A stretch of 32,945 bases of DNA from Synechococcales cyanobacterium VAR_4_metabat_354 (GCA_031414775.1 JANOQI010000010.1:1-32945); one strand, 5' to 3'; shown: positions 1 to 32,945, numbered from the stretch's first letter. The notes: generated by a model not told the origin, from the letters alone. Program-made: numbers and translations.

Positions 1-137
1 ACATTCCCGGCATCGCTCTCCAGTTAATTGCTTTGTCAACATTCTCTGTGGATTGATTGCTTATTGTCATCAACCTAAGAAGCCAGGAATCGCTATGGAA
101 CACAATTTACTGGCTTCTGTTTAACCCGAACTCAGGT
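1..137 (+). mobile_element. Right end of an IS982-family insertion sequence (truncated by window edge)
   Basis: Transposase C-terminus in frame 2, followed immediately by a probable terminal inverted repeat ACCCGAACTCAGGT (124-137). Confidence 0.8.
2..124 (+). CDS. IS982-family transposase, C-terminal fragment (partial)
   Basis: Manual translation gives [46 protein letters not shown]...GLIAY..QPKKP matches the typical IS982 transposase C-terminus. Not in the ORF track. Confidence 0.85.
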
Positions 138-143
138 TAGTAT

Positions 144-171
144 AAAACCCCCAGAATCCCTATTCCAAGGG
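144..171 (-). terminator. Putative intrinsic terminator after prfA
   Basis: Minus strand reads CCCTTGGAAT-AGGG-ATTCTGGGGG-TTTT: a hairpin with G-U pairs plus a U tract. Confidence 0.55.
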
Positions 172-182
172 CAAATCTTAAA

Positions 183-1283
183 TTAACTCTCTGCTGTCGA
201 AGCCGCCAACTCCGCCAACCGCTCCTGCTGATCCTGAGAAATACAACTCTGAATCACCTCCTCCAAATCTCCTTCCAACACCGGATTCAAGTTGAAATTT
301 CGGCCTAAACGGTGATCAGTAGCGCGGCTATCTTTATAGTTGTAAGTACGAATCTTCTCCGATCGAGAACCCGTTCCCACCTGCGATCGCCGCATTGAAG
401 TCACCTCATCTTGCTGCTCCCGCAACTTAATGTCATAAAGCTTTGCCCGCAAAATCTGCATCGCCCGCTCCTTATTCTGACGCTGCGATCGCTCTTCCGT
501 ACAAAAGATCCGAATGCCCGTCGGTTTGTGAAACAAATCTGCTGCCGTCTCCACCTTGTTCACGTTCTGACCACCAGCACCGCCGGACCTAGCCGTACTC
601 ATTTCAATATCTTTGGGGTCAATGTAGATTTCTACTTCATCCACCTCTGGCATAATTGCTACCGTCGCCGTCGAAGTATGAACCCGTCCACTAGATTCTG
701 TTAAAGGCACCCGCTGTACCCGGTGAACACCAGCCTCAAACTTCAGCTCACTATAGACCATATCACCCTGGATTTCCAAGACAGCTTCTTTAAAACCGCC
801 CATTTCCGCTAGTGATTCACTCACTAACGCTACCTTCCAGCGCTTGGTCTCGGCATAACGGGAATACATCCGTAGCAAGTCACCTGCCCAAATACTGGCT
901 TCATCACCACCAGTACCTGCCCGGATTTCTAACATGATGTTCTTGTCATCATTAGGATCTTTAGGCAGCAGTAATACTTTGAGCCGCACTTCCAAAGTAT
1001 TAATTTTTTCGTCTAGCTCAGAGGCTTCTAGAGTGGCTAATTCCTGCATTTCTAAATCGGCACCAGAATCTTTGACCATTTGTCTGGCATCAATAAAGTC
1101 CTCTTGGGCTTTTTTCCAGTCGTCATAGGTATTAACAATGGTCTCTAAATCCGACCTAGCTTTCGCCACCCGCTGCAATTCCGCCGAATTGTTGATTACA
1201 TCTGGGTCAGCCAGTTTACGAGTTAATTCATTAAAAGTCTGTTCGACGGAGTTAAGTTTATCGATTAAATATGATTCAGCCAT
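183..1283 (-). CDS. prfA: Peptide chain release factor 1
   Basis: GGQ motif (GAGGQNVNK), PxT motif (RVPLTE), LEIRAGTGG. Start moved to MAESYL (ATG at 1283). Confidence 0.97.
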
Positions 1284-1317
1284 GATCTGCGCCTCGTAAT
1301 AAAATTCCCTAGATACC

Positions 1318-1362
1318 AAAAAGCATAGAGACAAAGGATCTAGTCCCTATCAGTCTCTATGC
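1318..1362 (-). terminator. Putative intrinsic terminator between rpmE and prfA
   Basis: 10-bp perfect inverted repeat GCATAGAGAC/GTCTCTATGC followed by TTTTT on the minus strand. Confidence 0.65.
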
Positions 1363-1379
1363 CAGGAAATTCTAAACAG

Positions 1380-1616
1380 CTACTTTTCGGTTTCAGCAGC
1401 AGCAGATTCGTCAATCATGCCGTACTTCCGCATAAAGCGTTCTACGCGACCTTCACTGTCAATAATTTTCTGGTTGCCAGTATAGAAAGGGTGATTGCCC
1501 GACCAAACGTCAACTCTTAGTTCTGGTTGAGTTGCGCCAACGGTCATCACCAATTCACCGTTACAAAATACTTTGGCATCAGGGTACCAAGTTGGATGGA
1601 TATCAGGTTTAGCCAT
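1380..1616 (-). CDS. rpmE: 50S ribosomal protein L31
   Basis: MAKPDIHPTW...DVWSGNHPFYTG...GRVERF. Start moved to ATG at 1616. Confidence 0.97.
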   Translation of the reverse strand: MAKPDIHPTWYPDAKVFCNGELVMTVGATQPELRVDVWSGNHPFYTGNQKIIDSEGRVERFMRKYGMIDESAAAETEK

Positions 1617-1695
1617 TGTTTTGTGAATATTTAAGTAATAATTATATGACGAGAAATTTGGGAGTGGAGCATCAAGATACTCCACCCAACAAAGA

Positions 1696-2109
1696 TTAAC
1701 GCTTGGAGTACTGAGGAGCCTTCCGGGCTTTTTTCAAACCGTACTTCTTCCGTTCCTTACAACGAGGGTCACGAGTCATGTAACCTTCAACCTTCAATGG
1801 TTTGCGGTTTTCTGGATTTAGTCCACATAGAGCACGGGCTACGCCCAACTTCACGGCGTCCGATTGACCAGTCAAGCCACCACCGTGGGCGTTGACCAAA
1901 ATATCATATTCGCCTTCTAAGCCCAAAGTTTCCAAGGGAGCCTTGGTTGCAGCTAAGTAACCAGTATTGAATTGGAAGTACAAGTCGCCTTCGGTACCAT
2001 TGACAATCAACTTACCAGTACCAGGAACCAACCGCACTCTGGCGATCGCCGATTTCCGCCGACCAGTGCCCCAATATACTGCTTTACCGCTTTGATCAGT
2101 TGCTTGCAT
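1696..2109 (-). CDS. rpsI: 30S ribosomal protein S9
   Basis: GTGRRK, GGGLTGQ and [11 protein letters not shown] motifs. Confidence 0.98.
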
Positions 2110-2564
2110 TATTTATTACCCTTAGGAATAGTATTGATAATTAAAACTTCAGGTTTTTGAGCAGCATGGGGATGTTCCGTGCCAGCGTAAACCTTGAATT
2201 TGGTGAACAGGTGTCTACCCATCGAGTTTTTAGGCAACATGCCTTTGACAGCTTGTTCTAGAATTCTCTCTGGTAAACGATCTTGCAGTTTAGCAAAAGT
2301 TTCGGTTTTCATCCCACCAGGACGGCCAGAGTGCCGACGGTAGAGCTTTTGAGAACTTTTTTTGCCGGTAACTTCAATCTTCTCAGCATTGATTACCACC
2401 ACGAAATCACCGGTATCAATATGTGGTGTAAAGGTGGGCTTATTCTTGCCGCGCAAGATCATCGCAATCTCGGTTGCTAAGCGTCCTAAACGTTGGCCTT
2501 CAGCATCAACAATGTACCATTTCTGGTCGGCTTGATTGTCAATGGGTAAAATCGTTTTTTCCAT
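2109..2564 (-). CDS. rplM: 50S ribosomal protein L13
   Basis: WYIVDA...LGRLA...[10 protein letters not shown]. Start moved to MEKT (ATG at 2564). Confidence 0.97.
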
Positions 2565-2574
2565 AGTTTTAACT

Positions 2575-3429
2575 CTAAAATTCAGAAATATTGGGGGAAT
2601 CCAACAACCATTGCGGTTGGGTGTCGAACCAGACAGCGGGGACAAAGGGCATTTCCGGGTAACCAACTCGGAGTAAGCACAATCCTTTAGCCGGAGCCGA
2701 ATGTTTAACTAGGTCGCGCCGCTCAGTTTTCCAGATTTCGGTAAACTGCTCACAGCTGAGATCACCTCGGCCAACTAGTACTAGCATTCCAACTAGGAGA
2801 CGTACCATCCCGTACAAAAAACCATTGGCTTGGATTTCGATCGAGATCAGTGAACTGGAGGATTCACAACTCACTGCTTGCACTTCTACCCAGGAATGGG
2901 TACGGCTCGAATCGGAGCGATGAAAGGCACTGAGGTGATGATGACCGAGCAAGGGCTGAATAGCCTGCTCCATTTGCTCTACATCTAATGGCTGGTGATA
3001 ATGATGCCAGGTATACGGAGCCAAAAATAAGTTGGGTAAGGCATCGGTATAAATGGTGTAGCGGTAGCGTCGCCAAGTTGCCGAAAAGCGCGAATGCCAG
3101 TCTAGAGAAACAGCTGCCGAACCACGAATCATAATGTCATCGGGTAGGCGACTATTTAAGATAGATTGCCATTTATCTGGCGGCACGACGGTGTGAGCAT
3201 CGAAGTGGGCAATTTGCGCCGCTGCATGTACCCCGCTATCGGTCCGACCAGCACCTTGGACTTGCACGGGCTGTTTAAGAACGCTGGTGAGGACGTTCTC
3301 AATTTCTCCCTGCACACTCCGCTGATGAGGTTGGCGCTGCCAGCCGTGGAAATGAGTCCCGACATATTGAATTGCTAGAGCAACACGCTGTCGATCGCCA
3401 GTAGCTGGAATCACCAAGGAATCAGGCAC
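2575..3429 (-). CDS. truA: tRNA pseudouridine(38-40) synthase
   Basis: [16 protein letters not shown] (catalytic Asp), GFLYGMVR; conserved position in the cluster. Confidence 0.96.
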
Positions 3430-3433
3430 AGAT

Positions 3434-3784
3434 TTACATCAACTCAATGATGGCCATTTCGGAGTTGTCACCACGACGACGCATGGTAGTTGTGATTTTG
3501 GTGTAACCACCCTTCCGATCGGCATAACGAGCAGGCGCACTCTCAAATAACCTATGGACCAAATCTTTGTCATAGATATAGCCCATCGCCATCCGGCGAT
3601 CGGCAAGGGTACCAGATTTAGCTAGAGTGATCATCCGTTCTGCTTCTGATCGCATGGCTTTCGCTCTAATCTTGGTGGTAGTAATTCGACCGTGGCGGAT
3701 CAACTCAGTGGTCAGGGAACGCAACAGAGCTTTTCTTTGGTCGGCTGGCTTGCCCAGCATGGGTACGCGGCAACCGTGGCGCAT
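3434..3784 (-). CDS. rplQ: 50S ribosomal protein L17
   Basis: MRH...GRITTT...GGYT...[13 protein letters not shown]. Confidence 0.98.
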
Positions 3785-3845
3785 TAGTTTTCTCCTAAAA
3801 CAAATAAAAACGAAAATCGGCTGGAGTTATTCCAGCCTGTTTGAT

Positions 3846-4841
3846 TTAACCCTTGGGGGTTTTATCGTGAGGTAACATAATGCCCAAACGACGCTGAAGG
3901 GCTTCAATTACTTCTTCAGCCGATTTCTGGCCAAAGTTTTTGATTTCCAACAGGTCTTCTTGGGTGTAACCCATTAAGTCCGAAACGGAATTAATCTGTG
4001 CTCGCTTGAGACAGTTGTAAGCCCGTACTGACAAGTTGAGTTCCTCGATCGGCACTTGGCTAGCGGGATCTTCTTCGGAGGTAAACTCCTCAGGAAATGC
4101 TTCTAGACTGATATCTTTAAGAGGATTGAGCAGATCTACCAAGATTTTGGCAGACTCACTTAAAGCTTCTTGGGGAGTAATACTGCCATCAGTCCAGATC
4201 TCTAAAATCAAACGATCCTTTTCTGGACAGCCGTCTACCCGGACATCTTCCACCAAATAGTTCACTTTCAAAACCGGCATGAATACTGCATCAATTTGCA
4301 ATAAATCCATGGCCAGACCCTGTTCGCGGAACTTATCAACAGAGCGATATCCTTTGCCCCGTTCAATCCGAAACTCCATTTCCAGCTTGCCACCTTCAGC
4401 AACAGTAGCTACATACTGGTTATGGTCAACAGCTTCTACCTCTGATGGCAACTCAAACATACCAGCGGTTACCCGAGCTGGACCAGTCACATTCAGACGG
4501 CCAATCTGGGGCTGAGAGGTATAGCTTTTAAGAACTACCTCTTTCATATTCAGCAGTAGTTCCAAAACATCTTGGCGCACCCCGACCAGAGTAGCAAACT
4601 CATGGTTGACCGTGGTGAACTTGGTTTCGCCTTTTTCGCCCCGAATATTTTCCGAGCGTACCAAACCAGCAATGCGCACTGCCGTAATGGCGGTGCCTTC
4701 CAAGTTGGATAGCAATACTCGGCGCAGAGCATTACCGATGGTGGTACCTTGACCACGATCTAATGCCTCTAGTACAAACTTGCTGTACTGAGTTTGATTA
4801 GGTTCGGACTTAGACTCGACACATTCGATCTGAAACTGCAT
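3846..4841 (-). CDS. rpoA: RNA polymerase subunit alpha
   Basis: GQGTTIGNALRRVLL, LSVRAYNCLKR, KNFGQKS; carries an 18-aa insertion (see findings). Confidence 0.98.
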   Translation of the reverse strand: MQFQIECVESKSEPNQTQYSKFVLEALDRGQGTTIGNALRRVLLSNLEGTAITAVRIAGLVRSENIRGEKGETKFTTVNHEFATLVGVRQDVLELLLNMKEVVLKSYTSQPQIGRLNVTGPARVTAGMFELPSEVEAVDHNQYVATVAEGGKLEMEFRIERGKGYRSVDKFREQGLAMDLLQIDAVFMPVLKVNYLVEDVRVDGCPEKDRLILEIWTDGSITPQEALSESAKILVDLLNPLKDISLEAFPEEFTSEEDPASQVPIEELNLSVRAYNCLKRAQINSVSDLMGYTQEDLLEIKNFGQKSAEEVIEALQRRLGIMLPHDKTPKG

Positions 4842-4885
4842 TACCAGTGACCTCCATTAAGCAGTTTGTACAAATACCACAAGCT

Positions 4886-5281
4886 CTAAACCCGTCGCCG
4901 CTTGGGTGAGCGGCAACCATTGTGAGGCACTGGGGTCACATCGCGAATCAAAGTGATTTCCAAGCCAGCACCTTGCAAAGCGCGAATGGCAGTTTCTCGA
5001 CCAGAGCCAGGACCACTGACCATGACTTCAATTTGACGCATTCCTTGATCCATCGCCCGCTTTGCTGCACTTTCTGAAGCGGTTTGGGCAGCAAAAGGAG
5101 TGCCTTTTTTCGCGCCTTTAAAGCCGCTAGCACCACTTGATGACCAAGAAATTACATCGCCATTATTGTCAGCGATCGTAATAATTGTATTGTTGAAGGT
5201 AGAGCTAATATAGGCAACACCATTGGGTACGTTGCGCTTTTGCTTTTTACTACCAGTTTTTTTACCGGGTTGTCGAGCCAT
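4886..5281 (-). CDS. rpsK: 30S ribosomal protein S11
   Basis: [20 protein letters not shown] motifs. Confidence 0.98.
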
Positions 5282-5436
5282 AGTCAGTACTAAATAATTT
5301 AGCTAGGTGATCGATTTAAGTTTCAACTGAGAAATTTATCAAAAGTCAAGTCAGATTTCAGAATTGCCCATTCACAGCTAACGGCCAATAGACCCAGAGG
5401 GTACTACTGACCAGCAAAAGCTATTCATAAAACTAT

Positions 5437-5820
5437 CTATTTCTTGCCGGGTGCTTTTTTCTTACCAGCAACTGTCGCCCGCCGACCACGTCTAGTACGG
5501 GCATTGGTGCGAGTCCGTTGACCACGTACAGGTAGACCCATACGGTGACGGCGACCGCGATATGTACCGATGTCGGCTAATCGCTTGATATTCATTTGTT
5601 CCCACCGTCTGAGGTCACCCTCAATCTGGTAGTCTTTTTCTACGGTTTCCCGCAAGACGGAAACATCAGCTTCGCTGAGATCTTTGACACGAGTGTCTGG
5701 GTTAACCCCCGTCTTCGCCAAGACCTGATGCGATCTTGTTAGACCAATTCCGTAGATGTATGTGAGACCAATTTCGATCCGCTTGTCGCGGGGCAGGTCT
5801 ACACCAGCTATCCGTGCCAC
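5437..5820 (-). CDS. rpsM: 30S ribosomal protein S13
   Basis: [28 protein letters not shown] start. Confidence 0.98.
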
Positions 5821-5893
5821 ACTTTATTCTCCCTATCGAGTTTACGACTGAATTGAACATAAAACAGCCCAAATAATTTACCGAGTTAGTAAA

Positions 5894-6007
5894 TTATCCT
5901 TGACGCTGCTTGTGTTTGGGGTTGGTACAGATGACCATTACCCGGCCACGTCGTTTGATGACGCGACACTTTTCACATATCTTTTTAACTGATGCTCTGA
6001 CTTTCAT
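5894..6007 (-). CDS. rpmJ: 50S ribosomal protein L36
   Basis: Manual translation gives [37 protein letters not shown] (37 aa; not in the ORF track). Confidence 0.97.
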
Positions 6008-6037
6008 GCCAAATTGGGGCAATAGTGCAAGTTTTAT

Positions 6038-6066
6038 ATTATAGCGAAGAAAGAAGGACATGTAAA
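6038..6066 (-). promoter_or_regulatory. Putative sigma70-type internal promoter for rpmJ-rpsM-rpsK-rpoA
   Basis: TTTACA (6061-6066), 17-nt spacer, TATAAT (6038-6043) on the minus strand. Confidence 0.6.
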
Positions 6067-6103
6067 CTGCTTACATGCCAAGTCTCATCCTTTTTGGAAC
6101 TGT

Positions 6104-6334
6104 TTAACGACCTTTATTACGCAGGCGATAGGTAATACGTCCCTTACTCAAATCGTAAGGAGTTAGTTCTACTTTCACCCGATCGCCTTGCAGAATCTTG
6201 ATGTAATTCCGACGAATCTTACCGGAAATATGCGCTAAGACATTAAAACCATTATCCAAATCTACCCGGAACATGGCGTTGGGCAATGACTCCATTACAG
6301 TACCTTCCATCTCAATCAAATCTTGCTTAGACAA
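6104..6334 (-). CDS. infA: Translation initiation factor IF-1
   Basis: [25 protein letters not shown] start. Confidence 0.97.
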
Positions 6335-6400
6335 GTGTTAAATACCTCAAATTGAACAAAATTAATACAGTAGCCACCAATACTCAACTCTATTCTAGCA

Positions 6401-6432
6401 AACAAAATTGCCGCCATTGACAGACGGCAATT
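6401..6432 (-). terminator. Hairpin/putative terminator after adk
   Basis: Minus strand reads AATTGCCGTC-TGTCAAT-GGCGGCAATT-TTGTTT. An extended -10-like TGCTAGAAT follows at 6392-6400. Confidence 0.5.
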
Positions 6433-6452
6433 AAAGTTGTACTGAATAAACT

Positions 6453-7004
6453 TTACTTCAGAGCTGCTTTGAGAGCGCTGGCAACTAGTTTAAGATCTTG
6501 GTTACCATTTACTTGGCGCATGCGTTGCTGCTTTTGATAAACAGCAATCAGGGGTGAGGTTTGCTGATGGTAGACGACCAACCGCTTGCGAATAACATCG
6601 GCATTATCGTCAGCACGACCACGCAACAGCAATCTTTCCACCAAAACATCGTCGGGGACAAATAATTCTAAAGCAACATAGTCTGGCTGATTGATTTCTG
6701 CCAATAATTGATCGAGGAATGCCGCCTGGGCAGCGTTGCGCGGAAAACCATCTAGAATCCAACCCTTTGCTGCATCAGATTGGGCTAGCCGATCGCGGAT
6801 CAGATCTAGAATCAGTGAATCCGGTAACAGATCGCCAGCATCCATGTAGCTTTTAGCTTTGAGACCCAACTCAGTTTGATCTTTGACAGCAGCCCGCAAA
6901 ATATCACCAGTGGAAATATGCGGAATTTGCAGATTTTCTGCCAAAATTTGAGCTTGAGTGCCCTTCCCAGCACCAGGTGCTCCAATAAAAATCAATCTAG
7001 TCAT
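6453..7004 (-). CDS. adk: Adenylate kinase (short type)
   Basis: GAPGAGKGTQ P-loop, HISTGDILR, LDGFPR. Confidence 0.97.
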   Translation of the reverse strand: MTRLIFIGAPGAGKGTQAQILAENLQIPHISTGDILRAAVKDQTELGLKAKSYMDAGDLLPDSLILDLIRDRLAQSDAAKGWILDGFPRNAAQAAFLDQLLAEINQPDYVALELFVPDDVLVERLLLRGRADDNADVIRKRLVVYHQQTSPLIAVYQKQQRMRQVNGNQDLKLVASALKAALK

Positions 7005-7009
7005 AGGCT

Positions 7010-8362
7010 CTACTGTTTCACCATCCCTTCATAGCGTTGGGAGATAACGTAGGTTTGGACTTGCTTGGCAGTTTCGATCGCTACCCCTACCAAAATCAGT
7101 AGGGAAGTTGCTCCAAAACCCTGAAAAGTAGTCACACCTAGAGCGTTCTCAATCACAGTGGGGATAATCGCCACTGCACCTAAAAATAATGAACCTAACA
7201 AAGTCAGACGGTTTAAAATACTTTCGATGTATTTACTAGTAGCTTGACCAGGCCGCACACCTGGAATACTCGCACCCATTTTCTTGAGGTTTTGCGCCAT
7301 ATCTACCGGATTGACTACCAAAGTAGAATAAAAATAGCTAAAAAAGACAATCAACAGCACATAAACTGAGGTGTAAATCCAAGGTGTTGAACCAGTTGGA
7401 TTCATCGCATTTGCAGCGTTATTCAGGCCAGTATGAATAGCATTTAAAACAGGATTGGTAGCTGCTCCAGTCGCAGTAACACCAGCCAGAGCCTGAGGTA
7501 ACACCAGTACAGAAGAGGCGAAAATAATGGGCATCACCCCACCTTGATTGAGCCGCAGCGGCAAATAACTGGTGCGTTCACGGTACAAGCGTCGGCCTAC
7601 TTGACGCTTGGCCGAGATAATCGGGATTTGGCGCGCTCCTTCTTGGACAAAAACAATACAGACCGTCATTACAACGAATACGGCCAACAGAGCACCAGCA
7701 CGAATCAGAATCTGATTATCACCAGTACTAGCTAACTCAAAGGTTTGTTGTAAAGATTTTGGAAAAACAGCCACGATGCTGATAAATATCAACAGAGAAG
7801 CGCCATTACCAATACCGCGCTCCGTAATCAGCTCGGAGATCCACATCACAAACATAGAACCAGCCACTAATGCTAGTACCGAACCCACCACAAACAGTGG
7901 TCCTTCATTGCCAGGCAAAGCATATTTTTGGAGAAATAAGGAAATTCCGATGCTCTGCACTATTGCCCAACCCAAAGCTACATAGCGAGTAATTTGAGAG
8001 ATTTTACGCCGCCCGGCTTCTCCTTCCTCTTTTTGCAGACGCTCTAGGTAAGGCAAAGCCGTAGTCAAAAGCTGCAAAATAATCGAAGCATTAATATAGG
8101 GAATGATTCCCAGTGCAAATACACCCACAGCCGAGAGGCCGCCACCGGAAAGAATATCCAGGAAGCCAATAATAGAGCTGCCTTGAAGTGCTCCAGCCAG
8201 CTGTGTTCGATCGACACCAGGCATGGGCAAATAAACACCCAGTCTGGCCAAGATCAATAGGCCAATAGTGGTCAAAATTCGACCACGGAGACCAGCAGCT
8301 TTTGCCATCTGCCCAAATGTTTCCTGAGCGCTAGGCGCTCGGTCTTTACTCACTGCATTCAT
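7010..8362 (-). CDS. secY: Preprotein translocase subunit SecY
   Basis: ALGIIPYINASII, GIGNGASL, GVMPIIFA, IPGVRPG; multiple TM helices. Confidence 0.98.
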   Translation of the reverse strand: MNAVSKDRAPSAQETFGQMAKAAGLRGRILTTIGLLILARLGVYLPMPGVDRTQLAGALQGSSIIGFLDILSGGGLSAVGVFALGIIPYINASIILQLLTTALPYLERLQKEEGEAGRRKISQITRYVALGWAIVQSIGISLFLQKYALPGNEGPLFVVGSVLALVAGSMFVMWISELITERGIGNGASLLIFISIVAVFPKSLQQTFELASTGDNQILIRAGALLAVFVVMTVCIVFVQEGARQIPIISAKRQVGRRLYRERTSYLPLRLNQGGVMPIIFASSVLVLPQALAGVTATGAATNPVLNAIHTGLNNAANAMNPTGSTPWIYTSVYVLLIVFFSYFYSTLVVNPVDMAQNLKKMGASIPGVRPGQATSKYIESILNRLTLLGSLFLGAVAIIPTVIENALGVTTFQGFGATSLLILVGVAIETAKQVQTYVISQRYEGMVKQ

Positions 8363-8525
8363 CTAATTAGAATACCTCGATTAAAATTTATGGTTTTTTA
8401 CTGATATAGATTTGAATCCAGATCAACTTGGATTTATTAACAAGTACTAATTTTATGATTAGACATTTTCACTATTCTATCCTCCCCACTTCCGATTGGG
8501 ATCAGCATTACCGCAAAATCGACCC

Positions 8526-8577
8526 AAAAAGCAAACCCACCGTAAGCTGGCACGATAGCCAGATACACGATGGATTC
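8526..8577 (-). terminator. Putative terminator hairpin after rplO
   Basis: Minus strand forms a long stem GAATCCATCGTG..CTGGC-loop-GCCAG..TACGGTGGGTTT followed by GCTTTTT. Confidence 0.5.
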
Positions 8578-8595
8578 ACCAGAAACTTAAAAAGT

Positions 8596-9039
8596 CTAGA
8601 TGACTTCACAAGTGCCACCAGCGGCCTCAATTTTAGCCTTGGCTCCGGTAGTGAAAGCAGCCGCTTTACAAGTTAGAGCTACAGACAAGTCACCGTCGCC
8701 TAAAAGCTTCAGGGGACCATCATTGGTAGTAACAATACCAGCGGCCATCAAAGATTCGATTGTTACTTCAGTATTAGTAGGCAAGGCAGCTAATTTACTG
8801 ACGTTAATAATGGTGTATTCCTTACGGTTAATCAGCGGGAAGCTTTTAAGCTTCGGTAAGCGCCGATACAGGGGCATTTGTCCCCCTTCAAATCCGGGAC
8901 GAGTGGGACGGCCAGAACGAGACTTTTGGCCACGCATCCCGAAACCGCCACTAGCACCTTGACCAGCTGCCACACCGCGCCCGATCCGGCGTTTGCGGTG
9001 TTTAGAACCCGCTTTGGGTTTTGCGTCGTTTAATCTCAT
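8596..9039 (-). CDS. rplO: 50S ribosomal protein L15
   Basis: [20 protein letters not shown]. Confidence 0.98.
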
Positions 9040-9073
9040 TGTTAATGAATCTCAAGTGAAAATGGGATGGGAT

Positions 9074-9616
9074 TTAGGCGAACAAGCTCTCAACGGTCAC
9101 ACCGCGATCTTCTGCCACCTGATTGAAACTACGTAAGGTTTGCAGAGCATTGACTGCAGCCCGAGCGTTGTTGAGAGGATTACCAGAACCCAGCTGCTTA
9201 GCCAAAATATTCTTGACACCAGCTAGTTCTAGTACAGTACGCACAGCACCCCCAGCAATTACTCCAGTACCAGGAGCAGCCGGACGCATCATGACATTGG
9301 CACCACCACCGGCTCCAACGATCGGATGGGGAATGGTGTTGGACTTAGTGAGAGGTACGTCAACTAGGTGTTTTTTGCCATCGGCGACACCTTTTTTGAC
9401 GGCTCCGATCACATCACTGGCTTTGCCGACACCAACGCCGACTTGACCTTTTTCGTTACCGATAACAACTATTGCACGGAAGCTGAGTTTTTTACCACCC
9501 TTTACTACCTTACTCACCCGTCGAATTTGGATAATGCGCTCTTGGTAGGCTGATTCCTTTTCTTTGTTGGATTTATTGCCTTTACCGCGCTTTTGCTGCT
9601 GTTGCTCTTTTGCCAT
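9074..9616 (-). CDS. rpsE: 30S ribosomal protein S5
   Basis: [21 protein letters not shown]. Confidence 0.98.
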
Positions 9617-9645
9617 GATTTTAATATATGTTTTATCTGAAATAA

Positions 9646-10008
9646 TTAGAAATCTAAGCCAGCCGCACGCGCAGCCTCGGCAAGGGCTTTAACTCGACCG
9701 TGATACAAGTTACCGCCTCGATCGAATACCACTTGGGCAACACCTTTGGCTAGAGCGCGTTCAGCAACTAATTTACCAACGGCAGTAGCCGCTTCGATGT
9801 TACCACCAGAGCTGAGTTTGGTTTTGATTTCTTTATCAACAGTGGCCGCAGCAGCCAAAGTATGCTGCTGAACATCATCAATTACTTGAGCATAGATATG
9901 TTGGCCAGAGCGAAAGATCGCTAGTCTGGGTCGGGCAAGAGAACCACTGACCCGCTTCCGTACACGGAAGTGCCGACGCTGTAGAGAGGCTTTACGAGTT
10001 AATTTCAT
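9646..10008 (-). CDS. rplR: 50S ribosomal protein L18
   Basis: [23 protein letters not shown]. Confidence 0.98.
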
Positions 10009-10011
10009 AAT

Positions 10012-10551
10012 CTATTTCTTACCTGATTTACCAGCTTTACGTCTGACGACTTCGCCTGCGTAGCGAATACCCTTGCCTTTATAAACTTCGGGCGGTCTAA
10101 CATCGCGAATCCGAGCGGCGGTATTGCCCACCAATTCTTTATCGATGCCACTCACTGTAACGTTGGTGGTACCTTCTACCGCCATTTGGATACCAGCTGG
10201 TGGGATGATTTCGACAGGCTTACTATAACCAACGTTCAAAATTAAATTACTACCTTGCACCTGTGCCCGGTAACCAACTCCTTGGATTTCCAACTTTTTC
10301 TGAAAACCTTGGGATACACCATCAACCATGTTGGAAACAAGTGTCCGACATAAGCCATGACGTTGGCGTGCCATCCGCGACTCATTGACCCGCGTGACAG
10401 AGAGAGTCGTACCCTCTTTGTCAATTTTAACGCCTTCAGGCAACACTCTGGAGAGTTGGCCTTTAGGACCTTTTACAGAAACTTTTTGACCATCGATCGT
10501 TACTTCCACCTTAGCGGGCAGTTCGATCGGTCTTTTACCAATACGAGACAT
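10012..10551 (-). CDS. rplF: 50S ribosomal protein L6
   Basis: [25 protein letters not shown]. Confidence 0.98.
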
Positions 10552-10605
10552 ATGTGGGGATTTCTCCTTGTCAATTTACTTTTTTTGAATCAGGGGAGAA
10601 AGAAA

Positions 10606-11007
10606 CTACCAAACGTAGCAAAGAACTTCGCCGCCTAGACCTTGTTTCCGAGCTTCCCTATCGGTCATGATGCCGCTGGAAGTGGAAATAATTGCAATCC
10701 CAATACCTCCCAAGACCTTAGGTAGATCCTTGTGGTTGGAATAAACGCGCAGGCCGGGTTTACTCACCCGCTTCATAGCAGTGATAATTGGCTGGCGATT
10801 TTTGTTTTTATATTTGAGTGCCAGCACTAAATGTCTGGTGATACCTTCACCCTCTTCAGTAATCTCAGCAATATAGCCTTCGCTCTGGAGAACTTTGGCA
10901 ATACTGCGGGTCATCTTGGTAGAAGGGATGTCCGTGGTTTGGTGCTTGACAATGCTCGAATTGCGAATCCGAGTCAACATGTCTGAAATAGTGTCGTGTG
11001 CCGCCAT
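10606..11007 (-). CDS. rpsH: 30S ribosomal protein S8
   Basis: [25 protein letters not shown]. Confidence 0.98.
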
Positions 11008-11036
11008 TGTGTCAGTTTTTAGTTGTTAGTGGCTAC

Positions 11037-11582
11037 TTATTGGTCACGGAAAGGCATACCCATTGCTTTAAGCAATGCGCGACCTTCCTCGTCGTTGTTA
11101 GCTGAGGTGATGATCGAGATGTCCATCCCCCGAATTTGATCAACTTGATCGTATTCAATTTCCGGAAAAATTAGCTGTTCGCGAATCCCGACGCTGTAGT
11201 TGCCGCGTCCGTCAAAGCTCTTGGGGCTAATGCCCCGAAAATCTCGAATTCGCGGTAAAGATAAGTTGATAAATCTATCTAGGAAGGCATACATCCGGTC
11301 ACCACGCAATGTCACCATTACGCCAACAGGCATTCCTTCGCGAACTTTAAAACCAGCGATTGCTTTCTTAGCTCTAGTAATTACTGGTTTTTGGCCAGTA
11401 ATTTTAGCAATTTCGGCAACGGAAGATTCTAAAGCTTTCGCATTAGTAGCCGCTTCACCCAAACCACGGTTCATGGTGATTTTAGTAACTCGGGGTACTT
11501 GGTGGATGTTGGTATAACCAAATTGCTCTTTTAATTTAGGGACAATTTGTTCTTGGTATTTAATCTTGAAATTTTGTGCCAT
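11037..11582 (-). CDS. rplE: 50S ribosomal protein L5
   Basis: [22 protein letters not shown]. Confidence 0.98.
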
Positions 11583-11647
11583 GGGTCGAAGTTCTGGGCT
11601 TGGTCAGAACCAATAGGGTTATTCAAATAGGAAGTTGAAACTGATAG

Positions 11648-11992
11648 CTAGTCGATGATTTCGCCAGTTTTTTTCAACATCCGCACTTTCTTGCCTTCGG
11701 CAGTCACGGTGTAACAGATCCGGCTAGCAACTTTCTCTTTGTTGGAGTAAAGCATCACTTTGGAGCTGTGGATAGGCGCTTCACTGGCATCAATCCGGCC
11801 AGTTTCACCCTCTTGGGTAGGCTTGATGTGCTTAGTGCGAATGTTTACGCCTTTCACAATCACCTGACTTTTTTCAGGGATAGTCCTTACCACTTCACTG
11901 ACTTGGCCTTTTTGCTTACCGGATATCACTTGTACAGTGTCGCCACTTTTAACATGCATCCGGTGCAGCACTTTGGGTTTTTGCTTTTTCAT
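11648..11992 (-). CDS. rplX: 50S ribosomal protein L24
   Basis: KOW motif [19 protein letters not shown]. Confidence 0.97.
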
Positions 11993-12360
11993 TACAATAC
12001 CTCTGGTGCCAAGGAAACAATTTTAGTGAAACTTTTATCCCGCAGTTCTCTGGCCACTGGACCAAACACGCGGGTACCTCGGGGATTACCGTCGGCATTA
12101 ATCAGAACAGCAGCATTATCGTCAAAACGAATGCTCATACCACTATCACGACGCATAGTATAACGAGTTCGCACGATTACAGCGCGTACCACATCAGACT
12201 TTTTAACTCCCATATTGGGAACAGCGTCTTTTACAACAGCAACAATTTGGTCGCCTACACCACCATAACGGCGGTTACCAGCACCCAGCACACGAATACA
12301 TAATAGTTTCCGGGCACCGCTGTTGTCTGCAACGTTTAAATAACTTTCTTGTTGAATCAT
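11992..12360 (-). CDS. rplN: 50S ribosomal protein L14
   Basis: [26 protein letters not shown]. Confidence 0.98.
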
Positions 12361-12392
12361 GGTGACTTTAGAGGGTGTTACCCAACTTTAAA

Positions 12393-12638
12393 CTAGCTAC
12401 GTTGACCGAATATTTCGGCTACTTGCCAGCGCTTCGTACGGCTGAGGGGGCGAGTTTCTTGAATCCGCACCCGATCGCCTGGTTTGCACTGGTTCTCTTC
12501 GTCGTGGGCTTTGTATTTTTTGGTACGGACGACTACTTTGCCATATTTGGAGTGAGCAGAGCGGTTTTCTACTGCTACTACTACTGTTTTTTGCATTTTG
12601 TCGCTGACGACCAATCCCACTAGTTCTTTAACAGCCAT
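12393..12638 (-). CDS. rpsQ: 30S ribosomal protein S17
   Basis: [22 protein letters not shown]. Confidence 0.98.
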
Positions 12639-12646
12639 ATTTTTTC

Positions 12647-12868
12647 CTATTTAGCTTGAACAGGTGATTGAGCAGATTGTCGCTCGCTTTCCACTGTCAT
12701 CAGTTGTGCCAGTTTGTGACGAGCATGTTTGAATTGGTGAGTTTTTTCGAGGCGATTGGTCGCTTGCTGCAAGCGCAGTTCAAACAATTCTCGCTTGACA
12801 TCTACAATACCATCGGCCACCTGTTGGTCACTGAGAGCACGAATGTCAGACATTTTGGACAGAGCCAT
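12647..12868 (-). CDS. rpmC: 50S ribosomal protein L29
   Basis: [11 protein letters not shown]; position between rplP and rpsQ. Confidence 0.96.
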
Positions 12869-13296
12869 TAGCTTTCCTCCTCGGCATAGACCTGCTTGGC
12901 GACGAATTTGGTTTTGATTGGTAGTTTGTGGGAGGCTAAGCGAAAGGCTTCTTTCGCGATCGGCTCGGCTACGCCACCAATTTCAAACAACATCCGACCG
13001 GGCTTGACTACCGCTACCCAAAATTCAGGGGAGCCTTTACCAGAACCCATCCGGGTTTCAGCCGGACGCATGGTTACCGGTTTATCGGGGAAAATTCGAA
13101 TCCAGACTTTACCACCCCGCTTCATATAACGGTTGACAGCTCGCCGACAGGATTCAATTTGACGGGAAGTGATCCAGGAAGGCTCGATCGCTTGCAGGCC
13201 GAATTCACCGAAGTTGATATTACAACCGCGTGTTGCTAAACCGCGCATTCTACCGCGCTGTTGTTTACGGAATTTTGTTCTTCTAGGACTTAACAT
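12868..13296 (-). CDS. rplP: 50S ribosomal protein L16
   Basis: [27 protein letters not shown]. Confidence 0.98.
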
Positions 13297-13326
13297 GGGC
13301 TTGATAAGATAAATGAATGTGAGGCT

Positions 13327-14064
13327 TTAGCCCTCGTCCGATCGATCTTCAAACTGTCGCCGCCGACCGGGTTGCCGCCGTTTAGGCTGAGCATTGGCTG
13401 GGACAGCTTCGTTTTCTTGACCAGGGATAATCTCACCCTTGAATACCCATACTTTAATCCCCAAAATACCGTAGGTAGTAGAGGCCGTCTTGTAGGAGTA
13501 ATCGATGTCGGCACGCAGGGTGTGCAAAGGCACTCGACCTTCGCGCGTCCATTCGGTGCGGGCAATTTCTGCACCGTTCAAACGACCGCTGACCTGGAGC
13601 TTAATCCCTTGAACTTCAGCTCTTTGTGCCCGTTGAATAGCCTGTCTGACCACTCGCCGGAAAGAAACCCGTCGTTCTAATTGCTGACCAATAAACTCAG
13701 CAATGAGAGCAGCTTCGGCATCGACGCGTGTTATTTCAATCACGTTGATTCGAATTTGACGATTACCACCGCCCAAAGCTTTAACTAACCCTTGACGCAG
13801 AGTATCAATACCCGCACCACCTCGACCGACTACTACCCCAGGACGAGCAGTGTTGATCTCAACTTCAATTTGGTCAGCTTTACGCTCGATTCGTACTTTG
13901 GAAATACCAGCAGTACTGAGAACATTGTCTTTCTCGATAAACTGGCGAATTTTATAATCCTCTTGGAGTAGGGCTGGATAGCGCCGACCTTCAGCAAACC
14001 AGCGAGCACGATGCTCTTGGGTAATGCCGAGGCGAAAACCAATCGGGTGAATTTTCTGTCCCAT
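13327..14064 (-). CDS. rpsC: 30S ribosomal protein S3
   Basis: [34 protein letters not shown]. Confidence 0.98.
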
Positions 14065-14096
14065 ACTTTGTTGTTGCTACTACTAATGGTAATGAT

Positions 14097-14456
14097 CTAG
14101 TCTTCAGTTACTTCCGATACCGCTACCGTGATGTGGCAGCTAGGTTTGCGAATAGCAAAGGCGCGGCCTTGCGCTCTGGGGCGAAACCGCTTTAACACTG
14201 GTCCTTGATCGGCGTAAGCGCTGGATACCACTAGCTTCGCTGGGTTGAGACCGGCATTATGCTCAGCGTTAGCCACTGCCGAACGCAACACTTTGATGAT
14301 TTCTTCGCAAGCTTTGTAGGGCATGAATTCTAAAATAATTAGGGCTTCCCGGTAGGAGCGTCCCCGAATTTGATCCAGCACCCGACGCACCTTGTATGGA
14401 GACATCCGAATGTACTTTGCGATCGCTTTAATTTCTGTTTTGTTATCTACTGCCAT
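14097..14456 (-). CDS. rplV: 50S ribosomal protein L22
   Basis: [21 protein letters not shown]. Confidence 0.98.
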
Positions 14457-14485
14457 ATTTATTTCCTGTGCAATCAGCTGGGCTT

Positions 14486-14764
14486 TTATCTACCTGCTTT
14501 TTTGTCGCCCTTAGCATGAGAGCGGTAAGTACGAGTTGGTGCAAATTCACCGAGCTTGTGGCCTACCATTTGGTCGGAAACAAATACGGGAACATGCTGC
14601 CTGCCATTATGAACGGCGATCGTATGACCAACCATTTGCGGCAAGATAGTAGAAGAACGTGACCAGGTTTTGATCACTTCCTTTTTACCGCTAGTATTCA
14701 TCTTTTCGACCTTGGTCATCAGATGATCAGCGACGAACGGACCTTTTTTGAGAGAACGACCCAT
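14486..14764 (-). CDS. rpsS: 30S ribosomal protein S19
   Basis: [25 protein letters not shown]. Confidence 0.98.
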
Positions 14765-14842
14765 ATTAGTTGTTGAAATAAACGACTTTGACTGAAAACA
14801 AGGAGATTTTGGCGGTGTTTAGCCCGCCACAATTTGTCTAAC

Positions 14843-15709
14843 CTAGTTCTGACGGCCGCCCTTACCACGCTTGGAAGACTTGCGTCGCCGCCTAACGATA
14901 AACTTGGTACTAGGCTTGTTCTTCTGCCGAGTTTTGTAACCCAAAGTAGGTTTACCCCAAGGAGTAACAGGGCCGCTGCGTCCGATCGGTGCCCGACCTT
15001 CACCACCACCGTGAGGGTGATCGCAAGGGTTCATGACACTACCACGGACTTTTGGCCGGCGGCCTTTCCAACGGTTCCGACCAGCTTTACCAGCACTAAG
15101 GTTACGCGCTTCCAGGTTGCCAACTTGGCCAATGGTTGCATAGCACTCTTTGCGAAGCATCCGGACTTCCCCAGAAGGCATCTTAAGAGTGACATAATCA
15201 CCATCTTTAGCCACAATCTGAGCACCAGCACCAGCCGAACGGGCAATCTGAGCACCTTTGCCAGCAGTCATTTCGATACTGTGGACTGTGGTACCTAGTG
15301 GAATATTAGTGAGAGGTAAGGCATTACCAATCTCGAAAGGGGCTTCGGGAGAGGTGATAATTTCAGTGCCAACTTCTAAGCCAACGGGATGTAGAATGTA
15401 GCGCTTCTCACCATCGCGGTAAAAAACCAAGGCAATCCGGGCATTGCGGTTGGGATCGTATTCGATCGAAGCCACCCGCGCTGGAATATTGAGCTTGTCT
15501 TGACGACGGAAGTCAATGATCCGGTAGAGACGTTTATGACCGCCACCACGTCTACGACTAGTGATAACACCGCGATTATTACGCCCTTTAGCGCGGTGTT
15601 TATAGACGGTTAATGATTTTTCCGGCTTACTCGCGGTAATCTCAGCAAAATCCGAGATTACTGTTTCGCGTGTACTGGGCGTATATGGCCGATAAGAACG
15701 GGTACCCAT
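14843..15709 (-). CDS. rplB: 50S ribosomal protein L2
   Basis: [20 protein letters not shown]. Confidence 0.98.
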
Positions 15710-15751
15710 AGGTTTAACTCAAATACAAATAATGGAGATAGATAACAGATC

Positions 15752-16075
15752 CTAAGCTTCAGGGAAGAGCGGGATGGATTGACCTTCAGCTACAGTGACA
15801 ATCGCTCTTTTGTATAGAGGCTTGTAGCCAGCAAAGCGGCCAACTCGCTTTTTCTTCCGTGGTGGGTTGTAGGTATCGACCCGCACTACCTTGACATTAA
15901 AAACTACTTCGATCGCAGCTTTAATATCAGTTTTGGTGGCCTTGGGCACTACGTCAAAGACGAACTTATTTTGTTCCATCTGGCGCGTAGCTTTTTCAGT
16001 AATCACCGGACGCTGCAAAATGTCGGGCAGGTCACGGACGCTAATTCTAGTTGGCCCGGGGGATCTAGTCGTCAC
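15752..16075 (-). CDS. rplW: 50S ribosomal protein L23
   Basis: PVITEKA, ATKTDIK, KRAIVT; GTG start overlapping the end of rplD. Confidence 0.95.
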
Positions 16076-16706
16076 TGTAAACCTCCTGAATCTTGGTAAG
16101 TGCGCTCTTAGTGACTACGATGTGGTCAGAATTCAGAATATCAAAGATGTTCAAGCCTACTGCCGAGATTAATTTAACGGTATCAATATTACGAGCCGAG
16201 AGGAAAATATTCTCTGATTCGTTGACATCAGCCACAACAAGGAGGGTCTTTTGACCGGCTTGAACGCCCCAGCGAGCCAGAGCAGCTGTCAATTCCTTTG
16301 TTTTAGGTTGAGCTAATTGAGTATCGAAATCTTCAACTACTACCATTTCAGTGGCACGACTTTGGAAGGCCGTGCGCAGTGCTAACCGTCTTTCCTTCCG
16401 GTTCATTTTAGTGCTGTAGTCTCGGGGCTTTGGCCCAAAGATCACACCACCACCCCGCCATAGCGGCGAACGGATCGAACCGGCGCGCGCGCGGCCAGTA
16501 CCTTTTTGTTTCCAAGGCTTGCGACCACCGCCTTTTACTTCGGCGCGGGTTTTAGCCGAAGCTGTACCCTGGCGTTCATTATTAGCTTGGCGCACCAGGG
16601 CGCGATGCACGATGTGCGAGGCGTTTTCTTCAGAGGCAACTCGCAGGTCGAGGACAGCAGAACCAGCCTCGGCTCCTTGCCAGTTGCGAACAGTGCAATC
16701 AGTCAT
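16065..16706 (-). CDS. rplD: 50S ribosomal protein L4
   Basis: [25 protein letters not shown]. Confidence 0.98.
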
Positions 16707-16719
16707 TTTTTATGTGCTC

Positions 16720-17358
16720 CTACTTGCCTACTCTAACTTCAGGGATGATCCGTAGCAGAGTACCAGGCTTCCCAGGCACAGATCCAGCAATCAAAATCAG
16801 GTTGCTTTCTGCATCTACTTTAATCACTGACAGTTTTTTAACGGTGATGCGCTTGCCACCAAGCCGACCGGCCATCTTCTTGCCCGGATATACCCGGCCA
16901 GGAGTGGTACCAGCACCAGTCGAACCTGGTTCACGATGATTTTTGGAACCGTGGGTCATGGGTCCGCGAGCGAAGTTGTGACGCTTTTGCCAACCAGCAA
17001 AACCTCGTCCAATGCTGTCGCCGCTAACATCCACTAGCTGTCCAACTGCAAACAAATCGGATTTAATTTCTTGACCGACTGTCCATTCTCCGGCAGCATC
17101 TACTAAGAATTCTTGGAGATGGCGGAGGGGTTTAGCCTCGGCTTTCTTTAAGTGCCCTAGCTCTGGTCTACTGAGTGACTTTTCTTTAACTTCGTAATAG
17201 CCTAGCTGTACGGATTCATAACCGTCAGTTTGCTTGGTCTTGATTTGCGTGACTGTACATGGTCCAGCTTGAACAACAGTAACGGGGATTGCTCGCCCGG
17301 TTTCTTTGTCAAAGACTTGAGTCATGCCAACCTTGGTGCCAAGTATGCCGATCGACAT
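16720..17358 (-). CDS. rplC: 50S ribosomal protein L3
   Basis: [35 protein letters not shown]. Confidence 0.98.
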
Positions 17359-17650
17359 AGTTGAGGTCTTCCTTTTTTATTGAGACACTACATTTTGATG
17401 AACTTCCACCGGCTGGCGCGTTCATTGTGGGATTAGTCCTTCTGTACTGAGTTCGTGAAATCGCTGCGCTTGTGGAATTATTCCGAGAGCAGCTGTTACC
17501 AAAAATCTATGCTGGAAAGCGAGTACTGACAGAGTTGTATATTTTTTGCTAGGACTGGAGCAGCTTTCACCGATCAGTATCCACCCAAAACAACCTTGCT
17601 TGCTACGATGGTTTTACGAACCAAGAGCGAAGTTTTGACCACAGCCTCCA

Positions 17651-17679
17651 ATAATAGCTTACGGTGGCCACCTTGTCTA
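17651..17679 (-). promoter_or_regulatory. Putative sigma70-type promoter of the rplC operon
   Basis: TAGACA (17674-17679), 17-nt spacer, TATTAT (17651-17656), with an A/T tract upstream. Implies a 5' leader of about 285 nt. Confidence 0.6.
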
Positions 17680-17721
17680 TAAAAAAAACTAATGTTATTG
17701 ATTTAACTCTGGGTCAACAAA

Positions 17722-18522
17722 TCAATTTAGCTCAACATATCCACTGGCGCTGTAAGCGATCGACATACCCCATAGGTGTCGCTTGAACTCGCGTAGTTCT
17801 CCGCTGAGGGGAATCTGCCGTCCCCAGCTGTAGCAATCAAAACAGGCTTCTTCGGCTAACCCGACATTGCCCAAAATTGACACCCAATGATTGGGGTACG
17901 AAAAACAGGGCACTTTATAATTCAACAAACCCTGGTCAATCAGAGCTAATGCAATGCCCCCTTGATCGATCGATCGCTGCGCTTTTTCTAGGGCGACAAC
18001 CTCTCCACCCCAAGGCGTATAGTAATGCTGGACTTGCTCGTAACCTAATAGATTCTTGATCCAATAAGTTATGTCCCAAGGCCCGGTGATCCCTGCTAGG
18101 TCGCGTAGCAAAGATGGAGCCTGGGGATGCACGGGTATCAACCAATTGGCCTGATCGCGCAGGGTAGCTAGCACCAACCAATCCACTGGAGCCATCCGCA
18201 GATCACCATAGCTGCGCCGCAAGCGGCTGCTAGCCACAATTGGGGACTGTACTCCCCTAAAACTACCCTCTTCAAACAATCCCCGACAAAGTTCCACATA
18301 ACGATGGGGATGCTTCCGGATTAGCTCGAACACCACCACCGCTGGTCCGCAAAAGGGTTGCCCACCTTGCTTCACTTGCAATGGATTATGCAAACGGGCA
18401 ATCATCCCCGTCAGAATTTCGGTTTTGTCTAGGTAATGCCAAGCACTGGGCTTAGTCGATTGGATAAACTGCTTGATCGCCTCACTGGCACTGAAGTCGA
18501 TCAAGCGATCTAGATCCGCCAT
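17722..18522 (-). CDS. Hypothetical protein, possible papain-like (clan CA) cysteine hydrolase
   Basis: 266-aa ORF 6 nt downstream of pheT with motifs Q52-xxxxx-C58GP, NH212WV and YSWG. Confidence 0.6.
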   Translation of the reverse strand: MADLDRLIDFSASEAIKQFIQSTKPSAWHYLDKTEILTGMIARLHNPLQVKQGGQPFCGPAVVVFELIRKHPHRYVELCRGLFEEGSFRGVQSPIVASSRLRRSYGDLRMAPVDWLVLATLRDQANWLIPVHPQAPSLLRDLAGITGPWDITYWIKNLLGYEQVQHYYTPWGGEVVALEKAQRSIDQGGIALALIDQGLLNYKVPCFSYPNHWVSILGNVGLAEEACFDCYSWGRQIPLSGELREFKRHLWGMSIAYSASGYVELN

Positions 18523-18528
18523 AGATAG

Positions 18529-21060
18529 CTAACTCCGTAAAGTTACTTGGAATTTATCTACTAAGATATCTCGTACCTTTTGATGAGCTGGCTCAATATC
18601 TTCATCCTTGAGAGTGCGATCGATAGCGCGATAGACCAACCGCATCGCCAAACTGCGTTGACCATCGGGGACATTTTGCCCCCGATATTCATCAAACAGC
18701 TGCACATCGGCCAGCAGATCCCCAGCGGCTTGGCGCATCGATTTTTGCAATTCGGCCAAAGATACCTCTAGCGGAGCAAAGAAAGCAATGTCTCGATCGG
18801 AAGCTGGATAAGTCGAGAAAGTTTGGTACAACGGCACCAGCTGTTCATCCTTAGCCAGATGTTCTAGCACTACTTCTAAGTTTAGCTGAAAGGCATAGAC
18901 CGCATCGGGTAGGTCTGATTCTTGGCGCAGTTGGGGATGGAGTTGGCCAAAAATGCCTAACCTTTCGCCATGCAACCACAAAGAAGCCGTGCGCCCCGGA
19001 TGGAACTGAGCGTTGCTTTGATCCACTTGATATTCCACGGGCATTCCCAACCGTTGCCAAATATTATCCAGCAGACCTTTAGCCTCATACCAAGTCAAAG
19101 GCTGGGGTTTGTCACTGGTAGTCCAACGTTGAGCACGGGCATCACCGCCACAAATACCAGCCAGCACATCGGCTTCGATCAGGCCAGATTCATCTTTACT
19201 AAAGACCTTGCCAATTTCAAAGCCCCACAGCGCTCCATTGCCCTGTTCTAAGTTGTATTGAAAACTCTGGATCAGGTGGGAAGTTAGTTCCGATCGCAAG
19301 GTCGCATACTCGGTGAACATCGGGTTAGCAATATCTACTAGCCGTCCAGTCTCTGGTTTATTCAGAGCGTAGGAATAATGCATCAGCTCATTGAAGCCCA
19401 CCGCCCGAAAACTAGCTCGCACCAGCCGCAGCAATTCCACATCCAATGACAAATAACCCGCTGCCGATTCACTCGGTAAGGTATCTTGAAACTTTTCATA
19501 GCCATAGAGCCTAGCCACTTCTTCGATCAGATCAATTTCCCGCTCTAGATCACGATAACGGTAGGTGGGCACAATCACATCCCACACATCTGCTGGCGGG
19601 AGATTGTCCTTTGTTATCGTCGTCCAAGCTTCGAGTGACCCCAGAATTTCTTCTATTCTTTCGGTCGGACCAGAAACTGGAATCAGCTGACATCCTAAAG
19701 CGGTCAAAATTCTCTCGACATCAGCAACACTGACTTCGCCAACTTCTTCTTCGCTCACCGTCGGCCCTAAAATCTGATTCAACCGTCCTAAGCGCAGCCT
19801 AATCGTACGCGGTTGACCAACCCAATCTGGGCGATGATCGGCCTTGGCTTCGGTAATTACTTGCCCACCCGCCAGCTCGACCAATAAATTCAAAGCCCGC
19901 TGATTGGCTAATTCCAACTCGGCTAGATTCACCCCCCGCTCGTAACGAGTAGAAGCTTCTGATCGCAGGTTTTGAGATCGGGAAGATTTACGAATGGCCA
20001 CCGAGTCAAAAATGGCTGCTTCTAGCAAGATACTGGTGGTGGTCTTGCCCACTTCAGTTTCAGCACCACCCATCACCCCAGCTAAAGCGATCGGTCGGTC
20101 GCTCGCTGTTACCAATAAATTTTGGGGCTGGAGCTGGCGATCTTGATCGTCTAAAGTTTTTAAAACTGCCGGGGGCTGAGCCAATCGTACCCCCAGGTCA
20201 TAATCGTTACTACCAGTCAAGGCCGCCAGTTTATCAGCATCAAAAGCATGGAGGGGTTGTCCCCATTCCAGTAATACATAGTTGGTAATATCTACCACAT
20301 TGTTGATCGATCGAACGCCAGTAGCCTGAAGACGACGTTGTAACCAATCGGGAGCCGGGGCAACTTGAATATTATCTACTAGAGTGGCTATATATACTTG
20401 GCAAGACTGCGAATCAACTCTGACCTGCAAATTTTTATTCCCACCCACGAGAGAAATAGGAGTCATTGTGGGTAAGTTAATAACAGCACCGGTCAAGGCA
20501 GCTACTTCCCGCGCAATACCCACCATACTCAGGGCATCCGCTCGATTGGCTGTTGATGTCACATCCAAAATGACATCATCTAAACCGAGTAACGGTCGCA
20601 CATCACTGCCCACCGTCGGCGCTCCCACCGCTCCGACCTCAGCAAAGATGTGAATACCGGCCGATTCCTTGGCTAAACCGACTTCAGCCAACGAACAAAT
20701 CATCCCCTCCGACTTTTCACCGCGCAGTTTTGCTGGTTTAATTTTGAGGTCAATGACTGGTAAGTAAGTACCAACAGTAGCCACTGGCACATAGATGCCA
20801 GCTCGGACGTTGGCTGCCCCACAGACGATCTGAACCGGTGGATTTCCATCGCCCACATCTACCAGACAAACACTCAGTTTGTCGGCATTAGGGTGTGGCT
20901 CACGGCTAATTACTTGGCCAACAACTACCCCAGCAGCCCATTGGTGACGATCCTCGATCGATTCCACTTCAAACCCAGCCAGAGTAAGTACTTCGGCTAA
21001 GGCCGCTGGAGCGATCGAAATTTTAACTAACTCGTTTAACCAATTCAGAGAAATATACAT
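18529..21060 (-). CDS. pheT: Phenylalanine--tRNA ligase beta subunit
   Basis: [46 protein letters not shown], and a C-terminal FDX-ACB-type domain. Confidence 0.97.
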
Positions 21061-21131
21061 TTACTTTTAACAAAAATATAACGGACAGCGGTTCTCACCC
21101 AACGTCTTCGCCCCAGATGACTGCTGGTGTA

Positions 21132-21137
21132 ATTATA
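21132..21137 (-). promoter_or_regulatory. Possible -10 box of the pheT promoter
   Basis: TATAAT on the minus strand ~70 nt upstream of the pheT start; no clear -35. Confidence 0.35.
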
Positions 21138-21343
21138 TCTAAATCTTAAATTCACTCTCTATCGGAATTATTGATCAATTACTAGCTAAATTACTATTTA
21201 TTACTAAATCATTGTGTGAATAAATGTCCAAAACATCAAAAAGCAGTGAGGCTCAATGGTATGGCATAATACGAATCTACACTAATGTCCTGAATCTAAC
21301 TGCGATCTGCTCCCATCCTACAAACTTGAACTGGTGAGGCTCA

Positions 21344-22927
21344 ATGAGCTACTGCGTAAATCCAGATTGTACTCAACCGAAAAATTTATCTGATGCCTTT
21401 TTGTGCCAAGCCTGCGGGGCAAGGCTCTTGGTGCGCAACCGCTATCGGGTAACTAAATCCCTCGGGCAAGGTGGCTTTGGAGCTACTTTCGTGGCGGTGG
21501 ATATGTCCTTGCCGGGTGAACCAATCTGCGTGCTCAAACAACTCCGCCCCAGCAATAGCCATGAAAAGTTTTTGAAAATGGCCAGAGAGTTATTTGAACG
21601 GGAAGCTAGAACCCTCGGTAAAATCGGCAACCATCCCCAAATTCCTCGCCTACTGGACTATTTTGAAGATCGCCAGAGTTTTTACTTAGTGCAAGATTTT
21701 GTGAGTGGTATCACTCTCCATCAAGAAATTCGCAAAGAGGGACTGTTCAATGAGGCGAAAATTCAAAAATTCCTGGTAGAAATCCTACCAATTATTCAAT
21801 ACGTTCACAGCAAGGAGATCATCCACCGTGACATTAAACCAGCCAATATTATCCGGCGCGACCAAGATAACAAACTTGTTTTGATTGACTTTGGTGCCGT
21901 GAAAAACGAGGTCAGCAAGCTGGCCGACCAGGAAGAAGTCGGTACCGGTAATACGGCTTTCACTCAATTTGCGGTCGGGACTTCGGGCTATGCCCCACCA
22001 GAACAACTAGTAATGAGACCCGTTTTCGCCAGTGATATCTACTCGCTGGGTGTTACTTGTATCTATCTGATGACCGGCAAATCACCCAAGGACATCGAAA
22101 ATCATCCCAGCACGGGTGAAATGATGTGGCAGAAGTATGTTCAGATGAGTCCAGCATTACTGCCGATCGTCAGTAAAATGCTGGAGTCTTCTGTTAAGCA
22201 TCGCTATCAATCAGCGGAACAAGTGTCACGGGCGTTAGAGCTAGCTGATCAGCCTTTTACCAAGTCGAGCATGATCACTAACACCCTGAATAATTCTGCT
22301 AATACCACTGTCGATCGATTACCACCGCCACCACCGCCTGGGACTGGAGTGCAATCAGCCTCTCCAGTCCAGAAACTGGCTAAGACCATTCGCGAAAATC
22401 GCGATCGGGCAGGCAGTCCCACTAGTTTTAATCCGTCCATGGTAGACACTCCAGAGAAATCTTCGGTGGTAACCAGTCGGAGACGAGAAATCACGAAGAT
22501 GGATGCTAGCGCCTTGTTGAAAGCCTATCAGCGCGGACAACGCACTTTCAACGATTTGGATATCAGCGGCTCCAATTTACCAAAGGCCAATTTACCTGGT
22601 GTAACTTGGGAAAACACTAATTGTAGTGGTGGAAATCTTCAGAATGCTAACTTGGGCGCTGGCAAGTTTACGAAAGCCAACTTCACCAGAGCCTGCTTGC
22701 GCGGAGCTAATCTGAGCAGAAGCCTACTGGACTATGCCAACCTGCAAGATGCCGATCTACGCGGTGCCGATTTGAGTGAAGCTCAGTTGAGCAAAGCCAA
22801 CTTGCAAGGTACTAATTTATGTGGCGCTAACTTACGGGGCGTCAAAATGAGTGAGTCCCAGTTAGGGATGGCCAAAACCAACTTTTTGACAATTTTCCCT
22901 AATGGTAAACGAGGTGGTTTTTGGTAA
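21344..22927 (+). CDS. spkB: Hanks-type Ser/Thr protein kinase with N-terminal 4-Cys zinc ribbon and C-terminal pentapeptide repeats (SpkB-like)
   Basis: CVNPDC...CQAC; LGQGGFG, HRDIKPAN, DFG, GYAPPE; A(N/D)Lxx pentapeptide repeats. Same architecture as Synechocystis SpkB. Confidence 0.85.
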   Translation: MSYCVNPDCTQPKNLSDAFLCQACGARLLVRNRYRVTKSLGQGGFGATFVAVDMSLPGEPICVLKQLRPSNSHEKFLKMARELFEREARTLGKIGNHPQIPRLLDYFEDRQSFYLVQDFVSGITLHQEIRKEGLFNEAKIQKFLVEILPIIQYVHSKEIIHRDIKPANIIRRDQDNKLVLIDFGAVKNEVSKLADQEEVGTGNTAFTQFAVGTSGYAPPEQLVMRPVFASDIYSLGVTCIYLMTGKSPKDIENHPSTGEMMWQKYVQMSPALLPIVSKMLESSVKHRYQSAEQVSRALELADQPFTKSSMITNTLNNSANTTVDRLPPPPPPGTGVQSASPVQKLAKTIRENRDRAGSPTSFNPSMVDTPEKSSVVTSRRREITKMDASALLKAYQRGQRTFNDLDISGSNLPKANLPGVTWENTNCSGGNLQNANLGAGKFTKANFTRACLRGANLSRSLLDYANLQDADLRGADLSEAQLSKANLQGTNLCGANLRGVKMSESQLGMAKTNFLTIFPNGKRGGFW

Positions 22928-23030
22928 CAGGCCAAAAATCACCAAAAAAAATTACAAAATAAGTCTTATGATGTCTATCTTAAATGCTGGCACAGATCAG
23001 CAGATCCCTCAATCTAGGTAGTGTCACAGC

Positions 23031-24296
23031 GTGAAAATATTAGTCATCGGTAATGGCGGCAGAGAACATGCGATCGCCTGGAAACTCCTCCAGTCTCCTA
23101 AAGTTACTCAGGTGCTATGTGTACCGGGCAACGCCGGTACGGCACAGCTCGATAATTGTCAGAATATATCGCTGTCGATCGATGATTTTGCCAGTATCAC
23201 CCACTTGGTGCAAACCGAAAAGATCACCTTGGTAGTAGTAGGCCCAGAATTGCCCCTAGCCAAAGGAATTGTAGATAATCTACAAGCTCAGCAGATTCCA
23301 GTTTTTGGTCCACCCCAAGCCGGAGCCAGAATTGAATCTAGCAAGTCTTGGGCAAAAGAAATGATGCTGAAGGCCGGGGTGCCCACGGCCAAGTCCGAAA
23401 CCTTTACCGATGCGGTGGCTGCCAAAGAATATATCCAGCAGCAGGGAGCACCCATTGTGGTGAAAGCTGATGGACTAGCAGCAGGCAAAGGGGTCATTGT
23501 CGCTTTTTCTATTGCGGAAGCCCAACAGGCGATCGATCAACTCTTTAGCCAAGGCTTTGACCTAGTAGTGGTGGAAGAGTTTTTAGAGGGTCAAGAGCTG
23601 TCGGTGTTGGCGATTACTGATGGAGTTACGATTACCTCATTATTGCCCGCCCAAGACCATAAACGGATTGGCGATGGCGATACCGGAGCCAATACCGGCG
23701 GCATGGGTGCCTACGCCCCAGCACCGATCGGCACCCCGGAACTAATGCAGCGGGTGCAAAAAGAGGTTCTAGAACCAATGCTGCGCACTTTTCAGCAAGA
23801 AGGCATTGATTATCGTGGGATTCTGTATGCTGGCCTAATGATTACACCTGCTGGTGAGGTACAGGTATTGGAGTTTAATTGTCGTTTTGGCGATCCTGAA
23901 ACACAAGCAATTTTGCCATTACTGGAAACGCCTTTGGTAGAGCTAATGGCAGCTTGTGTCGAACAGCGGTTGGCTGATTTGTTGCCGATCGATTGGTCGA
24001 AGGCGGTAGCGACTTGTGTGGTGGTGGCGGCTGGTGGTTATCCTGGTAACTATCACAAGGATCAACCGATATCGCTCGCTTCGCCCACGCCGGATCATTC
24101 AATTATTTTTCAGGCTGGTACAACTTTAAAAGATGGTCAATTGGTGACAGATGGCGGTCGAGTACTGGGAGTGACGGCGCTAGGGGATAATTTTCAGGAG
24201 TCGATCGATCGGGCTTACAAAGCAGTGGGCACAGTGCAATTTGACGGGATGTATTATCGACGAGATATTGGCCAACGAGCTTTGGGCAAAACTTAA
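23031..24296 (+). CDS. purD: Phosphoribosylamine--glycine ligase
   Basis: GNGGREHA, VGPE, KADGLAAGKGV, QDHKR, NTGGMGAY, EFNCRFGDPE, GGRVL. Confidence 0.98.
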   Translation: MKILVIGNGGREHAIAWKLLQSPKVTQVLCVPGNAGTAQLDNCQNISLSIDDFASITHLVQTEKITLVVVGPELPLAKGIVDNLQAQQIPVFGPPQAGARIESSKSWAKEMMLKAGVPTAKSETFTDAVAAKEYIQQQGAPIVVKADGLAAGKGVIVAFSIAEAQQAIDQLFSQGFDLVVVEEFLEGQELSVLAITDGVTITSLLPAQDHKRIGDGDTGANTGGMGAYAPAPIGTPELMQRVQKEVLEPMLRTFQQEGIDYRGILYAGLMITPAGEVQVLEFNCRFGDPETQAILPLLETPLVELMAACVEQRLADLLPIDWSKAVATCVVVAAGGYPGNYHKDQPISLASPTPDHSIIFQAGTTLKDGQLVTDGGRVLGVTALGDNFQESIDRAYKAVGTVQFDGMYYRRDIGQRALGKT

Positions 24297-24299
24297 ATC

Positions 24300-24411
24300 G
24301 GCGTTGCTGATTTATAGTATGAAAACCCAATTTATCAAAAATGAAAACCAGATTCAGTAAAGCTTCTATATTTTCGATTCATTCGCTTTCATATCTCGAT
24401 TCAGCAACGCC
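24300..24411. mobile_element. Miniature inverted-repeat transposable element (MITE), 112 bp
   Basis: Left end GGCGTTGCTGATTTATAGTATGAAA versus reverse complement of right end GGCGTTGCTGAATCGAGATATGAAA. No ORF; starts 3 nt after the purD stop. Confidence 0.75.
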
Positions 24412-24428
24412 CGCTTCTTAATCTCATC

Positions 24429-24800
24429 TCATACCAAGGATTCGATTGTTACTATCCCACCTTCAATAGCTTCAATCTGAACTTTAAACCCGTACAGTAA
24501 ACTCATCCCGACTAATGGAGCAGCTTCGGAAGCGGCTACATCAATAATCTGGATCTGACCATCCCAAATTACTGTTGCTTTGTACATTTCAAAAATCACT
24601 TCGCTACCATCGCCCAAAGTACCAACATCACGAAAATACCAAGGTAATCCGAGCGCAGAGATCCTAGACATCGGCAGAGACAGAAAGCCTGTAAATCCTG
24701 TGTCAATAACAGCTTCAACTATTTGTTTGGAGGCATTTTCATGACCGATTGCTACTCGAATAATGGCTTCACAATTTTGATTTACGATTCCCTGCATCAT
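24429..24800 (-). CDS. Clan AA (retropepsin-like) aspartic protease
   Basis: IDTGFTGFLSLP catalytic motif, LGDG flap and PLVGMSLL. ATG at 24800 overlaps the upstream stop (ATGA). Confidence 0.85.
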   Translation of the reverse strand: MMQGIVNQNCEAIIRVAIGHENASKQIVEAVIDTGFTGFLSLPMSRISALGLPWYFRDVGTLGDGSEVIFEMYKATVIWDGQIQIIDVAASEAAPLVGMSLLYGFKVQIEAIEGGIVTIESLV

Positions 24801-25099
24801 GCCGTTTGCTTCAGACTTTGAGAACCAAAGCGGTAGACTGCTCGATGTCCGATCCGAATTACCCAAGGTTGTGCATCTGGGTATTGATCGTAAAGTCGAT
24901 CGACTGCGGTGATCGGTTTATCGGCTATTTCAAAGGCTCCAGTTTCAATATCGATCGCGACAATCTTACCCCGATCGATCTGTTCGTCTATTTGTTGAAG
25001 CACTTGAGATTGATAAATCTCATCGCCCCGTCGGGCAAATTCTTCTTTACTGTAGCGGGGTTGCCGTTGGTGAAACCTCTCTTCTGGAGATACTGCCAT
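24797..25099 (-). CDS. Small hypothetical protein (DUF5678-like) coupled to the aspartic protease
   Basis: 100 aa with GKIVAIDIETG...RIG; GAGG RBS upstream; ATGA overlap with the protease. Confidence 0.7.
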   Translation of the reverse strand: MAVSPEERFHQRQPRYSKEEFARRGDEIYQSQVLQQIDEQIDRGKIVAIDIETGAFEIADKPITAVDRLYDQYPDAQPWVIRIGHRAVYRFGSQSLKQTA

Positions 25100-25220
25100 G
25101 AGCTTGACCTCGTTTTGACTTTACTCTCTCATGTTAACCTAAGCGATCGAGCTGTTAGCAATCGATCGATAGTCCAAAGCCCGATTCTTATTCTGAGAGA
25201 CTCTGCCAACGAACAGCATC

Positions 25221-25246
25221 ACGATTCAGCAAAGCTGAGGCTACGC
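25221..25246 (-). repeat. Small hairpin insert in a HIP1-like site (SDR5-like)
   Basis: Minus strand reads GCG|TAGCC-TCAGC-TTT-GCTGA|ATCGT, i.e. HIP1 halves split by an 18-nt hairpin insert. Confidence 0.4.
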
Positions 25247-25419
25247 CAACTAATCCTCCCACCATCATCGATCTACAAAAACAACCACAGAATGATCGAT
25301 AGCCTCAAGATAGATCGACGATCCCCACCATCTTCAATTCAATCTAAATCACCACAATTCGCCGAATTCTCAAATCTTACTAGCCAGAGCATTACTATTA
25401 TTAATAGTGTCTGTAACTT

Positions 25420-26192
25420 CTATGATTTCAGGAAAATTGAAACTGAACCTGGAGAAGGGGTATAAACAGTCTGTAACTTGAATTTTCTTTTAGAATAAGT
25501 ATCATTCAGTATATTTTGTAATGCATACGCTACATCTCTCTCGTTCTCAGCAAAGTATCGAATTTGATCATCAGTTGCTTTGTCAATTTGAGAAGATTGA
25601 GGAAGAACTTGAATGTTAGATTTAACACCAGTTTTCTCTAATGCACTCTTGATTTCAAAAGCAAGCCTTCTTTGTTCTGATTTATCTTGATTGTAGAGAA
25701 TCTGTATTTTATAGTTATTTGTGATATCAACTAAAGACGTAATTGATGTATTCACCCTTGGGTTTAAAAGTGGAGTATTATCTTTTATAGTGCTCTGAAT
25801 AGCAATGTTTATAGAGTTTGTATTTTGAATTGCTTCCCTATTTTATTTAGTTGCTCTTCTATTTTTGGATCGTTTACATTATTATTTTCTTTTAGTTTAG
25901 AAATGGTACTGCTTGACTCTTCTAGATTTTTTTAAGTCTTTCACTTTGATTTGTAGACTCAATTAATTTACCATCAGTTTTCTCGAATTGTTTTTTTCCA
26001 AGTAACGCCACCAATTTGAACTTCGACAACACCAGCAGCAGCTAATTTTTCATTTACAAACTTTGGTACTGTAATAAGCATGAAAAATATCGATAATATT
26101 GAAACTTCCCGAAGAATATTTAAAATGCTTTGAGCAATTTCAATTCCTTCTTTGCCTTTAAGGTTTCCTTCTTTTGGAGAATTATTCGTCAT
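25420..26192 (-). pseudogene. Frameshifted AT-rich gene for a ~257-aa membrane-anchored protein (joins ORFs 25974-26192 and 25420-25755)
   Basis: A continuous reading frame is restored by three single-base indels in A tracts (+ strand T runs at 25991-25997, 25927-25933 and 25841-25844). N-terminal hydrophobic segment present. Confidence 0.65.
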
Positions 26193-26245
26193 TAAATTGT
26201 ACCTTTACAACAACTTTCAATCGCGATTTGATTAACACTATCAGG

Positions 26246-26271
26246 GGTTTTGAAATCCCCGTTTCAAAACC
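26246..26271. terminator. Hairpin downstream of the duplicated gltB 3' end
   Basis: GGTTTTGAAA-TCCCCG-TTTCAAAACC, a 10-bp perfect stem 20 nt past the duplicate stop codon. Confidence 0.5.
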
Positions 26272-26291
26272 TAATATTGCGATCCAACCTT

Positions 26292-26369
26292 CTAACTACC
26301 TCCAATCCGCGCAACATCGCGAGAATTCTCTTCAAATGCAGCACCGAGAGCATCATCACCACTCAACCC
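26292..26369 (-). repeat. Diverged direct repeat of the last 26 codons of gltB
   Basis: Encodes [25 protein letters not shown] versus glt[26 protein letters not shown] (27219-27296). 65/78 nt identical by manual alignment. Confidence 0.95.
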
Positions 26370-26457
26370 AGAGGATTAAAACAGGTCGTTTTTTAGATGC
26401 CGAACCATCGGTGAAAGTTATTTCAGCTATCCACAGTTCACCTGCTTTAATAGTCAT
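26356..26457 (-). pseudogene. Truncated PemK/MazF-family toxin (N-terminal 33 aa)
   Basis: MTIKAGELWIAEITFTDGSASKKRPVLILWVEW* shows the GE.W...F.....K.RPVL MazF N-terminal pattern. It overlaps the upstream ORF and is cut off at the gltB repeat. Confidence 0.75.
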
Positions 26458-26749
26458 CAGAAAGCCCTTCATCTTCTGAACTGTAGCTATTTAGGAAGGC
26501 ATCATGAGTACGAATGGAACCAATAGAATTAGGTTGAATGGTAATCAGATCGATTAAATCCATTACATCTTGTTCGACAGTGCGTGAGGGTAGGGAGTTG
26601 AGAACATCTCGATCGGATAAGTCAATAATTTCCGAGATATATTGACGGACTCGATCGGATATTTCTGGCTTCCACTCTTGCAGCTTAATTCCGAGTTTTT
26701 CAATCAGGGCATCCATTAGTGTCTTCATTACAGATGATAATTGCTGCAT
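26447..26749 (-). CDS. Hypothetical antitoxin-like protein, possibly chimeric
   Basis: Small acidic protein overlapping the MazF-like start, with an acidic tail AFLNSYSSEDEGLSDDY. Start codon uncertain (alternatives MKTL, MDAL). Confidence 0.55.
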   Translation of the reverse strand: MQQLSSVMKTLMDALIEKLGIKLQEWKPEISDRVRQYISEIIDLSDRDVLNSLPSRTVEQDVMDLIDLITIQPNSIGSIRTHDAFLNSYSSEDEGLSDDY

Positions 26750-26762
26750 CTATCTAAGTTTT

Positions 26763-26972
26763 CTAACTCGTTTTTAGTTGCGCTAGCTTTTGCTTAATTA
26801 AAATTTCAACGTCCTTAACCTCGGCATTTGATTTGGGAATGTCGAAAGTTGCTGGAGATGCTTCCGCAGTGAATCGATCGACAAACATATGGAAGGCAGA
26901 TTGATCGTCAGGGTGAGCTATAACATAAGCTCTTAACTCACCTTTAGTCATGGTGTTAAAGTCAGGCTTCAT
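26763..26972 (-). CDS. DUF6887-like small protein
   Basis: MKPDFNTMTKGELRAYVIAHPDDQSAF pattern. ATG at 26972 overlaps the upstream stop (ATGA). Confidence 0.75.
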   Translation of the reverse strand: MKPDFNTMTKGELRAYVIAHPDDQSAFHMFVDRFTAEASPATFDIPKSNAEVKDVEILIKQKLAQLKTS

Positions 26973-27145
26973 TCTAGGAATCTCCAAAGACCATTAGGGT
27001 AGATCTCTATCTGTATGTTATCACCAGCCAAAATAAATAGGTTGCCAGATCGCTCATCCAAGCGAACGACGAAAATAGGCGTGAAGGTGTTGGTTAGGGA
27101 TTGGCACAGGGTTACACACCGGATGCCTTGCTCGGCAGTTGGCAA
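26969..27145 (-). CDS. DUF6888-like small protein (58 aa; not in ORF track)
   Basis: TTG start after GAGG; MPTAEQGIRCVTLCQSLTNTFTPIFVVRLDERSGNLFILAGDNIQIEIYPNGLWRFLE*. Confidence 0.75.
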   Translation of the reverse strand: MPTAEQGIRCVTLCQSLTNTFTPIFVVRLDERSGNLFILAGDNIQIEIYPNGLWRFLE

Positions 27146-27174
27146 GATTTGGATACCTCATAATTGTCGAATAC

Positions 27175-27198
27175 TACGCTAGATCGCGATCTAGCGTA
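27175..27198. repeat. Perfect 24-bp palindrome
   Basis: TACGCTAGATCGCGATCTAGCGTA, located 20 nt downstream of the gltB stop. Confidence 0.9.
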
Positions 27199-27218
27199 TG
27201 GGTGATGTTTTAATGAAC

Positions 27219-30200
27219 TTAACTCCCCCCAATCCGTGCCACATCGCGGGAATTCTCCTCAAACGCCGCATTGAGCGCCTCATCACCACTCAACCCCGAG
27301 GCCAAAGCATTCTCGATCGCTTGCAATACTCGTTTATAGTCCCGCGGCATCACCTTTACAAACTTCGGCACCATCGCCTCCCACTGTTCCAGCACCTGCC
27401 GAGCTTTTTGGCTTTGAGTGTAGTCAGCATGTTTTTGAATCACCTGCCGCACCTCGGCAATTTCCGATGGATCAGTTAGAGTTTCTAGTCCCACCATTTG
27501 CGTATTACAGCGCGTCGCAAAGTCGCCCTGCTCATCCAGAATATAAGCCACCCCACCACTCATTCCCGCCGCAAAGTTGCGGCCAGTCTGACCGAGGATA
27601 AATACTTTCCCGCCCGTCATGTATTCACAGCCATGGTCGCCGATCGCTTCCACCACTGCTGTTACTCCGGAGTTCCGCACGCAAAAACGCTCCCCCGCCA
27701 TGCCACTAATATAGATCTCGCCGCTGGTGGCTCCGTACAGCGCCACGTTACCGACAATTACGTTCTCAGCAGCTACAAAAGTAGAAGCGGCTGAAGGATA
27801 CAAAATGATCTTGCCGCCACTCAAGCCCTTACCGATGTAGTCATTGGCATCGCCTTCCAGTTTCAAGGTCACACCTTTAGGGATAAACGCCCCAAAACTC
27901 TGACCAGCACTACCCTGAAAATGTAGTTGGACAGTATCTTCTGGCAAGCCTTGCCAATGGCGTTTGGTAATTTCGTTACCTAGGATGGTGCCCACCGCCC
28001 GATTGATATTGTGGATCGGCAGTGTTGCTTGAACAGGTTCGCCTTTCTCGATCGCACCTTTACACAAATCCAATAACTTAGTCATGTCCAGAGATTTCTC
28101 TAGGCCATGATCTTGAGGAATTTGGCAATAGCGTCCCACTTCCGACCCGGCTTCTGGTTGATACAGGATCTTGGAGAGGTCAATGTTTTTGGCCTTCCAA
28201 TGATCGATCGCCTGTTTAGCTTCCAACACATCAGTGCGTCCCACCATTTCGTTGAGGGTGCGGAAACCCAATTGAGCCATCAGTTCGCGCAGATCTTGAG
28301 CAATGAACTTCATGAAGTTCACAGTGTGTTCCGGGTCGCCGGTGAAGGTTTCCCGTAGTTGAGGATTCTGAGTAGCAATCCCGGCGGGGCAAGTATTCAA
28401 GTGGCAAACTCGCATCATAATGCAGCCTAAAGTAACTAGCGGCGCAGTCGAAAAACCAAATTCTTCAGCGCCCAACAAAGCAGCGATCGCTACATCTCGA
28501 CCAGTTTTTAGTTGGCCATCAGTTTCCACTACAATCCGGCTACGCAGATTGTTCAACACCAGAGTTTGGTGGGTTTCGGCTAAGCCTAATTCCCAGGGCA
28601 AGCCAGCATGTTTGATCGAAGTTTGCGGCGAAGCGCCGGTACCGCCATCAAAGCCAGAGACTAGAACCACATCGGCATGAGCTTTCGCTACACCTGCTGC
28701 GATCGTGCCGACACCAACTTCCGATACCAGCTTCACGTTAATCCGCGCATCACGATTGGCATTCTTCAGGTCATGGATTAATTCCGCTAAGTCTTCGATC
28801 GAATAAATATCATGGTGGGGTGGTGGCGAAATCAAACCCACACCTGGTGTGGAATGGCGAACTTTGGCAATCCAGGGATAGACTTTTTTACCCGGTAGCT
28901 GACCACCTTCACCGGGTTTGGCACCCTGCGCCATCTTGATCTGAATTTCCCGCGCCTGGGATAGATACAAACTGGTTACTCCAAACCGCCCAGAGGCTAC
29001 TTGCTTAATACCACTATTTTTAGAGTCGCCCTGCTCATTAGTCCAGGTATAGCGCTCGGGGTCTTCGCCGCCTTCACCAGTATTGGACTTGCCCCCAATC
29101 CGGTTCATAGCGATCGCTAACGATTCATGAGCTTCTTGGGAGATCGAACCATAACTCATCGCCCCCGTTTTGAAGCGTTTCAGAATGGCTTCGATCGGTT
29201 CCACTTCTTCGATCGGAATTGACTGACTGGGCTTGAAGGCCATCAGCCCGCGCAGAGTAAAGTGTTCGTGATCTTGTTGATTTACCAACGCTGCATATTT
29301 TTTGTACAGTTCGTAGTCCCCAATACGAGTGGATTTTTGCAATAGGTGAATTGTTTCGGGGCTGAAGAGATGAGCCTCGCCATCCTTGCGCCATTGATAC
29401 TCGCCGCCCACTGCCAGGGTCTGGCCTTTGGCTGGTCGATCAGGAAAAGCGTGGGTATGTCTGGCCAGAGCTTCTTGAGCGATTACCACTACATCCGCAC
29501 CCTCAATCCGCGAAGCTGTGCGAGTGAAGTACTTATCGATCGTGGATTGATTGAGTCCAATCGCTTCAAAAATTTGGGCACCACGATAACTTTGCAGAGT
29601 CGAAATCCCGATCTTAGAAGCAATTTTGGTCACGCCCTTAGTGGCCGCTTTGATAAAGTTCTTGACTGCCGCTGCTGGTTCCACATCTAGCAATAACTTC
29701 TGAGCGATCATGTCCTCGATCGTCTCAAAGGCCAGATAGGGGTTAATGGCTCCACAACCATAACCAATTAAAGTCGCAAAATGATGTACTTCGCGCGGCT
29801 CACCAGATTCTAGAACCAGACCGACCTTGGTGCGCGTACCTTGCAAAATCAAGTGATGATGCAAACCAGCCACCGCCAATAACGCTGGAATCGGAGCGTT
29901 TTCAATAGAAACACCTCGATCGCTCAAGATCAGAATACTAACGCCGCGTTCGATCGATTGATCGGCCAACCGGCAGATTTCTCCCATTGCTGCTTCTAAA
30001 CCGGTTGCCCCTGATGAAGGTGAGAACAGCATCGAAATAGTTACAGACTGCAAACCGCCGGAGTTCAAATTTTGGAGCTTAGCCAGATCATCGTTACTAA
30101 GGATCGGTGACTTCAGCGCAATTAAATGGCAACTTTCAGGGGTAGGCTTCAGCAGGTTTTGCTCGGCACCAATAGTGGTCTGCGCCGAAGTAATAATCTC

Positions 30201-31808
30201 TTCGCGGATGGAATCGATCGGAGGGTTGGTAACTTGAGCAAACAACTGCTGGAAGTAATCGTAGAGCAACTTTGGTCGATTAGACAATACGGCTAATGGG
30301 GTATCAGTACCCATCGATCCGATTGCTTCCACCCCATCCTTGGCCATCGGCGCTAGCAACAGGCGCAGTTCTTCAAAGGTATAGCCAAAGGCCATTTGCC
30401 GTTGAATCAAATCTTCAGCATTACTCGCAGCAACTACGGTTGCGGCGGGCAAGTCTTCCAACCTAACCAGGTTTTGATCTAGCCACTGTTGATAAGGATG
30501 TTGAGTGATAACTTCTTTCTTAATTTCTTCATCACTAACAATCCGGCCAGCGGCTGTATCCACCAAGAACATCCGACCAGGTTGAATCCGGCCTTTGATC
30601 GCCACCCGTTCCGGTTCGATCGGCAACACCCCGGCTTCAGAAGCCATAATCACCAGATCATCTTTGGTCACGTAGTAGCGAGATGGTCGTAATCCATTGC
30701 GATCGAGAACTGCACCGATCATCGTGCCATCAGTAAAGGCGATCGAGGCTGGGCCATCCCAGGGTTCCATCAAACAGGAATGATATTCATAGAATGCTTT
30801 TTGTTCAGCACTCATCGATTCATGTGCTGTCCAGGGTTCTGGCACCATCATCATCATGGTGTGGGGAAGCGATCGACCAGAAAGAGTCAGCAGTTCTAAA
30901 GCATTGTCAAAAATCAGCGAGTCACTGCCATCAACGTTAATGACCGGCTGGATTTGTTGCATGTCAGCACCAAACAAATCGGATTCAAACAAAGCTTGTC
31001 GCGCTTGCATCCAGTTGATATTGCCGCGCAAAGTATTGATTTCACCGTTGTGAGCAATATAGCGATAGGGATGCGCCCGTTCCCAACTAGGAAAAGTATT
31101 GGTACTAAACCGGGAATGAACCAAGGCCAAAGCACTTTCCAAGTCAGGATCTTGGAGTTCCGGAAAGTATTCGCCCACCTGCACCGGCATCAACATCCCT
31201 TTATAGACAATGGTGCGGCAAGAAATGCTGGACAAATACCAATAGGCATCAACTTTCGCCGCTCGGATCGCGTTGTGCGCCAGCTTCCGAATCATATAAA
31301 GTTTCCGCTCGAAAGCTAACTTATCCGCTAAATCATCTGATCTCTGAATAAATACTTGCTGCACAGACGGCTCGCTCGATTGAGCAGTATTACCTAGAGA
31401 AGAATTATCCGTTGGCACATCTCGCCACCCCAATACTTTTTGACCAACACTGGCTACCACCTGTTCAAAAATCTGACGACTGCGATCGCGTTCAGCGGGA
31501 TCTGGAGAAGCGTAGCTCATCCCCACGCCATACTGACCAACAGCAGGCAAAGTAAACCCAGCAGCCCGCGCCACTTTTTGCATAAATTTATGCGGCACCT
31601 GCATCAAAATACCAGCACCGTCACCGGTATTGGTTTCACAACCGCACGCACCACGATGATCGAGGTTCACCAGAATGGTCAGAGCTTGTTGAACGATCGA
31701 GTGCGATTGCTGCCCCTTCAAATGCGCGATGAATCCGACGCCGCAGGCATCATGTTCAAACTGCGGATCGTACAAACCTTGTTTTGGAGCGGGTTGATTA
31801 CTATTCAT
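27219..31808 (-). CDS. gltB: Glutamate synthase large subunit (probably NADH-GOGAT type)
   Basis: EHDACGVGF amidotransferase Cys, [38 protein letters not shown] [3Fe-4S] motif, GXGXG domain. Confidence 0.96.
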
Positions 31809-32185
31809 TTATTGATGGCAAGTGAGGTGGGGAGGGAACTAGTCGCCGAGCATCTTGGCAGTTATTAATTATAGCTAATTCGATATTGTCTGATGCCTGA
31901 TGTCAGAAGGGTGAACAACTGAAACAAATATTTAAAAGAGCTGCTGGTTTTAGCCTAAAAGATATAGTGGAAATGGCACAGTATAGTCCCACCAGCGCAG
32001 AGAGGTTTTTATGACAACTGCCACCACATCTCAAAAATCTATCAATACTTTGCTACTAGATGTTATTAATGCCAAGCTAACAGCACAGCTGTTTGCAGAC
32101 ATATAAGGGGCACTTTGAATCTTGAACCTTTTCTTTAGAAAAAGTTTTAAATAATAGCTGTATCTCACTAGTCTGCAAACTACTG

Positions 32186-32350
32186 TATCAAAGGCTGGGG
32201 GTAAAACTGGGCTTATTGGTCAATTCGAAGAATCAGCAAGTGCAGATCTATCGACCAGAACAAGAAATAGAAGTATTAGAGTCTCCCGCCGAAATCAATT
32301 GTGATGAAGTCATGCCGGGTTTCGTACAGAGTATGAGCCGAATTTGGTAA
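32186..32350 (+). pseudogene. 3' fragment of a Uma2 (DUF820) family endonuclease
   Basis: YQRLGVKLGLLVNSKNQQVQIYRPEQEIEVLESPAEINCDEVMPGFVQSMSRIW* matches the Uma2 C-terminal pattern. No start codon or N-terminal part upstream. Confidence 0.8.
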
Positions 32351-32642
32351 TCATCGATTCTCTAAAATACCAGAGTATCTTCTGGCTATCGATCGACTAA
32401 AGTAAAACCTACTCTTCGCAACACTTCTGGATACCTGGTATTAAAATTAAGTACAGCTTAACCTGACACATTTTCTTGAATAAAATATCTAATTTTCCTT
32501 CAGGATCGTAAGAATAAATATTCACAGAGTAGAATCATATTAATTTGGAATGGAGCCAGCTATGGCAGATCTAATTTTCGCTCTAATTAATTTTCCCCCT
32601 CTTCTGTTCCAGTGAAAAGTACTCTAACCCTGCCTTAGCCTA

Positions 32643-32945
32643 TTAACGAAAAATTTGCCGCCAAGCTTCAACAGTACCAACTCCAATTTCAGAATCCACG
32701 TTAAAACCATTAACGGTCAGTATTCTAATTCGCACATTTTTATTGATCGGAACATTAGCCAATGCCTGGGCAAGTTCTAGTGGAACTGAACCCTGCTCAT
32801 ATTTACAATACTCCGGACACATTTTGAGCGGTTTTTGGAGCGCAAGCCCTGATGCTCTCGTAGGCTCGATATTTATTTCAATGTCTGGATTATCCCAGAC
32901 ATTGAAATAAATCCCAATTCCTGAATTAAAGGTGCTGAAAGCCTT
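32643..32945 (-). CDS. Hypothetical protein, C-terminal part (runs off the window)
   Basis: Open frame of 100 codons ending ...LAQALANVPINKNVRIRILTVNGFNVDSEIGVGTVEAWRQIFR*. Confidence 0.6.
   Translation of the reverse strand, partial: KAFSTFNSGIGIYFNVWDNPDIEINIEPTRASGLALQKPLKMCPEYCKYEQGSVPLELAQALANVPINKNVRIRILTVNGFNVDSEIGVGTVEAWRQIFR
32871..32912. repeat. 18-bp perfect inverted repeat with 6-nt loop
   Basis: ATTTATTTCAATGTCTGG-ATTATC-CCAGACATTGAAATAAAT. Confidence 0.9.

Follow-up and report, generated by a model that had tools for sequence, protein, structure and literature searches.

The window analysed here, the whole stretch of 32,945 nucleotides, carries gltB on the minus strand, followed by a small islet of toxin-antitoxin (TA) type genes, a second, orphan copy of the gltB 3' end and an AT-rich stretch that leads to purD. 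The features, read from gltB towards purD, are as follows.

27219..31808, minus strand: gltB, glutamate synthase large subunit, 1529 aa (Pfam GATase_2, Glu_syn_central, Glu_synthase and GXGXG; NCBIfam PRK11750)
27219..27296, minus strand: working gltB tail, of native type (8 differences to the sister genome G007, compared with 14 for the orphan; site pattern OPPPPPPOP-PPO)
27175..27198, no strand: perfect 24-nt palindrome, 20 nt past the gltB stop, in a flank common to G012
26969..27145, minus strand: DUF6888 gene, 58 aa (PF21828, E 1e-27)
26763..26987, minus strand: DUF6887 gene (PF21826, E 4e-19)
26447..26749, minus strand: 100-aa ORF without a family match, antitoxin-like by position, always directly upstream of mazF in the relatives seen
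26368..26457, minus strand: first 30 codons of a PemK/MazF toxin gene (intact relative 109 aa; intact relatives match PF02452)
26351..26376, minus strand: junction microhomology between mazF codons 28-35 and the gltB tail (alignments and a point test)
26292..26369, minus strand: orphan 26-codon gltB tail, likely a foreign allele (comparison with the tails of relatives)
26246..26271, no strand: inverted repeat with 10-bp arms, 20 nt past the orphan stop
25420..26192, minus strand: AT-rich frameshifted gene without a family match (intact 257-aa homologue in G011, 74% nucleotide identity)
24421..25286, minus strand: a further 100-aa ORF and a clan AA protease-like gene, also downstream of gltB in G433 and G016
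23031..24296, plus strand: purD, convergent, the right border

The GltB enzyme would be of the NADH/gltD-partnered type, judging from gltD behind gltB in outgroups. The gltD gene lies right behind gltB, or past small cargo, in G009, G035, G028, G038 and G279, and on another contig (C31) in the window's genome. The islet cargo consists of DUF6888, DUF6887 and the PemK fragment, without restriction-modification genes. Behind the orphan tail the G+C content is 32% (26291-25290) compared with 50% in gltB. The protease-like gene scores 51.4 bits against TIGR03698, under the cut-off of 57.35, and together with its neighbouring 100-aa ORF it is a candidate right-hand homology anchor. In G001 and G007, purD is not trailed by the window's region.

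Pairwise comparison placed 26292-26369 in register with 27219-27296 at an offset of 927, with 13 of 78 nt mismatched. Ten codons carry synonymous third-position changes, TAA/TAG among them, and the protein-level changes are limited to E>D (1 nt) and N>G (2 nt), so that the recount agrees in full with the repeat as described in an earlier reading of the sequence alone. BLAST against the 3.56-Mb genome (64 contigs), which is cyanobacterial judging by the genes it contains, returned a single second copy of the gltB tail (82 nt, 84%, E 1e-18). The two tails, a direct repeat of more than 30 bp around an insert without a mobility gene, are separated by 849 nt containing DUF6888, DUF6887, the antitoxin-like 100-aa ORF and the first 30 codons of the PemK/MazF gene. 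The sequences downstream of the working and the orphan tail are unrelated to each other, and each includes an inverted repeat 20 nt past the stop (27198-27175 and 26271-26246), as the sequence-only reading had noted. Elsewhere the hairpin stands 6-29 nt from the stop in the 15 of 37 other tails with a detectable perfect hairpin, a spread that rules out the 20-nt spacing as a signature. The terminator part of a sigma-70/terminator scan gave no signal exceeding shuffled sequence.

The 30 mazF codons lead directly into the orphan tail, which cuts the toxin gene short, a truncation that the sequence-only reading had not remarked on. Codons 31-109 are absent from the window, and in their place stand the orphan tail, the hairpin and the AT-rich pseudogene. 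Alignment of the intact mazF genes of G018 and G020 to the window ends at CTCTGG, where mazF resembles the gltB tail. In a point test anchored at this joint, based on 15 parent pairs with those of G440 left out, 0-15 of 1500 random position pairs scored equally high. An unanchored local alignment of cargo against gltB did not return the joint microhomology as its top match; therefore, only the anchored test is relied on.

Contigs of all four sequencing runs bridge the mazF/orphan joint, and contigs of two of the four bridge the boundary between the gltB stop and the cargo; all four runs belong to one study, and three of them may be the source. Among the contigs listed for the four runs, none covers both tail copies. 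An excised form, in which the joint would skip 927 nt, was found in none of the 14 joints listed, which come from contigs only; as contigs drop rare forms, such a form may still occur.

We compared both tails with the gltB genes of relatives, by site differences since 72-78 nt are too short for a tree. In every 120-nt window of its final 2.4 kb, the working gltB shares 82-92% identity with that of G007, without a terminal drop, and the recombination breakpoint within gltB that the sequence-only reading had suggested looking for does not appear against this sister. At the 13 sites where the two tails differ, G007 has the base of the working tail at nine, that of the orphan at three and neither at one. 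The nearest tails to the orphan are four of genus g2, with 7-8 differences in 72 nt compared with 14 to G007, and the bases past the orphan stop match the flanks of G024 and G012. The orphan thus falls nearest to g2 and the working tail is G007-like, but the other tails of g1 are about equally distant from both window copies. Because of these other g1 tails and the shortness of the tail, no single donor lineage is picked out. Among the genomes compared, which are not conspecific, the working end is not donor-type and the orphan is not of host-lineage type. The orphan tail is likely the end of a gltB that worked in another lineage. As G007 itself is only ~85% identical, an incoming end from within the window's own clade would not show as a breakpoint, and such a donor is still conceivable.

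The 3' ends of gltB do cross genera, since the last ~450 nt of G001 gltB are 82-92% identical to genus g2 alleles, compared with 69-82% upstream. Judged from the sequences, end swaps such as this occur and are visible by windowed identity. In G012 the working end is divergent-looking and the orphan is typical of its own genus, a pattern that looks like displacement.

Comparative analysis identified one collinear relative, G433, in which gltB is followed by DUF6888, DUF6887, the antitoxin-like gene, an intact mazF and then the same 100-aa ORF as at 24421..25286. It is collinear with window positions 27299-26351 (84%) and 25225-24811 (78%), with the intact mazF in between, and this arrangement is likely the earlier order of the window locus. 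With G433 as a stand-in for the ancestor, the window has lost ~0.4 kb (mazF codons 31-109 and a spacer) and gained ~1.1 kb (the orphan, the hairpin and the AT-rich gene). Based on this pattern of loss and gain, the newer DNA is probably the orphan with the DNA behind it and not the islet. The islet also looks older than the orphan because a DUF6887 remnant lies directly behind the gltB stop in G007. The AT-rich gene has a match in G011 only among 39 family genomes, and gltB trailed directly by this gene was found in none of the 39, nor at one metagenome locus and three genome loci. No genome with an empty site, meaning a single copy between contiguous flanks, was found for the gltB scar.

Orphan gltB tails are common in the family. 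A tail match is present in 28 of the 39 family genomes, and 10 of the 28 carry more than one (in g1, 1 of 10 genomes; in g2, 9 of 18), although the two matches of a genome sometimes sit on different short contigs. G020 has five matches inside 16 kb, with PIN, PemK and DUF4351 as cargo, and short gltB orphans are also present in G039 and G031. In a phylum sample of 401 genomes, 60 had a tail match and five of these had two, three of the five belonging to family f18. The start point of an orphan varies between about 47 and 1,800 nt upstream of the gltB end.

Such scars are not confined to gltB. In the window's genome, we scanned 2,543 ORFs of at least 150 aa for partial copies within 15 kb, with paralogue-internal and multi-copy repeat matches removed before counting. 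Twelve copies represented the 3' end, downstream and on the same strand; the mirror arrangement (5' end, upstream, same strand) occurred twice, 3' ends upstream on the same strand twice, and other classes accounted for nine. Lower conservation of 5' ends may add to this asymmetry. Nine of the twelve appear, on inspection, to be genuine scars: gltB, a GldG-like gene, an ABC permease, ureF, lipA, hsdM, hsdR, an ABC ATPase and a gene on contig C27. The clpB copy, classed as internal in the scan, likewise ends in a stop and flank copy. The scar cargo is often TA-like (PIN, DUF2281, DUF5615, Fic). Samples of two relatives gave two such tails and no mirror case in G017 (400 kb), and one of each in G020 (393 kb). 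Empty sites were found for the GldG-like gene (G001), the ABC permease (G007), clpB (G001 and G007) and ureF-ureG (several g1 genomes). For the GldG-like gene and the ABC permease, the working copy is native and the orphan differences are mostly synonymous. Polarity was uninformative for lipA (16 vs 18 differences to G007) and for ureF, whose orphan has decayed.

The explanation we favor, though tentatively and at somewhat short of even confidence, is that the orphan was once part of a foreign, working gltB end and marks the scar of an integrase-free insertion-deletion made during uptake of a relative's DNA, that is, right-anchored homology-facilitated illegitimate recombination (HFIR). We observe directly the anatomy, the cut toxin gene, the microhomology, the gene order of the collinear relative and the pattern of alleles; the donor, the uptake route, the anchor side and the order of events we infer. 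An ancestor with a G433-like order would already have carried gltB, DUF6888, DUF6887, the antitoxin-like gene, mazF and the 100-aa ORF. The incoming DNA would have been the same locus from another lineage, with its gltB end, hairpin, AT-rich gene and 100-aa/protease pair. Donor and recipient would have paired by homology within that pair, and the free end of the donor would have been joined to mazF at a chance resemblance between mazF and the gltB tail. The rest of mazF (~0.4 kb) would have been lost and ~1.1 kb gained, with the native gltB end left in place. The shared segment at 25286-24421 does lie at the far side of the joint, and the genome has a ComEC-type gene; a donor locus is absent from the genomes examined. 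There are 11 Phage_integrase matches in the genome, none of them on the gltB contig C10. The sequence-only reading had offered HFIR as one possibility, and this class of event, homologous on one side and illegitimate on the other, is the right one. We conclude that such events recur at the gltB 3' end, a hotspot at which they pile up TA cassettes and residual tails.

It is probable that several routes lead to the same anatomy. One that we consider possible but unlikely is insertion-duplication of a tail-tagged unit, in which a circle or tandem duplicate from a G433-like donor would have entered by one crossover in the last gltB bases. Such a unit would be released at the microhomology that mazF and the gltB tail have in common, in direct orientation and at a distance of ~0.93 kb, and the product would have a native working end and a foreign orphan; the cis arrangement needed is present in G433. 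At the GldG-like gene, the empty-site genome G001 has the base of the working copy at 15 of the first 16 sites and that of the orphan at the final three, and it carries the orphan's flank (37/40 nt), which indicates a single crossover in a 14-nt identical block. The ABC permease behaves alike against G007 (flank 34/40). With native working copies and native flanks behind foreign orphans, these two scars show the insertion-duplication pattern and fit it better than right-anchored HFIR. Most scar spacings are 0.8-1.4 kb, and circularisation followed by a single crossover is described as a fate of incoming DNA in E. coli (PMC3240628). At gltB, however, the bases past the orphan stop look g2-type and not native, the DUF6887 remnant in G007 suggests an older islet, the far-side collinearity of G433 would be a coincidence, and the 927-nt skip is missing from the joints listed.

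The sequence-only reading had preferred the opposite polarity, with an incoming end displacing the resident one; the donor gltB end and the islet would then have replaced the resident end by left-anchored HFIR. Anatomy and microhomology would be alike, and G012, with its divergent-looking working end and genus-typical orphan, shows what such an event might leave. Displacement would work with an own-clade donor and a resident end that was itself an earlier import, as in G001. Nevertheless, gltB shows no breakpoint against G007, G007 sides with the working tail nine to three, and an extra earlier event is required; the comparisons do not support this polarity, and we regard displacement as rather doubtful. 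More doubtful again is a longer stacked array, with an intact mazF and a long orphan gltB piece, that lost its middle by microhomology deletion, leaving a foreign and older orphan. Long orphans with internal deletions at short repeats do occur in G014, G020, G022 and G023, but no such intermediate was observed, and this route only shifts the arrival of the foreign tail to an earlier event. Right-anchored HFIR and these three routes all involve a gene end of foreign origin, joined at a microhomology without an integrase.

Two further explanations are very improbable. One is site-specific entry at an att site, an option (att-like integration into gltB) that the sequence-only reading had also raised; a tyrosine recombinase would have acted in trans and the element would since have decayed. 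This option could draw on the genome's 11 Phage_integrase matches and on a junction site that recurs in six relatives at 221 nt from the gltB end, but the varying orphan starts mean that the crossover position is not fixed, the joint cuts a cargo gene, the contig is without an integrase and about nine unrelated genes have such scars. The other is that the gltB end was duplicated locally and the copy then decayed neutrally. In its favour, the orphan is nearer some tails than others by a few bases only, but it is contradicted by the unrelated DNA behind the two copies and by the 3 of 13 non-synonymous differences (61% expected, p=0.006), a result in line with the earlier proposal that both tails evolved as functional gltB ends.

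Some genomic islands integrate at gene 3' ends and restore the gene. The gltB locus resembles them in having a synonymously diverged gene-end copy on the far side of the cargo, but here there is neither an integrase nor a fixed crossover point, and the end that was replaced is not the working one. Insertion with long target duplication was reportedly described by Nobusato in 2000. It concerns restriction-modification genes between repeats that are mostly >90% identical, Microcystis included (PMC2853133). The likeness lies in cargo without mobility genes between long direct repeats and, for four other scars of the window's genome, in the existence of empty-site relatives, and the difference in repeats that are synonymously diverged gene ends (77-91%); moreover, the gltB case is not a clean insertion, as mazF is cut, and has no restriction-modification cargo.

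C-terminal displacement and orphan arrays are known from rhs loci and from the effector-immunity loci of type VI secretion (T6SS), and have been attributed to HFIR (PMC5361080). These arrays likewise stack modules and orphan 3' ends behind a conserved gene. By comparison, the anchor at gltB is a housekeeping enzyme with a conserved tail, not a variable toxin tip, the cargo is of type II TA, and at each of the three loci where a sister genome was informative a native working end stands before a foreign orphan. HFIR itself is described as yielding ~1-kb insertions with ~1-kb deletions at 3-10-nt microhomology (PMC3240628) and is rare in the laboratory (PMC3240628, PMC5361080). Our case resembles those reports (PMC3240628, PMC2884548) in its one presumed homologous end, its microhomology joint and ~1 kb gained with a deletion; at gltB, ~1.1 kb replaces ~0.4 kb relative to G433. 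They also involve a competent host, to which a ComEC-type gene corresponds in the window's genome, and no integrase. What differs is that the hotspot gene gltB is common to donor and recipient and that the window case is read from genomes alone. Since both partners have gltB, the joint captures the donor's own gltB allele and mimics a target duplication.

The class of scar is already known, and the gltB case is a variant of it with a likely foreign orphan behind a housekeeping gene. We found no description of orphan gltB tails, DUF6887 or DUF6888 in the literature searched, which lay outside most subscription journals. The locus offers a clear natural case of accessory-gene gain at the end of a housekeeping gene without an integrase, since its likely earlier order, the truncated toxin gene and the joint can all be seen. 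It also carries a warning that an orphan need not be the old resident end, being the foreign piece in three of three informative loci.

A further lead concerns HIP1, for which links to recombination, both site-specific and illegitimate, and to transformation that depends on methylation have been reported (PMC4390886, PMC13756078). Seven orphan copies in G012, G016, G018, G020 (two), G438 and G443, with five different upstream cargoes, begin within about 8 nt of the recurrent gltB site 221 nt before the gene end, which reads CGATCG, the HIP1 core, in 16 of 23 g2-type alleles. In a hand tally that leaves out contig ends, internal deletions and one IS insertion, an exact CGATCG lies within 8 nt of 7 of 29 junctions (9 with two read through the parent allele) and of 5 of 25 distinct sites. 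Against a CGATCG background of 8-13%, p is 0.007-0.07 for junctions and 0.05-0.22 for sites, with kin that are not independent, and the breakpoint signal is only suggestive. It is conceivable, if speculative, that an integrase-free cassette system is at work in cyanobacteria, in which short foreign 3'-end copies of a conserved gene would serve as homology handles that stack TA and defence cargo behind it and the free joint would be steered to CGATCG. If true, the scars would be natural records of HIP1-guided DNA integration and HIP1 function would become testable; the recurrent breakpoint in relatives provides a concrete test of its long-open role in integration. The window's own joint lies 15 nt from the nearest CGATCG site. 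The f18 orphan, with one junction common to three genomes, begins at a full GCGATCGC, a sequence that occurs 655 times in the window's genome.

The 3' end of gltB, the gene of the glutamate synthase large subunit, is exchanged or broken up in relatives of the window genome. Within a genome of genus g1 (G001, locus L041), the last ~450 nt of gltB, together with the hairpin flank, are of the type of genus g2, and this gene end is a clean swap between the two genera. The complete genome G014 (L028, 6822-8689) retains the window-type gltB only as three 3' fragments, one of which is interrupted by an IS. Although this gltB is fragmentary, gltD and a 45%-identical paralogue are intact in G014.

In other g1 genomes ureF adjoins ureG directly, whereas in the window's own genome (G000) the two are separated as follows.

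G000:C34:50527-52652 (L084): ureF and ureG split by a gene for a beta-N-acetylglucosaminidase together with a ureF tail that has decayed

A short GC-rich palindromic repeat lies immediately ahead of the orphan junction in the scars of G017 (L162) and G020 (contig C2), and also 3' of both G031 tails (L053). In family f18 (L058, L059, L065), a Y1 (IS200-like) transposase gene, surrounded by short repeats, is located directly 3' of gltB; the protein scan covers L058 alone among these loci, and we take the transposase to be of the REP-associated type. The window itself contains a candidate small mobile repeat at the gltB/purD border.

24300-24411: ~110-nt element with terminal inverted repeats, 3' of purD; copies at 94-98% on contigs C58 and C36

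In at least seven genomes, gltB is followed by DUF6888 and DUF6887 as an overlapping gene pair (window 26763-27145), and no naming of either was found in the literature searched. Small accessory genes also occur 5' of gltD (G000:C31:19590-22860), among them a second pair of the 100-aa ORF and the clan AA protease-like gene. At window 26436-26468, sequencing run X4 contains a low-depth variant in which four letters differ in the mazF/antitoxin region and the junction is identical.
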